A stretch of 64,000 bases of DNA from Candidatus Fervidifonticultor secundus (lineage in GTDB: Bacteria; Sysuimicrobiota; Sysuimicrobiia; Sysuimicrobiales; Humicultoraceae): assembly GCA_031459385.1 (NCBI GenBank), contig JAVKIP010000002.1, forward strand, positions 355-64,354. Reading direction: 5' to 3'. The notes below the pieces were generated by a model. That model saw only the letters and a program-made list of their open reading frames with translations, searched no databases and had not been told where the DNA came from. Within the stretch, counting starts at the first letter, position 1. Each line of letters opens with the position of its first letter. The position numbers and the translations under genes are program-made. Shown here piece after piece: positions 1 through 64,000 of this stretch.

Positions 1-119
1 GCCAGCAGCATCGCCAGGACTCCAATGCCTATCGCAGCGCGACGGCGGAATTGGTCGTCGGCCAGTGTGCCCTCGTCTGCCGGTTCGCGGATCCGGTCCG
101 CAATCTCCATCGGCTCCAT
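1..119 (-). CDS. N-terminal part of a membrane protein, DUF4337-like; runs off the window edge
   Basis: Reverse-strand ATG at 119 reads MEPMEIADRIREPADEGTLADDQFRRRAAIGIGVLAMLL..., an acidic N-terminus followed by a TM helix; starts 11 nt after the stop of the upstream gene. Confidence 0.55.
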   Translation of the reverse strand, partial: MEPMEIADRIREPADEGTLADDQFRRRAAIGIGVLAMLL

Positions 120-130
120 GGGCGGCCCTG

Positions 131-721
131 CTACTCCCTCCCCGTCGATTGCCCCGTGCCCCCGGTGAGGAGCTTCTCAATCCGCTCCAGTCGCGTCTCG
201 ATGGCTGCAGTGCTCGCCTCCACTGCGGTAGGCCGCCGGGGAATTACCGTGATCGTTCCGCTCGTCTCCAGGATCACTTGGTCGCAGTCCTCGATCGATG
301 GTACCCCCTGGCGACGGACCGCGGCGAGCAGTTCGTCCTCCGTGATCATCTCCCGACGAAGGTGCTCCTCGATGATCCCGCCATTGCGGACCAGCCAGAC
401 GGGCTCGCCCTCGATCTTGCGGTCGAGTGCAGGATGGCGGTACAGAAAGCGGACAACGACGAGATTCGCGAGGACGAGCGTTGTGGCGCCGATGATACCG
501 CCGAAGAGCGAATCGTCGTTCCCGATGATGGCATTCTGGACGGTGTTCGAGATGGTCAGCAAGACTACCAGGTCAAACGCGTTCATCTGCGCCAGCTCGC
601 GACGGCCGCCGACCCGGAGAATGATGACCAGGAAGAGATAAACCAGCAGCGCGCGTATGATCTTCTCGGCAACACTGACGCCCGGGAGGAACAGGTTGCT
701 GAACAGCGTGGTCAAGTCCAT
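131..721 (-). CDS. DUF421/YetF family membrane protein
   Basis: Three TM segments, GRRELAQMNAFDLVVLL motif, C-terminal EGEPVWLVRNG...ILETSGTITVIP domain. Confidence 0.85.
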   Translation of the reverse strand: MDLTTLFSNLFLPGVSVAEKIIRALLVYLFLVIILRVGGRRELAQMNAFDLVVLLTISNTVQNAIIGNDDSLFGGIIGATTLVLANLVVVRFLYRHPALDRKIEGEPVWLVRNGGIIEEHLRREMITEDELLAAVRRQGVPSIEDCDQVILETSGTITVIPRRPTAVEASTAAIETRLERIEKLLTGGTGQSTGRE

Positions 722-768
722 GCCGGTGGGGACGGGGGAGCTCTTGCTCCCCCATCCTATGGTGCTGC

Positions 769-1167
769 CTACTTGCTGGCCAGTACGGTAACCCTGGTCG
801 CTTCGAACGTGGGGTTGTCCCCAGGCTTGAAGTGCCCCTGGACCGACACCTTCTCGTTGGGCTTGAGCATTGACGCCGAGATGGACTTCCTGCCCATGAG
901 CACCTTGGTGCTGGTCCCCAGCGTCACGGTTAGTTCACCGTTCTTCTCATAGCGGCGAAGGAACTTGGGCGCGCTGGTCACCCTGATGCGCACATCGGTG
1001 CCGTTGACAGACACGATGCGGCCCGTGAGCTGGAAGTTCCGCGTGCCGGTCGCCTTCGGTGCGCTGCTCGGCGTGCTGGACGACGAAGGCGTCGGCGCCG
1101 CCAGGGCGGCCGTCCCAACGACCAGCAGCACAAGTACAGCCAGAGAAGCAAACATCCACTTCTTCAT
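769..1167 (-). CDS. Small secreted protein, OB-fold/DUF5666-like
   Basis: Sec signal peptide (MKKW...ALA), Ser/Pro/Thr linker, beta-rich basic domain (GRIVSVNG...LKPNEKVSVQG); AAGGAGG SD. Confidence 0.65.
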   Translation of the reverse strand: MKKWMFASLAVLVLLVVGTAALAAPTPSSSSTPSSAPKATGTRNFQLTGRIVSVNGTDVRIRVTSAPKFLRRYEKNGELTVTLGTSTKVLMGRKSISASMLKPNEKVSVQGHFKPGDNPTFEATRVTVLASK

Positions 1168-1203
1168 CGCCTATCGCCTCCTTCAGGCAGTGACTTGCAC
1201 CTA

Positions 1204-2283
1204 CTAAAGCGCTTCACTGTCCAAAAAGTTCCCCGGCGACGGTTCCACGAATCCCCGTTCCGCCAGATCCAGCAACTCCTTCGCGAATGCCGCGGCCGGC
1301 GGTGCGAGGAACATCCCCATGAGCCCGAAGACCGCGTTCCCCACCAGCAGGGCCACGATAATCGTGGCTGCGTGCAGGTTGAGCTCGCGACCGATGACCC
1401 GGGGCATGATGACCTTGGATTCGACCAGTTGGAGCACGGCGAAGAACACCAGGACCGCCAGGCCGGTGGGGGCCGATTGCACCCAGGCCAGTCCCACAAT
1501 GGGAATGGCGCCCAGGACCGGTCCGATGATTGGCAGAGCACGTGTCAGTCCGGCCACGATACCCAGGAGCAAGGCGAAGGGAACGCCCATCAGGGCCAGA
1601 CCCACCCCCACGACGACACCGGCAATGAGCATCAGGACCATCTGGCCGCGGACGTACCCTGCGACGATGCGCCCAAGACGATGACTCGAAGCGAGCACGG
1701 GTTGGCGCGCTGCGCTGGGCAGGAACTGGAGCCACTCGTGCTTCAGGATGGGGGTGTCAACAAGGAAATAGAAGGCCAGAATTGGAACGAGGATGAGCTC
1801 AACGACGTGGGAGAGCGACCTGATGGTGGCGTGAACCATGTTGCCCAAGGCAACCAGGAGCAGGTCGCCAGCCCGGGCGATCGCCTCGTCTACGCTCTGT
1901 TGGAGATCAGGCGGCAAATGCTGCTCAAGCGCAGTGCGAGTGCGCAGCAGAAGTGTTGCGCCTTCACGCCGATACTGCCCCACGTTCCGCGCGAATCGGT
2001 TGAACTCGTCGCCGATTGGTTGAGCCGCCAACCGTCCGATTTCGCCGAGCGCGAAGGCGATCAGCACAAACACGGCAGTGACCGCGGCCAGGCGGGGCAG
2101 AGGACGGCCCGCGAATCGAAGACGGGTAACCGACTCTACCAGCGGAAGGAACGCGTACGTCAGCATCGCAGCCAGCGATACGGTGACGAGGACGAAGCGC
2201 AACACGAACAGGAGATACGTCGCGACCCCGATGAGGACCGCCGCCATGGTGAGACGCGCCCAGCGTTCAGTGAGCGGCGCCAA
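1204..2283 (-). CDS. AI-2E (PerM/TqsA) family transporter
   Basis: Multi-TM; YVRGQ, LPIIGPVLGAIP and LQLVESKVIMPRVIG..LNLH motifs. Confidence 0.9.
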   Translation of the reverse strand: MAPLTERWARLTMAAVLIGVATYLLFVLRFVLVTVSLAAMLTYAFLPLVESVTRLRFAGRPLPRLAAVTAVFVLIAFALGEIGRLAAQPIGDEFNRFARNVGQYRREGATLLLRTRTALEQHLPPDLQQSVDEAIARAGDLLLVALGNMVHATIRSLSHVVELILVPILAFYFLVDTPILKHEWLQFLPSAARQPVLASSHRLGRIVAGYVRGQMVLMLIAGVVVGVGLALMGVPFALLLGIVAGLTRALPIIGPVLGAIPIVGLAWVQSAPTGLAVLVFFAVLQLVESKVIMPRVIGRELNLHAATIIVALLVGNAVFGLMGMFLAPPAAAFAKELLDLAERGFVEPSPGNFLDSEAL

Positions 2284-2291
2284 ACGCGGTG

Positions 2292-3377
2292 CTATAGGTC
2301 GGCTTCGAGACGTTGAAGCAATGCCTTCGCCCAGAACGTCAGACGCGCCACGACGCCGGGCGGGGCATCAACCCCAATGGTCGATGCGATGCTAACGAGC
2401 TCGGCAGGAGAGAGATCGCCCGCCAGGGTCAGATCCAGCCCGCGCGCCCGCCACTGGAGCATGGTGAGGCCGCCCACTTGTCGGACCGACCCCATCCCCT
2501 CGGCCACGGCAATGGGCTTTCCCCTGTCCAGTGAGCGACGCGCGCCCTCGACCCCCTTCTGCTGGAAGAAACTCAGCGTGACCAGCCCGTCGGTGTAGTG
2601 CAGCACCGCCACGGGAACGGCGTGGGAGCGGCTGAGAAACGCCCGGTCGAGCACGAAACCGCCTGCGAGCCGCGGCGGCGCGATGGGATGGAAACGGACG
2701 CGACGCGCCAGGTCGTGGATGGCAACCGGCGGGTTCCAGGGAAGACGCCGCACCTCGACGCCTGGGGGCGGAGTGAACGCAAAGAGCTGTGCCGGGGGCT
2801 CCTGGTAGCGGATCTCGGTAAAGGCGGCCGCCTGGGCCATCCGTCCGTCGGCGTGGTAGCCCTCGCTGCGCAGCACGAGAAAGGTTTCGCGGTCGAGCCA
2901 GATTCTCAGTGCTACACGGTCCGAGGTGCGGGGCCTGACGGCAATCACGACTGCCGGGCGGCCCGCCACACGCTCCTCTCCGACAACCGCTGCCGTGTAG
3001 TTCGCCAGCAGCAGCGGGAGATGGTCGCCGGAGAGGACGCCATCGCCCGCCAACGCCGATGGCGAGAGCAACGCGAGCTTGGCTCCGGGCTCGTACTGCC
3101 AACGTCGGTGCCCGTCGTCAATCACGATCCGCCGCTTGCGGCTGGCGGTCGGCGGATACTCTAGCCGTAGGCCATTGGGTGCCCGGCGGGCCGTGACCAC
3201 GGTCGACGCCTCCGCTCCCCGATCTGTCCAGGCCATCACCACTTTCGTTCCAGTGAACGAGACCCGTGGGAGCGCTGCCACGGCGGCCGCCAGCCACTGC
3301 TCGCCCGACGGTGGTTGCGCGCCGACGGGCGCGGCGAGCGCGGCGCCCAGGGCGAGCAGCACGATGAGCATGATCAC
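2292..3377 (-). CDS. MucB/RseB-like sigma-E regulatory periplasmic protein (LolA-like fold plus DUF4367-like C-terminus)
   Basis: Signal peptide; DDGHRRWQYEP, VAGRPAVVI, IWLDRETFLVLR and LFAFTPPPG motifs; follows the anti-sigma gene. Confidence 0.8.
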   Translation of the reverse strand: MIMLIVLLALGAALAAPVGAQPPSGEQWLAAAVAALPRVSFTGTKVVMAWTDRGAEASTVVTARRAPNGLRLEYPPTASRKRRIVIDDGHRRWQYEPGAKLALLSPSALAGDGVLSGDHLPLLLANYTAAVVGEERVAGRPAVVIAVRPRTSDRVALRIWLDRETFLVLRSEGYHADGRMAQAAAFTEIRYQEPPAQLFAFTPPPGVEVRRLPWNPPVAIHDLARRVRFHPIAPPRLAGGFVLDRAFLSRSHAVPVAVLHYTDGLVTLSFFQQKGVEGARRSLDRGKPIAVAEGMGSVRQVGGLTMLQWRARGLDLTLAGDLSPAELVSIASTIGVDAPPGVVARLTFWAKALLQRLEADL

Positions 3378-3817
3378 GGGAAGATCCTCGGATCGAGCCT
3401 GAGCGATGCATCTGTGCTGACCAGGGTAATCACGGCCTGATCAGCCAGGGGATGGAGGGTGAGGTACCGCGCGTGTTCATGGACGAAGCCCTCGACGGGA
3501 AGCGCAACCGAGCCTACGGGGACGGCGGCCAGTGCTGCGGCAAGCGCGGCAGCGATCGCGGCCGGGATCAGAAGACGCGAGAACCATCGTTGCCGTCGCC
3601 GGCGGCGCTCCTCGGCAAGGCGCACCTCCAGGCGATGCCAGAACGCGGCGCGTGGCCCCGGCGTATCGGCGCGCCTGATGAGGGAAAGCGTCGCCCGCAG
3701 ACTGTCCAGGTCCGCCCTGCAGGCGGCGCACTGCTCAAGATGGCGCTCGACCTCGGCGGCGGCCGTGGCATCAAGCCGACCGTCGACGAACTCTGTCAGG
3801 CGTTCACCCAGGTGCAT
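3374..3817 (-). CDS. Zinc-finger (zf-HC2, HxxxCxxC) anti-sigma factor
   Basis: HLEQCAAC motif, one TM helix, directly downstream of the ECF sigma. Confidence 0.9.
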   Translation of the reverse strand: MHLGERLTEFVDGRLDATAAAEVERHLEQCAACRADLDSLRATLSLIRRADTPGPRAAFWHRLEVRLAEERRRRRQRWFSRLLIPAAIAAALAAALAAVPVGSVALPVEGFVHEHARYLTLHPLADQAVITLVSTDASLRLDPRIFP

Positions 3818-3819
3818 GG

Positions 3820-4389
3820 CTAGGCCTCGCCGAGGTGACGCGCAAGCTGCTCGCGGAGCGCCTCCCGCGCCCGGTGTAGACGCGATCGCACCGTGCCCAC
3901 AGGACAGTGCATCATCTCACTTGCCTCTTCGTACGACAATCCCTCAAGATCGATCAGCACGGCCGTCAGGCGGTACTCGGGCGGCAGGGCAGCCAGGGCG
4001 GCATGCACCGCCGCACTCAGCTGCCCTCGCACGGCACGCTCCTCGGGAGTCGGCGCTCGATCAAGGGGCTCCCGCAGGTCCGGAGAGTCGAGCGACTCCA
4101 GGAGGTGGCGGCGCCGTCGGCGCACGTCGTCGATAAACGTGTGCGTCATGATCCGATAGACCCAGCGATCGAACCGCGAGCCCGGCCGAAAACGACTGAA
4201 CGCCCTGAAGGCCTCGAGGATCGCTTCTTGCGCCAGGTCTTCGGCATCGGCGTCGTTTCCCGTCAGCCGATACGCCATCCGGTAAATGGCCTCGCCGTGC
4301 TGGCGAACCAGGCCCTCGAAGGTCTCATGCCGCACCTCGGTATTCTCACCCACCGCGGGCACAGGAAAGCGTTCCATCAGCACTTCCAT
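3820..4389 (-). CDS. ECF sigma-70 family RNA polymerase sigma factor (start 4389 or 4377)
   Basis: DAEDLAQEA, F.RWVYRI, GLSYEEASEMMHCPVGTVRSRLHRAR. Confidence 0.93.
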   Translation of the reverse strand: MEVLMERFPVPAVGENTEVRHETFEGLVRQHGEAIYRMAYRLTGNDADAEDLAQEAILEAFRAFSRFRPGSRFDRWVYRIMTHTFIDDVRRRRRHLLESLDSPDLREPLDRAPTPEERAVRGQLSAAVHAALAALPPEYRLTAVLIDLEGLSYEEASEMMHCPVGTVRSRLHRAREALREQLARHLGEA

Positions 4390-4420
4390 GAAACTTGCTC
4401 CCGATTGGAGGGTCGCGCGC

Positions 4421-4612
4421 TCAACTGCGCGGCCGGTCAGGGCGGCTCTCGCCAGACCCCTTGACATCCTCCTCAAGCTCATGCACGCTCTGTCGGAATT
4501 CCCGAACAGCCTTCCCCAGCGCCCCTCCGATGCCCACGAGGCGCTGAGGGCCGAAGAGCAACAATGCGATCACAAGAATCACGAGCAGTTCGGGTGCCCC
4601 CACGTTCGGCAT
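4421..4612 (-). CDS. tatA: Twin-arginine translocase TatA/TatE subunit
   Basis: MPNVGAPELLVILVIALLLFGPQRL..IG.ALGKAVREFR. Confidence 0.9.
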   Translation of the reverse strand: MPNVGAPELLVILVIALLLFGPQRLVGIGGALGKAVREFRQSVHELEEDVKGSGESRPDRPRS

Positions 4613-4653
4613 GACCGCTCATCCCATCCTGTGTGACGATCTCGTCTATAACT

Positions 4654-4716
4654 AGCGATTCAGCTAAAGGAAAGGTTCCTTCCAGCATGGTACAAACACA
4701 AGACGGAGTCAGTTCC
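4654..4716 (-). promoter_or_regulatory. Two tandem ECF-sigma-type promoters (GGAACT-N16-TGTA at 4716-4691; GGAACC-N16-CGCT at 4679-4654)
   Basis: Match to the GGAAC-N16/17-CGT-type ECF consensus, upstream of the tatA-ECF operon. Confidence 0.5.
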
Positions 4717-4839
4717 TCAACGCTGAGCCTGTCTTAGGCCGCACACTTCCGTCCGGGCCGTGTGCGGGGGTCACAGCGCGCCTGTGACCTCGGTCGCTGC
4801 TGACCTGGCACGGGCGGGATCAGCAGCACGCGCCGGGCG

Positions 4840-6039
4840 TCACGGTCTCCCGCCGCCGGCCAGCTTGGTGAACAGCCGTTCCCACTGCGGGATGACCCGG
4901 CCGGCCGCGTACATCGCGGCCCGCTCCTGGCCCTCGCGGGCCAGGGTGCGCGCCAGCGCGTCGTCCGTGAGCACGCGGGCCAGCGCACCAGCCAGCGCGG
5001 TGGCGTCATCCTCCTGCACCAGCAACCCGTAGCGGCCGCCGTCGAGCAGCTCGGCCGGGCCGCAGCAGCAGTCTGCAGCCACCACCGGCACCCCCAGCGT
5101 CATCGCCTCCAGGAGCACCATCGAGAAGCTCTCGAGCCGGGAGGGCAGGGCCAGCACCCGCGCGCTGCGGACCAGCGGGTACGGGTTGGGCACGAACCCC
5201 GGCATGAAGACCGACGCCTCGACCCCGAGGCCGCGGGCCAGCGCCCGCAGCGCCGGCGCCTCGGGGCCGTCGCCGAGCAGCAACAGGTGGTGGTCGAGGC
5301 CCTGGAGGCGCAGGGCTCGGTGCGCCTTGAGCACAAGGTCGAAGCCTTTGTACCGGTACAGGCGGCCGACGCCGACCACGACGGGGCGGCCGAAGACGCT
5401 GGTCATGCCGGCCGGGATCGCCTCGGTGGCCATGCGGGAGATCCGCGCGGTATCTACCAGGTTTGGGATCACGTGCAGCCGGTGCGCGGGCACGGCCGCG
5501 ACGGCCTGGAGCGCCCGGGCCGCGCCCTGCGAGGGGCACACGACAGCGGCGAGGCGGGGGTAGAGCCACCGCACTGGATGCCGCGCGAGGGGAGAGACGA
5601 GCCGGATGTACGGTTCCAGCGACGTGTGCACCCACCCCACCACAGGCCTGCGGCTCAGCAGCCCGCCGACGAAGGCGGCGTAGGTGGCGTCCTCCTCCAT
5701 GCCCCCCACGACGACATCGGCCCACGTGCACAGCCGTCGCAGCATCCCCATCATGCGGGGTGCGGCGGGGAGCAGACGCACGCCGGGCTCGGCGACGAAC
5801 GCCACGCGGACGTCAGCGGGGATCTCCTCCAGGTACGGGCCCTCGCGCCGGATCAACAGCAGGACGCGCTCGATCGAGGGCGGGAGGCTGCGCAGGACGT
5901 CCAGCACGAGCCGCTCGGCGCCGCCGCCGGCGAGCTTGAGCAGCACGACCACGACCCGCAGCCGGCGCGCCGCGCCGAGGGAGTCCGCCGGCCGCGGACG
6001 GGACGCCGCGGCGTCCATGGGGGAGGAGGTGATCGCCAT
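4840..6039 (-). CDS. Glycosyltransferase family 4 (GT-B)
   Basis: GGAERLV, VGVGRL..YKGFD, GFVPNPY, SRLESFSMVLLEAM motifs. Confidence 0.92.
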   Translation of the reverse strand: MAITSSPMDAAASRPRPADSLGAARRLRVVVVLLKLAGGGAERLVLDVLRSLPPSIERVLLLIRREGPYLEEIPADVRVAFVAEPGVRLLPAAPRMMGMLRRLCTWADVVVGGMEEDATYAAFVGGLLSRRPVVGWVHTSLEPYIRLVSPLARHPVRWLYPRLAAVVCPSQGAARALQAVAAVPAHRLHVIPNLVDTARISRMATEAIPAGMTSVFGRPVVVGVGRLYRYKGFDLVLKAHRALRLQGLDHHLLLLGDGPEAPALRALARGLGVEASVFMPGFVPNPYPLVRSARVLALPSRLESFSMVLLEAMTLGVPVVAADCCCGPAELLDGGRYGLLVQEDDATALAGALARVLTDDALARTLAREGQERAAMYAAGRVIPQWERLFTKLAGGGRP

Positions 6040-6071
6040 GCGTCGCCCGCGGCTGTAGCGGTGCGCTGCCG

Positions 6072-6101
6072 ATCATAGCACGGGCCCGGGCGGACTGTCA
6101 G
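6072..6101 (-). promoter_or_regulatory. Sigma70-type promoter of the GT4 gene (CTGACA-N18-TATGAT, extended -10 TG)
   Basis: Consensus-like hexamers in the divergent intergenic region. Confidence 0.5.
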
Positions 6102-6193
6102 GAGCTGCGCGGCCTACCGGTCCCGCGGAGGAGAGCGGGCAGCGTGGCTGGAATTCTGGAAGGTCTTTGCATGCCTGTGCAGCCCATGCGCCC

Positions 6194-7426
6194 ATGCCGT
6201 ACGATCTGGTGATCCGCCGCGCGCAACTGCGCGGCCGCGCCACCCTGGCCGACATCGCCATCGCCGGGCCGCGCATCGCCGCCGTTGCCGGGCGCATCGA
6301 GGCGCCGGGTCGCCAGGAGATCGACGCCGCCGGCCGGCTCGTCACCGAGCCGTTCGTCGACTGCCATTTCCACATCGACAAGGCGTTCACGGGCACGCTG
6401 GTCGGGCGGTTCGCGTACCCGCTGCGGGATCCCGACGGCATCGCTCCCGGTGCCGATCCGGTGGCACAGCATCGGGCGCTGAAGCCCGGGTACACCGTCG
6501 ACGGTGTGGCCGCGCGCATCGAGCGGGCGCTGGCCCTGGCCCTCGGCCACGGCACCCTCGCGGTCCGCATGTTCGTCGACGTCGACCCGATCCAGCGGCT
6601 GGTGGCGCTGCGGGCAGCGCTACGGGCCCGGGATCGCTATGGTGACCGCATGACCCTGCAGATCTGCGCCTTCCCGCAGGAAGGCGGGATGCGCGATGCC
6701 GCCACGGTCGCCCTGATGGAAGAGGCCCTGGCCCTGGGCGCCGACGTGGTGGGCGGCATTCCGTGGATCGAGCCCGATGCGGACGCCGCGCAGGAGCACA
6801 TCGCGCGCTGCTTCGCCCTGGCGGTGCGGGCGGACCGCGACGTGCACCTGCTGTGCGACGACTTACCCGACCCCCGGTCGCGTACGCTGGAGATGGCGGC
6901 GGCCGCTGCCATCCGGCATGGGTACCACGGCCGCCTGGCCTGCAGCCATGCCGGAGCGCTCAGGTCCTACGCCGAGGACCACGCGCGGGCGGTCATCGAT
7001 CTGGTGCGGACCGCCGGCGCGCACATCGTGGTGATCCCGACCCTCAACCTGCTGGGGACCCTGACGCGGGTCGAGGCCTTGCTGGCCGCGGGCGTCACCG
7101 TGTGCTGCGGCCAGGATGACCTCGACAACTTCTTCTACCCGCTCGGCCGGGCGGACATGCTGGAGGCTGCCGCCTTCCTGGTGCACGCCGCGCGGCTGAC
7201 CACCCCGCAGGGGCTGGAGACCGCCTTCGATTGCGTCACGCGCCACGGCGCGCGGGCGCTGCGCCTGGCCGACTACGGGCTCCACGCCGGGGCCCGGGCC
7301 GACCTCGTCGTCTTCGAGGCGCGCACCGTGCACGAGGCGCTGCAGATGCAGGCCCCCCGGGCGTACGTGATCGCGCGCGGGCGCGTGGTCGCCACCACCG
7401 TATGCCAGACGACGATCGTCGGATGA
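6194..7426 (+). CDS. Amidohydrolase, cytosine/creatinine deaminase-like (non-canonical HxxE motif)
   Basis: FVDCHFHIDK, QICAFPQEG, GADVVGGIP, GQDD..N.FYPLG. Confidence 0.85.
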   Translation: MPYDLVIRRAQLRGRATLADIAIAGPRIAAVAGRIEAPGRQEIDAAGRLVTEPFVDCHFHIDKAFTGTLVGRFAYPLRDPDGIAPGADPVAQHRALKPGYTVDGVAARIERALALALGHGTLAVRMFVDVDPIQRLVALRAALRARDRYGDRMTLQICAFPQEGGMRDAATVALMEEALALGADVVGGIPWIEPDADAAQEHIARCFALAVRADRDVHLLCDDLPDPRSRTLEMAAAAAIRHGYHGRLACSHAGALRSYAEDHARAVIDLVRTAGAHIVVIPTLNLLGTLTRVEALLAAGVTVCCGQDDLDNFFYPLGRADMLEAAAFLVHAARLTTPQGLETAFDCVTRHGARALRLADYGLHAGARADLVVFEARTVHEALQMQAPRAYVIARGRVVATTVCQTTIVG

Positions 7427-8691
7427 GGCGCAGGGTGGCGCGCGACCGGACCCACGGCGCCCCCAGGTATCCCCTGGTCCTGCGCGGTGGCCGGATCGCC
7501 GGTGATCCCACCGCACCGCCCAGGTCCCTCGACGTCGCCGTCGGGCCCGACGGCCGTATTCACGAGATGGCACCGCGCCTGCCTGCGCGGGGCGTCGACG
7601 AGTGGGACCTGCGGGGCCGCTTGGTCATGCCCGGGCTGGTGGACGTCCACCAGCACCTGGATAAGTGTCTGACCGCGCGGGCCGTGCCCAACCCCTCGGG
7701 CACGCTGGCGGGGGCCATCATGGGGTTCCAGGAGTACGCCGGCCGTGCGGGCCGCGAGGAGATCCTGCACCGGGCCGCGCGTGTGGCCGAGGCCTGCCTG
7801 GCACGAGGCACCGTGGCGATTCGGACGCACGCGAACGTGGACGATGTGTGGGGGCTGCGGGCGGTGGAGGCGCTGGTGGAGCTGCGCGCCCGGCTGCGCG
7901 CCCGGCTCCGCCTGCAGGTGGTGGCCCTGGTGGGCGGCGCGCCGCTTGCCACCGAGACCGCGCGCGGCCTGCTGGAGGAGGCGCTGGAGGCGGGCGCAGA
8001 CGTCGTGGGCGGGGTGCCGGCGCTCGCCTCCGAGCCCGAGCGGTACCTCGACATGCTCTTCGCCGTGGCCGTGCGGCGCGACCGACCGCTGGACCTCCAC
8101 GTCGATGAGACGCTGGACCCTGCATGCCGGTACCTCGCGGGGGTGGCGCGGCGCACACGGGAGCACCGGCTGGCCGGACGCGTGGTGGCCGGGCACTGCT
8201 GCTCGCTGGCGGCGCTTCCCCCGGAGGAGGCCGCGCCCATCATCGAGGCCGTCGCCGACGCCGGGGTGGGCGTGGTGACCCTGCCCGCGTCCAACCTGTT
8301 CCTCCAGGGGCGTGGCGCGGGCATCCTCGCGCCGAGGGGGCTGACCCGCGTGGCCGACCTGCTGCGGGCTGGGGTGCCGGTCGCCTACGCCTCGGACAAC
8401 ATCCAGGACCCGTTCACCCCGGTGGGGAGCGGCGACCTGCTCGAAATCGGCCGGTGGACGCTGCTGGCGGCCCAGCTGCCGGCCGACGGCCTGGGACAGG
8501 TCGTGGCCATGGGCACGACGGTGCCGGCGGCGATGATGGGCATGGCCACCGACTACGGTCTGCGTCCGGGGGCCCACGCAGACCTGCTCGTGCTGGACGC
8601 GGCCGATGCCGCGGACGCGCTGTGCACCGGCCCCGCGGTGCGCACGGTCTTCGTCGGCGGCAGGCACGTTGCGGGGCCGCGCCCAATATGA
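7423..8691 (+). CDS. Amidohydrolase, cytosine deaminase (CodA)-like
   Basis: LVDVHQHLDK, IRTH, DLHVDE, GHCCSL, ASDNIQDPF; ATGA overlap with the upstream gene. Confidence 0.88.
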   Translation: MRRRVARDRTHGAPRYPLVLRGGRIAGDPTAPPRSLDVAVGPDGRIHEMAPRLPARGVDEWDLRGRLVMPGLVDVHQHLDKCLTARAVPNPSGTLAGAIMGFQEYAGRAGREEILHRAARVAEACLARGTVAIRTHANVDDVWGLRAVEALVELRARLRARLRLQVVALVGGAPLATETARGLLEEALEAGADVVGGVPALASEPERYLDMLFAVAVRRDRPLDLHVDETLDPACRYLAGVARRTREHRLAGRVVAGHCCSLAALPPEEAAPIIEAVADAGVGVVTLPASNLFLQGRGAGILAPRGLTRVADLLRAGVPVAYASDNIQDPFTPVGSGDLLEIGRWTLLAAQLPADGLGQVVAMGTTVPAAMMGMATDYGLRPGAHADLLVLDAADAADALCTGPAVRTVFVGGRHVAGPRPI

Positions 8692-8733
8692 GGACATGCC
8701 GCCCGATGTCACCTTGTGGGGGGTGAGGATATC

Positions 8734-9987
8734 ATGCATCGCCGGATCTCGCGCATTGTCACAGCCGTCGTGGTCGCCCTGGGGCTCGTGGTACCCGCGG
8801 GCGCGCAGCCCGCGGGGCTGACGACGATCGAGTACTGGCACATCTTCTCGGAGACGTTTGGCGGCCCAGTGCTGCGCGACGTCGTCAGCCGGTTCAACGA
8901 GTCATCCCAGTCGGTCCGGGTGGTGGAGCGGTTCCAGCCCGGCGGCTACGGCGGGCTGCTGACCGCGCTGCAGGCGGCCATCGCAGCCCGGACGCCGCCG
9001 GCCGTGGCGGTCATCGGCTACAACTTCACGGGGTTCGTCATCGACAACTTCCCGCACCGGCCCGTGGGGGACCTGCCCGGCGCCCGCGAGATCCTCAACG
9101 GGCTGGCGCCGGGCGTGCGGGCGTTCGGCCAGAAGGCCGGCAGGCAGCACGGGATGCCCTACAGCGTCAGCGTGCCTATCATGTTCTACAACGCCGACCT
9201 GTTCAGAGCCGCCGGGCTCAATCCGGACCGGCCACCGGCCACCTGGCAGGAGGTGCTGCAGGCCGCCCTGCAGATCAAGGCCCGCACGGGAAAGTTCGGC
9301 ATCTTCATGTGGAACCGCGACACGTTCGTGATCCAGTCGCTGGTGGAGTCCAACGGCGGGTCCTGGCTCGGCCCGGACGGGCGGACGGTGACCGTCAACG
9401 CGCCGGCCAACAAGGAGGCCCTGCAGTTCTACAGCGACCTCGTCAACGTGCACAAGGTGACGCCGCTGGCCACCTCCGACGAGGCCCAGGCGTCGTTCCT
9501 GCGCGGCGAGATCGCGATGCACGTGGCGTCGGTGGCCAACCTGGAGAACTTCCAGCGCAGCGCGCGGTTCGAGCTGCGCACGGCGCTCTTCCCGACGTTC
9601 GGCACGCGGCCGCGGCGGGTGGTGGCGGGTGGCAACAACCTGTTCATCTTCGCAACCGACGACCGGCAGGTGGGGGCGGCCTGGCGCTTCGTGCGCTACC
9701 TCGTCTCGGCCGATGGCCTGAGCCGCTGGACGAACGGGCTGGGCTACGTCTCGCCGGTCAGGCGCATGGTGGAGGCGCAGAAGGTGAAGCCCCTCAACCC
9801 GCTGGCGCGCCCGGCCCTCGACGAACTGGAACACGTGGTGGTGTGGACCAACTTCCCGGGTAGCCAGGGCCCCCAGGCGGAACGCGCCATTCTCGACGCC
9901 GTGGCGGCCTTCCTCAGCGGCCGGACGCCGGCCGGCGCAGCCCTCGACGAGGCGCACGCCAAGGTCGCCGACCTGGCCAGGCGGTAG
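8734..9987 (+). CDS. Carbohydrate ABC transporter substrate-binding protein (UgpB-like)
   Basis: Signal peptide, IEYWH, MPYSVSVPIMFYNADLF..AGL.P..PP.TW, AWRFVRYL. Confidence 0.9.
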   Translation: MHRRISRIVTAVVVALGLVVPAGAQPAGLTTIEYWHIFSETFGGPVLRDVVSRFNESSQSVRVVERFQPGGYGGLLTALQAAIAARTPPAVAVIGYNFTGFVIDNFPHRPVGDLPGAREILNGLAPGVRAFGQKAGRQHGMPYSVSVPIMFYNADLFRAAGLNPDRPPATWQEVLQAALQIKARTGKFGIFMWNRDTFVIQSLVESNGGSWLGPDGRTVTVNAPANKEALQFYSDLVNVHKVTPLATSDEAQASFLRGEIAMHVASVANLENFQRSARFELRTALFPTFGTRPRRVVAGGNNLFIFATDDRQVGAAWRFVRYLVSADGLSRWTNGLGYVSPVRRMVEAQKVKPLNPLARPALDELEHVVVWTNFPGSQGPQAERAILDAVAAFLSGRTPAGAALDEAHAKVADLARR

Positions 9988-9991
9988 CACC

Positions 9992-10795
9992 ATGCCCGCG
10001 GCGCAACTCGGGGTCTCGCAGTACACGGTGCTCGACGCGCCCATCGCCGAGGGACTGGACCTCCTGGTCGAGACCGGCCTGCCCGGGCTCGAGCTCTTCA
10101 TGGAGGGCACGCAGTGGTGGGACGGCGGCGCCCTGGCCGCCGTCGAGGCCCGGCGGCACCGGCTGGCCGGGCCGCTGTCGGTGCACCCCCCGTCCTGGGA
10201 CATCAACATCGCCAGCTACACGCGGCCCGTCTGGCAGACCGCCGTGGACGTCTACAGCCGCGCGATCGAGTGGGCGGGGCGCCTGGGCGCCACCTACGTC
10301 GTGGCCCACATCGGCTGGCGGGCCGACCCGCACCTGCCCCGGCGCGCCGCGCTGGCCCGGGCAGAAGACGCGCTACAGGTGCTGGTTCCCCGCGCGGCCG
10401 CCGCGGGCGTGGTACTGGCGGTGGAGAACGTCGGCTGGCACGGTCTGGAGGTCTGCGACCAGGCCGAGTTCACCGCGCTGGTCCATCGCCTGCCGGCGGG
10501 CGCCGGCGCGTTGCTCGACGTGGGGCATGCCAGGCTCGCGGGCTGGGACGTGGCCGGGGCGCTGCGGGACCTGGCTCCCAGGCTCGTGGCGCTGCACCTG
10601 CACGACAACCACGGCGCGCGGGACGAGCACCTGCCCATCGGACAGGGTGACCTCGACTGGACGGGGCTGCTGCCGCGACTGCGCGCCCTGCCGGCGCACT
10701 GCCAGCACGTGCTGGAGTACGCGCCGGGCACCCCCCTGGAGCGCGTGCGCCAGGACGGAGCGCTGTTGGGCCGGCTCCTCGCGCCGCCGGAGTAG
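9992..10795 (+). CDS. Sugar phosphate isomerase/epimerase (xylose-isomerase-like TIM barrel)
   Basis: SVHPP, LAVEN, LLDVGHA, HLHDNHG..DEHLPIG.G. Confidence 0.85.
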   Translation: MPAAQLGVSQYTVLDAPIAEGLDLLVETGLPGLELFMEGTQWWDGGALAAVEARRHRLAGPLSVHPPSWDINIASYTRPVWQTAVDVYSRAIEWAGRLGATYVVAHIGWRADPHLPRRAALARAEDALQVLVPRAAAAGVVLAVENVGWHGLEVCDQAEFTALVHRLPAGAGALLDVGHARLAGWDVAGALRDLAPRLVALHLHDNHGARDEHLPIGQGDLDWTGLLPRLRALPAHCQHVLEYAPGTPLERVRQDGALLGRLLAPPE

Positions 10796-10800
10796 CGCCG

Positions 10801-11706
10801 GTGCGGCGCCGCGACGTCTCGTGGGCGGCCAGCGGCCGCGGTCCGGCGGCGTACCTGTACGCCATACCCGCCCTGGCCCTGCTCCTGGTCTTCACGTACT
10901 GGCCCCTGGTGCAGACGCTGTACCTCAGCCTCTTCCGCTGGAACATGGTGGCGCCGGTCAAGGTCTACGTGGGCATGGAGAACTTCCGCACGCTGCTGAC
11001 CTCGGCCGACTTCCACACGGCCATCTGGAACACGGCGAAGTACCTGCTGGCCGTGCTGCCGCTGGCGGTGGGCGGGCCGCTGGTGGTGGCCGTCATGGTG
11101 GCCAGCATCCCCCGGCGGCTGCAGGGCGCGTTCAAGGTCGCGCTCTTCGCGCCGTCCATCGTCTCGTTCGCGGTCGGCAGCATGGTGTGGCTGTGGATCC
11201 TCAACCCCATCGACGGCATCGCCAACAAGGTGCTGGCGGCGGTGGGCCTGCCCGGGCGCTCGTGGCTGAGCGACCCGGACTGGGCGCTGTGGGTCATCGT
11301 CGTCCTCATGGCGTGGAAGAGCTTCGGGTACAACCTGGTGATCTTCCTGGCCGGACTCGCGGCGATCCCGGCCGAGTACCACGACGCTGCGGCGGTCGAC
11401 GGCGCCACCCCGTGGCAGGGGTTTCGCCACGTCACCTGGCACCTGCTGACGCCCACCACGCTGTTCGTGCTGCTCAGCACGCTGGTGGCTACGGCGCAGC
11501 ACACGTTCACGCCGATTCAGATCCTGACCAACGGCGGTCCCAGCCGCGCCACCACGAACCTGATCTTCCTGATCTACGAGTTCGGGTTCCAGTTCTTCCA
11601 GACCGGGATGGCGTCGGCGGCGGCCGTGCTCATGTTCGCCGCGTTCCTGGGCGCGACCTGGGCGCAGTTCCGGCTGCTGGAGCGGTTCGTGCACTATGAG
11701 AGTTGA
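10801..11706 (+). CDS. Carbohydrate ABC transporter permease (UgpA/MalF-like)
   Basis: YVGMENF and EAA loop (AGLAAIPAEYHDAAAVDGA). Confidence 0.92.
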   Translation: MRRRDVSWAASGRGPAAYLYAIPALALLLVFTYWPLVQTLYLSLFRWNMVAPVKVYVGMENFRTLLTSADFHTAIWNTAKYLLAVLPLAVGGPLVVAVMVASIPRRLQGAFKVALFAPSIVSFAVGSMVWLWILNPIDGIANKVLAAVGLPGRSWLSDPDWALWVIVVLMAWKSFGYNLVIFLAGLAAIPAEYHDAAAVDGATPWQGFRHVTWHLLTPTTLFVLLSTLVATAQHTFTPIQILTNGGPSRATTNLIFLIYEFGFQFFQTGMASAAAVLMFAAFLGATWAQFRLLERFVHYES

Positions 11707-12511
11707 CCGGCGGGTGGCCCTGGCAGTGGTGCTGGTGGCGACCGTGATGCAGCTCTTCCCGCTGCTGTGGATGGTGTCGACCGCCGCCAAGCCGGAGGCC
11801 GAGGTGTTCGGCCGGCTGTCGCTGCTGCCCGCGCAGCCCACGCTGGACAACGTCCGGTACGTGTGGGCCCGGGTGCCGATGCTGCGGTACTTCGTGAACA
11901 GCCTGGTGGTGGCCCTCCTGGTGGCCGGCGGGCAGACGATCTCCAGCATCGCAGCAGCGTACGCGTTCGCACGGTTCCGCTTCCCGGGCCGCGACGCGCT
12001 CTTCCTGGCGGCGGTGGGGACGATGCTGGTGCCGTTTCAGATCACGATGATCCCCAACTTCCTGCTCGTCTCGCGCCTGGGCTGGATCAACACGCTCCCG
12101 GGACTCGTCGCGCCTCACCTGGCCAGTGCGTTCGGGATCTTCATGCTCCGACAGCACTTCCTGGCGTTTCCGGCGTCTCTGGAAGAGGCGGCCGCGATCG
12201 AGGGGGCGTCGCGGTGGCAGATCCTCTGGCGCCTGGTCGTCCCCATCAACCGCGCGGCTCTGGCCGCGCTGGCCGTGCTGTTCTTCATTCAGTCGTGGAA
12301 CGAGTACTTCTGGCCGCTGCTGGTGGCCAAGGACGTGCACGCCACGACCCTGCCACTGGGCCTGGCGCGGTTCGTCAGCGCCGAGGGCGGGACACTCTTC
12401 GGTCCCCTGATGGCGGCGGCCACGCTGGCCACGGTGCCGGCCGTGGCGCTCTTCCTGGTGGTGCAGCGCGAGATCGTCAGCAGCTTCACCACCTCAGGGC
12501 TGAAGGGATAG
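11696..12511 (+). CDS. Carbohydrate ABC transporter permease (UgpE/MalG-like)
   Basis: AAYAFARFRFPGR, LEEAAAIEGAS, WNEYFWPL. Confidence 0.92.
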   Translation: MRVDRRVALAVVLVATVMQLFPLLWMVSTAAKPEAEVFGRLSLLPAQPTLDNVRYVWARVPMLRYFVNSLVVALLVAGGQTISSIAAAYAFARFRFPGRDALFLAAVGTMLVPFQITMIPNFLLVSRLGWINTLPGLVAPHLASAFGIFMLRQHFLAFPASLEEAAAIEGASRWQILWRLVVPINRAALAALAVLFFIQSWNEYFWPLLVAKDVHATTLPLGLARFVSAEGGTLFGPLMAAATLATVPAVALFLVVQREIVSSFTTSGLKG

Positions 12512-12523
12512 GCCGCCGGCGCG

Positions 12524-12941
12524 TCACGCCGTCGCCTGCCAGGTCACCTGCACGTTCGGGGTCGCAACTGCGACCGTTCCGTACAGCGGTCAGCGGCGTT
12601 TGAACGTCTCGATCAGGTCCGCGGCCTGCGGGCCGTCGACGCCTGCCAATTGTACGTCCAGGCGGACGCTGTTGAACAGGGTGACGTCGGCGCGCACCGG
12701 CGCGGTCCGGTCGATGGTCCCCGTGATCTGCGCGGTCACGCGAGGTACCGGGAGTCCCTTCTCGCGCGCCAGGACCTCCACCAGCTCCACGGCGCACGTG
12801 GCCACGCCTGCCAGGAAGAGTTCGCCGGGCGTGAGTTCCTCGCCCGGGCACCCGTTCTGGACAGGGCCGTCCACGATCACGTGGTGCGTGCGGGCAGAGC
12901 ACACCACCCGACCGAAGATGCCCGACGAGCGCGCCTGCGCC

Positions 12942-12970
<29 letters not shown>
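12524..12970 (-). CDS. OsmC/Ohr family protein with in-frame UGA at 12590-12592, probably selenocysteine (148 aa)
   Basis: GGAGGTG SD before ATG 12970; [12 protein letters not shown] (first Cys); reading through UGA gives [26 protein letters not shown], restoring the family's second 'CP' motif and last beta strand. Confidence 0.85.
12548..12586 (-). promoter_or_regulatory. Bacterial SECIS-like hairpin
   Basis: mRNA CUGUACG-GAAC-GGUCGC-AGUU-GCGACC-CCGAA-CGUGCAG; apical loop starts 20 nt after the UGA, with G at loop position 2. Confidence 0.75.
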
Positions 12971-14687
<1,717 letters not shown>

Positions 14688-14871
14688 GGCGCTGCCCGTG
14701 GTCGCACCTGTCGCCTAGCGTACACTGCAGCGACGCGGCCGTGGAAGAGACCCCACCCGCGGTGCAGGCGCCCGGGGCTCCGGGCTCCAAGCGCCAGGGC
14801 CACCGGCCCCCGCAGCCTCCTCCAGGCAGCGCGCCGTGGTGCGGCCAACCGGCCCCGACGGCCCGTCGCGT

Positions 14872-16230
14872 CTAGATGCCCGCCGGGGGCGACAGCAGGG
14901 GGTCTGGCGCTATCTGGGCCGGGACGGCTTCGGCGGTCTTCGTCTCGCCGGGGGCCGCCGGCCCCCTGGCCCACAGCACCAGGTGGGCAGACGCCGCCGC
15001 GGCTCCCTGGTCGAGCCCTGCCCGCTTGAACGCCGCCAGCGCCGCACGCATCAGGTCCACCGCCTCCTGGCGACGACCCTGGGCGCGCAGCACCCGCGCC
15101 AGCGTCAGCTGTGCCTGCGCCTCCGCGCCGCGCGCGCCCGCAGCCTGGGCCTCGCGCAGCGCCCGGCGCGCCATCCTGGCAGCGTCGCCCCGCCGGTCCA
15201 TGGCCAGCAACACCTGCGCGATGCGGTCCAGCGTGTCGCTACGGCCGGGCGCGTCGCCGTGCTGCTCCCGCACGCCCAGCGCCCGCTGCAGCACGGCCAG
15301 GGCGTCGCCGTAGCGTCCCTGGTGGTACCGCAGGATGCCAAGCGCCGTCAGCGCGGCGCCGAGGTCGCCGGAGCCGTCGGCGGCCTGCAGCGCCTCGACC
15401 GCCTGTTCCAGCCAGGCGGCAGCCTGGTCGGGGTGCCGCCAGCTCCAGGCGACGACGCCGAGGCCCCAGAGCGCACGGCCCCGAAGCCGCCGGGCGCGCA
15501 TGCGCGTGGCCAGGTCCATGGCCCTGCGGTAGGCGCGCCGGCTGCGCTCGAGCTGGCCGGTGCCGACGTACGCGCCGCCGAGGGCGATGAGCGCCCGCAC
15601 GTGTTCTTCCGTGCGCGCGGTCTTCCCCCGGCGCATCATCTCGACGGCCTGCTCCAGCGCGGGAATCGCCGCCTTCACGTCGCCCCGCTGCGCCGCCGTC
15701 AGGCCCTTGAGGGCGAGCGCGCGGCCGTGGATGCCGTCCAGACGGTGGCGGGCAGCCAGTGCCGCCACGTCGTCGATGACGCGCACGGCCTCGTCGAACT
15801 GCCCCTGGGCCACCAACACGCGGGCCCGGACGAGCCATGCCTGTGCCTGGAGCGCGGGAGGCAGCGGGGCGAGCACCTGCTCCGCGGCACCCGCCAGGCG
15901 CAGCGCGTCGGCGCCCCCGACCACCGGATCGAGGGCGGCCGCCATGTGGAGCAGGTTGAGAGCGGTCTCGAGGCGGAGGTCCGCCGGGTCGAAGAGCAGG
16001 GAACCGACCGAGGTCCGCATGCGGCGGGCGAGGGCGATAACCGTCTCCAGCGACGGATAGGAGCGTCCGCTCTCCAGCAGGCTGATGAAGCTCTTGCTCA
16101 GGTCGGGGGCGCCGAGGGCCTGCTGTGTCAGGCCTGCCCGGTTGCGGGCGAGCATGAGCCGACGACCAAACTGGAGGAGCCATCCCGGGCGGTTGGTGCG
16201 TGCGGCGGTCGGCGTCGGCGACTGCGGCAT
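14872..16230 (-). CDS. XRE-family HTH plus tetratricopeptide-repeat transcriptional regulator (RRNPP-like architecture)
   Basis: N-terminal GLTQQALG...SKSFISLLESGRSYPS, followed by Ala/Leu-rich TPR helices. Confidence 0.85.
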   Translation of the reverse strand: MPQSPTPTAARTNRPGWLLQFGRRLMLARNRAGLTQQALGAPDLSKSFISLLESGRSYPSLETVIALARRMRTSVGSLLFDPADLRLETALNLLHMAAALDPVVGGADALRLAGAAEQVLAPLPPALQAQAWLVRARVLVAQGQFDEAVRVIDDVAALAARHRLDGIHGRALALKGLTAAQRGDVKAAIPALEQAVEMMRRGKTARTEEHVRALIALGGAYVGTGQLERSRRAYRRAMDLATRMRARRLRGRALWGLGVVAWSWRHPDQAAAWLEQAVEALQAADGSGDLGAALTALGILRYHQGRYGDALAVLQRALGVREQHGDAPGRSDTLDRIAQVLLAMDRRGDAARMARRALREAQAAGARGAEAQAQLTLARVLRAQGRRQEAVDLMRAALAAFKRAGLDQGAAAASAHLVLWARGPAAPGETKTAEAVPAQIAPDPLLSPPAGI

Positions 16231-16239
16231 GTTGGGTCC

Positions 16240-16268
16240 AGTGTATCGTGATGTCGGACGTCAGGCAA
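16240..16268 (-). promoter_or_regulatory. Sigma70 promoter TTGCCT-N17-TACACT, near-leaderless for the XRE-TPR gene
   Basis: -10 ends 9 nt before ATG 16230; no SD. Confidence 0.65.
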
Positions 16269-16405
16269 CTGCCCTCTCCCGCGCCTCCCTGTATGCGCTG
16301 ACCAACCCGTGCCGTCGGGGTGGCAGGGGAGGGACGCCGCTGGTCGAAGCAAAGCGGGCACGTGAGGCCTTTCCGTGAGGCCGGCGGGTCAGGCCGGGGG
16401 GAGCG

Positions 16406-16735
16406 GTGATGCCGCGACGTAAGACTGTCGGGGTGAATCCCCGCCTGCGCGATCCGCTGGTGGATCAGCTGTTCCGCGCGATCCTGAGCCTGCGCTCCCA
16501 GGAGGAGTGCTACAGGTTCTTCGAGGACCTCTGCACGATCGGTGAGGTCCGTGCGCTGGCCGCGCGCCTGGAGGTCGCCCGGCTGCTGGCTGCGGGCCGT
16601 ACCTACGAAGAGATCGCCCGGCGCACCGGCGCCAGCAGTGCCACCATCAGCCGTGTGCGCCGGTTCCTCGAGTACGGCGCAGATGGCTACCGCACGGTGC
16701 TGGGGCGGATGGCCCGGCCGCGCCGCCGGGGGTGA
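16406..16735 (+). CDS. yerC: YerC/YecD TrpR-like repressor, probable HisR
   Basis: LFRAILSL...ECYRFFEDLCT..E..ALA.RL.VA..L..G.TY..I...TGAS.ATISRV; directly upstream of the his operon. Confidence 0.92.
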   Translation: MMPRRKTVGVNPRLRDPLVDQLFRAILSLRSQEECYRFFEDLCTIGEVRALAARLEVARLLAAGRTYEEIARRTGASSATISRVRRFLEYGADGYRTVLGRMARPRRRG

Positions 16736-16820
16736 GGGGCGCGCCCGGGGTCAGACGACATCGGCCCGGGGACGAGCTGCGCGCCGGCAGGGGATCGGCG
16801 TCCGGGCGACGCTGGAGGGG

Positions 16821-16850
16821 TTGACCCGCGCGTCCGGGGCGTGCTATCCT
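16821..16850 (+). promoter_or_regulatory. Sigma70 promoter of the his operon (TTGACC-N18-TATCCT, extended -10)
   Basis: Consensus-like -35 and TGnTATCCT. Confidence 0.7.
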
Positions 16851-16868
16851 CGGCGTGTTCACTTCGCT

Positions 16869-16892
16869 ACTGCTTTAGCGTAATAAAGCAGT
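16869..16892. promoter_or_regulatory. Palindromic HisR-type operator ACTGCTTTA-N6-TAAAGCAGT
   Basis: Perfect 9-bp inverted repeat, AT-rich in a GC-rich background; CTTTA-N6-TAAAG core. Confidence 0.8.
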
Positions 16893-16918
16893 GAAGAACC
16901 CACCCGACAGGGGGATCC

Positions 16919-18169
16919 GTGCGCATTCGTGGAACGCAGGCAGCGCGCTGGCGGCACGTGCCGGCCGGGATGCGCGACATCGCCGCCGACGAGATGGCGC
17001 GGCACCGCTGGCTGGAAAGCCGGTGGCGTGACCTCTTCGCGCGGTGGGGATACGTGGAGGTCCAGACCCCGCTGCTGGAGTTCCTGGAGACGTTCCTGCA
17101 GGGGGCGGGCCCGGGCATCGGGGACCGGCTGTTGAAGCTGGTGGACACCGGCGGGGAAGTGCTGGCGCTGCGGCCGGAGATGACGGTTCCGCTGGCGCGG
17201 TATGCAGCCACGCGCCTGCTGCCCGCCGGCACCCACCCGCGGCGCCTCGCGTACGTCGCCGTGGTCTTCCGCGGGCAGGAGCGCGGGTCGGGCCGCGAGC
17301 GTCAGTTCACCCAGGCGGGCGTGGAGTTGATCGGCGACGGCGGGCTCGCCGCCGACGCCGAGGTGGTCGCCCTGGCGGCGGAGGCGCTGCGTGCGGCTGG
17401 CGTCGACCAGGCGACGGTGAGTATCGGTCACGCCGGCTTCCTCCGCGGCGTACTGGCGACGCTGCCTGCCGAGGCAGTCGATGCGGCCCGGGACCTGCTC
17501 TACCGGCGCGCCTTCGCCGAGCTCGAGCGCGTGGTGCCCCCGGGCGCCGCCCGTGAGGCGTTGCGGGCCGTGCCCGGGTTGCGGGGCCCCGACGCGCTGC
17601 GGCGCGCCGCGCCGCTGGCCGTCACCGCGGAGAGCCGCGAGGCGCTGGAGACCCTGGAGGCGCTGCTGGCAGCCCTGGCCGCGTACGACCCGGGCCTCCA
17701 CCTCGAGATCGACCTTGGCCTGATCCGCGACTTCGACTACTATACGGGCGTCGTCTTCGAAGCGCACGGGCCACGGGCCGGCCGCCCCCTCCTGGGCGGC
17801 GGCCGCTACGACGGCGTGCTGGCGCGCTTCGGCCAGCCTGCGCCGGCCACAGGATTCGCGCTGGGTGTGGAGCGCGTGCTGGAGGCTGCCCGGGTCGCAC
17901 CCCCGGCGCGGCCTACGGTCGTGGTGCGCTACGACGGCGGCGGGTACGCGCGCGCGGTGCGCACCGCGGCGCGCCTGCGAACCGCGGGCGCCGCGGTCGT
18001 GCTGGCGGCCGGAGGGGCGCCGGCCTCGCTGGAGGGCCAGGCGTTCCAGGTGTGGATCGCCGGCGAAGGGGTCGAGATCGAGAGCGCCCGGGGGCCGGCC
18101 CCTGCGACGCTGGAAGCGCTCTGCGCGCAGCTCCAGGCGATGGTGACAGAGTCGTGCACGAGTCGCTGA
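16919..18169 (+). CDS. hisZ: ATP phosphoribosyltransferase regulatory subunit
   Basis: P.GMRD, LALRPEMT, RQFTQAGVELIG, DYYTGVVFE, GGGRYD; precedes short hisG. Confidence 0.93.
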   Translation: MRIRGTQAARWRHVPAGMRDIAADEMARHRWLESRWRDLFARWGYVEVQTPLLEFLETFLQGAGPGIGDRLLKLVDTGGEVLALRPEMTVPLARYAATRLLPAGTHPRRLAYVAVVFRGQERGSGRERQFTQAGVELIGDGGLAADAEVVALAAEALRAAGVDQATVSIGHAGFLRGVLATLPAEAVDAARDLLYRRAFAELERVVPPGAAREALRAVPGLRGPDALRRAAPLAVTAESREALETLEALLAALAAYDPGLHLEIDLGLIRDFDYYTGVVFEAHGPRAGRPLLGGGRYDGVLARFGQPAPATGFALGVERVLEAARVAPPARPTVVVRYDGGGYARAVRTAARLRTAGAAVVLAAGGAPASLEGQAFQVWIAGEGVEIESARGPAPATLEALCAQLQAMVTESCTSR

Positions 18170-18804
18170 CGATCGCCGTCCCCACGGGTCGGCTGTGGCG
18201 CGCCGCGGCCGCGCTGCTCGAGGGCCTGGGGCTCGCGCTGGACACGTCGGGCCGCGACCGCCGGCTGCTCGTGGAGTTCCCCGACGGCGTGCGGGTCCTG
18301 GCGGCCAAGCCTGCCGACCTGCTGGCGTACGTGGAGCACGGCGCCGCCGACGTCGGCATCAGCGGGCGCGACATGATCCTTGAGCAGGGCCGCGACGTCT
18401 ACGAGCTGCTCGACCTGGGGTTCGGGGCGTGCCGGGCTGTCGTCGCGCTGCCCGAGGACCGCGCCGACGTCCTGTGGCAGCCCGGCCGCGCGCTGCGCAT
18501 CGCGACGAAGTACCCGCGGATGACGACGCAGTTCTTCGACGAGATCGGGCGGCCGGTGGAGGTCGTGGTGCTGTACGGCTCGGTCGAGCTGGCTCCGCTG
18601 GTGGGGCTGGCCGACGGTATCGTGGATCTGGTCATGACCGGGCGCACCCTGCGCGAAAACCGGCTGCGGGAGGTCGCAGTCGTGGCCCAGTCCACGGCGC
18701 GGCTGGTCGTCAACCGCGCCAGCCTGCTGCGCCCCCGCGTGGCGGCGTTCGTGGAGCGGGTCGGGCACGGGGTGCGCGCGATGGAGGGGTCCGTCCGTGC
18801 CTGA
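18154..18804 (+). CDS. hisG: ATP phosphoribosyltransferase, short form
   Basis: IAVP.GRL, YVEHGAADVGI, IATKYP, GSVELAPLVGLAD.IVDLV.TG.TLREN. Confidence 0.95.
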   Translation: MHESLTIAVPTGRLWRAAAALLEGLGLALDTSGRDRRLLVEFPDGVRVLAAKPADLLAYVEHGAADVGISGRDMILEQGRDVYELLDLGFGACRAVVALPEDRADVLWQPGRALRIATKYPRMTTQFFDEIGRPVEVVVLYGSVELAPLVGLADGIVDLVMTGRTLRENRLREVAVVAQSTARLVVNRASLLRPRVAAFVERVGHGVRAMEGSVRA

Positions 18805-20122
18805 GGGCACGATCGCACCGCGCCGCCTCAGCGCCCTGACGCCCGCAGAGCGGCAGGCGCGCCTGGAGCGCGGCCGGGGCCAGGTCTTCACGGCCGCGCG
18901 CCGGGAGTACGCGGCGCGGGTGCTCGACGACGTCGCCCGCCAGGGCGATGCTGCCGTGGCCGCCTACACCGCACGCTGGGACGGCGTGGCGCTCGCGCCT
19001 GACCGTTTCGCCGTGACCGACGACGAGGTTCGGGCTGCGCACCGCGCGCTGGAGGACAGCGTCCACGAGGCGCTCCGCGCGGCGATCGCCCGGAGCCGGC
19101 GCTACAACCTCTGGCTGCGGCCGCCGGCGCTGGCGCTGGCCGAGCTCGAGCCGGGCGTGACCGTGGGCGTGCAGTACACGGCGTGCCGCTCTGCAGGAAT
19201 CTACGTGCCCTCCGGCAAGGGATCGTTCCCGTCGATGGCCGTGGCCATGGTGACCCCCGCGGTGGTCGCGGGCGTCGAGGAGATCGCTGTGGTGGTGCCG
19301 CCGCGCCCCGATGGGAGCGCCGACCCGGCGGTGGTGGTCGCGGCCGACTTGCTGGGAGTCCGGCGCATCTTCCGGTGCAACGGCGCAGCAGGGGTGGCCG
19401 CGCTGGCGGTGGGGACGGCAGCCATCCCACGCACCGACGTCGTGGTCGGCCCGGGCAACCCGGTCATCGCCGCGGTCCAGTGCGCTGCGGCGGCCTACGG
19501 GGCGCGCTCCCCGGTCCTGCTCGGCCCCAGCGAGGCCGTGGTGCTCGCCGACGGGACTGCGGACGCCGACCGCCTGGCGGTCGACCTGCTGAACGAAGCC
19601 GAACACGGCGCCGACTCTGCGGTCATGCTGGTCACCGTCGAGGAGGCGCTGGCCCGGGGCGTGGCTGCCAGGCTCCCTGCCCTGCTCGGGCGTCTCCCCC
19701 AGCCGCGCCGCGACTTTGCGCGCGCCGCGCTGGTCGAGCAGGGCGGTCTGTTCGTCGCTGACGATCTCGAGCAGGCGATCGCCTGGGTGAACGCCTACGC
19801 GCCCGAGCACCTCATGCTGGCGGTGCGCGACCCGGCAGCCCTGCTCCCGCGCATCCGCCACGCCGGGGAGATCCTCATGGGCCTGCACACACCGTTCGCT
19901 GCGGCCAACTATGCCATCGGCGTCCCGGCGGCGCTGCCCACGGGCGGGGCGGCGGTGGCGGCGTCGGGGGTCACGGTGTGGTCGTTCCTCAAGGTGACCT
20001 CCCTGGCGCAGCTCGACGAGCGAGGCCTGCGGGCGGTCGGACCGGTCGCGGTCCGGCTGGGGCAGTACGAGGGGTTCCCCGCGCACGTGCAGGCCCTCAC
20101 CGCGCGGGAGGTGCATGCATGA
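18797..20122 (+). CDS. hisD: Histidinol dehydrogenase, divergent active site
   Basis: GIYVPSG, VVGPGN, GPSE, AEH, APEHL, EGFPAH; operon context. Confidence 0.88.
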   Translation: MPEGTIAPRRLSALTPAERQARLERGRGQVFTAARREYAARVLDDVARQGDAAVAAYTARWDGVALAPDRFAVTDDEVRAAHRALEDSVHEALRAAIARSRRYNLWLRPPALALAELEPGVTVGVQYTACRSAGIYVPSGKGSFPSMAVAMVTPAVVAGVEEIAVVVPPRPDGSADPAVVVAADLLGVRRIFRCNGAAGVAALAVGTAAIPRTDVVVGPGNPVIAAVQCAAAAYGARSPVLLGPSEAVVLADGTADADRLAVDLLNEAEHGADSAVMLVTVEEALARGVAARLPALLGRLPQPRRDFARAALVEQGGLFVADDLEQAIAWVNAYAPEHLMLAVRDPAALLPRIRHAGEILMGLHTPFAAANYAIGVPAALPTGGAAVAASGVTVWSFLKVTSLAQLDERGLRAVGPVAVRLGQYEGFPAHVQALTAREVHA

Positions 20123-21216
20123 CGATGCTCGATCAGCCCGCGCGCGCCGGCGGCGCCATGCTGCTGCGGGGCGAGGTGCGAGCCCTGCGCGCATACCGCC
20201 TGGCCCAGCCGCAAGACGCCATCCGGCTGCACCAGAACGAGGCGCCCGACGACTGGCCCGAGGCCGTCAAGCGCGAGGTGGCCCGGCAGCTGGTGGCCGC
20301 CGCCTGGCACCGCTATCCCGGGGCCCGCGCCGAGGCGGTGTGCGAGGCGATCGGGAGGCTGCAGGGCACTCCGGCCTCCATGGTGGTGGCCACGGCAGGC
20401 TCCAACGAGGCGTTGTGGGCGCTGTTCGCGGCCTACGCGGCCCGCGGCACGGTGGTGCTCCCTGCGCCGACGTACTCGATGGCCAGGACGCTCGCTACCG
20501 TGGCAGGCGCACGGGTGGTGGAGGTGCCGCTGGGGCAGGGTTTCACGCTGGACGCCGGCGCGGTGCTGCGGGCGGCCCATGCGCACCGGGCCGAGCTCAT
20601 CTACCTGGTCTCGCCCAACAATCCCACCGGCAACCTGCTCGCCCCCGACGCGGTCCGCGAGGTGATTGCCGGCGCGCCCGGCGCCGTGGCGATCGACGAG
20701 GCCTACTGGGAGTTCGCCAGCGTCTCGCACCTGGACGCCGTCAGGCGGTGGCCGCATGTGGTGCTCGTGCGCACGTTCAGCAAGGCCATGGGCGGTGCCG
20801 GGCTGCGCGTGGGATGGATCACCGCGCCGGAGGAGGTCGCGGCCGAGTTACAGAAGGTGCTGCCGCCTTATAGCCTCAACATCTTCGCGCACGTGGCGGT
20901 ACCCGTGCTCGTCGCACACCGCGACGTCGCGCGGGCGCGCGTGGCGGCCGTGGTCGAGGAGCGGGCCCGCGTGGCCCGGGCCCTGGCGGCGCTGGGGCTC
21001 ACGGTCTATCCGAGCGAGACCAACTTCCTGCTCTTCGAGCCCGGCCGCCCGCCGGGCGAGGTGTGGCAGGCGCTGGCGGAGGAGGGGGTGCTGGTGCGCG
21101 ACGTCTCGCGTGTCGCCGGGCTCGAGGCGTGCCTGCGCGTCTCGATCGGCCGCCCAGCGGAGAACGAGCGCTTCCTGGACGCGCTGCGGGCAGTGCTGGA
21201 GGGCCGCGGGCGATGA
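20119..21216 (+). CDS. hisC: Histidinol-phosphate aminotransferase
   Basis: L.QNE, SPNNPTG, IDEAY, RTFSKA.G.AGLRVG. Confidence 0.93.
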   Translation: MTMLDQPARAGGAMLLRGEVRALRAYRLAQPQDAIRLHQNEAPDDWPEAVKREVARQLVAAAWHRYPGARAEAVCEAIGRLQGTPASMVVATAGSNEALWALFAAYAARGTVVLPAPTYSMARTLATVAGARVVEVPLGQGFTLDAGAVLRAAHAHRAELIYLVSPNNPTGNLLAPDAVREVIAGAPGAVAIDEAYWEFASVSHLDAVRRWPHVVLVRTFSKAMGGAGLRVGWITAPEEVAAELQKVLPPYSLNIFAHVAVPVLVAHRDVARARVAAVVEERARVARALAALGLTVYPSETNFLLFEPGRPPGEVWQALAEEGVLVRDVSRVAGLEACLRVSIGRPAENERFLDALRAVLEGRGR

Positions 21217-21794
21217 GCCGGCACGCCGAGATCGAGCGTGCCACGGTCGAGACGCGGATCAGGGTCACCCTCGACCTGGACGGCGACGGCCGGGCGGACG
21301 TGCGTACCGGCGTGGCGTTCTACGACCACCTGCTGGCTGCTCTGGCGAGGTTCGCGGGCTTCTCGCTGGCCGTCCGGGCCGAGGGCGACCTGGCCGTCGA
21401 CCCGCACCACACCGTCGAGGACGTGGCCATCGTGCTCGGGCAGGCGTTCCGTGCGGCGCTGGGCGACGCTGCGGGCATCGCCCGCTTCGCGTCGCTGCAC
21501 CTGCCGATGGACGAGGCGCTGGTCTGCATCGCCCTGGATGTCTCGGGGCGGCCCTACCTCCACGCCGACCTGGCGTTTCCCCAGGATCGCGTGGGGGACC
21601 TCCCGGTGGAGCTGGTCGAGGAGGCGCTGCGCGCCTTCACCACCCACGCAGCGGTGACGCTGCACGTGGATCAGGTGCGCGGCCGCAACAGCCACCATGT
21701 CGCGGAAGCGGTGTTCAAGGGCCTGGGCGTGGCCCTGGGCCGCGCGGTGGCCGTGGTCGGCCGTGGGGTGCCCTCGACCAAGGGCGTGCTCTAG
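21213..21794 (+). CDS. hisB: Imidazoleglycerol-phosphate dehydratase
   Basis: GDL.VD.HHTVED, PMDEAL, GRNSHH.AEA.FK, PSTKG. Confidence 0.96.
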   Translation: MSRHAEIERATVETRIRVTLDLDGDGRADVRTGVAFYDHLLAALARFAGFSLAVRAEGDLAVDPHHTVEDVAIVLGQAFRAALGDAAGIARFASLHLPMDEALVCIALDVSGRPYLHADLAFPQDRVGDLPVELVEEALRAFTTHAAVTLHVDQVRGRNSHHVAEAVFKGLGVALGRAVAVVGRGVPSTKGVL

Positions 21795-21805
21795 GGGGAC
21801 GTCGC

Positions 21806-22432
21806 GTGGAGGTCGCGGTCGTCGACTACGGTGCGGGCAACCTGCGCAGTGTGACGCGGGCGCTGGCGGCGGCGGGCGGCGCGCCGCGGCTGGTGCGCGC
21901 GCCCGAGGGCCTGGCCGGCGCGCGCCTGGTGGTGGTGCCCGGCGTCGGCGCGTTCGCCCCAGCCATGCGCCGCCTGCACGCTGCGGGCCTGGTGGACGCG
22001 CTGCGGGCAGTGGCGCGGTCCGGGACACCGCTGCTGGGCCTGTGCCTGGGCATGCAGCTGCTCTTCGACGAGAGCGACGAGGGCGGCCAGGTCACCGAAG
22101 GGCTGGGGATCCTGCGCGGCGTCGTGCGGCGCCTGCCGCCTGGGGTCAAGGTACCGCACATGGGCTGGAACACCCTGGAGATCGACCGTCCCGGCCCGCT
22201 GGTGGCCGGGCTGCCCGACCCAGCCTACGTCTACTTCGTCCACTCGTACGTTGTCCGCCCCGCAGATCGCGCGGTCGTCGTGGCCTGGTCCACCCATGGT
22301 GAGCGATTTCCCGCCATCGTGCGCGCCGGCAGTATCTTCGGCTTCCAGTTCCACCCCGAGAAGAGCAGCCGGCTCGGCGCCCGGCTGCTGGGCAACCTCC
22401 TGGCGGGCCTGCGCGCTCGCGTCGCCCCATGA
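21806..22432 (+). CDS. hisH: IGP synthase glutamine amidotransferase subunit
   Basis: VDYGAGNLRS, PGVGAF, GLCLGMQ, PHMGWN, QFHPEKS. Confidence 0.96.
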   Translation: MEVAVVDYGAGNLRSVTRALAAAGGAPRLVRAPEGLAGARLVVVPGVGAFAPAMRRLHAAGLVDALRAVARSGTPLLGLCLGMQLLFDESDEGGQVTEGLGILRGVVRRLPPGVKVPHMGWNTLEIDRPGPLVAGLPDPAYVYFVHSYVVRPADRAVVVAWSTHGERFPAIVRAGSIFGFQFHPEKSSRLGARLLGNLLAGLRARVAP

Positions 22433-23145
22433 TCGTGTACGCGGCCATCGACCTGCGCGGCGGGCGGGCCGTGCGCCTGCGGCAGGGTGATCCTGCCCGC
22501 GAGGACGTCTTCGCGGACGATCCTGTCGCTGTCGCCCGGCGGTGGGCGGCCGAGGGCGCGGCCTGGCTCCACCTGGTGGACCTGGACGGTGCGCTGGCCG
22601 GCGCGCCCAGGCACGTGGATGCCATCGGCCGTATCTGCGCCGCCGTGCCGGTGCCGGTGCAGGTGGGCGGCGGGCTGCGACGCCTGGCCGACGTCGAGAC
22701 CGTCCTGGCCGCAGGTGCCGCCAGGGCGATTCTGGGCACCGCGGCGCTCGCGGGCCCGCTGCTGCGTCAGGCGGTCCGGCGCTTCGGCGAGCAGATCGCG
22801 GTCTCGCTGGACGTCCGGCGCGGCGCCGTCGCCGTCTGCGGGTGGCAGGCCGTGACGGCCTTTCCGGTGCTGGAGGCCGCGCGGCGCGTGGTGGCCGACG
22901 GCGCGCCGCGAGTGATCTACACTGACGTGACGCGCGACGGCATGCTCGCCGGCCCGGACCTCGGCGGGCTGGCCGCGCTGGTCCGCGCCCTCCCGGTGCC
23001 CGTGATCCTGGCCGGCGGGGTGACGACGCCCGACGACGTGCGGGCCGCAGGCGCGGCCGGCGCCGAGGGCGTAATCGTCGGCCGCGCGCTGTACGAGGGA
23101 CGCCTCCGCCTGGCGGAGCTGCTGCGCCTGCCGGGGGTGCGCTGA
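22429..23145 (+). CDS. hisA: ProFAR isomerase
   Basis: [37 protein letters not shown]. Confidence 0.96.
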
Positions 23146-23936
23146 TGCTGGCCAAGCGCGTGGTGCCGTGCCTGGACGTGGCGGAGGGCCGCGTGGTCAA
23201 GGGCCGCGCGTTCGTCGACCTGCGCGACGCGGGCGACCCGGTGGCGCTCGCCGCGCGCTACGACCGCGAGGGCGCCGACGAGCTCGTCTACCTCGATATC
23301 ACGGCGTCCGTCGAGGCCCGCGGTACGCTGCTCGACGTCGTCCGGCGGACCGCCGAGCAGGTCTTCATCCCGCTCACCGTGGGTGGTGGTGTGCGGTCTG
23401 CTGACGACGTGCGGACCCTGCTCCTGGCGGGGGCCGACAAGGTCGCCGTCAACACGGCGGCCGTGGCGCGACCGGCCCTGGTGTCCGAGGCTGCCGAGCG
23501 GTTCGGCAGCCAATGCGTGGTCGTGGCGATCGACGCCAGGCGCCGGGAGGCCGGCGAGGCCGTGTGGTACGAGGTGATGACCCACGGCGGCCGCCGGCCC
23601 ACCGGGCTGGACGCGGTTACCTGGGCGCGCGAGGTGCAGCGGCTGGGCGCGGGCGAGATCCTGCTGACCAGCGTCGACCGCGACGGCACCGAGGAAGGGT
23701 ATGAGCTCGAGCTGACCCGGCGCGTGGCCGAGGCGGTGTCGATCCCGGTGGTCGCCTCAGGCGGGGCGGGACGCCCGGAGCACCTGTGCGAGGTGCTGAC
23801 TGTGGGGCGGGCAGATGCGGCACTGGCCGCGTCGATCTTCCACTACGGCCGCTACCCGATCCCCGTCTGCAAGGCGGCGCTGGCCGCGGCAGGTATTCCG
23901 GTGCGGCAGGACCGCGGGGAAGGGGAGTTAACGTGA
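23145..23936 (+). CDS. hisF: IGP synthase cyclase subunit
   Basis: [42 protein letters not shown]. Confidence 0.97.
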
Positions 23937-24595
23937 GAGGTGCCGGCGATCACCCGCCCCGGGCCGCCCGCCCTGCGCCCGACGCGGTGCAGGCGGCGCT
24001 GCGGTGGGAGGCGGGACCGCTGCCCTGCATCGTGCAGGACGCGCGGTCGGGCACGGTGTTGATGCTCGCGTGGATGACCCGCGAGGCGTTCGAGCGCACG
24101 CTGGCCACGGGGCAGGCCTGGTTCTGGAGTCGTGCGCGCCAGGCGCTGTGGCGCAAGGGCGAGACCTCGGGCCACACCCAGCGGGTCGTCCGGGTGGCCG
24201 TGGACTGTGACGGCGACGCGGTGCTCCTGCAGGTGGTGCCGCAGGGTCCGGCCTGCCACACCGGTCATGCCTCGTGCTTCTACCGCGACGGGGGCGGCGC
24301 AGAACAGCCCGAGGCCGGGCCGGTGCTGGCTCGGCTGGAGGCGGTGGTCGCGCAGCGCCGCCGTACGATGCCGGCCGGGTCGTACACCGCGCAGCTGCTG
24401 GCAGGCGGCGTGGAGGTCACGGGTGCCAAGGTGCTCGAGGAAGCCGGGGAGGTCGTGTGGGCCGCGCGCGAGGAAACGACCGACCGGGTGGCGGAGGAGG
24501 TGGCCGACCTGATCTACCACCTCCTGGTGCTGCTGGCGGCCCGAGGCATGCCGCTGGCGCGCGCGCTGGACGTGCTGGCGGCGCGGGGGGCATGA
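23933..24595 (+). CDS. hisIE: Bifunctional PR-AMP cyclohydrolase / PR-ATP pyrophosphatase
   Basis: [40 protein letters not shown]. Confidence 0.95.
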
Positions 24596-24630
24596 GGCGC
24601 CCCCCCCGCGCCGCGGAGGCTCGAAGGCGC

Positions 24631-25782
24631 CTACGGCTCTTTGGGCCAGGGCCCGACGACGCCCGGGGCCGCCCACTCCATGCTGGTGAGTTCCGCGACA
24701 GTCATCCGCTTGCCGGCTGGCACGCGCAGGACGCCCTTGCGGTCCCGGATCGGCCCGGTGTACGGGTCGAAGGCGACGGGGGTCCGGGCCATCTGGGCGT
24801 GGCGCCGCATGACCAGGTCGTAGACCGACAGCCGCCCCAGGTCCGCAGTCTGCACGGTGACGGCCTTCAGGCGCCCGGCCCACTGCGGGTTGATCGGCTC
24901 GCCCATCTCACATCCGAGCTCGACCGCGCCCTCCGCCAGCAGCCACCAGTAATCGACGTTTTGCAGGTTCTCCGTGGTGTACCGGCCCTCGTACACCTTG
25001 CGCAGGAAGTCCACGTAGATCTTGTCCCAGTGGACGAGCTGTCCCGACAGGCAGTGCTGGGGCGCGAACTTCTTCATGGGCGAGTAGTGCCCGAAGCTGG
25101 GCAGGTTGCGCCGGGCCGCGACCTGGACCACGGTTGGCGAGTCCTCGGTGAAGGCGAAGACGTCGGCGCCCTCGGCGATGAGCGCCTCGGTGGCCTCTTT
25201 GGCTGCTGGCGGGTTGAACCAGTCGTTGATCCAGCGCACGTGCACCGTCGCCCGCGGGTTGACCGCGCGCACGCCCAGGGCGAACGCGTCGAGGTGACGC
25301 TTGACCTCCGAGATGGGGTGCGCGCCCACGTAGGCGGTCTTACCGGTCCTGGTGATGGCACCGGCCATCAGGCCGTTCAGGTAGTAGATCTGGTAGAAGT
25401 CGGCCATGTACGTCGCCATGTTCGGCGCCCGCTTGAACCCCGACGCATGGGCGAAGATGTGGTTGGGGTAACGCCGGGCGGCCGCCAGCGTGCCGTCCAT
25501 GAAGCCGAAGCTGGTGGTGAAGATCACCCGCGCGCCCTGCTGGATGAGCTTGTCGATGAACAGCGACTCCTGCCCTTCCTTCACGCTCTCGATGTAGACC
25601 GTCTCGAGCCAGGGGAGCTGCTTCTCGGCGATCTTCCGGCCCACGTCGTGGGCGTGGGTCCACCCGTAGTCGCCGATCGGCCCCACGTAGATGAAGCCGG
25701 CCTTGAGCTTCTGCTGCGCCCCGCCGACGCCCGCGAAGCCGGCGACCAGCAGCGCCGTGACCACCACCGCCATCCACCGCAT
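24631..25782 (-). CDS. BMP family ABC transporter substrate-binding protein (purine nucleoside type)
   Basis: Start MRWMAVV after a GGAGGAG SD; GFIYVGPIGDYGWT.AHD.GR, IFTTSFGF, W.N.WFNP. Confidence 0.92.
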   Translation of the reverse strand: MRWMAVVVTALLVAGFAGVGGAQQKLKAGFIYVGPIGDYGWTHAHDVGRKIAEKQLPWLETVYIESVKEGQESLFIDKLIQQGARVIFTTSFGFMDGTLAAARRYPNHIFAHASGFKRAPNMATYMADFYQIYYLNGLMAGAITRTGKTAYVGAHPISEVKRHLDAFALGVRAVNPRATVHVRWINDWFNPPAAKEATEALIAEGADVFAFTEDSPTVVQVAARRNLPSFGHYSPMKKFAPQHCLSGQLVHWDKIYVDFLRKVYEGRYTTENLQNVDYWWLLAEGAVELGCEMGEPINPQWAGRLKAVTVQTADLGRLSVYDLVMRRHAQMARTPVAFDPYTGPIRDRKGVLRVPAGKRMTVAELTSMEWAAPGVVGPWPKEP

Positions 25783-25925
25783 GACGCTCCTCCTTTCGCT
25801 CGCCCTCCCGCCCTTCGGATACGCCTCGAACGCGCCCTTACCTGCTGCCGGGGGAGTGGGTGCAGCGCGCATCGCGCCCCGCCGCGTCCGAGACCCAGGA
25901 GGGCACGCAGCGGTGGGGGCCGCTC

Positions 25926-26783
25926 CTACTCTCCCGGCGCGTAGGGTAGGCCCAGGGCCTCGGGCGCGCCCTGTCCGCGCTGCCGGCGCGTCATCACCGC
26001 CAGGGCCGCGATGGTGAACGCGAAGGGCAGCATGCGCAGGAACTCGGGCGCCACCCACGCCTGCAGCCGGAACGACAGGAAGAACAGCGCACCGTACAGG
26101 AACGTCCCGGCCACGGCCCGCAGGGGATCCCACCCGGCGAAGATGGCCAGCGCGATGGCGATCCACCCCAACCCGGCGGTCATTCCTTCGGTCCACGACG
26201 GCCGATAGGCGACCGAGAGGAACCCGCCTGCGACCCCGGCCAGCATCCCGCCGAACACCACCGCAGCGTAGCGCACCCTGGCCACGTTGACGCCCATGGC
26301 GGCTGCCGCCGCGGGCGACTCGCCGGTCGAGCGGAGGACCAGGCCCAGGCGCGTATGGTACAGCACGACCCAGAGCGCGACCGCGAGCCCCAGACCCAGG
26401 TAGGTGAGCGTCGCCACCTCCGGGAGCGCGTTGAGCAGCGGGGTACCTTCCCATCCGCGGCCCAGCACGCCAGCGGTCCCCAGGCCGAACATCGCCAACG
26501 CCAGGCCCGAGACGTACTGATTGCCGCGCAGCGTGATGACCACCACGGCGTGCAGCAGCGCAACCGTCCCGCCCGCGCCTGCTGCCACCAGCAGGCCGAG
26601 GGCGGGGTGGCCGGTCGTGTGCGCCACGGCGAAGGCGACGAAGGCTCCCAGGATCATCATCCCTTCTACGCCCAGGTTCACGACGCCGCTGCGCTCGGCA
26701 TAGATCTCGCCCAGGGACGCCCACAGCAGCGGCGTACCCACCGCCAGGGCGCGGATGACCGTGGTGAGGACGTAGTCGATCAC
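25926..26783 (-). CDS. Nucleoside ABC transporter permease 2
   Basis: GTPLLWASLGE..AERSGVVNLGVEGMM, GWIAIAL.IF.GW.P. Confidence 0.9.
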   Translation of the reverse strand: MIDYVLTTVIRALAVGTPLLWASLGEIYAERSGVVNLGVEGMMILGAFVAFAVAHTTGHPALGLLVAAGAGGTVALLHAVVVITLRGNQYVSGLALAMFGLGTAGVLGRGWEGTPLLNALPEVATLTYLGLGLAVALWVVLYHTRLGLVLRSTGESPAAAAAMGVNVARVRYAAVVFGGMLAGVAGGFLSVAYRPSWTEGMTAGLGWIAIALAIFAGWDPLRAVAGTFLYGALFFLSFRLQAWVAPEFLRMLPFAFTIAALAVMTRRQRGQGAPEALGLPYAPGE

Positions 26784-27937
26784 GCCCGCGGCGCTCCTCC
26801 CGGCGTCCCCCCGCGGGGCACGCCATCGTCTGGGGCGGTTGCCAGCACCGGCACCCCGCCCCCGCGTGCCGGGCTCCAGCGCATCCGGTACCCCAGCAGG
26901 CGCTCGCTCCCGATGAGGAAGAAGAGAATCAGCCCGTTGAACATCAGGGTCACCTGGAACGGCAGCTGCAAGGAGACCTTCATGACGTCGCCGCCGGTGA
27001 AGATCCATCCGAGGAAGAGGGCGGTGAGCACGGCGGCCAGCGGGCTGCCGCGCGCCAGCCACGCCACGATGATGGCGGCGTAGCCGTACCCGGACGATAC
27101 CTGCATGGGCGAGAGGAGCTTGTGGTGAATCCCGGCGACCTCGCCCGCGCCCGCCAGCCCGGCCAGGCCCGCCGAGAGGACCATGGCCGCCAGGCTGGTC
27201 CGCACCGGGTCGATGCCGGCGTAGCGGGCCGCGTGCGGATTCTGCCCCAGGACCCGGATCTCGAACCCCAGGCCCGTGCGGGCCAGCAGGAGCGCCAGCC
27301 CTCCGGCCGCCAGCAGGCCCAGCAGCAGGGTGGGCCAGTGGACGTGCGTGCCGGGGAGCACCGGCAGCCAGGCGGCCTCCGGAAAGGTGTCGGTGTACGC
27401 GAAGCCGAACACGTCGCGACCCTTCCACGGTCCGTGGATCAGCCATTCGACCAGGAAGAGCGCGATGTAGTTCATCATGAGCGTCGTGATGACCTCATTG
27501 ACCTCGAGGCGCAGCCGCAGCCACGCGGGCAGCACACCCCACAGGGCGCCGGCCGCGAAGCTGGCCGCGAACAGCAGCGGGATCGCCCAGGGCCCGGCGG
27601 GCAGGAACAGCGCGACACCGGTGGCGCCCACGGCGCCAGCTAGCAACTGTCCTTCGGCGCCGATGTTCCAGAACTGGGCACGAAACGCCACGACCAGGCC
27701 CGCGCCGCACAGGAGCAGCGGGGTCATCTGGCGGAGGATCTCCGGTGCGGCGCGCGGGTCGGCCACGGTGCCGGTGACGATCGCGCCGTAGACGCGGGCG
27801 GGCGACAGCCCGAAGGCCCAGAACATGACCACCGTGGCCGCCAGGGCCGCCGCCACGGCGCCTGCCGAGACCGTCAGGACCCAGGGGCCCGACGGCGCCA
27901 CCGCGCGCTCGATGACCACCGGGCCCAGGCGCCTCAT
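26780..27937 (-). CDS. Nucleoside ABC transporter permease 1
   Basis: FRAQFWNIGAEGQ, NEVITTLMMNY, GYGYAAIIVA.LAR. Confidence 0.92.
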   Translation of the reverse strand: MRRLGPVVIERAVAPSGPWVLTVSAGAVAAALAATVVMFWAFGLSPARVYGAIVTGTVADPRAAPEILRQMTPLLLCGAGLVVAFRAQFWNIGAEGQLLAGAVGATGVALFLPAGPWAIPLLFAASFAAGALWGVLPAWLRLRLEVNEVITTLMMNYIALFLVEWLIHGPWKGRDVFGFAYTDTFPEAAWLPVLPGTHVHWPTLLLGLLAAGGLALLLARTGLGFEIRVLGQNPHAARYAGIDPVRTSLAAMVLSAGLAGLAGAGEVAGIHHKLLSPMQVSSGYGYAAIIVAWLARGSPLAAVLTALFLGWIFTGGDVMKVSLQLPFQVTLMFNGLILFFLIGSERLLGYRMRWSPARGGGVPVLATAPDDGVPRGGTPGGAPRA

Positions 27938-29430
27938 GCGCGCTGCCCCAGCATCAGCAGGCCGAGGCGTTCGGGATCAACATCCTCCGCGGCAAGTTCG
28001 CCCGCGATCTCCCCGCCGAAGAACACCGCGATGCGATCCGAGAGCGCCATGACCTCGTCCAGGTCTTCCGAGACCAGCAGGACCGCCGCGCCCTCCTGCC
28101 GCCGCTGCAGCAACCGTGCGTGCACCTGTTCCGTGGCGCTGACGTCCAGCCCGGCGGTCGGGTGCGCCGCGACGACCAGCGTAGGCCGGCCCGCGAGCTC
28201 GCGACCCAGGATGAGTTTCTGGATATTGCCGCCGGACAGCACGCGGGCGGGCACCTCTGGGCCTGGGGTGGCGATCTCGTACTCTGCGATGACCTGGCGG
28301 GCGAACGCCGTGATCGCCCGCAGGTCGATGCATGGGCCGCGGGAGAACGGCGGCTGACGATAGCGGCGCAGGACCAGATTTTCGGCCACGGACATCGTGG
28401 GGACGATGCCGTCGCGCAGACGGTCCTCAGGGATGTGCGCCACGCCGGCGTCGTGGAGCGCGCGTGGCGGCTGGTTGGTGACGTCGCGGCCCCCGAGCAG
28501 GACGCGGCCGGCCGTGGCGCGGCGCAGGCCGGTCAGGACCTCCACCAGCTCGCGCTGCCCGTTCCCGGCCACGCCGGCGATGCCCAGGATCTCGCCCTGG
28601 CGGACGGTGAGCGAGACGCCACGCAGGGCCTCCACGCCCCGGGCGTTCCGCGCGCGCAGGCGCTCCACGCGCAGCAGGACGTCGCCCGGCGGGCGCGGCC
28701 GCCGCGCCGGGCGGAGCTCGACCTCGCGCCCGACCATCAGCCGCGCCAGCGTCCGGCGGTCGATCTCGTCCACGGGCAGGCTGGCCACGACCCGGCCCCG
28801 GCGCAGCACCGTCACGCGGTCGGCGATCGCCATCACCTCGTCCAGCTTGTGCGAGATGAAGATCACCGCGTGGCCGTCGCGCCGCATCCGGTCCAGGACC
28901 CCGAAGAGGCCGCGCACTTCCTGCGGGGTCAGCACGCTGGTCGGCTCGTCCAGAATCAGGATCCTGGCGCCCCGGAGCAGCACCTTGAGGATTTCCACCC
29001 GCTGCTGCTCGCTGGGCGACAGGTCGGCCGCCCGCGCGCGGGGATCCACGCCCAGGCCGTAGCGGGTCGCCAGCTCGACCAGGCGGGACTCCACCCGCCG
29101 TGTGGGGCGGAGGAACGGCGTACCCGGCAGGCCCAGGGCCGCGTTCTCGGCGACCGTGTGCCGGCGGATGAGGAGGAAGTGCTGCGGGACCATACCGATA
29201 CCCAGGCGCAGCGCATCGCGCGGCGACCGGATCCGCACCCGCTCCCCGTGCAGCCGGATCTCGCCGGCGTCGGGCTGCTGCAACCCGTAGAGGACGGTCA
29301 TCAGGGTGGTCTTGCCAGCGCCGTTCTCCCCCAGGAGCGCGTGCACTTCGCCGGGGGCGACCTGCAGCGTGACCCGGTCGTTGGCGATCACGCCCGGGAA
29401 GCGCTTGGTGATCTCGCGCAGCTCGAGCAT
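27934..29430 (-). CDS. Nucleoside/sugar ABC transporter ATP-binding protein (double NBD)
   Basis: GENGAGKTT, ILDEPT, ISHKL, GVAGNGQ, LSGGNIQK. Confidence 0.95.
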   Translation of the reverse strand: MLELREITKRFPGVIANDRVTLQVAPGEVHALLGENGAGKTTLMTVLYGLQQPDAGEIRLHGERVRIRSPRDALRLGIGMVPQHFLLIRRHTVAENAALGLPGTPFLRPTRRVESRLVELATRYGLGVDPRARAADLSPSEQQRVEILKVLLRGARILILDEPTSVLTPQEVRGLFGVLDRMRRDGHAVIFISHKLDEVMAIADRVTVLRRGRVVASLPVDEIDRRTLARLMVGREVELRPARRPRPPGDVLLRVERLRARNARGVEALRGVSLTVRQGEILGIAGVAGNGQRELVEVLTGLRRATAGRVLLGGRDVTNQPPRALHDAGVAHIPEDRLRDGIVPTMSVAENLVLRRYRQPPFSRGPCIDLRAITAFARQVIAEYEIATPGPEVPARVLSGGNIQKLILGRELAGRPTLVVAAHPTAGLDVSATEQVHARLLQRRQEGAAVLLVSEDLDEVMALSDRIAVFFGGEIAGELAAEDVDPERLGLLMLGQRA

Positions 29431-29489
29431 GCCCGCGGATTCTGCACCGCCGCGGTGGGACCCTCTGCCGCGCGGCCGGGCGGGACGCC

Positions 29490-30035
29490 TCAGGCGTGGG
29501 CGGTCGGCTCGGCCCGCAGGACCCCGACGTAGGGCAGGTTGCGGTAGAGCTGCCGGTGGTCGAGCCCGTAGCCGACCACGAAGACGTCGGGGATCTCGAA
29601 CCCGCGGTAGCGGATGGGCAGGGTCTCGACGAGCCGCCGCACGCGCTTGTCGAGCAGCGTGCAGATCGCCAGATCGGCGGGGTCCCGGGCCTGCAGCGCG
29701 CGGATCAGGTACGACGCGGTGAGCCCGGTGTCGATAATGTCTTCCACGAGCAGCACCGAGCGGCCCGTGACCTCCTCGTCCAGGTCTTTGATCAGCCGCA
29801 CGACGCCCGTCGGCCCCTTCCCGCCGCGATACGAGCTGATGGCCAAGAAATCGATCGTCACCGGGATCTCCAGTGCGCGGGTCAGGTCCGTCAGGAAGTA
29901 GACGCCGCCCTTGAGCACCGTGACGACCAGGAGGTCGCGGCCCGCGTAGTCGCGGCTGATCGCCGCCGCGAGTTCGCCCACGCGGGCGCGGATCTCCGCC
30001 TCGGTAAAGAGGACCTCGACGGGCACTGCGGCCAT
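29490..30035 (-). CDS. hpt: Hypoxanthine phosphoribosyltransferase
   Basis: VLKGG, SSY, VLLVEDIIDTGLT, FVVGYGLD..YRNLPY. Confidence 0.96.
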   Translation of the reverse strand: MAAVPVEVLFTEAEIRARVGELAAAISRDYAGRDLLVVTVLKGGVYFLTDLTRALEIPVTIDFLAISSYRGGKGPTGVVRLIKDLDEEVTGRSVLLVEDIIDTGLTASYLIRALQARDPADLAICTLLDKRVRRLVETLPIRYRGFEIPDVFVVGYGLDHRQLYRNLPYVGVLRAEPTAHA

Positions 30036-30078
30036 CAGGGCCAGCGGCGGGATGCCGCGCGGGCGGGCGACGGCAGCC

Positions 30079-30423
30079 TCACCGGCTCCGCACCGGGTGC
30101 AGGCCGTACTTGGCCAGCAGGTTGCGGTAGTCGCGGCCGTAGAAGATCTTCACGCGGACGTCTGGATACAGCTCGCGCATGCGCCGCAGCTTGCGGTTCT
30201 TGCGCGTGACCAGGCTCTGCTTGAGCGTGGTGAGCTCCACGTACAGGTCCAGGTCCGGGAGGTAGAAGTCTGGGCTGAAGCTTTCGACGACTCGGCCCTG
30301 GGCGTCCCACTGGAGCGGGAAGGAGCGAGGCTCGTACTCCCACCGGATGCCGTAGAAGTCCAGGATCCGCGCGAACTCCGCCTCGCTGTCGTGGGCGAAA
30401 CGGACGCCCGACCGGACTGCCAT
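30079..30423 (-). CDS. Small conserved-looking protein with PD-(D/E)xK-like fold
   Basis: SE.EFARILDFYGI.WEYEP...F.PDFYLP...YVELTT; GC-rich codon usage; promoter directly upstream. Confidence 0.75.
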   Translation of the reverse strand: MAVRSGVRFAHDSEAEFARILDFYGIRWEYEPRSFPLQWDAQGRVVESFSPDFYLPDLDLYVELTTLKQSLVTRKNRKLRRMRELYPDVRVKIFYGRDYRNLLAKYGLHPVRSR

Positions 30424-30430
30424 TGGTGCC

Positions 30431-30459
30431 AGTATAGAGAGCGGCGGGGCCTCCCGCAA
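30431..30459 (-). promoter_or_regulatory. Sigma70 promoter TTGCGG-N17-TATACT, leaderless start at 30423
   Basis: -10 hexamer 7 nt upstream of the ATG; no SD. Confidence 0.6.
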
Positions 30460-30596
30460 GGTCGGGCGCCGGTGGGGGCCACCGGGGTCGGTGCGGGCGG
30501 GACCGGGGAAGTGGTAGAATAGAGTAGCGCATGCCTGCCAGGACCGCCCGGAGCCGGTGGGCGGTATTCGTGTGCCCACATGAGGAGGAGTCCTGC

Positions 30597-31760
30597 ATGC
30601 CGGAGGCCGCCAGGGCCGAAGAGCTGCAACGCTATCTCCGGCAACTGGAGAGCCACGACGTCACCGTTCGAAGCGACGCAGCGCACGCCCTCGGGAAGCT
30701 CGGCGACGAAGCCGCGGTGGCGGCCCTGGCGCGGGCGCTTGGCGACCCTGACGAGTACGTGCGCAAGAGTGCCGTCATGGCCCTGCGGCGCATCGGGGGG
30801 GCCGCGGCGGCCGAGGCGCTGCGGACCGCGCTGACCGACCGCAGCGAGCAGGTGGTGCTGCAGGCCGTCAATGGCCTGCGCGACATGCGGGACCGGGGGG
30901 CGGTGGAGCCCCTGATCCGCGTGCTGGCCCGCCGCGAGCGGTCGCTCCAGCTGGCGGCCACGGAGGCGCTGGTGCGGATCGGCCCGGACGCGGTAGCGGC
31001 GCTCCTGGCAGCCTTCGAGGACAAGACCCTCCGGCGCAAGATCGGCGCCACGGTCATGAAGATCCTGGTGGACATCGGGCCGCGGGCCATCGACGCGCTC
31101 CTGCAGGCCCTGCAGCACGAGAGCCAGGTGATCCAGGTCACGGCCATCACCGTCCTGGGCCGCGTCGGCGATGGCCGCATCGTGAAGCCGCTCGTCGAGC
31201 TGTTCCTGCGCGACCCGCGCATGCAGGAGGCCGTGGTCGCGACCCTGGCCCGCCTGGAGGAGCGCGGCGTCATCGAGCCGGGCGAGTCCGGGCACGCCGA
31301 CCGCGAGGTCTATCCGCCCCGGGCCGTCGTCGAGGCGTTCGCCGGGCGTCCGCGGGCCGACGTGGTCGAGCAGCTGCGGCTCGCGCTCGAGAACCCCATG
31401 CCGAAGGTGCGCCGGTTCGCGCTGCGTGTGCTCTTCGCGTTGTTCGGCGAAGGAGCCGCCGACCAGTTCGTCACCTCCCTCGACGACGACGACGTGGAGG
31501 TCAAGCGCCTCGCCATCAAGATCCTGGGCAAGCTGCGCGACAAGCGGGTGATCGAACCGCTGGTGGCGTTGCTGCAGAAGGAGGGCGGCGAGCACGTGGA
31601 GGACGCCGTCTGGAACACCCTGAAGGTGCTCACCGACCTTCGCGAGTTCGAGCAGCTGCGGGCGCGCATCGCCAAAGAGCGCGCGGGCTCCCGGCCGAGC
31701 GTGCGCAAAGTCCGATCCGAGCGAGACCTCTCCCCGGACTGGTGGCGCGAGCAGGACTGA
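30597..31760 (+). CDS. HEAT-repeat (PBS lyase-like) protein
   Basis: Repeated VR..AA.ALG.LGD..AV..L motifs; GAGGAGGAG SD; TGGTAGAAT extended -10 at 30512-30520. Confidence 0.88.
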   Translation: MPEAARAEELQRYLRQLESHDVTVRSDAAHALGKLGDEAAVAALARALGDPDEYVRKSAVMALRRIGGAAAAEALRTALTDRSEQVVLQAVNGLRDMRDRGAVEPLIRVLARRERSLQLAATEALVRIGPDAVAALLAAFEDKTLRRKIGATVMKILVDIGPRAIDALLQALQHESQVIQVTAITVLGRVGDGRIVKPLVELFLRDPRMQEAVVATLARLEERGVIEPGESGHADREVYPPRAVVEAFAGRPRADVVEQLRLALENPMPKVRRFALRVLFALFGEGAADQFVTSLDDDDVEVKRLAIKILGKLRDKRVIEPLVALLQKEGGEHVEDAVWNTLKVLTDLREFEQLRARIAKERAGSRPSVRKVRSERDLSPDWWREQD

Positions 31761-31815
31761 CCCGCTGCGCGGCGTCGCCGCCCTGCGGCCAGGAGACGCC
31801 AGGGAGGCGCGCCGG

Positions 31816-32163
31816 ATGAGCCCCGTGCTCGTCTTCAGCACCGCCGGCAGCATGGAGGAGGCCACGCGCATCGCCGAGGCCGTGGTGGGCGAGCGCCTGG
31901 CGGCCTGCGTGACGGTCGTGCCGGGGGTCCGCTCGGTCTACCGCTGGCAGGGGCGCGTGGAGACGGCGGAGGAAGTGCTCCTGGTGCTCAAGACCACGGC
32001 CCCCCGGCTTGAGGCCCTCGCCGCACGGGTGCGCGCGCTGCACTCCTACCAGGTGCCCGAGGTGGTGGCGGTCCCGATCACCGGCGGGTGGCCGCCCTAC
32101 CTGGCCTGGCTGGTGGAGGAGGTGGCGACGCCCGCGGCACCTGAGGGCGGCGCGGCGCCGTGA
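31816..32163 (+). CDS. cutA: Divalent-cation tolerance protein CutA
   Basis: LAACV, SVYRWQG.VE, HSYQVPEVV, YLAWL. Confidence 0.93.
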   Translation: MSPVLVFSTAGSMEEATRIAEAVVGERLAACVTVVPGVRSVYRWQGRVETAEEVLLVLKTTAPRLEALAARVRALHSYQVPEVVAVPITGGWPPYLAWLVEEVATPAAPEGGAAP

Positions 32164-32927
32164 AGATCCTCCTGACCAACGACGACGGCATTCACTCCCC
32201 TGGGCTCCAGGCCCTGGCCGCCGTTCTGGTCGCGCGCCACGAGATCGTCGTGGTGGCCCCCGAACACGAGCGCAGCGCCACCGGGCATGCTATCACGCTC
32301 CACAAGCCGTTGCGGGCCACGCCCACCGCGATGCCGATCGCCGGCCGTGTGCGGGCCTGGGCGACGAACGGCACACCGGCCGACTGCGTCGTGCTGGGCG
32401 TCGTCGAGCTGGTAGGTGACCGCCCGGACCTCGTTGTCTCGGGAATCAACGTCGGGGCCAACCTGGGCCTGGACCTCACGTACTCGGGGACCGTCTCCGG
32501 CGCCATGGAGGGCGCCATCCTCGGGATTCCCAGCATCGCGGTCTCGGTCGCCTCGTTCGTGGACGTGCGGTTCGACGTGGCTGCCGGGTTCGTCGAGCAA
32601 CTCGCCCGGCACGTGGCGGCCCACCGGCTGCCCGCCGACGCCCTCATCAACGTCAACGTCCCCAACCTGCCACGGGAGCAGATCCGCGGCGTGGCCCTGA
32701 CGCGGCAGAGCATGCGGCGCTACCTGTCCAGGCTGGAGCGGCGCACCGACCCGCGCGGCCGGTACTACTACTGGCTCACCGGCGAGCGCGAGCCGGCGGA
32801 CGACCAGGAGGGGACCGACGGGTGGGCGGTCGCCCGCGGCTACATCTCGGTGACGCCCATCCACCTCAACATGACCGACGAGCGGCTCGTGGAGGAACTG
32901 GCGGCCTGGGGGCTCGTGCCCCCGTAG
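32160..32927 (+). CDS. surE: 5'/3'-nucleotidase SurE
   Basis: ILLTNDDGI, GTPADCV, SGINVGAN, YSGTVSGAMEG. Confidence 0.96.
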   Translation: MKILLTNDDGIHSPGLQALAAVLVARHEIVVVAPEHERSATGHAITLHKPLRATPTAMPIAGRVRAWATNGTPADCVVLGVVELVGDRPDLVVSGINVGANLGLDLTYSGTVSGAMEGAILGIPSIAVSVASFVDVRFDVAAGFVEQLARHVAAHRLPADALINVNVPNLPREQIRGVALTRQSMRRYLSRLERRTDPRGRYYYWLTGEREPADDQEGTDGWAVARGYISVTPIHLNMTDERLVEELAAWGLVPP

Positions 32928-33053
32928 CGGCACCCGCGGCCCGCGGGGCCCACGCCGCGGAGCCGGCGGCAGGAAAAGGCTGGGGCACGGAGAAGTTGAC
33001 GCCGACGCCGCGACGTCGGCGTGTCATCGTCGCACGTTTTCGTCGGAGCGGGC

Positions 33054-33740
33054 ATGGTCCACTTTCACGGCGTCGTCAAGCGCTACCCTACCGGTGTTGT
33101 CGCCCTCCAGGACGTCACGGTCGCCATCGAGCCCGGGGAGTTCGTCTTCCTGGTGGGCCCCACCGGCAGCGGCAAGTCCACGTTTCTCAAGCTCATCCAG
33201 CGCGTCGAACACCCCACCACGGGGCGCATCGTCGTGGACGGAGTGGAGCTGGGCGCTCTGACCGCCGCGGACGTGCCGTACTTCCGGCGCCGGCTGGGCG
33301 TGGTCTTCCAGGAGTTCAAGTTGCTGCCCCACCGCACGGTGGCCGACAACGTGGCCTTCGCGCTCCAGGTCACCGGGACCGACCCCGTGGAGATCACGCC
33401 GCGGGTGCGCTGGGCGCTGGAGGTCGTCGGGCTCGCCGACCGGGCCCACGCGCTGCCCGGGCGTCTCTCGGGCGGCGAGCAGCAGCGCGCGGGCATCGCC
33501 CGCGCCATCGTCAACCGGCCGCGCCTAGTCCTGGCCGATGAGCCCACCGGCAATCTGGATCCCGGGGCGGCCTGGGAGATCATGCACCTGCTCAGCGAGA
33601 TCAACCGGCGGGGAACCACCGTGATCGTCACGACGCATAACCCGACGCTGGTGGACGTCCTCCGGCGGCGCGTCGTGGAGCTGCAGGCCGGGCGCGTGGT
33701 GCGGGATGAGCATCGGGGCCTCTACCTCCCCGCGCACTGA
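33054..33740 (+). CDS. ftsE: Cell division ATP-binding protein FtsE
   Basis: GPTGSGKST, RR.LGVVFQ.FKLL, LSGGEQQR, LADEPTGNLDP; followed by ftsX. Confidence 0.93.
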   Translation: MVHFHGVVKRYPTGVVALQDVTVAIEPGEFVFLVGPTGSGKSTFLKLIQRVEHPTTGRIVVDGVELGALTAADVPYFRRRLGVVFQEFKLLPHRTVADNVAFALQVTGTDPVEITPRVRWALEVVGLADRAHALPGRLSGGEQQRAGIARAIVNRPRLVLADEPTGNLDPGAAWEIMHLLSEINRRGTTVIVTTHNPTLVDVLRRRVVELQAGRVVRDEHRGLYLPAH

Positions 33741-34695
33741 GTCGGGCGCGCGCTCGCGCGCCCGCCCGCGGCGCACCGCGGGGGGAGCGCCCTGGTCCGG
33801 CCCGGCCCCGTCCGGCCGGCGGCAGCGCCTGGCGGCCGTCCTGGCGGCGGTGGCGGAACTGCGCCGGCACACGCTGATGACCGTGGCCGCCACCACCACG
33901 ATCCTCGTGGCGCTTACCGTCGCCGGCGGCGGCGCGCTGCTGTCGGCGAACCTGGTGCACCTGGCCGTGCTCCTGGAGGGCCAGGTGGAGGTGGTGGCGC
34001 TCCTGCGTGACGGGCTCACGCCGGCCCAGCAGCAGCGCGTGCTGGCGGCCGTCTCCGACCTCCCGGCCGTGGAGCGCGCCGTGCTGGTCGGCCGGGACGA
34101 CGCGCTGCGGCGGCTGCAGGCGACGTACGGGATGCCGCCCTCCCTGGGCCAGTCGTTGCCGTCCAACCCGCTTCCCGACTCCATCGAGGTGCGGGTGCGC
34201 GACGCGGCGCGTATCCGCGAGGTCGCCGAGGCCGCGCGCCGGCTCTCCGGCGTCGACGAGGTGGTCTTTGGCGCCCCGGTGGTGGACCGCCTGGTGGCCG
34301 TCACGCGGGCCGTACGGCTCGCCGGCGCCCTCCTCGCGGGCGTGCTGGCAGCCGCGGCCCTGCTGATCATCACCAACACGATCCGCCTCACGGTGTCGGC
34401 GCGCCGCCAGGAGATCGAGATCATGACCCTCGTCGGCGCCACCCCCGGGTTCATTCGCGGGCCGTTCCTCTGGGAGGGCGCCCTGCAGGGCGCCCTGGCC
34501 GCGACGGGCACGAGCCTGCTGCTGGGCGCGGGGTACGCCTGGCTGGCCGCGCGGGTCGAGGCATCGCTGCCCTTCCTGCCGGTGCTGCCGCCGCTCGCCG
34601 TGCTGCCGGGCGTGCTGGCCCTGGTCTGGGGGCTGGGGGTCGCGGTAGGGGTGGGCGGCAGCGCCCTGGGCGTGCGCCGCTACCTGGTGCCGTGA
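33706..34695 (+). CDS. ftsX: Cell division permease FtsX (start uncertain)
   Basis: NPLPDSIEV, IITNTIRLTVSARRQEIEIM.LVGAT..FIRGPFL.EG. Confidence 0.88.
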   Translation: MSIGASTSPRTESGARSRARPRRTAGGAPWSGPAPSGRRQRLAAVLAAVAELRRHTLMTVAATTTILVALTVAGGGALLSANLVHLAVLLEGQVEVVALLRDGLTPAQQQRVLAAVSDLPAVERAVLVGRDDALRRLQATYGMPPSLGQSLPSNPLPDSIEVRVRDAARIREVAEAARRLSGVDEVVFGAPVVDRLVAVTRAVRLAGALLAGVLAAAALLIITNTIRLTVSARRQEIEIMTLVGATPGFIRGPFLWEGALQGALAATGTSLLLGAGYAWLAARVEASLPFLPVLPPLAVLPGVLALVWGLGVAVGVGGSALGVRRYLVP

Positions 34696-35822
34696 GGGGG
34701 CTGGCCGCGCGCGAGCTGGCCGCCGCCAGCGCCATCGCCCTGCTGCTCGGGGTGAGCGATTCGGGCGCAGGCGGCCCCGCGCCGCTGGGCGACCGGCAGC
34801 AGGAACTTCGGCGCGTGCAGCAGCAGCTTCAGGTCGAGCGGCACCGGCTCCAGGTGGCGCGCAGGCGCGAGCGCCGGCTCGCCGACGAGGTGCAGCACCT
34901 GGACCGGGCGCGGGAGGCCACCGAGGCGCGGCTCGACCGGCTGGAAGCCGAGCGCCGGCGCGCGGAGGTGCGTGCCGCGGCAGCGGCCGCCGCGGTGGCG
35001 CGGGCGGAGATGGGACTGGCCCGGCGGCGCGCCTTGCTGGGCAGCCGGCTGCGCGACCTCCACCGGTACGGCCGGGCAGGCTACCTGGACGTGGTGCTCG
35101 GGGCCGCGACATTCTCGGAGTTCGTGACCCGGGCCCGCGTCGTCGGCGCGGTCGTCCGCACCGACGCCCGGTTCATCGCCGGCTACCAGCACGACCGCGA
35201 CCGCGCCGAGGCCCTGCGCGCGCAGCTGGAAGCCGAGCAGGCCCGCCTGGCGGCGCTTATGGAGGAGACCCGGCAGCGCCGCCGTCTGCTGACCGAGCAG
35301 ATCGAGGCCAAGCGGCGGGTGCTGGAGAGCGTGGCGCAGGAGCGCGCGGCCGTCGAGCGTGTCGTCGAGGACCTGCGCCGCGAGTCTGCGGAACTGGAGG
35401 CGCTCATCCGGCGCCTGCAGGCCGGCGGCCCGTCGCGGATGGCGGTCGGTGCGTTCATCTGGCCCCTGCGCGGCGCGATCACGTCGCGGTTTGGCTTCCG
35501 ACGCCACCCCATCTTCCGGGCGCGTCTCTTCCACCAGGGCGTGGACATCGCGGCCCCGTACGGGGCGCCCGTGCGCGCCGCCGGCGACGGCACCGTGCTG
35601 TTCGCCGGCTGGTACGGCGGGTACGGCAAGCTGGTGGTCCTGGACCACGGCGATGGGCTCAGCACGCTCTATGGTCACCTGTCCGCGATCCTGGTGGCGC
35701 CGGGTGCGCCGGTGACCCGCGGCCAGATCCTCGGGCGCGTCGGCAGCACCGGCTACAGCACCGGGCCCCACCTGCACTTCGAGTTCCGGCGCAACGGGCG
35801 ACCGGTTGATCCCGGACGCTGA
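34692..35822 (+). CDS. Coiled-coil plus M23 peptidase (EnvC-like murein hydrolase or activator)
   Basis: Long coiled coil, WPLRG.ITS.FG, HQGVD, YGH, STGPHLHFE. Confidence 0.9.
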   Translation: MRGLAARELAAASAIALLLGVSDSGAGGPAPLGDRQQELRRVQQQLQVERHRLQVARRRERRLADEVQHLDRAREATEARLDRLEAERRRAEVRAAAAAAAVARAEMGLARRRALLGSRLRDLHRYGRAGYLDVVLGAATFSEFVTRARVVGAVVRTDARFIAGYQHDRDRAEALRAQLEAEQARLAALMEETRQRRRLLTEQIEAKRRVLESVAQERAAVERVVEDLRRESAELEALIRRLQAGGPSRMAVGAFIWPLRGAITSRFGFRRHPIFRARLFHQGVDIAAPYGAPVRAAGDGTVLFAGWYGGYGKLVVLDHGDGLSTLYGHLSAILVAPGAPVTRGQILGRVGSTGYSTGPHLHFEFRRNGRPVDPGR

Positions 35823-35905
35823 CCACGCGTCGCTGGGTCCGCGCACCTCCTCCCGGCGCGGCGCGATGCCCGCCTGCCCGATGGCTGCTGCATCCGCCGG
35901 TGCGC

Positions 35906-35934
35906 TTGTTCACCGTCCCTGCCCACGATAATCT
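35906..35934 (+). promoter_or_regulatory. Sigma70-type promoter TTGTTC-N17-TAATCT of the S41 protease gene
   Basis: AT-rich hexamers with 17-nt spacing in the intergenic region. Confidence 0.45.
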
Positions 35935-35976
35935 ACAACAGGCGGCCGGTGGACCGGCCGCCGGGAGGCGAGAGGT

Positions 35977-37194
35977 GTGTTGACCGGCACCCGACAGCGA
36001 CCGACGTGGCCGGCCGTAGCCGCCCTGACCCTTGTGGTCTTCCTCGCTGGCTATGGGGCCGGGCAGGCGTCCGTGGCGCGCGGCGCCGACGACCAGGGAT
36101 TCGCGCTGCTGCGGCAGTTGTTGACCCACATCCGGCAGGACTACCTGTTGCCCGCGCCCGACGCGAGCGTGCTGTTCGACGGCGCGGCGCGCGGCATCCT
36201 CGAGGCGCTGGGCGACCCGTACACGCGGTACATGGACGCGAAGGCGTTCAGGGAGTTCGCGCAGGACGCCCAGGGGTTCTTCTTCGGGATCGGCATCTTC
36301 ATCGACATCCGCGACGGCCACCTGATCGTCGTCCAGCCCATCGAGGGCACGCCGGCCCATCGCGCGGGCCTGCGCCCCGGCGACCGCATCCGGGCCATCA
36401 ACAACGTCCCGACCGATGGGATGGCCCTGCAAGAAGCCGTGAGCCGGATCCGGGGCCCGGCCGGGACCCGGGTCGTGCTGCGCGTCGTGCGGGCCGACCG
36501 GACGTTCGACGTGGAGATCACCCGCGCGCGCATCCAAATCGTCTCCGTCCAGGGCGCCGCCACCCTGGACGCCGATGTGCAGAAGCGGCTGCAGGCCGAG
36601 CGGCTCGGGTACGTGCGGCTGTTGACCTTCAACGACCGCACCGCCGAGGAGGTGGCGACGGAGATCGCCCGACTCCAGCAGGCCGGTGTTCGGGGGCTCC
36701 TCATCGACCTGCGCAGTAACGGGGGAGGGCTGCTGGACGCATCCCTGCGGGTGGCGGAGCGCTTCGTGCCAGAGGGCCGGCCGCTGGTGCACATCGTGGA
36801 CCGCGCGGGCCGCCGGACGACGGAGCGCGCTGGACGCGGGCCCAGGGTCGTGCTGCCGGTGGTCGTGCTCGTGAACGAGTTCAGCGCCAGCGCGTCCGAG
36901 ATCCTGGCCGGCGCCCTGCGGGACTCCGCGGGCGCCACGCTGGTGGGGATCAGGACGTTCGGCAAGGGCGTCATCCAGTCGGTCTACGCGCTGCCGGGCG
37001 GCGGCGGCGCAGCCATCACGACGTCGAAGTACCTGACGCCGGCGGATCACGATATCCACGGCAAGGGCGTGCCGCCCGACGTCGTCGCCGGCGACCGGCT
37101 GGAGGGCAAGAGCGACGCCGAGGTGACGCGCATCCAGAGTGAGCAACTGCGCCGGGCCATCGACGTCCTCAGGCAGCGCGTCGGCGGCCGGTAG
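35977..37194 (+). CDS. ctpA: S41 carboxyl-terminal processing protease
   Basis: LGDPYTRY, PDZ domain, DLRSNGGG, SASASEI, TFGKG. Confidence 0.93.
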   Translation: MLTGTRQRPTWPAVAALTLVVFLAGYGAGQASVARGADDQGFALLRQLLTHIRQDYLLPAPDASVLFDGAARGILEALGDPYTRYMDAKAFREFAQDAQGFFFGIGIFIDIRDGHLIVVQPIEGTPAHRAGLRPGDRIRAINNVPTDGMALQEAVSRIRGPAGTRVVLRVVRADRTFDVEITRARIQIVSVQGAATLDADVQKRLQAERLGYVRLLTFNDRTAEEVATEIARLQQAGVRGLLIDLRSNGGGLLDASLRVAERFVPEGRPLVHIVDRAGRRTTERAGRGPRVVLPVVVLVNEFSASASEILAGALRDSAGATLVGIRTFGKGVIQSVYALPGGGGAAITTSKYLTPADHDIHGKGVPPDVVAGDRLEGKSDAEVTRIQSEQLRRAIDVLRQRVGGR

Positions 37195-37210
37195 CGCCGG
37201 AGCGGAGGGA

Positions 37211-38134
37211 ATGCCCGGCCCTCGTCGCGTAGGCGCCCGGTGGCGACCGCTGGGGGTTGCGGGGCTGGTCGTCGTGGCCCTGGGGGCCGGCGTGGCGCTG
37301 GCCTGGGTCGCGCGGAGCACCCCACCGCCCGGCCGCACCACGGCCCAGCCCTCACGGGCGGTGGTGCCACGGAGCGTCCTGCCGCCTCCCGCCCGACCTG
37401 CGCCGGCACCGTCCAACCAGGCGCGGGCGGTCCCCCAGCCGCGCCCCGCCCCGGCGCCCCCAGCTCCTTCCCCGCAGGGCCGGCTGGCCATCGTCTTCGA
37501 CGACGCAGGCGGCAGCCTGGAGGGCGTGGAAGCGATCATCGCCATCGGCCGACCGGTCACGGTGGCGGTGCTGCCATATCTCGCGCACTCGACCGAGGTG
37601 GCGCGGCGGGCGCGCGCAGCCGGGCTCGACGTCCTGCTGCACCTGCCGCTGGAACCCGACGACGCGCGCAAGGACCCCGGGCCGGGCGGCATCACCGTCG
37701 AGATGAGCGATGCGGCGATCTACCGGGCGGTGCAGGCGGCGCTGGCCTCCGTGCCGGGCGCGGTGGGGATTAACAACCACATGGGGTCGCGGGCCACCAC
37801 CGACCGGCGCGTGATGCGTGCCGTGCTGCGCGCGGCGCGCGGCGCCGGGGTGTTCTTCCTCGACAGCTACACGACGTCGCAGTCGGTGGTGCGCGAGGTG
37901 GCCGCCGAGGTCGGCGTGCGCACGGCGACCCGGGCGGTCTTCCTCGACAACGAGGACGAGGCGGCCGCCATCGCGGCCCAGATCCGGCGCGCGATCGCCC
38001 GCGCCCGCCAGGAAGGCAGGGCCATTGCCATCGGCCACGTGCAGCGCCTGACGCCGACGGTGGTGACTGCCATGCTGCACGAGTTCGACGAGGCCGGGGT
38101 GGTGCTCGTGCCGGTGTCGGCGCTGGTCCGGTAG
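37211..38134 (+). CDS. Divergent polysaccharide deacetylase (YibQ-like)
   Basis: AIVFDD.G, LLHLPLEP, NNHMGS, FFLDS.T, VFLD, AIAIGH. Confidence 0.92.
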   Translation: MPGPRRVGARWRPLGVAGLVVVALGAGVALAWVARSTPPPGRTTAQPSRAVVPRSVLPPPARPAPAPSNQARAVPQPRPAPAPPAPSPQGRLAIVFDDAGGSLEGVEAIIAIGRPVTVAVLPYLAHSTEVARRARAAGLDVLLHLPLEPDDARKDPGPGGITVEMSDAAIYRAVQAALASVPGAVGINNHMGSRATTDRRVMRAVLRAARGAGVFFLDSYTTSQSVVREVAAEVGVRTATRAVFLDNEDEAAAIAAQIRRAIARARQEGRAIAIGHVQRLTPTVVTAMLHEFDEAGVVLVPVSALVR

Positions 38135-38176
38135 GCAGGCGTCGGGACGCCCCGGCGTAAAAGGGGGACGAGAGGG

Positions 38177-39448
<1,272 letters not shown>

Positions 39449-39454
39449 CGCGGC

Positions 39455-40378
39455 GTGGTCGTGCTGGACGGCGCGACGCTGCCGGCCCGCCTGCCCGTGG
39501 CCGAGGCCGTCTCCGCCTGCGCCGCGGCGCTGCGCGCCCTGGCCACCGGCGCGGTCGTCGAGGGAGCCACGACCGTCGCAGATCTCGGCCCGGGCCGCCG
39601 CGTGCTCGGGGGGACCGCGGCGTGGGAGGGCGACGTCGTCGTGTGGACCGCCCTGCGGCCGGCGGCGCGCGCGGCGGGGCGCGCGTACGATACCGCGGTG
39701 CTGATCGACGCGGCCGGCGTCGGCCGGCTGGTGCTCCACGGGTACGAGGTCGCGGTCCTGGGGGCGGCGGCCGCCGCGGGCGCGGCCGTGGACCTGCTGG
39801 CCCCGCGGGCGGCAGGGCTGGTGGCCCTGGTCGGGACCGGCGGGCTGGCGGCGGCGCTGCTGGAAGCGGTGTGTGCCGTGCGGCCCGTCACGCAGGTACG
39901 CGTCGTCGGCCGCAATGCCGGACGCGCCGCGGCGTTCGCGGCCCGGACGCGGGCGCAGGCGTGGGTCCGGGGCGCCACGGTCCTGCCCGCGCGGGATGCC
40001 GGCCTGGCGACCAGGGGCGCCGAGATCATTTTGATGGCGACCGCCTCGGAGGAACCGGTGGTGCCTGCCGAGGAGGTCGCGGCCGGCGCGTGCCTGGTGG
40101 CGGCGGGGACCGGCGGCGGCTGGGCTGCCGAGGTCCCGCCCGCGCTGGTCGAGCGCAGCGTGGTCGTGAGCGACAACGTGCACGCGGCGCGCCGGTGGAG
40201 CGACGGTCCCTCGATGCGAGGGCACGCCCGGTGGACGGGTACCTGCCTCGTGGCCCTGGCAGACGCCTCCGGCGGATGCCCCCGGCCTGCGGGTGCGGTG
40301 ACGCTGGTCGTGCTGGTGGGCGCTCCGGTGACCGCGCTGGCGCTGTGCCGGCTGGCCGCCGGCCGGATCGGTGCCTGA
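39455..40378 (+). CDS. Degenerate ornithine cyclodeaminase / mu-crystallin-like protein
   Basis: AAAAGAAVDLLA, ALVGTGGLA Rossmann motif, EIILMATAS..PV; catalytic residues appear lost. Confidence 0.6.
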   Translation: MVVLDGATLPARLPVAEAVSACAAALRALATGAVVEGATTVADLGPGRRVLGGTAAWEGDVVVWTALRPAARAAGRAYDTAVLIDAAGVGRLVLHGYEVAVLGAAAAAGAAVDLLAPRAAGLVALVGTGGLAAALLEAVCAVRPVTQVRVVGRNAGRAAAFAARTRAQAWVRGATVLPARDAGLATRGAEIILMATASEEPVVPAEEVAAGACLVAAGTGGGWAAEVPPALVERSVVVSDNVHAARRWSDGPSMRGHARWTGTCLVALADASGGCPRPAGAVTLVVLVGAPVTALALCRLAAGRIGA

Positions 40379-40606
40379 CCGTGGTCGGGCCCGTCCCCCG
40401 GCCGCTCACGCGCCCGGCCGGAGGACGGCAGGAAGTGTCGGGCGGTTGGACGAACCCGGTAGTGACGTGCGCGGGAACACTGGGAGCCCTGCCGCGAGCA
40501 GGCCGCGGGGGAGGTGAGGTCTCGAGCGGGCAGAGCGTGTGGCGTGTACGCGGTCGCCGGAGCACAGCCGTGCGCGTAGCCGCGCGAAATACACGATGAA
40601 GGAGAG

Positions 40607-41824
40607 ATGAGTATGACGCGATTCCGTGGAGTCCTCGTGGCGCTGGTGATCGTGGTGGTCGCCGCGCTGCTGGCACCGGCCCCGGCGCCGGTGCAGGCGC
40701 AGGCGACGAAGGGCAAGATCAAGATCGCCACGCAGAGCCCGCTCTCGGGCGGGCAGGCCGCCCTGGGTGAGGGCATCAAGAACGGCGCCCAGCTGGCCAT
40801 CGAGCAGCTCGGCGGGCCGATCAAGCGGCTGGGGTTCGACCTCGAACTGGTGCCGTTCGACGACCAGGCGAAGCCCGACGTCGGCGTGGCCAACGCCAAG
40901 AACCTGGTCACCGACCCGGACATCCTGCTGGTGATCGGGCACCTGAACTCCGGGGTCGCGATCCCCTCGTCCGAGGTCTACAAGGACAGCATGCTGGCGA
41001 TGATCTCGCCGGCGAACACCAATCCGAAGATTACCGACCGGAAGCTCAAGAACGTCTTCCGGGTGGTGGGCCGTGACGACGTCCAGGGGGTGGTGGGCGC
41101 CGAGTTCGCGGCCAAGGACATGAAGGTCAAGACCGTCTACATTATCCACGACAAGACGGCGTACGGACAGGGCGTCGCGGAGTTCTTCCGCGATCACGCG
41201 CCGAAGGTGGGGATGCGGGTCGTCGGCTTCGAGGGGACCGAGGAGCAGGCCAACTTCGATCCCATCATCACGCCGATCCTGGCCCGGCGGCCCGACCTGG
41301 TGTACTTCGGTGGCATCTACAACCAGGCCGGCGTCTTCTTCAAGCAGGCCCGCGCCAAGGGGCTGCGGGCGCGCTTCCTGGGTCCAGACGGCATGGACTC
41401 CAGCGACCTCGCCAAGATCGCCGGCCAGGCGATCGTGGGCATGCACTACACGACCGTCGCCGGGCCAGTCTCGGTGTACCCCAAGGCCGCCAAGTTCGCC
41501 CGCGACTACAAGGCCAAGTTCGGCAAGGACCCCGAGCCCTTCGCGGCCCAGGCCTACGACGCCACCGCGATCGGCCTGAAGGCCCTTGAGAACGCCATCA
41601 AGGCTGCAGGGGGCAACAAGCCGACCCGCGAGCAGGTGACCAACGAGGTGCGCAAGATCAAGGCGTTCCCGGGCCTGACCGACACGTTCACCTTCGATGC
41701 GAAGGGCGACCCGGTGCCGGCCACGTACTTCGTCATCAACATTACGAGCGGCGACCCGGCCAAGTGGGGACAGAACAAGCTGATCAAGACACTGCGGATC
41801 AACCCGCCGGGGGCCGGTATGTAG
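40607..41824 (+). CDS. livK: Branched-chain amino acid ABC transporter substrate-binding protein
   Basis: PLSG.QA, DDQAKP, VIGHLNSG, HDKTAYGQG; AAGGAG SD. Confidence 0.93.
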   Translation: MSMTRFRGVLVALVIVVVAALLAPAPAPVQAQATKGKIKIATQSPLSGGQAALGEGIKNGAQLAIEQLGGPIKRLGFDLELVPFDDQAKPDVGVANAKNLVTDPDILLVIGHLNSGVAIPSSEVYKDSMLAMISPANTNPKITDRKLKNVFRVVGRDDVQGVVGAEFAAKDMKVKTVYIIHDKTAYGQGVAEFFRDHAPKVGMRVVGFEGTEEQANFDPIITPILARRPDLVYFGGIYNQAGVFFKQARAKGLRARFLGPDGMDSSDLAKIAGQAIVGMHYTTVAGPVSVYPKAAKFARDYKAKFGKDPEPFAAQAYDATAIGLKALENAIKAAGGNKPTREQVTNEVRKIKAFPGLTDTFTFDAKGDPVPATYFVINITSGDPAKWGQNKLIKTLRINPPGAGM

Positions 41825-41851
41825 TGCAGGCTGGTCGCCGCGGCGTTGCGG

Positions 41852-41885
41852 AGGAGGGGCCCGCCTACCTGGCGCGGCCCCTCCT
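41852..41885 (+). terminator. GC-rich hairpin after livK (mRNA stabiliser or weak terminator)
   Basis: AGGAGGGGCC...GGCCCCTCCT inverted repeat; no U-tract. Confidence 0.5.
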
Positions 41886-41960
41886 GCTGTGCGCAGGCAG
41901 CGTCGGAGGGCTTCCTTTGCCAGGCGGTGAATAGTCGCCGCCGGTAGGGGGTGGGATCGG

Positions 41961-42932
41961 GTGGAGTGGGAGATCCTCGTGCGGATCCTGCCGACCGTCG
42001 TCGTCGACGGGTTCGTGCTGGGGTTCGTCTACGCCATGATCGCCCTGGGCTACACCATGGTCTACGGCGTCTTGCAGATGATCAACTTCGCGCACAGCGA
42101 GATCTTCGTCATGGGGGCGTTCGTGGGCGCGGAGACCCTGCTGATCTTGCAGGCCGGTGGCGCGCTGCACGCCCTGCACCCCCTGCTCCTGCTGGCGCTG
42201 ATCCTCACCCTGGCCATGGCCGGCAGCGGCATGCTGGCTGTGGCCGTCGAGCGGGTGGCCTATCGCCCCCTGCGAGGCGCGCCACGCCTCATCCCGCTGA
42301 TTTCGGCGATCGGCGTTTCGTTCTTCCTGCAGGACGCCATCCGGCTGTTCGAGAGCCTGTGGCGCAACGCGTTCTACCTCACGTACCCGACCATCGACTT
42401 CTTCGACACGCGGATCCCCCTGGTCGGCGAGGTCGACATCTCGGTCAAATCCGTCCTGATCGTCGCCGCGTCGCTGCTGATGCTGGTGGGTCTCACGCTC
42501 TTCGTGAACCGAACGAAGCTCGGCATGGCGATCCGGGCCGTGGCCGAGGACCAGCCCACCGCGGGGCTCATGGGCGTCAACGTGGGGCGGATCATCTCCC
42601 TGACGTTCCTCATCGGCGGAGCGATGGGCGGCGCGGCCGGTGCGCTGTTCGGCGTCCAGTTCGGGACGATCAACCCGTACACGGGGTTCATCCCGGGCCT
42701 GAAGGCGTTCACAGCCGCCGTCCTGGGGGGCATCGGCAACGTGCCCGGCGCGATGGTCGGGGGACTGGTCCTGGGCATGCTGGAGGCGTTCGCGGCGTCG
42801 TACATGTCGCTGCTCACGGGTGGCGCGTTCGGTGCCGAGTACAAGGACATCTTCGCCTTCAGCGTGCTCATCGTCATCCTGATGTTCCGGCCCCAGGGCC
42901 TGCTGGGGGAGGTCGTCCGTGAGAAACTCTAG
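41961..42932 (+). CDS. livH: Branched-chain amino acid ABC permease
   Basis: ALGYTMVYG..MINFAH, KAFTAAVLGGIG. Confidence 0.95.
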   Translation: MEWEILVRILPTVVVDGFVLGFVYAMIALGYTMVYGVLQMINFAHSEIFVMGAFVGAETLLILQAGGALHALHPLLLLALILTLAMAGSGMLAVAVERVAYRPLRGAPRLIPLISAIGVSFFLQDAIRLFESLWRNAFYLTYPTIDFFDTRIPLVGEVDISVKSVLIVAASLLMLVGLTLFVNRTKLGMAIRAVAEDQPTAGLMGVNVGRIISLTFLIGGAMGGAAGALFGVQFGTINPYTGFIPGLKAFTAAVLGGIGNVPGAMVGGLVLGMLEAFAASYMSLLTGGAFGAEYKDIFAFSVLIVILMFRPQGLLGEVVREKL

Positions 42933-44214
42933 CGTGCGGGCCCTGGGCCTGGCGCTCTATATCGCCGGCACGGTCTACCTCGTGGCGTCGGTGCCCCGGT
43001 CGTTGCCCGCCTTCCTGCTGTTCCTGGCGTCGATCTTCCTCCTTGCCCACCTGGACCTGCCGGGCTGGTTCCGCGGGCTCGGGCTGGTGGTGGTCCTGGC
43101 CGTGCTGATGCCCTACGTCGGCGTTCGGAACGCCTTCTACCTCGAGGTGGCCACGCAGGTCGGGATCTTCGTGGCGCTGGCGCTGGGTTTGAACATCGTC
43201 GTGGGGCTGGCCGGGCTGCTGGACCTGGGGTACGTGGCCTTTTACGCCGTCGGCGCCTACAGCTGGGCGATCGTCGGCTCGCCGCAGGCCCTGAAGATCT
43301 GGCCGGAGGCCACCCACATCCTCCCGCTGGGGGGCTGGTGGTTCTTCGTCTTCCTGCTGGTGGCGGTGGTTCTGGCGGCGCTCACCGGAGTGTTGCTGGG
43401 ACTGCCGGTCCTGCGGGTGCGCGGCGACTACCTGGCCATCGTCACGCTCGGGTTCGGCGAGGTCGTCCGCGTTCTGGCCAACAATCTGGACAAGCCCATC
43501 AACATCACCAACGGCCCCATCGGCATCACGCCCGTCGGGCGGCCGCCGTTGTTCTTCGCGCCGGTGGTGGAGATGCTGGGGCTGCCGGCGACGCCCATCG
43601 TGCTCTACCCGCTGTACTTCTACTTCATGGTCCTGGTCGTCGTCACCCTTGTCATCCTGGTCACCCAGCGCCTCAAGGACTCGCACATCGGACGGGCCTG
43701 GGAGGCGATCCGTGAGGACGAGGCCGCGGCGGTGGCCATGGGCGTGCCGCTGGTGCGCACCAAGCTGCTGGCGTTTGCCGCCGGCGCGTCGTTCGCCGGC
43801 GCCATGGGCGTGATCTTCGCCGGCAAGCAGCTGTTCATCAACCCCGAGAGCTTCACGTTCATGGAGTCGATCGGCGTGCTGGCCATGGTGATCCTGGGCG
43901 GCATGGGCAGTATTTCGGGGGCGATCCTGGGTGCCAGCGTGGTCACTATCCTCAACCTGCAGGTGCTCAAGCAGTTGTCGCTGACGTTGAACAGCTGGCG
44001 GCAGGCCGGGGTGGAGATCCTCGGGTATAACCTGGCCCACCTGCCCACGCAGCTGGAGCCCGCCAAGTACGAGCGCATGGTCTTCGGCGTCATCCTCATT
44101 CTCATGATGATCTTCCGCCAGCAGGGGATTCTCCCGTCGGCGCGCCGCCGCATGGAGCTGGAAGAAGCCCGGCAGGTGGCCGCCGAGGAGGCCCTGGCCG
44201 GCGGTGGGCGCTGA
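42919..44214 (+). CDS. livM: Branched-chain amino acid ABC permease
   Basis: LGLNIVVG.AGLLDLGYVAFY, RGDYLAIVTLGFGE. Confidence 0.95.
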   Translation: MRNSSVRALGLALYIAGTVYLVASVPRSLPAFLLFLASIFLLAHLDLPGWFRGLGLVVVLAVLMPYVGVRNAFYLEVATQVGIFVALALGLNIVVGLAGLLDLGYVAFYAVGAYSWAIVGSPQALKIWPEATHILPLGGWWFFVFLLVAVVLAALTGVLLGLPVLRVRGDYLAIVTLGFGEVVRVLANNLDKPINITNGPIGITPVGRPPLFFAPVVEMLGLPATPIVLYPLYFYFMVLVVVTLVILVTQRLKDSHIGRAWEAIREDEAAAVAMGVPLVRTKLLAFAAGASFAGAMGVIFAGKQLFINPESFTFMESIGVLAMVILGGMGSISGAILGASVVTILNLQVLKQLSLTLNSWRQAGVEILGYNLAHLPTQLEPAKYERMVFGVILILMMIFRQQGILPSARRRMELEEARQVAAEEALAGGGR

Positions 44215-44998
44215 CGTGGCGCTGCTGCAGGCGGCGGGTGTCACCAAACGCTTCGGCGGTCTGGTCGCCGTGCACGGCGTGGACTTCACGCTGGAGGAGG
44301 GGCTGATCGCCAGCATCATCGGACCCAATGGCGCCGGGAAGACGACGTTCTTCAACGTGCTGACCGGCGTCTACGCGCCAGAGGAGGGGCAGGTACGGTT
44401 CCGCGGCCGGTCCATCGTCGGCCTGCGGCCCGACCAGATCACGGCTTTGGGCATGTGCCGGACGTTCCAGAACATCCGCCTGTTCGGCACCATGACCGTG
44501 GTCGAGAACATCCTGGTGGGGATGCACAGCCGGCTGGGCCTGGGCGCGTGGGACGCGCTGCTGCGCACGCCTCGCTTCCACGCCACGGAGCGCGACGCCC
44601 TGCGGCGGGCGCGCGAACTCCTGCAGCTCGTCGGGCTCTCCGGGCGGGCCAACGACCTGGCCAAGAACCTGCCGTACGGCGACCAGCGCCGTCTGGAGAT
44701 CGCGCGCGCGCTGGCCAGCCAGCCGACGCTGTTGCTGCTGGACGAGCCCACCGCCGGGATGTCGCCCACGGAAGCGCTGGCCCTGATGGACTTCCTGCGT
44801 CGCCTGCGGGCCGAGCTGGGCCTGACGATCCTGCTGATCGAGCACAACATGCGCGTGGTCATGAACATCTCCGACCGGGTCACGGTGCTGGACTACGGCG
44901 AGAAGATCGCCGAGGGGCCGCCCGCGCAGGTGCAGAACGACCCCAGGGTCATCGAGGCCTACCTGGGCGCTACCAAGGGCGTGGCCGCGATCCGGTAA
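44204..44998 (+). CDS. livG: Branched-chain amino acid ABC ATPase (start 44204 or 44216)
   Basis: FGGLVAV, GPNGAGKTT, RTFQNIRLF, LPYGDQRRLEIARAL. Confidence 0.95.
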   Translation: MGADVALLQAAGVTKRFGGLVAVHGVDFTLEEGLIASIIGPNGAGKTTFFNVLTGVYAPEEGQVRFRGRSIVGLRPDQITALGMCRTFQNIRLFGTMTVVENILVGMHSRLGLGAWDALLRTPRFHATERDALRRARELLQLVGLSGRANDLAKNLPYGDQRRLEIARALASQPTLLLLDEPTAGMSPTEALALMDFLRRLRAELGLTILLIEHNMRVVMNISDRVTVLDYGEKIAEGPPAQVQNDPRVIEAYLGATKGVAAIR

Positions 44999-45010
44999 CG
45001 GGGCCAGCGA

Positions 45011-45721
45011 ATGGCGCTGCTGGAGATCGAGAACCTCCACGTCTACTACGGTCACATCCACGCCCTGCGCGGCATCACCGTGACCGTGGACGAGCGCGAG
45101 ATCGTGGCGCTGCTGGGCAGCAACGGCGCCGGCAAGACGACCACGCTGCGCACCGTATCGGGGCTGCACCGGGCGCGGGAGGGGGCCGTGCGCCTGGAGG
45201 GCGCCCGGATCGACGGCCGGCCGCCCCACGAGATCGTCGCGCTGGGGATCGGGCATGCGCCCGAAGGGCGGCGCATCTTTGGCCGGCTGACCGTGCGCGA
45301 GAACTTGATGATGGGCGCGTACCGGCGCCACGACCCCGGGGGGATCCGGGACGACCTGGAACGGGTGCTGACGTTGTTTCCCCGCCTGCGCGAGCGCCTG
45401 GGCCAGGTGGCCGGGACGCTGTCAGGCGGTGAGCAGCAGATGCTGGCCATCGGCCGTGCCCTGATGACGCGGCCGCGGGTGCTGCTGCTGGACGAGCCCT
45501 CCATGGGCCTGGCGCCGGTGCTGGTAGAGCAGATCTTCCAGACGGTTCTCGACATCAACGCCCAGGGGACCACGGTGCTGCTCGTCGAGCAGAACGCCTA
45601 CATGGCGCTCACCGTGGCGCACCGCGCCTACGTGCTGCAGACCGGGGAGATCACCCTCCAGGGATCGGCCGCCGAGTTGCGCGAGAACCCCGAGGTCAAG
45701 CGGGCCTACCTGGGCGGCTGA
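45011..45721 (+). CDS. livF: Branched-chain amino acid ABC ATPase
   Basis: GSNGAGKTT, PEGRRIF, LSGGEQQMLAIGRAL, DEPSMGLAP. Confidence 0.96.
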   Translation: MALLEIENLHVYYGHIHALRGITVTVDEREIVALLGSNGAGKTTTLRTVSGLHRAREGAVRLEGARIDGRPPHEIVALGIGHAPEGRRIFGRLTVRENLMMGAYRRHDPGGIRDDLERVLTLFPRLRERLGQVAGTLSGGEQQMLAIGRALMTRPRVLLLDEPSMGLAPVLVEQIFQTVLDINAQGTTVLLVEQNAYMALTVAHRAYVLQTGEITLQGSAAELRENPEVKRAYLGG

Positions 45722-45759
45722 GCCGCCCGCAGGCCGCGCAGCCCGGCCCGCCCCGCCGG

Positions 45760-47523
45760 TCAGTCCCCGTTGCGCGGCAGCGTGACGACGAACGTCGTGC
45801 CCGCGCCGGGGGCGCTGGTGACGGCGATGCGCCCGCCGTGGGCCTCCACGATGTGTTTGGTGATGGCCAGGCCCAGGCCGCTGCCCCCCGGGCTCGCCGG
45901 CCGGGCCCGGTCGGCCTTGTAGAAGCGCTCGAAGACGTGGGGCAGGTCGTCCGGGGCGATGCCCGGCCCCGCGTCCGAGATCGAGATCTCGACCTCCCCG
46001 TCGGTGCAGCGCCAGCCGATGGCGATGCGGCCGCCGTCGGGCGTGAACTTGATGGCGTTGTCCAGCAGGTTGGTGAGGACCTGGCTCAAGCGGTCGCGGT
46101 CGGCCAGGGCGACGACCTCGCCGGGCGGCGCCTGCACGTCGAACACCCGCGCGCCCGCCAGCGGCCGCAGCCGGGCCAGGGTCTCGTCCACCAGCGTGCC
46201 CACGTCGACCTGCCCCAGCTGTAGGGTGACGCGCTTGTCCTCCAGCCGCGAGAGGTCCAGCAGGTCGTCGACCAGCTTCACGAGCCGGTTGGCCTCTTTG
46301 TCGATGATCTCCAGGAAGCGCCGGCCCGTCGCCTCGTCGTGCATGGCGCCCCCCAGCAGCGTCTCCGCGAACCCCTTGATCGACGTCAGAGGGGTGCGCA
46401 GCTCGTGGGAGACGTTGGCCGTCAGCTCCCGTCGCACGCGCTCGAGCCGGCGCAGCTCGGTGACGTCGCGCAGCACCGCGACGGCCCCGCCGGGGCCACC
46501 GCCCTCACCCGGCAGCGGCGCGCAGTGGACCTCCACCAGGCGGGTGCCGACCTCTGCCGGCGGCAGCTCCCCGGTGCAGGGCTGGCCGCGCGCCGCCGTC
46601 TCGGCCAGCAGCGCGCGCAGGCGCGGGCCGGGCCGCAGGAACGCCTCGTCGCCCCTGCGCCCGGGCGCCAGGAGGTCGGAGGCCGCCCGGTTGGCCAGGA
46701 TGAGGGTGCCGCCGCGGTCGACCGCCACCACGCCGTCGGACATGCTGGCCAGGATCGTCTCCAACCGGGTGCGCTCTGCCTCCAGGGTCGTCACCATCTC
46801 GCGCAACCGGCCGGCCATGTGATTGAAGTGCTCGGCGAGCCGTGCGATCTCGTCGGCCCCGCGGGGCGCGACGGTCTGGGTGAGGTCGCCGGCGCTCATC
46901 CGCGTGGCCACCCGGGTGAGGTCCTCGATGGGCTCGACGAGCCCCCGGGCCAGGCGTGCGCCCAGCACCCAGGCCAGCACCATCCCGATCACCAGACCGA
47001 CACCCAGCTGCGGGAGCATCCGGCGCAACTGCACCCACACCCATCCCGTCGGCACCGATACGTGCACGACGGCGAACAGCCGGCCGTCCACCAGCACCGG
47101 CGACGCGGCGAAGACCCGCTGGCCGCCCTCGGCCGGATCCCGGCGGACCGTCCGGAACGTGCAGTCGCCGGTGCGCTGGGGCGCGTCCAGGCACGCTGCC
47201 AGGGCAGCCAGTTCGCCGGCAGGGCCGGTGCGGGCCGGGGTGCGCAGCGCGGCGGCGGGAAGCACCCGGATGGTGGCGTCGGGCCGCCAGCGGAACTCCT
47301 GGGCCAGGCGTTCCAGGCGCGCGGGGTCGGCACCGCCGTCCCGTGCGTACTCCTCGAGCATGCGGCCGATGAGCCGGGCCTGGCGCTCGATCACCCACGC
47401 GTAGGTGGTCGTGTACTGCAGCTGGAGGCGCCAGGTGACGAACGTGGCCACCAGCACCAGGCACAGCGTGGCCAGCGCCAGGTACGAGAGGGCCAGGCGG
47501 CTGCGGATCGAGCGCGGCCTCAT
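45760..47523 (-). CDS. Sensor histidine kinase (HAMP-PAS-HisKA-HATPase, PhoR/WalK-like)
   Basis: Starts MRPRSIRSRL; two TMs; NVSHELRTPL, NLLDNAIK, FERFYK, GSGLGL. Confidence 0.93.
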   Translation of the reverse strand: MRPRSIRSRLALSYLALATLCLVLVATFVTWRLQLQYTTTYAWVIERQARLIGRMLEEYARDGGADPARLERLAQEFRWRPDATIRVLPAAALRTPARTGPAGELAALAACLDAPQRTGDCTFRTVRRDPAEGGQRVFAASPVLVDGRLFAVVHVSVPTGWVWVQLRRMLPQLGVGLVIGMVLAWVLGARLARGLVEPIEDLTRVATRMSAGDLTQTVAPRGADEIARLAEHFNHMAGRLREMVTTLEAERTRLETILASMSDGVVAVDRGGTLILANRAASDLLAPGRRGDEAFLRPGPRLRALLAETAARGQPCTGELPPAEVGTRLVEVHCAPLPGEGGGPGGAVAVLRDVTELRRLERVRRELTANVSHELRTPLTSIKGFAETLLGGAMHDEATGRRFLEIIDKEANRLVKLVDDLLDLSRLEDKRVTLQLGQVDVGTLVDETLARLRPLAGARVFDVQAPPGEVVALADRDRLSQVLTNLLDNAIKFTPDGGRIAIGWRCTDGEVEISISDAGPGIAPDDLPHVFERFYKADRARPASPGGSGLGLAITKHIVEAHGGRIAVTSAPGAGTTFVVTLPRNGD

Positions 47524-48236
47524 GGGCGTCCCTTCCGGCGCGCGGGCTCGGGCGCGCGGAGCTTGTAGCCGACGCCGCGCACGGTGACGATGTAGGTGGG
47601 TGCGGCGGGATCGTCCTCGATCTTCTCCCGCAGCCGGCTCACGTGCATGTCGACCGTGCGCGTGCTGCCGTAGAAATCGTGCCCCCACAGGTGTTCGAGG
47701 AGGAAGTCGCGGGTGAAGATGCGATTGGGGTAGCGCATGAACAACCGCAGGAGGTCGAACTCCCGGGCCGTGAGGTCCACCGGCCGTCCCTGGAGGGTCA
47801 CTTCGTGCGTGACCGGGTCGAGCCGCAGCTCCCCGACCTGGAGCGGCTCCTGCGCAGGCGGCGGCACCTCCCGGGCACGCCGCCGCAGCACCGCTTTCAC
47901 GCGGGCGACCAGCTCGCGGGGACTGAACGGCTTGGTGACGTAGTCGTCGGCCCCGCGCTCGAGTCCTTCGACCCGTTCGAGCTCGCCGCCGCGCGCCGTG
48001 AGCATGATGATGGGCACCGGGCCCTCGCGGCGCAGCTGCCGGCACACCTCCATCCCGTCCAGGCCTGGCAGCATCAGGTCGAGGATCACGAGGTCGGGGC
48101 GCTCGGCCCGGGCCCGGGCCAGCGCCGCGTGCCCGTCGCCCGCCGTGGTGACCTCGTAGCCCTCCTGGAGCAGGTTGTACCGCACCAGCTCCACGATGTG
48201 CGGCTCGTCGTCCACGACCAGCACGCGCGCGTGCAT
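47520..48236 (-). CDS. OmpR/PhoB family response regulator
   Basis: VLVVDDE, DLMLP, GADDY.TKPF, RTVDMHVSRLREK, TVRGVGY. Confidence 0.95.
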   Translation of the reverse strand: MHARVLVVDDEPHIVELVRYNLLQEGYEVTTAGDGHAALARARAERPDLVILDLMLPGLDGMEVCRQLRREGPVPIIMLTARGGELERVEGLERGADDYVTKPFSPRELVARVKAVLRRRAREVPPPAQEPLQVGELRLDPVTHEVTLQGRPVDLTAREFDLLRLFMRYPNRIFTRDFLLEHLWGHDFYGSTRTVDMHVSRLREKIEDDPAAPTYIVTVRGVGYKLRAPEPARRKGRP

Positions 48237-48239
48237 CGC

Positions 48240-48647
48240 TCACATCACCCGCCGCAGTTCGCCGCCGATGTAGCCGGTAGCCGCGATCAGGACCGCGCCC
48301 AGAACCGCGAGCCCGACGAACACCGGCCGGGACAGGGCCGGCCGGCGCCACCGCGCCAGGAAGCTCACCAGGTACACCCCAGTGGCCGCAGCCGCCACCA
48401 GCTGGTGCACGCGGTGCTGGGTGACGAACTCCTGCCCGATCCCCTGCGCGACCAGGGGCAGGTAGTCGACGTAGCCGCTCGCGACCGACGCCACCGCGCC
48501 CAGCAGGCCCAGGCCCACGAGCCACTGCGAGGCGCGCAGGTGGCCCAGGTCGCCCGACCGCAGGAACAGCACGTCGAACAGCGCGCTGGTCAGCCACAGC
48601 GCCACGGGGAAGTGCACGATCAACGGATGGACCAGAAAGGGCATCAC
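48240..48647 (-). CDS. DUF2231 family membrane protein
   Basis: HPLIVHFPVAL, four TMs, TGYIGGEL. Confidence 0.85.
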   Translation of the reverse strand: MMPFLVHPLIVHFPVALWLTSALFDVLFLRSGDLGHLRASQWLVGLGLLGAVASVASGYVDYLPLVAQGIGQEFVTQHRVHQLVAAAATGVYLVSFLARWRRPALSRPVFVGLAVLGAVLIAATGYIGGELRRVM

Positions 48648-48835
48648 ACCACCTCGCGGTGCCGGTCGGGCCGCGCGGCCAGCGAGAGCCGGCGGCCGTG
48701 CCCACGGCCTGTCAGAGTCGTTCGGCTCCGGCCGGCCGGCCTCCTCGGGGCAGGCTAGCGCCGTCGGGTAACGGCGGTGTCACTCAAAGGGCGCGCGCCC
48801 CGGTGCGTCGAAACGCGCTGGCGGTGAGCCACCCG

Positions 48836-50038
48836 ATGAGCACCGACGCGCTGGACACCCGGGCCAACCCCCTGGCCTTCCTCGACGACGAGCTGCGCGA
48901 CCTGCGGGCGCGCGGCGCCTGGCGCTGGCCGCGGCTGCTGGAGGGACCGCAGGAGCCCTGCAGCCGCTACGACGGGCGCGAGGTCATCAACCTGTGCTCC
49001 AACAACTACCTGGGGCTCGCCACGCATCCGGCGCTGAAAGCCGCCGCCCGGGAGGCCCTGGACCGCTACGGCGTGGGATCGGGCGCGGTCCGCACGATCG
49101 CCGGCAACATGAGCCTGCACCAGGAACTCGAGGCGGAGCTCGCCGCGTTCAAGAAGACGGAGGCCGCGCTGTTGTTCCAGTCCGGCTTCACCGCCAACGC
49201 CGGTACCGTCGCGGCGATCCTGGGCAAGGGCGACGTGGTGGTGAGCGACGAGCTCAACCATGCCAGCATCATCGACGGTTGCCGCCTCTCCGGTGCCGAG
49301 AAGAAGATCTACCCCCACGGCGACGTGGCCGCGGCGCGGCGCCTGCTGGAGGAGGCGCGCGGCGCGCGGCGCGTGCTGCTCATCACCGACGGCGTCTTCA
49401 GCATGGATGGCGACATCGCCCCGCTGCCCGCGCTGGTGGAGGCCGCCGAGGCTTACGGCGCCATCATGATGGTGGACGACGCCCACGCCAGCGGCGTGCT
49501 CGGCGATGCCGGCCGCGGCACCGTCGACCACTACGGGCTGCACGGCCGCGTGCACATCCAGGTGGGGACGCTGTCCAAGGCGTTCGCGGGGCTGGGCGGC
49601 TACGTCGCGGGCAGCCGCGCGCTGATCGACATCTTGATGCACCGGGCCCGCCCGCTGCTGTTCTCCACCTCCCATCCGCCGGCGGTGGCGGCTGCGGCCC
49701 TGGCGGCCGTGCGGCTGGTGCAGCGGGAGCCGCAGCTGATCCAGCGGCTGTGGGAGAACACGCGTTTCTTCAAGGAGGGGCTGGGTCGGCTCGGGTTCGA
49801 CACCGGCCGGAGCCAGACGCCGATCACGCCGGTGATGATCGGTGACGAGCGCGCGGCCTTCGCCTTCTCGGACCGGCTCTTCGAAGAAGGGGTCTTCGCG
49901 GTGGGGATCGCGTTTCCCACGGTGCCGCGTGGCGCTGCCCGCGTGCGCACCATCGTCACGGCCGCACACACCCGCGCACACCTGGAGGCGGCGCTGGACG
50001 CGTTCGCGCGGGCCGGCCGCGCGCTGGGAGTGATCTGA
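48836..50038 (+). CDS. kbl: Glycine C-acetyltransferase / 8-amino-7-oxononanoate synthase family
   Basis: SNNYLGL, GSGAVRTIAG, ELNHASIIDG, TDGVFSMDG, DDAH, GTLSKA. Confidence 0.9.
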   Translation: MSTDALDTRANPLAFLDDELRDLRARGAWRWPRLLEGPQEPCSRYDGREVINLCSNNYLGLATHPALKAAAREALDRYGVGSGAVRTIAGNMSLHQELEAELAAFKKTEAALLFQSGFTANAGTVAAILGKGDVVVSDELNHASIIDGCRLSGAEKKIYPHGDVAAARRLLEEARGARRVLLITDGVFSMDGDIAPLPALVEAAEAYGAIMMVDDAHASGVLGDAGRGTVDHYGLHGRVHIQVGTLSKAFAGLGGYVAGSRALIDILMHRARPLLFSTSHPPAVAAAALAAVRLVQREPQLIQRLWENTRFFKEGLGRLGFDTGRSQTPITPVMIGDERAAFAFSDRLFEEGVFAVGIAFPTVPRGAARVRTIVTAAHTRAHLEAALDAFARAGRALGVI

Positions 50039-50039
50039 C

Positions 50040-51287
50040 CTGACCGTTCCCACCAGGGCCTTCGGCGCGCTGCTCTCCCCGAGCGAGGCGCGCGAGCGCT
50101 ACCTGGCCGCGCTGGAGGCGGCGCCGCGCGGGGTCGAGGAGGTGCCGGTACACGCGGCGCTGGGTCGGGTGCTGGCCGCGGACGCCGTGGCCGGAGTCGA
50201 CCTCCCGCCCTTCGACCGCTCCGCCGTGGACGGTTGGGCCGTGCGGGCGGCCGACGTGGCCGGGGCTGCGGTCGACCGACCGGTCAGCCTGCGCCACGTC
50301 GGAGAGGTGACCATGGGAGCCGAAGCAGGGCTGCGCGTGGGCACGGGCCAGGCCGTCCGCGTGCCGACGGGCGGGATGCTGCCCCCAGGCGCCGACGCCG
50401 TCGTGATGCAGGAGGACGTCACCTTCCGCCCGCCGGAGGTGCTGGTCCGACGGGCAGTGGACGTGGGCGCCAACGTCGTGCCGCGCGGCGTCGACGTCCG
50501 TGCGGGCGAGGTGGTCCTGGCCCGTGGCCGCCGTCTGCGGCCTGCGGACCTGGGGATCCTGGCCGGGCTGGGGTACGCGAGGATCGCGGTCACGGTGCGG
50601 CCGCGGGTGGCAGTGGTGTCCACCGGTGACGAGGTCGTGCCGCCGGGGGCGCCGCTCGGTCCCGGGCAGGTGCGGGACATGAACAGCGCGGCGCTGGCGG
50701 GCGCTGTTGAGGCGGCCGGCGGCGTGGCGGACCCGCTGGGCATCGTGCGGGACGATCGCGGGATGCTGGAGGCGACGCTTTCGGCTGCCGTGAGCAGCCA
50801 CGAGATGGTGCTGGTCTCGGGCGGCTCGTCGGTCGGCGAACAGGACAGCGTCGCCGAGGCGATCGGCGCGCTGGGTCCACCGGGAATCATCGTGCACGGT
50901 GTCGCGGTCCGGCCTGGCAAGCCGACGATCCTGGCGGCCGCCGGCAGGGTGCCGGTCATCGGCCTGCCCGGCAACCCGGTCTCGGCGCTGGTAATCTTCG
51001 ACCTCTTCGCGCGCCCCGTGCTCGAGCGCCTGCTGGGCATGGATCCGGCCGCGCGTCCCTGGGACCGGGTGCGGGCGCGCGTGGCGGCGCCGGTGCCGGC
51101 CGCCGGGGCCAGGGAAGACCACCGGCGCGTGCGCCTGGAGGCGCGCCCCGACGGCCTGTGGGCACAGCCGCTGCCCGCAGCGTCGCAGGTGCTGACGTCG
51201 CTGGTGCGGGCAGACGGGATCGTCGTCGTGCCGGCTGGCGGGCCCGGGTACGCGGCGGGAGACGAGGTCGAGGTGCGGCTCCTGTGA
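50040..51287 (+). CDS. moeA: Molybdopterin molybdenumtransferase; probable CTG start at 50040
   Basis: PPFDRSAVDG.AV, TGG.LP.GADAVVMQE, STGDEV, SGGSS, RPGKP, LPGNP; the in-frame upstream segment LLSPSEARERYL is the usual MoeA N-terminal helix. Confidence 0.9.
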   Translation: MTVPTRAFGALLSPSEARERYLAALEAAPRGVEEVPVHAALGRVLAADAVAGVDLPPFDRSAVDGWAVRAADVAGAAVDRPVSLRHVGEVTMGAEAGLRVGTGQAVRVPTGGMLPPGADAVVMQEDVTFRPPEVLVRRAVDVGANVVPRGVDVRAGEVVLARGRRLRPADLGILAGLGYARIAVTVRPRVAVVSTGDEVVPPGAPLGPGQVRDMNSAALAGAVEAAGGVADPLGIVRDDRGMLEATLSAAVSSHEMVLVSGGSSVGEQDSVAEAIGALGPPGIIVHGVAVRPGKPTILAAAGRVPVIGLPGNPVSALVIFDLFARPVLERLLGMDPAARPWDRVRARVAAPVPAAGAREDHRRVRLEARPDGLWAQPLPAASQVLTSLVRADGIVVVPAGGPGYAAGDEVEVRLL

Positions 51288-51862
51288 CCGGGCGGACGCG
51301 TGCCGGAGGCCCAAGCCCCAGGGGGCGGGGCCTGGCAGCCAGCCGGCAGCCCGCCACAGCCGCGAGGCTCACGCACGTCGATGCCGCCGGACGCAGCCGG
51401 ATGGTGGACGTCTCGGCCAAGCCCGCCACGGTCCGTCGCGCCACGGCCCGGGGCGAGGTCCACATGCAGCCCCGCACGCTGGCCCTGCTGCGCGCCAACC
51501 GGCTCGCCAAGGGCGACGTGCTCGGTGTCGCTCAGGTTGCCGGCGTGCTCGCGGCCAAGCGCACGGCCGAGCTGATTCCCCTGTGCCATCCGCTGCCGCT
51601 CGCGGATGTGCAGGTCCGGCTGACCCCGCACAGGGCGCCGGCGCGCGTGGCCATCGAGGCCACGGTGCGGACTGTGGCGCCCACCGGCGTGGAGATGGAG
51701 GCGCTGACGGCGGTGGCTGTGGCGGCCCTCACGGTGTACGACATGTGCAAGGCCGCCGACCGCGCGATGACGATCGAACGCATCCGGCTCGTGCACAAGG
51801 CCGGCGGACGCCGCGGGGAGTATCGCCGTCCAGGCGAGCCGCCTCCCCAGGAGGAGTCATGA
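51284..51862 (+). CDS. moaC: Cyclic pyranopterin monophosphate synthase
   Basis: LTHVD..G..RMVDVS.K, KGDVL, LIPLCHP, TGVEMEAL, YDMCKA. Confidence 0.96.
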   Translation: MTGRTRAGGPSPRGRGLAASRQPATAARLTHVDAAGRSRMVDVSAKPATVRRATARGEVHMQPRTLALLRANRLAKGDVLGVAQVAGVLAAKRTAELIPLCHPLPLADVQVRLTPHRAPARVAIEATVRTVAPTGVEMEALTAVAVAALTVYDMCKAADRAMTIERIRLVHKAGGRRGEYRRPGEPPPQEES

Positions 51863-52383
51863 CCACCCTGGAAGGTCGGCGCGTCGCCGTCCTCACCGCC
51901 AGCGAGACCGTGGCCCGAGGGGCGGGCACCGATACCAGCGGCGATGTGGTGGTAGAGCGCCTGACCGCCATGGGCGCTGAGATCGTGGCGCGGGACGTGG
52001 TCCGCGACGACCGGGCGGTCATCGCCCAGCGCCTGCGCGCCTACGCCGACGACCTGGGTGTGGCGCTCGTGCTGACCACCGGCGGCAGCGGTCTCTCCCC
52101 CACTGACGTGACGCCCGAGGCCACGCTGGACGTGGTGGAACGACTCGTCCCCGGGCTCCCGGAGGCAGCGCGCCAGCGCACCGCGGCCGCAGCCCCCCTG
52201 GCCGTGCTCTCGCGCGGGGTCGCGGGCATCCGCGGGCGCACGCTCATCGTGAACCTGCCAGGCAGCCCCCGGGCCGTGCGCGAGTGGCTGGACGTTCTCC
52301 TGCCGGTGCTGCCGCACGCGCTAGCGCTGCTCGGCGGCGAGTCGCCCCCCTGGGGCCAGGAGCACCGCACGGACATCCGGTGA
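51859..52383 (+). CDS. moaB: MogA/MoaB molybdopterin adenylyltransferase
   Basis: DTSG, TTGGSG.SPTDVTPEA, LSRG, NLPGSP. Confidence 0.9.
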   Translation: MTTLEGRRVAVLTASETVARGAGTDTSGDVVVERLTAMGAEIVARDVVRDDRAVIAQRLRAYADDLGVALVLTTGGSGLSPTDVTPEATLDVVERLVPGLPEAARQRTAAAAPLAVLSRGVAGIRGRTLIVNLPGSPRAVREWLDVLLPVLPHALALLGGESPPWGQEHRTDIR

Positions 52384-53816
52384 GCGACCCCGGACCACCG
52401 TGGAGCCGGTGGGAGCGGCGCTGGACCCTGCTGCTCCTGGGAGCCGTCGCACTCAGTCTGGCTGGCCTGGGCCTGCCATCGTTGCAGGGCGACGACGTCT
52501 TCTACGGTGCCATCGCGCGGCACATCGTCGCCTCCGGCGAGTGGATCACGCTGACCCATCCCGACCATCCCGGGTGGCTGGTGGACAAGCCGCCCCTGAC
52601 GTTCTGGCTCATGGCCATCTCGCTGCGCCTGGGGGGCGACCACCCCGGGGTGCTGCGCTTCTGGCACGTGGGGCTCGCCCTGGCCACGGTAGCCGCGACG
52701 TGGCGGCTCGGCCGGCGTGCGCTGGGGCGCGAGGGCGGAGTGCTGGCCGCGCTGTTGCTGGGGACCAGCGGGCAGTTCTTCTACGTGGCCTTCGATCCGG
52801 CACAGGACATCCCCCTGACGTTCTTCCTGACCGTGGCCATGCTGGCCTACACCGACTACCGGGCCGGGGCCGGCGTGCGCGCCGCGGTGCTGACAGGACT
52901 GGCTGTCGCGCTGGCGGTGCTGACCAAAGGCATCGTGGCGCTCGTCGTGTTCGGACTGGTGGTCGCCGGCGATCTGGGGCTGCCGCCGTGCGGCGGGGCC
53001 TGGCGCTGGCGCGACGTCTGCGCCGGTGCCGCCGTCTTCCTGGCGGTGGCATCGCCATGGTTCGTCGCGGGTGCGCTCCGGGGCGGGCGGCCGTTCGTCG
53101 ACACGTTCTTCCTCTGGGGCCCGTTGGGCGTCGGGCGCTTCTTCCAGGGCGTGACGGCCAGGATGCCCTACGGGCAGGCGCTGGTGATCTTCGTGCCGAC
53201 GCTGATGGTGGGCGTCCTGCCGTGGACGGGGCTGCTCCCCGGGGCGGTGCGCGAGGGGTGGCGGGCCGTGCGCGGCGGCGCGCCGATCCTGCGCGTCTGC
53301 GCCCTGTGGGCGGGCCTCTACTTCCTGCTGCTGTCGCTGTCGCCAGGGGACAAGATGATGCACCACCTGCTGCCGCTCTATCCGGCAGCGATGGTCCTCG
53401 CCGCGCGCTTCGTGCTGGCCGCCGACGGGGATCCCCTGCGCCTGCGCGCGTCCGCAGGCGTGGCGCTGGCGGCCATCGTCCCGGCCGTCGCCGGTCTGGT
53501 CATCATGCGCCTGCGCTACCCCGAGACAGCCGGCGCCGTGCTGCCGGCGGCCGCGCCGTTCGTGCTCGGGTTGCTGGCCGCGCTGGGGGCGTTCGCCGCC
53601 CGTGCCCTCCGGGGCCGTGCGCGCGAAGCGGTGGCGCTCGCCGGGGCGGCGATACTGGTCGCGCACGGGTTTGCCGAGGCGCTGGTGTTGCGTCGCTGGG
53701 ACGCGTTCGCGCCAGCTGGGCGTCCCACCGCGCCGCCGGTGCTCCGGCAGGGTGGAGCCCCAAGCGGTGATCTGGTGGGACGGGGTGTGGTGGGGGCGCG
53801 TGGCGGCTTGCCTTGA
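52380..53816 (+). CDS. ArnT-like GT-C (family 39/83) membrane glycosyltransferase
   Basis: DD..Y..IAR....SG.W, DKPPL.FW, LAVLTKG, PW motifs; many TMs. Confidence 0.85.
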   Translation: MSDPGPPWSRWERRWTLLLLGAVALSLAGLGLPSLQGDDVFYGAIARHIVASGEWITLTHPDHPGWLVDKPPLTFWLMAISLRLGGDHPGVLRFWHVGLALATVAATWRLGRRALGREGGVLAALLLGTSGQFFYVAFDPAQDIPLTFFLTVAMLAYTDYRAGAGVRAAVLTGLAVALAVLTKGIVALVVFGLVVAGDLGLPPCGGAWRWRDVCAGAAVFLAVASPWFVAGALRGGRPFVDTFFLWGPLGVGRFFQGVTARMPYGQALVIFVPTLMVGVLPWTGLLPGAVREGWRAVRGGAPILRVCALWAGLYFLLLSLSPGDKMMHHLLPLYPAAMVLAARFVLAADGDPLRLRASAGVALAAIVPAVAGLVIMRLRYPETAGAVLPAAAPFVLGLLAALGAFAARALRGRAREAVALAGAAILVAHGFAEALVLRRWDAFAPAGRPTAPPVLRQGGAPSGDLVGRGVVGARGGLP

Positions 53817-53842
53817 CGCTGGCAGATGGCGACCGATATAAT
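53813..53842 (+). promoter_or_regulatory. Near-consensus sigma70 promoter TTGACG-N18-TATAAT of the T-box/tRNA/ilvE-leuS transcript
   Basis: Near-consensus -35 and perfect -10. Confidence 0.85.
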
Positions 53843-54042
53843 TGCACGAGATTTCCGCCATATCGGCGACGAACGGGAGCAGTAGGCCGGAAGTCTGCCT
53901 GCGAGCGAGCCGGTGGAGGGTGCGAACCGGCGGCAGGCCCGGCTGAACTCGCCCGGGAGCCGCGGGCGCGAACGCGTCGCGGACGCGACGCCAAGCGTCC
54001 GCCGCCTGGCCCGCGAGACGGGTCTAGAGTGGATGGACGCAC

Positions 54043-54117
54043 GGGGCAGTAGCTCAGCGGGAGAGCGCCCGCTTGGCGTGCGGGAGGTCGAGGGTTCAAT
54101 TCCCTCCTGCTCCACCA
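54043..54117 (+). tRNA. tRNA-Ala(GGC), 75 nt, CCA encoded
   Basis: Full cloverleaf: GGGGCAG/CTGCTCC acceptor with G3:U70, GCTC/GAGC D-stem, CCCGC-TTGGCGT-GCGGG anticodon arm (GGC 54075-54077), GAGGG-TTCAATT-CCCTC T-arm, A73-CCA. Confidence 0.96.
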
Positions 54118-54153
54118 GCGTGATCGGCGCGTCCGTCAACCGGGGTGGTACCG

Positions 54154-54199
54154 CGGAGGCCGCCTTCGCCCTTGGGGAGGAGGCGGCGCGCCGTTTTTT
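54154..54199 (+). terminator. T-box intrinsic terminator
   Basis: GCCGCCTTC(54159-67)/GGAGGCGGC(54179-87) stem, extendable by CGG/CCG, followed by TTTTTT 54194-54199; overlaps the 3' strand of the antiterminator. Confidence 0.88.
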
Positions 54200-54213
54200 G
54201 GGAGGAGAGCGGG

Positions 54214-55146
54214 ATGCAGCCATCGAGTCGGGTCTGGTTTGACGGCAAGCTGGTGCCGTGGGACGAGGCCACGGTGCACGTCGCAGCCCACGTCATCCAG
54301 TACGGGTCCAGCGTCTTCGAGGGCATCCGCTGCTACGAGACGGCGAGCGGGCCCGCGATCTTCTGCCTGACCCCGCACCTGCGGCGCCTGGAGGACTCGT
54401 GCAAGATCTTCCGCATGGCGCTGCCCTACACGACCGAGGATCTCGCCCGGGCGATCCTCGAGACCGTGGGGGTCAACGGGCACCGGTCGTGCTACATCCG
54501 CCCGGTGGTGTTCCGGGGCGTGGAGTCGTGGAGCGTGGAGCCGCGCCGCTCGCCGCTGCACGTGGCCATCATCACCATCGAGTGGGGGCGCTATCTGGGG
54601 CCCGAGGCGATCGAGCAGGGCGTCGACGTCATGGTGAGCTCGTGGCGGCGCATGGCCCCCGATACGCACCCTGGCATGGGCAAGATCGGCGGGAACTACG
54701 TCAACTCGGCGTTTGTCGTCATGGAGGCGGTGGACAACGGGTACGCCGAGGGGATCGCCCTGGACGTGTACGGGTACGTCAGCGAGGGCAGCGGGGAGAA
54801 CGTGTTCGTGGTGCGCGACGGCGTGATCTACACGCCACCGCTGGCCGCCTCAATTCTCAGCGGCGTGACGCGTATGGTGGTCACGACGCTGTGCCGCGAC
54901 TTGGGCATCGAGGTGCGGGAGATCCCGATCCCCCGCGAGTTGCTCTACGTGGCCGACGAGGTCTTCTTCACCGGGACCGCCGCAGAGATCACCCCGGTGC
55001 GGTCGGTGGACAAGGTGCGCATCGGCGGCGGGACCCGCGGACCGGTCACGCGGCGGCTGCAGGAGGAGTTCTTCGGTATCGTCGAAGGCCGGATTCCCGA
55101 CCGGCACGGCTGGCTCACGGCCGTGCCCGTCCTGAGCCGGCCGTAG
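54214..55146 (+). CDS. ilvE: Branched-chain amino acid aminotransferase
   Basis: QYGSSVFEGIR.Y, YIRP, K.GGNY.NS, EGSGEN, FFTGTAAEITP; GGAGGA SD. Confidence 0.95.
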   Translation: MQPSSRVWFDGKLVPWDEATVHVAAHVIQYGSSVFEGIRCYETASGPAIFCLTPHLRRLEDSCKIFRMALPYTTEDLARAILETVGVNGHRSCYIRPVVFRGVESWSVEPRRSPLHVAIITIEWGRYLGPEAIEQGVDVMVSSWRRMAPDTHPGMGKIGGNYVNSAFVVMEAVDNGYAEGIALDVYGYVSEGSGENVFVVRDGVIYTPPLAASILSGVTRMVVTTLCRDLGIEVREIPIPRELLYVADEVFFTGTAAEITPVRSVDKVRIGGGTRGPVTRRLQEEFFGIVEGRIPDRHGWLTAVPVLSRP

Positions 55147-55171
55147 CGCGCCCGGGAGGCGTCCGGAACCC

Positions 55172-57622
55172 ATGCGGTACGATCACCGGACCGTCGAGGC
55201 GAAGTGGCAGGCGCGGTGGGAGGCCGACCGGCTGTACCACGCGCCGGACTTCGACCCGCGGCCCAAGTTCTACTTCCTGACGATGTACCCGTATCCGTCG
55301 GGGGACGGGCTGCACATCGGCCACTGGTACGCCATGGCGCCCTCCGATGCGGCCGCGCGCTACAAGCGGATGCGGGGGTACAACGTGATGCTCCCCATGG
55401 GCTTCGACGCCTTCGGGCTGCCGGCGGAGAACGCCGCGATCAGCCGGGGCGTCCACCCGTACCGGTGGACGATGGACAACATCGCCCGGATGCGCCAGCA
55501 ACTGCGCTCCATGGGCGCGATGTGGGACTGGGACCGCGAGATCGTGACCTGCCAGCCCGAGTACTACCGGTGGAACCAGTGGTTCTTCCTGAAGATGTAC
55601 GAGCGCGGCCTGGCCTACCGCGCGCTGGCGCCGGTGGACTGGTGCCCGAAGGACAACACCACGCTGGCCCGCGAGCAGGTGGTGGGCGACGAGCGCGTCT
55701 GCGAGCGGTGCGGGACGCCGGTGGTCAAGAAGAACCTGGAGCAGTGGTTCCTGAAGATCACGGCGTACGCCGACGAGCTGCTCGACTTCTCGACGATCCA
55801 GTGGCCCGAACGCGTCGTCACGCTCCAGCGGAACTGGATCGGGCGCAGCGACGGGGTGGAGTTCGCCCTCGAGGTCCGCGGGCACCCCGGCGTGACGTTC
55901 CGGGTGTTCACCACCCGGCCCGACACCGTCTTCGGCATGACGTTCTGCGTGCTGGCGCCGGAGCACCCGCTGGTCGACCGCCTGGTGACCCCCGACCGGC
56001 GGGCGGTGGTGGACGCCTACAAGTTCAAGGCCGCGCGCGAGTCGGACATCGAGCGCCTGTCCACCGAGAAGGAGCGCGACGGGGTCTTCATCGGCGCCTA
56101 TGCCCTCAATCCCATGAACGGCGCCGCGGTGCCCATCTACATCGCGGACTACGTGCTGCTGACCTACGGCACCGGCGCCATCATGGGTGTGCCCGCGCAC
56201 GATGCCCGCGACTTCGACTTCGCCCGCAAGTACGGGCTACCCATTCCGGTGGTGGTGGCGCCGCCGGGGTGGGACGGGCAGCCGCTCGCCGCCGCGTACC
56301 TCGGCGAGGGGACGATGGTGAACTCGGGCGAGTTCGACGGCCTGCCCTCAACCGTGGCGTGGCAGCGCATCGCCGACGCCATGGTGGCCCGCGGCATCGG
56401 CGAGCGGAAGGTGCACTACCGCCTCCACGACTGGCTGATCAGCCGCCAGCGCTACTTCGGCACGCCGATCCCCATCGTCTACTGCGGCCACTGCGGTATC
56501 GTGCCGGTGCCGGAGGAGGACCTGCCGGTGGTGCTGCCCGAGGACGCGGAGTTCCGCCCGACCGGCGAGTCCCCCCTGAAGTACCACGACGGATTCCGGC
56601 GCACGACCTGCCCCCGGTGCGGGGCGGAGGCCGAGCGCGAGACGGACACTATGGATACCTTCGTGGACTCCTCCTGGTACCAGTACCGCTACCTGAGCCC
56701 GCACGACAGCCAGCGGCCGTTCGATCCTGCCGTGGGGCGGTACTGGCTACCCGTCGACCAGTACACCGGCGGCGTGGAGCACGCCGTCATGCACCTGCTG
56801 TACACGCGGTTCTGGACCAAGGTGATGCGCGACCTCGGGCTGGTCACGTTCGACGAGCCGATGCTGCGGTTGTTCAACCAGGGCATCATCCTGGGCCCCG
56901 ACGGCCATCGCATGAGCAAGTCCCGGGGAAACGTCGTCAATCCCGATGAGCTCGTGGCCGCGCATGGCGCCGACGTGGTCCGCGCGTACCTGATGTTCAT
57001 CGGTCCGTGGGACGAGGGCGGCCCGTGGGATCCCCAGGGCATCGGCGGGATCGTGCGCTTCCTGGGCCGGGTCTGGAGCCTCGTGACCCAGACCGCCAGC
57101 CGCACGCCGGCCGGAGCCCCCGACGGCGGCGCGGACCGCGAGCTGGAGTACTGGGTACACCGTACGATCGCACGGGTCACGGCCGACCTGGAAGAGTTCC
57201 GGTTCCACACCGCCCTGGCGGCCCTCATGGAGTTCACCAACACGTTGCAGCGGCTGCGGGAGGCCCTGGCCGCGACGGTGGCCTGGCAGGCGGCCCTGCG
57301 GACGCTGGTGCTCCTGCTCGCGCCGTTCTGCCCGCACATGGCGGAGGAGCTCTGGGTGGAGCATCTCGGAGAGGCCTACAGCGTCCACACCCAGGCATGG
57401 CCCGCCTACGATCCCGCGAAGGCCGTCGCCGAGCACCAGACGCTGGTGCTCCAGGTCGACGGCCGGGTGCGCGACCGCATCCAGGTGCCGGCCGGCATCA
57501 GCGACGAGGAGGCGCGGGCGCGGGCGCTGTCGAACCCGCGGGTGCGTCAGTTCATTGACGGCCGGCAGGTCGCCAGCATCATCGTTGTGCCAGGGCGCCT
57601 GGTCAACGTCGTGACGCGCTGA
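55172..57622 (+). CDS. leuS: Leucine--tRNA ligase
   Basis: MYPYPSG.GLHIGH, DAFGLPAENAA, FTTRPDT, GTGAIMGVPAHD.RD, RMSKS. Confidence 0.98.
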   Translation: MRYDHRTVEAKWQARWEADRLYHAPDFDPRPKFYFLTMYPYPSGDGLHIGHWYAMAPSDAAARYKRMRGYNVMLPMGFDAFGLPAENAAISRGVHPYRWTMDNIARMRQQLRSMGAMWDWDREIVTCQPEYYRWNQWFFLKMYERGLAYRALAPVDWCPKDNTTLAREQVVGDERVCERCGTPVVKKNLEQWFLKITAYADELLDFSTIQWPERVVTLQRNWIGRSDGVEFALEVRGHPGVTFRVFTTRPDTVFGMTFCVLAPEHPLVDRLVTPDRRAVVDAYKFKAARESDIERLSTEKERDGVFIGAYALNPMNGAAVPIYIADYVLLTYGTGAIMGVPAHDARDFDFARKYGLPIPVVVAPPGWDGQPLAAAYLGEGTMVNSGEFDGLPSTVAWQRIADAMVARGIGERKVHYRLHDWLISRQRYFGTPIPIVYCGHCGIVPVPEEDLPVVLPEDAEFRPTGESPLKYHDGFRRTTCPRCGAEAERETDTMDTFVDSSWYQYRYLSPHDSQRPFDPAVGRYWLPVDQYTGGVEHAVMHLLYTRFWTKVMRDLGLVTFDEPMLRLFNQGIILGPDGHRMSKSRGNVVNPDELVAAHGADVVRAYLMFIGPWDEGGPWDPQGIGGIVRFLGRVWSLVTQTASRTPAGAPDGGADRELEYWVHRTIARVTADLEEFRFHTALAALMEFTNTLQRLREALAATVAWQAALRTLVLLLAPFCPHMAEELWVEHLGEAYSVHTQAWPAYDPAKAVAEHQTLVLQVDGRVRDRIQVPAGISDEEARARALSNPRVRQFIDGRQVASIIVVPGRLVNVVTR

Positions 57623-57662
57623 GGCCGCCGTACGCCGCCCCCGCCCGGGTCGATGTCTTTGG

Positions 57663-58304
57663 GTGGGGGCGAGGCGTATCTCGCGTGCCGAGCAGATCGC
57701 TCTTGGAGCACTCGTGTGCGCGTCGGCGCTCCTGATCGGCGTGGCCAGCCGGAGCGCCCGTGCGCCCGCGCCCGTCGTCATCACCACGCCCCGGGCGCCC
57801 ATGCCGGTCCGTGTCCACGTCGCGGGCGAGGTGGTCTGGCCTGGCCTCTATGCGCTGTCCCCCGGCGCCCGCGTCCAAGATGCGATCGCCGCCGCGCGCG
57901 GCCCCACGCTCCTGGCTGACCTGGACCAGCTCAACCTGGCGGCCGTGCTGCGTGACGGCGACCGCGTCCTGATCCCTCGCCGGGCTCCGACGCCGCCGTC
58001 AGCGGCGTTCCCCGGGGGCGACGCCTCGCCCCGTCGCCGGGCTCCATGTGGTCCCCCGCGCCCCGCCGGCCCGGCGCAACGGCCCCGGTCCCCGGCAGGG
58101 GTGCCGGGCCGGCCGGTGAACGTCAACACGGCCTCCGCCGACGACCTGGAGCGGCTGCCAGGGGTGGGCCCGGTGCTGGCCAGACGGATCGTGCACGACC
58201 GCCAGACCCGCGGCCCGTTCCGACGGGTCGAGGATCTGGAACGGGTGCGCGGTATCGGCCCCGGCCTCGTACGGCGCCTCCGGCCGCTGGTGCGGCTCGA
58301 TTGA
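57663..58304 (+). CDS. comEA: ComEA family DNA-binding protein (SLBB plus helix-hairpin-helix)
   Basis: TM anchor, VHVAGEV..PGLY, LNLA..L.DG, VNVNTAS...L..LPGVGP. Confidence 0.9.
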   Translation: MGARRISRAEQIALGALVCASALLIGVASRSARAPAPVVITTPRAPMPVRVHVAGEVVWPGLYALSPGARVQDAIAAARGPTLLADLDQLNLAAVLRDGDRVLIPRRAPTPPSAAFPGGDASPRRRAPCGPPRPAGPAQRPRSPAGVPGRPVNVNTASADDLERLPGVGPVLARRIVHDRQTRGPFRRVEDLERVRGIGPGLVRRLRPLVRLD

Positions 58305-58305
58305 C

Positions 58306-58331
58306 GGAACCCGGGCCGTCCGGCCTCCGTA
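58306..58331 (+). promoter_or_regulatory. ECF-type autoregulatory promoter GGAACC-N16-CGTA
   Basis: Classic ECF -35/-10 about 30 nt upstream of the ECF sigma start. Confidence 0.7.
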
Positions 58332-58361
58332 GAAGCAGAGGGGCACGGGCGCAGGTGGGAT

Positions 58362-58949
58362 GTGACCGACGAACGCCGGCATGCCCGACCAGCGTACACC
58401 CCGGAGGACGTGGCGCAGTTTGAGACCCTCGTGGCGCGGTACGGTGCCCACGTGTATGCGGTGGCTTACCGGCTGGCGGGCAACGAGGCCGACGCCCGGG
58501 ATCTGGCCCAGGAGGCCTTCATCCGGGCCTGGCGCGCACTGCGGACGATCCAGCCCGGGACGGCTCTGGAAGGCTGGTTCTACCGCATCGTCAAGAACCT
58601 GTACATCGATCTGGTGCGCCGGAAGCCCCGCCAGCGTGTCCAATCGCTGGACGCGCCCCTCGACACCGGCGAGGCGACCGTGGCCCGCGAGCGGCCCGAC
58701 CCGGCCGCCGACGTCGAGCGTGCTGCGGCCGACCGCGCCATCGACCGGCGCATCCAGGCCGCGCTGCTGGCGCTGCCGCCCGACCTGCGCGCGGTCGTGG
58801 TACTCTCTGACGTCGAGGGCTACGGGTACGAGGAGATCGCCGCGATGCTCGACATCCCCATCGGCACGGTGAAGTCGCGGCTGCACCGCGCACGGCGCGC
58901 GTTGCGCGACCGGCTGGCGCCCCATCGGGCGGAGCTGATGCAGCCATGA
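58362..58949 (+). CDS. ECF sigma factor
   Basis: DARDLAQEAF, W.YRI, GYEEIA.ML..PIGTVKSRLHRAR. Confidence 0.94.
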   Translation: MTDERRHARPAYTPEDVAQFETLVARYGAHVYAVAYRLAGNEADARDLAQEAFIRAWRALRTIQPGTALEGWFYRIVKNLYIDLVRRKPRQRVQSLDAPLDTGEATVARERPDPAADVERAAADRAIDRRIQAALLALPPDLRAVVVLSDVEGYGYEEIAAMLDIPIGTVKSRLHRARRALRDRLAPHRAELMQP

Positions 58950-59455
58950 GCGCACCCCACGGGCTGCGGCAGCACCTGAGCGCCTACCTCGACGACGAGT
59001 TGCTCCCCGGGGAAGCTGCCAAGGTGCGCAGGCACCTGGCCGAGTGTCCTGCGTGTGCCGCGGAGCTGGAGGAGCTCAGGGCCGTGCGGGCGCTGCTGCG
59101 CCGGCTGTCGCCGCCACCGGTACCCGAGGGATTTCTCAAGGGCCTGCGCGCCCGTCTGGCAGCGGAAGCCGCCACCGGCCGCCGGGCGTGGTGGCGGCCG
59201 GTCCTGGTGCCGCGGCCGGCCGTCCTGGTGGCCGCGGTGGTCGCTGTGTTGATCCTGGTGGGCCTGCCGCTCGCGCGCGGCCGGCTCGAGCGCCTGCGCG
59301 CCGCCGAAGTGGGACCGGACCTCTTCATACGGGCGTACGTGCCCAATGCCGCCGTCGACCCGCTGGTGGACCGGGCGTACCTGGGGCTGCTGGTCACCGA
59401 TGCGAACCTGCGCCTGATCGGCGAGGACCCGCGGCAGATCGGGGGACAGCGGTGA
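58946..59455 (+). CDS. zf-HC2 anti-sigma factor
   Basis: LSAYLDDEL, HLAECPAC, TM helix. Confidence 0.9.
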   Translation: MSAPHGLRQHLSAYLDDELLPGEAAKVRRHLAECPACAAELEELRAVRALLRRLSPPPVPEGFLKGLRARLAAEAATGRRAWWRPVLVPRPAVLVAAVVAVLILVGLPLARGRLERLRAAEVGPDLFIRAYVPNAAVDPLVDRAYLGLLVTDANLRLIGEDPRQIGGQR

Positions 59456-60576
59456 GCGCGCTCGGCCTCGGCACCCGCGCCGGTTGGCAGCTCCGGCGCT
59501 CTGCGGCCACGGGCGCGGCCGGCCGGCTGCCGGTACTCGCCGCGACGCTGCTCGGCGCGCTGGCCGCAGGCCTGCTGGGCGTGCTGGCCGTGGGACGTGC
59601 AGCCGCGCAGCCCGCCCCGGAGCGTCTCCTGGGCGGCGTCTTGCTGGACCAGTTCCTGCGCCACGCGATGCTCGCCCCGCAGATCATCGACTACGAGGGC
59701 ACGAAGATCATCTCGGTGCTGCGGGGCGCCACCATGGAGAGCGTGACGGTCAGCGAGGCGCACAAGCGCCCCAACCGAACCCGTCTGGAGTTCCTCTCGC
59801 CCGAGGCCGTGGCGGGCCGCCTGGTGGTCGATGACGGCCTGCAGACCTGGCAGTACGAACCGCGCCTGCACGTGGTGATTCAGGGCCCCTCGCTCGCACC
59901 GCCGGTGGAAGCGCCGCCCGCGAGGCTCACCGATCGCTACGAGGCGTCGGTGATGGGCCTCGAGCAGGTCATCGGCCGCCTGGCCGTCCACGTGCGGCTG
60001 CGGCCCCGCGGCGCGGGCGGCGAGCGGCGCCTGTGGATCGACCGCTACACCGGCGTGGTGCTGCGCAGCGAGGACCGCGACCCCGTCGACGGCGTGGTCG
60101 CCACCAGCTTCTTCACGCGGATCAGCTACGGCCTGAACTTCCCCTCGGCGATGTTCCTCCCGCGCATCCCGGCCGGCGCACGCGTCCTCTCCCCGGCGGA
60201 GGTCGCGGAGCCCGTGATGCCCCTTGGGGCGCTGGAACGGCGGGTGGGCTACGCCGTCCGCGCGCCGGCGGTGCTGCCGGGTGGGTTCCGGCTGCTGGGC
60301 GGCGAGGTCGTCAGCGCCGGCGTCCTGCGCGCCGCGCACCTGCACTACCACGACGGCACCCGGGCCCTGGGCCTGTTCGTGGTACCGTCGCGCCGGCTGG
60401 GCCCGCCGCGCAGCGAGATCCCGGTGCCCATGCTGGGCCCGCGCGCGGCGGCGACCGCCCGGGGCGCGACGCGAATGGTGCAGTGGGAGACGGGCGGCAT
60501 GCGCTACGCCCTGGTCGGGCCACTCCCGCTGGCCGACCTCGTGACACTCGCGCAGGCCGTGGCGCCCCCGCGCTAG
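59452..60576 (+). CDS. MucB/RseB-like sigma-E regulatory protein
   Basis: YEGTK, RLEFLSP, DDG..TWQYEP, LWIDRYTGVVLR; paralogous to 2292..3377. Confidence 0.82.
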   Translation: MSALGLGTRAGWQLRRSAATGAAGRLPVLAATLLGALAAGLLGVLAVGRAAAQPAPERLLGGVLLDQFLRHAMLAPQIIDYEGTKIISVLRGATMESVTVSEAHKRPNRTRLEFLSPEAVAGRLVVDDGLQTWQYEPRLHVVIQGPSLAPPVEAPPARLTDRYEASVMGLEQVIGRLAVHVRLRPRGAGGERRLWIDRYTGVVLRSEDRDPVDGVVATSFFTRISYGLNFPSAMFLPRIPAGARVLSPAEVAEPVMPLGALERRVGYAVRAPAVLPGGFRLLGGEVVSAGVLRAAHLHYHDGTRALGLFVVPSRRLGPPRSEIPVPMLGPRAAATARGATRMVQWETGGMRYALVGPLPLADLVTLAQAVAPPR

Positions 60577-60672
60577 CCGGGCCCGTGCCGGCCGCCGGCC
60601 ACCGCGCGCGAGCGACCGGCGGCGCGCAGGACTAGGGAAGGGCTGGGCCGCCGACGGCGCGAATCGCGGCCC

Positions 60673-60957
60673 ATGACCCTGCGCGAGTTCCAGGAGCGGA
60701 TCGACAGCACCTACGGCCGCCGCGACCGCGAGCGCGGGATCGACGGGACGTTTCGCTGGCTGGTGGAAGAGATCGGGGAACTCGCCCGCGCCATCCGCGC
60801 CGGCGACCCGGACCGCCTGCACGAGGAAGTCGGCGACGTGCTGGCCTGGACCGTGAGCCTGGCGTCGCTGTGCGGCGTGGACGTGACCAGGGCGGCGGCG
60901 CGATATGCCGCGGGCTGCCCCAAGTGCCGGCAGCGCCCGTGCGCGTGCGGTGCGTAA
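60673..60957 (+). CDS. MazG-like nucleotide pyrophosphohydrolase with C-terminal Cys cluster
   Basis: WLVEEIGELA, EEVGDVLAW, CPKC...C.C. Confidence 0.85.
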   Translation: MTLREFQERIDSTYGRRDRERGIDGTFRWLVEEIGELARAIRAGDPDRLHEEVGDVLAWTVSLASLCGVDVTRAAARYAAGCPKCRQRPCACGA

Positions 60958-61045
60958 CGCGTGTGCGGTGGAGGCCAGAAGCTGCGGTCGGGCCTGGGCG
61001 CGACGGCCCGGCGCGCGGCGTCGTCCCGAGGGACGCCGCCGCGCC

Positions 61046-61864
61046 TCAGCGCGCGAAGGCCAGGATCATCTCCCGGACCAGCCAGGCAGCCAGCATCGCG
61101 GTCCGCCCGCCGGGGTCGTACGGCGGACTGACCTCGACGACGTCGCAACCGACGACGCGCGCCTGCCGCAGGACACCGAGCAACGAGACCACGTCGTCCA
61201 CCGCCAGGCCCAGCGGTTCCGGGTTGCCAGTGCCGGGCGCGTGCGCAGGGTCGAGCCCGTCGATGTCCACCGACAGGTAGAGCGGGCGGTCGGCGAGCGC
61301 GGCCCACGCCGCCTGCGGCAGGCGGCCGGTGGACGCCACCGCCAGGAGGCCGCCCGCGCGGGTCCATTCGTCCCGCGTCCCGGCGCGGGCGCCGAGTACC
61401 GCGACGCGGCCGCCGTCCAGGCGGTCCAGGATCCGCGCCAGCGTAGTGGCGTGCGACCAGCGGGTCCCCTCGTAGTCCTGGCGCAGGTCGAGGTGGGCGT
61501 CTACCACCACGAGCCCGAGGTCCGGGTGGCGGTCGAGCAGCGCGGCCACGGCGCCCGCGGTGACCGTGTGCTCGCCGCCGAGCAGTACGGGCAGCCCGAT
61601 CCCCGCGGCGACGGCTGCCCGGACACGCTCGACGGCGGTCGCGCTGTCCGCGCCCGCCAGGTCCAGGTCGCCCGCGTCGGCGAGCCGGATCTCCTGGAGG
61701 TCGCGCTGCTGCAGGGGGCTGTAGGACTCGAGCGCATCCGACGCCCACCGGATCGCTGCCGGTGCCCAGCGGGCGCCGCGCCGGTGCGTGGCCGTGGCAT
61801 CGAACGGGGCGCCGAGGATGGTGGCCTGCGGCGCGGGCACGGCCCGCGCGGCCAGGAACGGCAT
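61046..61864 (-). CDS. speB: Agmatinase / ureohydrolase
   Basis: GAPFD, LGGEH, DAHLD, SHAT, DIDGLDP..APGTG.PEP. Confidence 0.92.
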   Translation of the reverse strand: MPFLAARAVPAPQATILGAPFDATATHRRGARWAPAAIRWASDALESYSPLQQRDLQEIRLADAGDLDLAGADSATAVERVRAAVAAGIGLPVLLGGEHTVTAGAVAALLDRHPDLGLVVVDAHLDLRQDYEGTRWSHATTLARILDRLDGGRVAVLGARAGTRDEWTRAGGLLAVASTGRLPQAAWAALADRPLYLSVDIDGLDPAHAPGTGNPEPLGLAVDDVVSLLGVLRQARVVGCDVVEVSPPYDPGGRTAMLAAWLVREMILAFAR

Positions 61865-61866
61865 CG

Positions 61867-62760
<894 letters not shown>

Positions 62761-62765
62761 GACGG

Positions 62766-63227
62766 TTACTCCGGCCAGAAGAGCACGGCAGCCACCACAC
62801 AACCCGTGCGCTGCACGGTGTGCTCCTTCACCGCCACCTGGACCTGTGCCAGGCGCAGGCCCCGCATGGCCACCGCCTCCTCGACCATGCGCCGCACGAT
62901 GCCTTCGGCGTTCTCTCCGGTGCCGGTGTGCGAGTGCTCCATGATGACGCCGTAGCCGTCCGCGGCGATGCCCACGCCGACCGCGGCCGCGATCCGCTCG
63001 CCGGGGGTGTGTCGGACGATGCGGGCGTAGACCGCCGGCATCAGCAGCCCGGGCTGGTAGGGGCGCAGGGGGACGATCCGCGCGCCCAGCGGGAAGATGC
63101 TGGTCACGCGCACGAAGTTGAGGTTGGCGATGCCGGCGTCCATCAGGGCGCTGTCGAACGCGGTGAGATCCGTGGCGCCTTCGCCGGCGCCGGCGACCAG
63201 CGAGACGGCCTTCGGCAGGTGCCACAT
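62766..63227 (-). CDS. pdaD: Pyruvoyl-dependent arginine decarboxylase
   Basis: G.GEG...LTAFD.AL.DAGI.NLN.VRVTSI.P; operon with speE/speB. Confidence 0.88.
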   Translation of the reverse strand: MWHLPKAVSLVAGAGEGATDLTAFDSALMDAGIANLNFVRVTSIFPLGARIVPLRPYQPGLLMPAVYARIVRHTPGERIAAAVGVGIAADGYGVIMEHSHTGTGENAEGIVRRMVEEAVAMRGLRLAQVQVAVKEHTVQRTGCVVAAVLFWPE

Positions 63228-63438
63228 CGCGGTCCTCCACAGTCTTCGGGCGCACGCCGGCGCGCGGGCGCCGGCAACAAGGCGCTATAGTTTCGATCCC
63301 CGCCAGCGCGTTCCTGCCCGCCGGTCTCCACGTCCGGACGCGGAGGGGGCCCGACAGCGGCCTGGCGATGCGGCGCCGCCCTGTGCGGTGCGCGCCCGGG
63401 GAAGGGAGGTGCCGGCCCGGCTGGCGAACTCCGATGGA

Positions 63439-63792
63439 GTGCCAAGACGCGCGCGGGTTGCTCGCGGCCTGGCGGCCGCGTACATGACGGTGCTCCTGGT
63501 GACCTCACTCCTTCCCGGGCCGTCCGTTCGCACCGTCTCGGATCTCGCGCAGCACGCCGTGGCCTACGCCGGGTTGACCGGCGTGTTCTGGTGGGCGGCG
63601 CCGGCGGCAGACCGGCGGTGGCTCGCCGGGCCCGCCGCGTGGGGGTACGGGGTCGTGCTGGAACTCCTGCAGCGCGCGGTGCCGTACAGGACCAGTGAGG
63701 TGCGTGACGTCGCCGCCAACGGCGTCGGGGTGCTCGTGGCCATGCTGATCGCGCTCGGTCTGTCCAGGCGTAGGGAGCCGCCGGGACGGTGA
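63439..63792 (+). CDS. VanZ family membrane protein (start uncertain)
   Basis: D..QH..AY, YG...ELLQ..VP.R.S.V.D..AN..G. Confidence 0.8.
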   Translation: MPRRARVARGLAAAYMTVLLVTSLLPGPSVRTVSDLAQHAVAYAGLTGVFWWAAPAADRRWLAGPAAWGYGVVLELLQRAVPYRTSEVRDVAANGVGVLVAMLIALGLSRRREPPGR

Positions 63793-64000
63793 CCTCGAGA
63801 GGCCCGGTCGGTCCAGGGCGGGTGCCGGACACCCGTTCGCGGGCCACGGCAGCGTGGCGCGGTCTGGCGCGTGGCGTCGCCACCCTGCTCGTTCTGGTCG
63901 GCCTCGCCCAGGGGGGCGATCGGCACGGGCGCGCGGCCCCGGTGCCTGGCACCGCGCCGGAGCTCGCCATGGGGCTGGAGAAGTCGGGGCTATCCGGCCC
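63789..64000 (+). CDS. N-terminus of a putative secreted or membrane protein; runs off the window
   Basis: GTGA overlap with the VanZ stop; open frame to the window end with a hydrophobic stretch (GVATLLVLVGLAQ). Confidence 0.4.
   Translation, partial: MTSRGPVGPGRVPDTRSRATAAWRGLARGVATLLVLVGLAQGGDRHGRAAPVPGTAPELAMGLEKSGLSG

Follow-up and report, generated by a model that had tools for sequence, protein, structure and literature searches.

A leucine T-box leader of ilvE-leuS with a tRNA-Ala(GGC) gene in its Stem III loop

Introduction

Among RNA sensors of tRNA charging, T-boxes are understood best, and one with a CUC specifier forms the leuS leader of Bacillus subtilis. Transfer RNAs can also share a transcript with a protein gene, as in the thrU-tyrU-glyT-thrT-tufB operon of Escherichia coli, from which the co-transcribed tRNAs are released by RNase P. 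Canonical class I T-box leaders of aminoacyl-tRNA synthetase genes (Rfam family RF00230) contain a Stem I with a specifier loop, a Stem II, a IIA/B element, an RRRNG-Stem III-AA motif and a UGGN bulge, followed by competing antiterminator and terminator structures and, 3' of these, the cognate gene; their Stem III is ordinarily a short hairpin. As far as the accessible parts of these papers go, RRRNG-Stem III-AA is described as a discriminator motif (PMC7778990, PMC7583486) that includes the conserved AA after Stem III (PMC7778990), the terminal G-U pair of the antiterminator helix A2 is named the steric sensor, and the distal end of Stem III is said to tolerate insertions (PMC7583486).

Here, we describe a leader in the window, by which we mean the whole 64,000-nt stretch of Candidatus Fervidifonticultor secundus DNA that was analysed. 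It shares the parts listed above with canonical class I leaders, the terminator as a predicted structure, but the loop of its Stem III runs to about 88 nt and contains a complete tRNA gene that is not cognate to the specifier. This sets it apart from the discriminator-helix inserts in the accessible parts of PMC7583486, which likewise place extra RNA at distal ends but are not genes, whereas the insert described here is a conserved single-copy tRNA gene. It also differs from the tRNA-Sec gene that, in the part of PMC8124441 available to us, is predicted inside selB: both are tRNA genes nested in a functional element, but the host in that case is a coding sequence and not a tRNA-sensing riboswitch. 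In the literature covered, including the accessible parts of PMC7778990, PMC7583486, PMC2494555, PMC10424219, PMC11404447, PMC10907184 and PMC9481103, we found no account of a T-box with a tRNA gene nested in it.

Results

Anatomy of the leader

A sequence-only reading had proposed that a single promoter serves a leucine T-box 5' of ilvE-leuS, and that the Stem III of this T-box holds an intact tRNA-Ala(GGC) gene, which is non-cognate. All its coordinates hold on re-reading the sequence, and this anatomy is borne out by the Rfam alignment, a promoter scan, the singularity of the tRNA gene, conservation and covariation. The parts are as follows:

53813-53842, + strand: sigma-70-type promoter, TTGACG-N18-TATAAT (promoter scan, 11/12 matches)
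53860-54176, + strand: T-box leader, full-length RF00230 match (model positions 1-219)
53866-53960, + strand: Stem I with AGUA box, AG bulge, GGUG distal loop and specifier loop (RF00230 positions 7-103)
53948-53950, + strand: specifier codon CUC (Leu), within GAA-CUC-G at 53945-53951
53963-54001, + strand: Stem II, CGGGCGC paired with GCGUCCG (RF00230 alignment)
54003-54015, + strand: Stem IIA/B hairpin (RF00230 alignment)
54027-54031, + strand: purine string GAGUG (RRRNG), 5' of Stem III (sequence reading)
54032-54040, + strand: Stem III 5' strand, GAUGGACGC (sequence reading, RF00230 alignment, covariation)
54043-54117, + strand: tRNA-Ala(GGC), 75 nt, with G3:U70, encoded CCA and the anticodon at 54075-54077 (ARAGORN, Rfam)
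54129-54137, + strand: Stem III 3' strand, GCGUCCGUC (sequence reading, RF00230 alignment, covariation)
54138-54139, + strand: conserved AA 3' of Stem III (sequence reading)
54141-54174, + strand: antiterminator, with helix A1 (54141-45/54170-74), bulge UGGUACC (54146-52) and helix A2 (54153-59/54163-69)
54159-54199, + strand: predicted terminator, with hairpin 54159-54187, spacer GCGCCG and U6 tract 54194-99 (fold)
54214-55146, + strand: ilvE, class IV aminotransferase (PF01063, E 4e-48)
55172-57622, + strand: leuS, leucyl-tRNA synthetase (PF13603, E 6e-63; also PF00133 and PF08264)

In the RF00230 alignment, Stem I is matched end to end, with a purine after the specifier codon and with the distal platform for the tRNA elbow, and 92 nt take the place of the model's 5-nt Stem III loop. 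The discriminator motif is complete (GAGUG, Stem III and AA), and Stem III itself, GAUGGACGC paired with GCGUCCGUC, has 9 pairs, one of them G-U. The cognate tRNA-Leu(GAG) is encoded in the genome and ends in ACCA; the U of the UGGU bulge (54146-49) is complementary to its A73. Further 3', the terminator hairpin shares positions 54159-74 with the 3' half of the antiterminator, and the U6 tract follows 6 nt behind it; a terminator scanner with its own loop rule called no terminator at the leader. The two genes downstream, ilvE and leuS, both act in the metabolism of leucine, the amino acid that the codon specifies.

The minimum-free-energy fold of the whole leader (357 nt, 72 % G+C; z = -1.5) recovers the terminator together with some of Stem I; Stem III and the full cloverleaf are absent from it, which we treat as uninformative at that length and G+C content. 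A search of sequencing runs for this locus returned no RNA run.

The nested tRNA gene

The insert scores 68.8 bits against the Rfam tRNA family (RF00005; cut-off 29). The genome is 97.6 % complete and yields 56 tRNA calls, of which this is the sole Ala(GGC) gene, a point that the sequence-only reading had asked to have checked. The nested copy was also the only Ala(GGC) gene found by BLAST in four of five relatives; the query did not recover any copy, nested or otherwise, in the fifth. GCC makes up 46 % of the alanine codons in a crude ORF set. The pair G3:U70, the alanine identity pair of tRNA, is present in 40/40 seed sequences and in 101/104 rows of alignment A2, which includes a few other tRNAs.

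The GGC anticodon does not match the CUC specifier. Pairing of the nested tRNA in cis, with its ACCA end at the UGGU bulge, or docking of its elbow on Stem I were considered and set aside. The Rfam tmRNA matches on nested tRNAs (41-46 bits) stay below the cut-off of 47 and reflect a resemblance to the tRNA-Ala-like domain of tmRNA rather than a tmRNA gene.

Covariation of Stem III

The proposed Stem III was examined in alignment A2, comprising 105 distinct sequences that were not selected for Stem III pairing, though the alignment is fitted to the model's structure. Pairing across its six basal pairs stands at 87 %, and each of the six has changed on both sides; the tRNA helices in the same alignment are 98-100 % paired, and a control with partners shifted by 1-3 columns yields 39-55 %. 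The seed alignment A1 gives a biased test, its sequences having been selected on pairing. Two further tests are weak: an unanchored 7-mer search found perfect matches in 62/138 sequences against 11 % with swapped partners, a modest separation, and under a strictly anchored rule, 90/133 sequences have at least 5 consecutive Stem III pairs.

Conservation within and beyond the phylum

The bit scores of model R1 separate nested from un-nested copies poorly, since genome-wide it produces 'full-length' matches even on stand-alone tRNA-Ala genes. We therefore searched the phylum for an exact pattern, the 3' half of the tRNA followed after 1-70 nt by GGUGGNACCRCG. It occurs in 50 of the 94 genomes of the window's phylum, two of which (G038 and G054) look like chance matches, and the reversed pattern occurs in none. 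Within the phylum, the RF00230 match spans the tRNA at 16/20 loci of relatives, and the tRNA is tRNA-Ala(GGC) at 27/29 loci.

A scan of GTDB species genomes returned at least 120 matches, and 114 of the 120 listed carry tRNA-Ala(GGC); the others, a tRNA-Thr (L079), one tRNA-Pro and four loci without a tRNA call, are chance matches to the pattern. Among the matches listed, records with the nesting are labelled Bacillota, Chloroflexota, Atribacteria and others, and the carriers include the isolate genomes of Thermosyntropha lipolytica, Desulfotruncus alcoholivorax, Tengunoibacter tsumagoiensis and Desulfitispora alkaliphila. At 20/20 diverse loci outside the phylum, a full-length RF00230 match spans the tRNA, in 11 of the 20 above the Rfam cut-off.

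The context is conserved as well. Stem I is retained across genera. Of 112 other loci, 109 have AACUC followed by A or G on the 5' side of the nested tRNA, and the remaining three have GACUCG or AGCUCG. Nearly all nested leaders among the matches listed lie 5' of leuS, ilvE-leuS or a GNAT gene; the first ORF 3' of 74 such leaders encodes LeuRS in 48 cases, a GNAT protein in 14, IlvE in 7, an AMP-binding enzyme in one and an unrecognisable product in four. Judged by these sequences, the nesting is ancient and widespread, with far more than a hundred species from several phyla retaining it.

Natural variants with T-box and tRNA apart

The variants found within the phylum are new here. One clade has the T-box without a nested tRNA, and the tRNA lies 0.1-3.3 kb upstream. 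In lineages that lack the nested copy, a stand-alone tRNA-Ala(GGC) is found nearby upstream in 6/6 cases, and family f4 has one at both loci checked (L169, L170). The sister-genus ilvE T-box leaders (L162-L167) have a plain, short Stem III hairpin and are otherwise similar. Both alleles of the tRNA are found nested and un-nested.

The reverse arrangement is seen in genus g8 (G009, G023), which has kept the tRNA, Stem III and the antiterminator and has lost Stems I and II. In their place, a TTGACG...TATAAT promoter stands directly 5' of the Stem III 5' strand and the tRNA, and the g8 locus L029 has no RF00230 match. The sequence-only reading had said that it would be refuted by relatives in which the insertion occurs only beside a decayed Stem I or antiterminator; decay of Stem I is confined to this genus and is seen neither in the window nor in most relatives. 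To go by these variants, the T-box and the tRNA are separable and the nesting is dispensable for either part, so any functional coupling of the two is hypothetical.

Discussion

Proposed mechanism

We consider it likely, at a rough probability of 0.7, that this is a genuine class I (transcription-attenuating) leucine T-box of ilvE-leuS in which the sole tRNA-Ala(GGC) gene of the organism has taken the place of the apical Stem III loop, and that it works as outlined below. The sequence-only reading took the leader for both a riboswitch and a tRNA precursor; on the comparative evidence, this is the most economical reading, and one transcript is probably both regulator and precursor. Co-transcription, the order of events, tRNA release and switching are what we infer from the sequence. 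RNA polymerase would initiate at the single promoter at 53813-53842, and Stems I and II would capture tRNA-Leu(GAG) via the CUC specifier. The Stem III 5' strand, the tRNA and the Stem III 3' strand would be transcribed next, with the tRNA folding independently and drawing the two Stem III strands together through its closed acceptor stem. The discriminator, made up of the purine string, Stem III, the AA and helices A1/A2 with the UGGU bulge, would then read the 3' end of the bound tRNA-Leu and decide between antiterminator and terminator. Because the tRNA lies upstream of the terminator, every initiated transcript, terminated or read through, would carry it. RNase P and 3' trimming enzymes would release tRNA-Ala later, and on read-through transcripts this release would sever the sensor from the ilvE-leuS mRNA.

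The nested tRNA might even be a working part of the switch rather than a passenger, a bolder proposal that we regard as unlikely. By folding quickly during transcription it would clamp Stem III and impose a fixed delay before the decision, and RNase P and the 3' enzymes would irreversibly part sensor and switch, such that each leader would be a single-use device. If so, riboswitch operation would be coupled to tRNA maturation. Where the ilvE-leuS mRNA begins, how stable it is and how much of the main GCC decoder is supplied would all be linked to the activity of the leuS promoter and to the cell's tRNA-processing capacity. The sequence-only reading had suggested roles of this kind, a kinetic timer and a device that sets the mRNA 5' end; both are weakened as necessities because the sister-genus ilvE T-boxes manage with a plain Stem III hairpin.

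Alternative explanations

The locus could also comprise two independent units that simply overlap, in which case a promoter within the leader would serve the tRNA and the T-box would be transcribed separately. Genus g8 illustrates that a tRNA-proximal promoter can evolve at this position, but there it replaces Stems I and II and does not lie within an intact leader. In the window, the promoter at 53813-53842 is the sole promoter-like site in 53600-54400 (shuffles mean 0.0), and none was found in 53843-54043, the part between Stem II and the tRNA included, where a separate promoter would have counted against the sequence-only reading; these scans cover sigma-70-type sites, which counts for this explanation. 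Even with an internal promoter, however, transcripts from the upstream one would traverse the tRNA, and we think two separate units improbable.

It is likewise doubtful that the T-box is a decaying, non-switching relic which merely provides a promoter, spacer and terminator for the tRNA, with ilvE-leuS expressed by leak-through. The leader scores 49.7 bits against RF00230 (E 5.6e-10 in 511 nt searched), below the gathering score of 93, but the genome, at 72 % G+C, has 11 T-box matches of which none reaches the Rfam cut-off, the best scoring 64.3 bits, so its other leaders share this shortfall. The A2 pair adjoining the bulge is G-C in the window and, by a rough count, mostly G-U or A-U in relatives; the terminator spacing is atypical; and decay of this sort does occur in g8. 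Against this, every T-box module is aligned end to end with RF00230, the CUC specifier, RRRNG-Stem III-AA and UGGUACC are intact, Stem I is conserved across genera, and the antiterminator overlaps the predicted terminator, as would be expected if the two exclude each other.

A third possibility, that the insert serves the riboswitch as a structural module in the shape of a tRNA and is not a source of functional tRNA-Ala, seems to us very improbable. T-box domains do carry insertions of unknown function, according to the accessible parts of PMC7583486, but G3:U70, the GGC anticodon and CCA are all retained, no second Ala(GGC) gene was found in the window genome or in 4/4 informative relatives, lineages without the nested copy own a stand-alone one (6/6 nearby upstream, 2/2 in family f4), and both alleles occur in either setting.

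An assembly chimera joining a tRNA to a T-box, which the sequence-only reading had raised against itself, can be dismissed: although the assembly comprises 59 contigs with 5.5 % estimated contamination and the contigs from public runs break within the tRNA, both junctions are spanned (53700-54072; 54078-54176 and 54078-54400) by DNA contigs that come from four metagenome runs in a single study, and the same order of parts recurs in 50/94 genomes of the phylum and at least 114 loci elsewhere, isolates included.

Relation to other systems and implications

The reading of the leader as a T-box and tRNA precursor invites comparison with the thrU-tyrU-glyT-thrT-tufB operon, with which it would have in common one promoter for tRNA and mRNA and their parting by tRNA processing, predicted in our case. 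In the window, however, the tRNA lies inside a regulatory RNA, between sensor and switch. Leaders cleaved by a general mRNA endonuclease offer another parallel, as both would be cut 5' of the terminator/antiterminator to yield an mRNA that starts with a hairpin, but the predicted cuts here would be made by the tRNA-maturation machinery.

If the proposed reading holds, abundant and mostly terminated leaders can double as tRNA precursors, and the distal end of Stem III can take up a 75-nt folded domain, which would be useful for engineering and structural work. Annotation pipelines would then under-call such T-boxes, because the insertion lowers their Rfam scores, as with the 49.7 bits found here. 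The three forms in the phylum, namely the nested leader, an un-nested T-box whose tRNA lies upstream, and a tRNA joined to just the discriminator, are ready-made controls for the effect of nesting on switching or mRNA fate; the last of these, as seen in G009, has essentially the layout of the tufB operon.

Architecture of the T-box leader

A sequence-only reading had described the leader of ilvE and leuS as a leucine T-box that holds a complete tRNA-Ala(GGC) gene in the loop of its Stem III, and all of the elements it listed are present in the sequence where it placed them.

Elements of the leader and the genes that follow it (window coordinates)
53813-53842, + strand: sigma-70-type promoter, TTGACG-N18-TATAAT, 11/12 matches
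53948-50, + strand: CUC specifier (RF00230 alignment)
before Stem III, + strand: purine string GAGUG (RF00230 alignment)
54032-40 with 54129-37, + strand: Stem III, 9 bp, then AA (RF00230 alignment)
54043-54117, + strand: tRNA-Ala(GGC) (ARAGORN)
54146-52, + strand: T-box bulge UGGUACC (RF00230 alignment)
54159-87, + strand: predicted terminator hairpin overlapping the 3' half of the antiterminator, then GCGCCG-UUUUUU
downstream of the leader, + strand: ilvE (PF01063), then leuS

At the curated cut-off of RF00230, the Rfam T-box model (93 bits), a search of the window does not report the T-box. A permissive search of 53750-54260 aligns the model end to end (1-219) at 53860-54176 and thereby upholds the T-box assignment, though its 49.7 bits (E 5.6e-10) lie below the cut-off; the Stem III loop measures 92 nt in this alignment, compared with the 5 nt that the model expects. 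Such a low score is typical of the T-boxes in this genome (71.9 % G+C), where all 11 RF00230 matches (L001-L011; about nine leaders) fall below the cut-off, the best at 64.3 bits. Standard annotation would miss the T-boxes of this high-G+C phylum. The element aligns as a class I T-box, is predicted to work alike and fails only the score cut-off in this high-G+C genome; what sets it apart from that class is the nested tRNA gene. Its RRRNG-Stem III-AA motif is the same as the one described in parts of PMC7778990 and PMC7583486.

The promoter is the sole site of its type in 53600-54400 (shuffle mean 0.0), and the scan of this interval found no sigma-70-type site between Stem II and the tRNA, where a separate promoter would have spoken against the sequence-only reading. 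The tRNA is the only one that ARAGORN calls in the 64-kb window, and it scores 68.8 bits in Rfam against a cut-off of 29. A tmRNA gene at 54043-54117, and at homologous tRNAs in many loci, was rejected: the RF00023 scores of 41-46 bits are below the cut-off of 47 and reflect resemblance to the tmRNA domain that mimics tRNA-Ala. A simple terminator scanner made no call on the hairpin at 54159-87.

The upstream ORF (52284-53816, + strand) encodes a PMT_2-family glycosyltransferase, and its stop codon shares bases with the -35 hexamer of the leader promoter. In antiterminator helix A2, the pair next to the bulge (54153/54169) is G-C in the window and the nearest genera (CGCCC) and G-U or A-U in most nested leaders (CGUCC); a rough first-match regular expression gave C in 23/139 and T in 114/139, with C probably over-counted.

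The nesting at this locus is not an assembly artefact. Four DNA runs, all from a single hot-spring study, contain the locus. Their contigs end within the tRNA, because many organisms of the sample share the tRNA sequence; yet single contigs cover 53700-54072, 54078-54176 and 54078-54400 and so cross both junctions between tRNA and T-box, which disposes of a chimera. The loose contig ends at the tRNA borders are T-box flanks of other family members, and therefore several co-resident species share this layout.

Covariation of Stem III

Stem III was assessed in two alignments. The first, a 40-sequence seed, has both-side changes at all nine Stem III pairs and an invariant G3:U70, but because membership required five or more anchored Stem III pairs, its pairedness is partly built in. 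The second comprises 107 matches to a covariance model built from the seed, drawn from 100 pattern-scan loci that were unselected for Stem III pairing, in an alignment fitted to the model. In its 105 distinct rows, the six basal pairs of Stem III are 87 % paired, with both-side changes at all six (the first pair occurs as G-C, U-A and C-G); in the four tRNA helices, pairing amounts to 98-100 % and compensatory changes are numerous. Sliding the partners by 1-3 columns reduces pairing to 39-55 %, and the observed covariation score was reached by 0/500 shuffles. The covariation of Stem III, which the sequence-only reading had proposed to check, is borne out. Weaker tests include an unanchored 7-mer comparison (62/138 perfect matches, compared with 11 % for swapped partners) and a strictly anchored rule (at least five consecutive pairs in 90/133). 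A minimum-free-energy fold of the whole leader recovered neither Stem III nor the full cloverleaf.

In leaders where five or more Stem III pairs are anchored (n = 88), the median linker between tRNA and Stem III is 5 nt long 5' of the tRNA (commonest length 2) and 8 nt long 3' of it. PMC7583486 describes Stem III as tolerant of insertions at its distal end, with the base as its functional part, which fits the conserved basal helix.

Distribution within and beyond the phylum

The leaders L018 and L019, of two family members, agree fully in the flanking sequence compared with the Candidatus Fervidifonticultor records L090 and L111, and NCBI assigns this genus to Candidatus Sysuimicrobiota. BLAST matches to 53813-54260 extend from Stem I through the tRNA into ilvE across many genera. 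The tRNA-Ala(GGC) is found in 27 of 29 fetched loci, the other two being cut by contig ends, and RF00230 matches across it in 16 of 20; L013 and L014, from the window's own genus, yield only a partial match of 104 nt, and L025 and L029 none. We also searched 94 phylum genomes for an exact pattern (tRNA T-loop to CCA, 1-70 nt, GGUGGNACCRCG). It occurs in 50 of them (the matches of G038 and G054 look like chance), and its reverse in none. By family, the counts are 24/33 (f1), 15/22 (f2), 0/23 (f4), 7/12 (f5) and 1/1 each in f3, f6 and f7. The phylum counts take in genomes flagged as unpublished, namely G019 (nested, L033) and G010 (un-nested; L166, L197, L203), and no conclusion hangs on these alone.

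A wider scan with the same kind of pattern, using one genome per GTDB species, gave at least 120 matches. ARAGORN identifies tRNA-Ala(GGC) in 114 of the 120 matches listed, the others being one Thr, one Pro and four without a call. By the depositors' labels, those listed include Bacillota (Syntrophomonadaceae, Peptococcaceae, Thermoanaerobacteraceae, Thermacetogeniaceae), Chloroflexota (Ktedonobacteria, Thermomicrobiales, Sphaerobacter, Limnocylindria, Anaerolineae), Atribacteria and a few Proteobacteria-labelled MAGs; four are isolates (Thermosyntropha lipolytica, Desulfotruncus alcoholivorax, Tengunoibacter tsumagoiensis and Desulfitispora alkaliphila). RF00230 matches at full length across the tRNA in 20/20 diverse loci, 11 of them above the Rfam cut-off despite the insert. 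With at least 200 nt of flank, 109 of 112 loci have AACUC[AG] 5' of the tRNA (shuffles 8 %) and the remaining three GACUCG or AGCUCG; therefore, the specifier is Leu CUC throughout.

The first downstream ORF, in 74 loci, is LeuRS (48), ilvE (7), a GNAT acetyltransferase (14), an AMP-binding enzyme (1) or unrecognisable (4). The GNAT protein (~190 aa) takes the place of leuS in Limnocylindria-type and 'Chloroflexia'-labelled MAGs (L046, L053, L066, L070, L074, L075, L082, L086, L087, L098, L100, L101, L109, L121); in Desulfotruncus alcoholivorax (L057, 1337-2455), it is the AMP-binding enzyme (PF00501) that follows the nested Leu T-box. In the T-box literature we searched, with several key reviews outside its range, a tRNA gene nested in a T-box was not found described. 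What this window adds is the ilvE-leuS setting in Candidatus Sysuimicrobiota, together with a set of variants in which the parts are separable.

The nested tRNA and a proposed mode of action

Gene content marks the nested tRNA-Ala(GGC) as a real and probably needed gene. In the window's genome (97.6 % complete, 56 ARAGORN calls), it proved to be the sole tRNA-Ala(GGC), a point that the sequence-only reading had left to be checked; Ala(CGC) and Ala(UGC) are encoded elsewhere. Among long reading frames with high GC3, a crude selection, GCC accounts for 46 % of the Ala codons. In each of G002, G016, G021 and G034, a BLAST search started from the window's tRNA turns up one Ala(GGC), namely the nested copy; for G048 the search is uninformative, since it failed to detect even the nested copy known there. 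tRNA-Leu(GAG), the tRNA cognate to the T-box, is encoded in the window's genome, and its ACCA end matches the U of UGGU. For this genome ARAGORN also reports a tRNA-Sec(TCA), as well as two odd 'tRNA-???' calls (anticodons 'cagc' and 'gc').

With anatomy, a single promoter-like site, a single-copy tRNA, conservation and covariation established, we propose the following working. One transcript would start near 53849, and its Stems I and II would bind tRNA-Leu(GAG); the tRNA-Ala would fold while emerging, closing Stem III, and the discriminator would choose between termination and read-through. Because the tRNA precedes the terminator, it would be carried on every transcript, to be released later by RNase P and 3' trimming enzymes. 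Most of its 5' leader is paired in Stem III, which, by loose analogy, may slow cleavage; in that case, tRNA processing would probably trail the transcriptional decision.

Natural variants and their history

To judge by these comparisons, there is a persistent link between tRNA-Ala(GGC) and the leuS T-box; nesting is its commonest form, and either part also survives alone. In three genera of the window's family (g2, g3, g9), the T-box of ilvE is intact but tRNA-free, its Stem III being a plain hairpin of ~30 nt. These leaders (G003, G004, G010, G014, G018, G020; L162-L167, L194-L198) score 46-80 bits, and each of the six genomes has a tRNA-Ala(GGC) on the same strand, 0.12-3.3 kb upstream.

Conversely, genus g8 (L029 of G009, 1584-1800, minus strand; G023:C348:2808-2869) has lost Stems I and II, and its U tract is degenerate. 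A TTGACG...TATAAT promoter directly precedes the Stem III 5' strand, followed by tRNA-Ala(GGC), the Stem III 3' strand, the UGGUACC antiterminator and ilvE. This looks like a T-box cut down to its discriminator half, perhaps now just a tRNA-mRNA operon. The concern that relatives might carry the insertion only with a decayed Stem I or antiterminator holds for Stem I in g8; the antiterminator is kept there, and 16 of the 20 phylum loci searched align to RF00230 across the tRNA.

In an IlvE tree of 35 rows, rooted at the midpoint only, the six tRNA-less leaders fall to one side of a branch (support 94/98) and the two Stem I-less leaders form a clade (100/99) within the nested group. On this tree, two changes account for all three states. 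The upstream tRNAs of g2, g3 and g9 share 93-95 % identity with the nested tRNA of G013 (genus g12) and 71-77 % with the window's, and the stand-alone tRNA of family f4 shares 89 % with the window's; therefore, there are two alleles (75 nt and 76 nt), each both nested and un-nested.

In L023 (G033), the distal Stem I 5' of the tRNA is apparently deleted (AGUAGGCAGCGGCCGAACUCG) with the specifier loop retained; the MAG is 73 % complete, so either a genuine loss or misassembly may account for this. Lastly, eight Chloroflexota loci, of Ktedonobacteria type and others (L044, L048, L065, L068, L096, L106, L112, L117) have a tRNA-Ala(CGC) just 5' of the T-box promoter, ~330-400 nt upstream of the nested tRNA and with promoter-like hexamers of its own, as read by eye; therefore, two Ala tRNAs flank Stems I and II.
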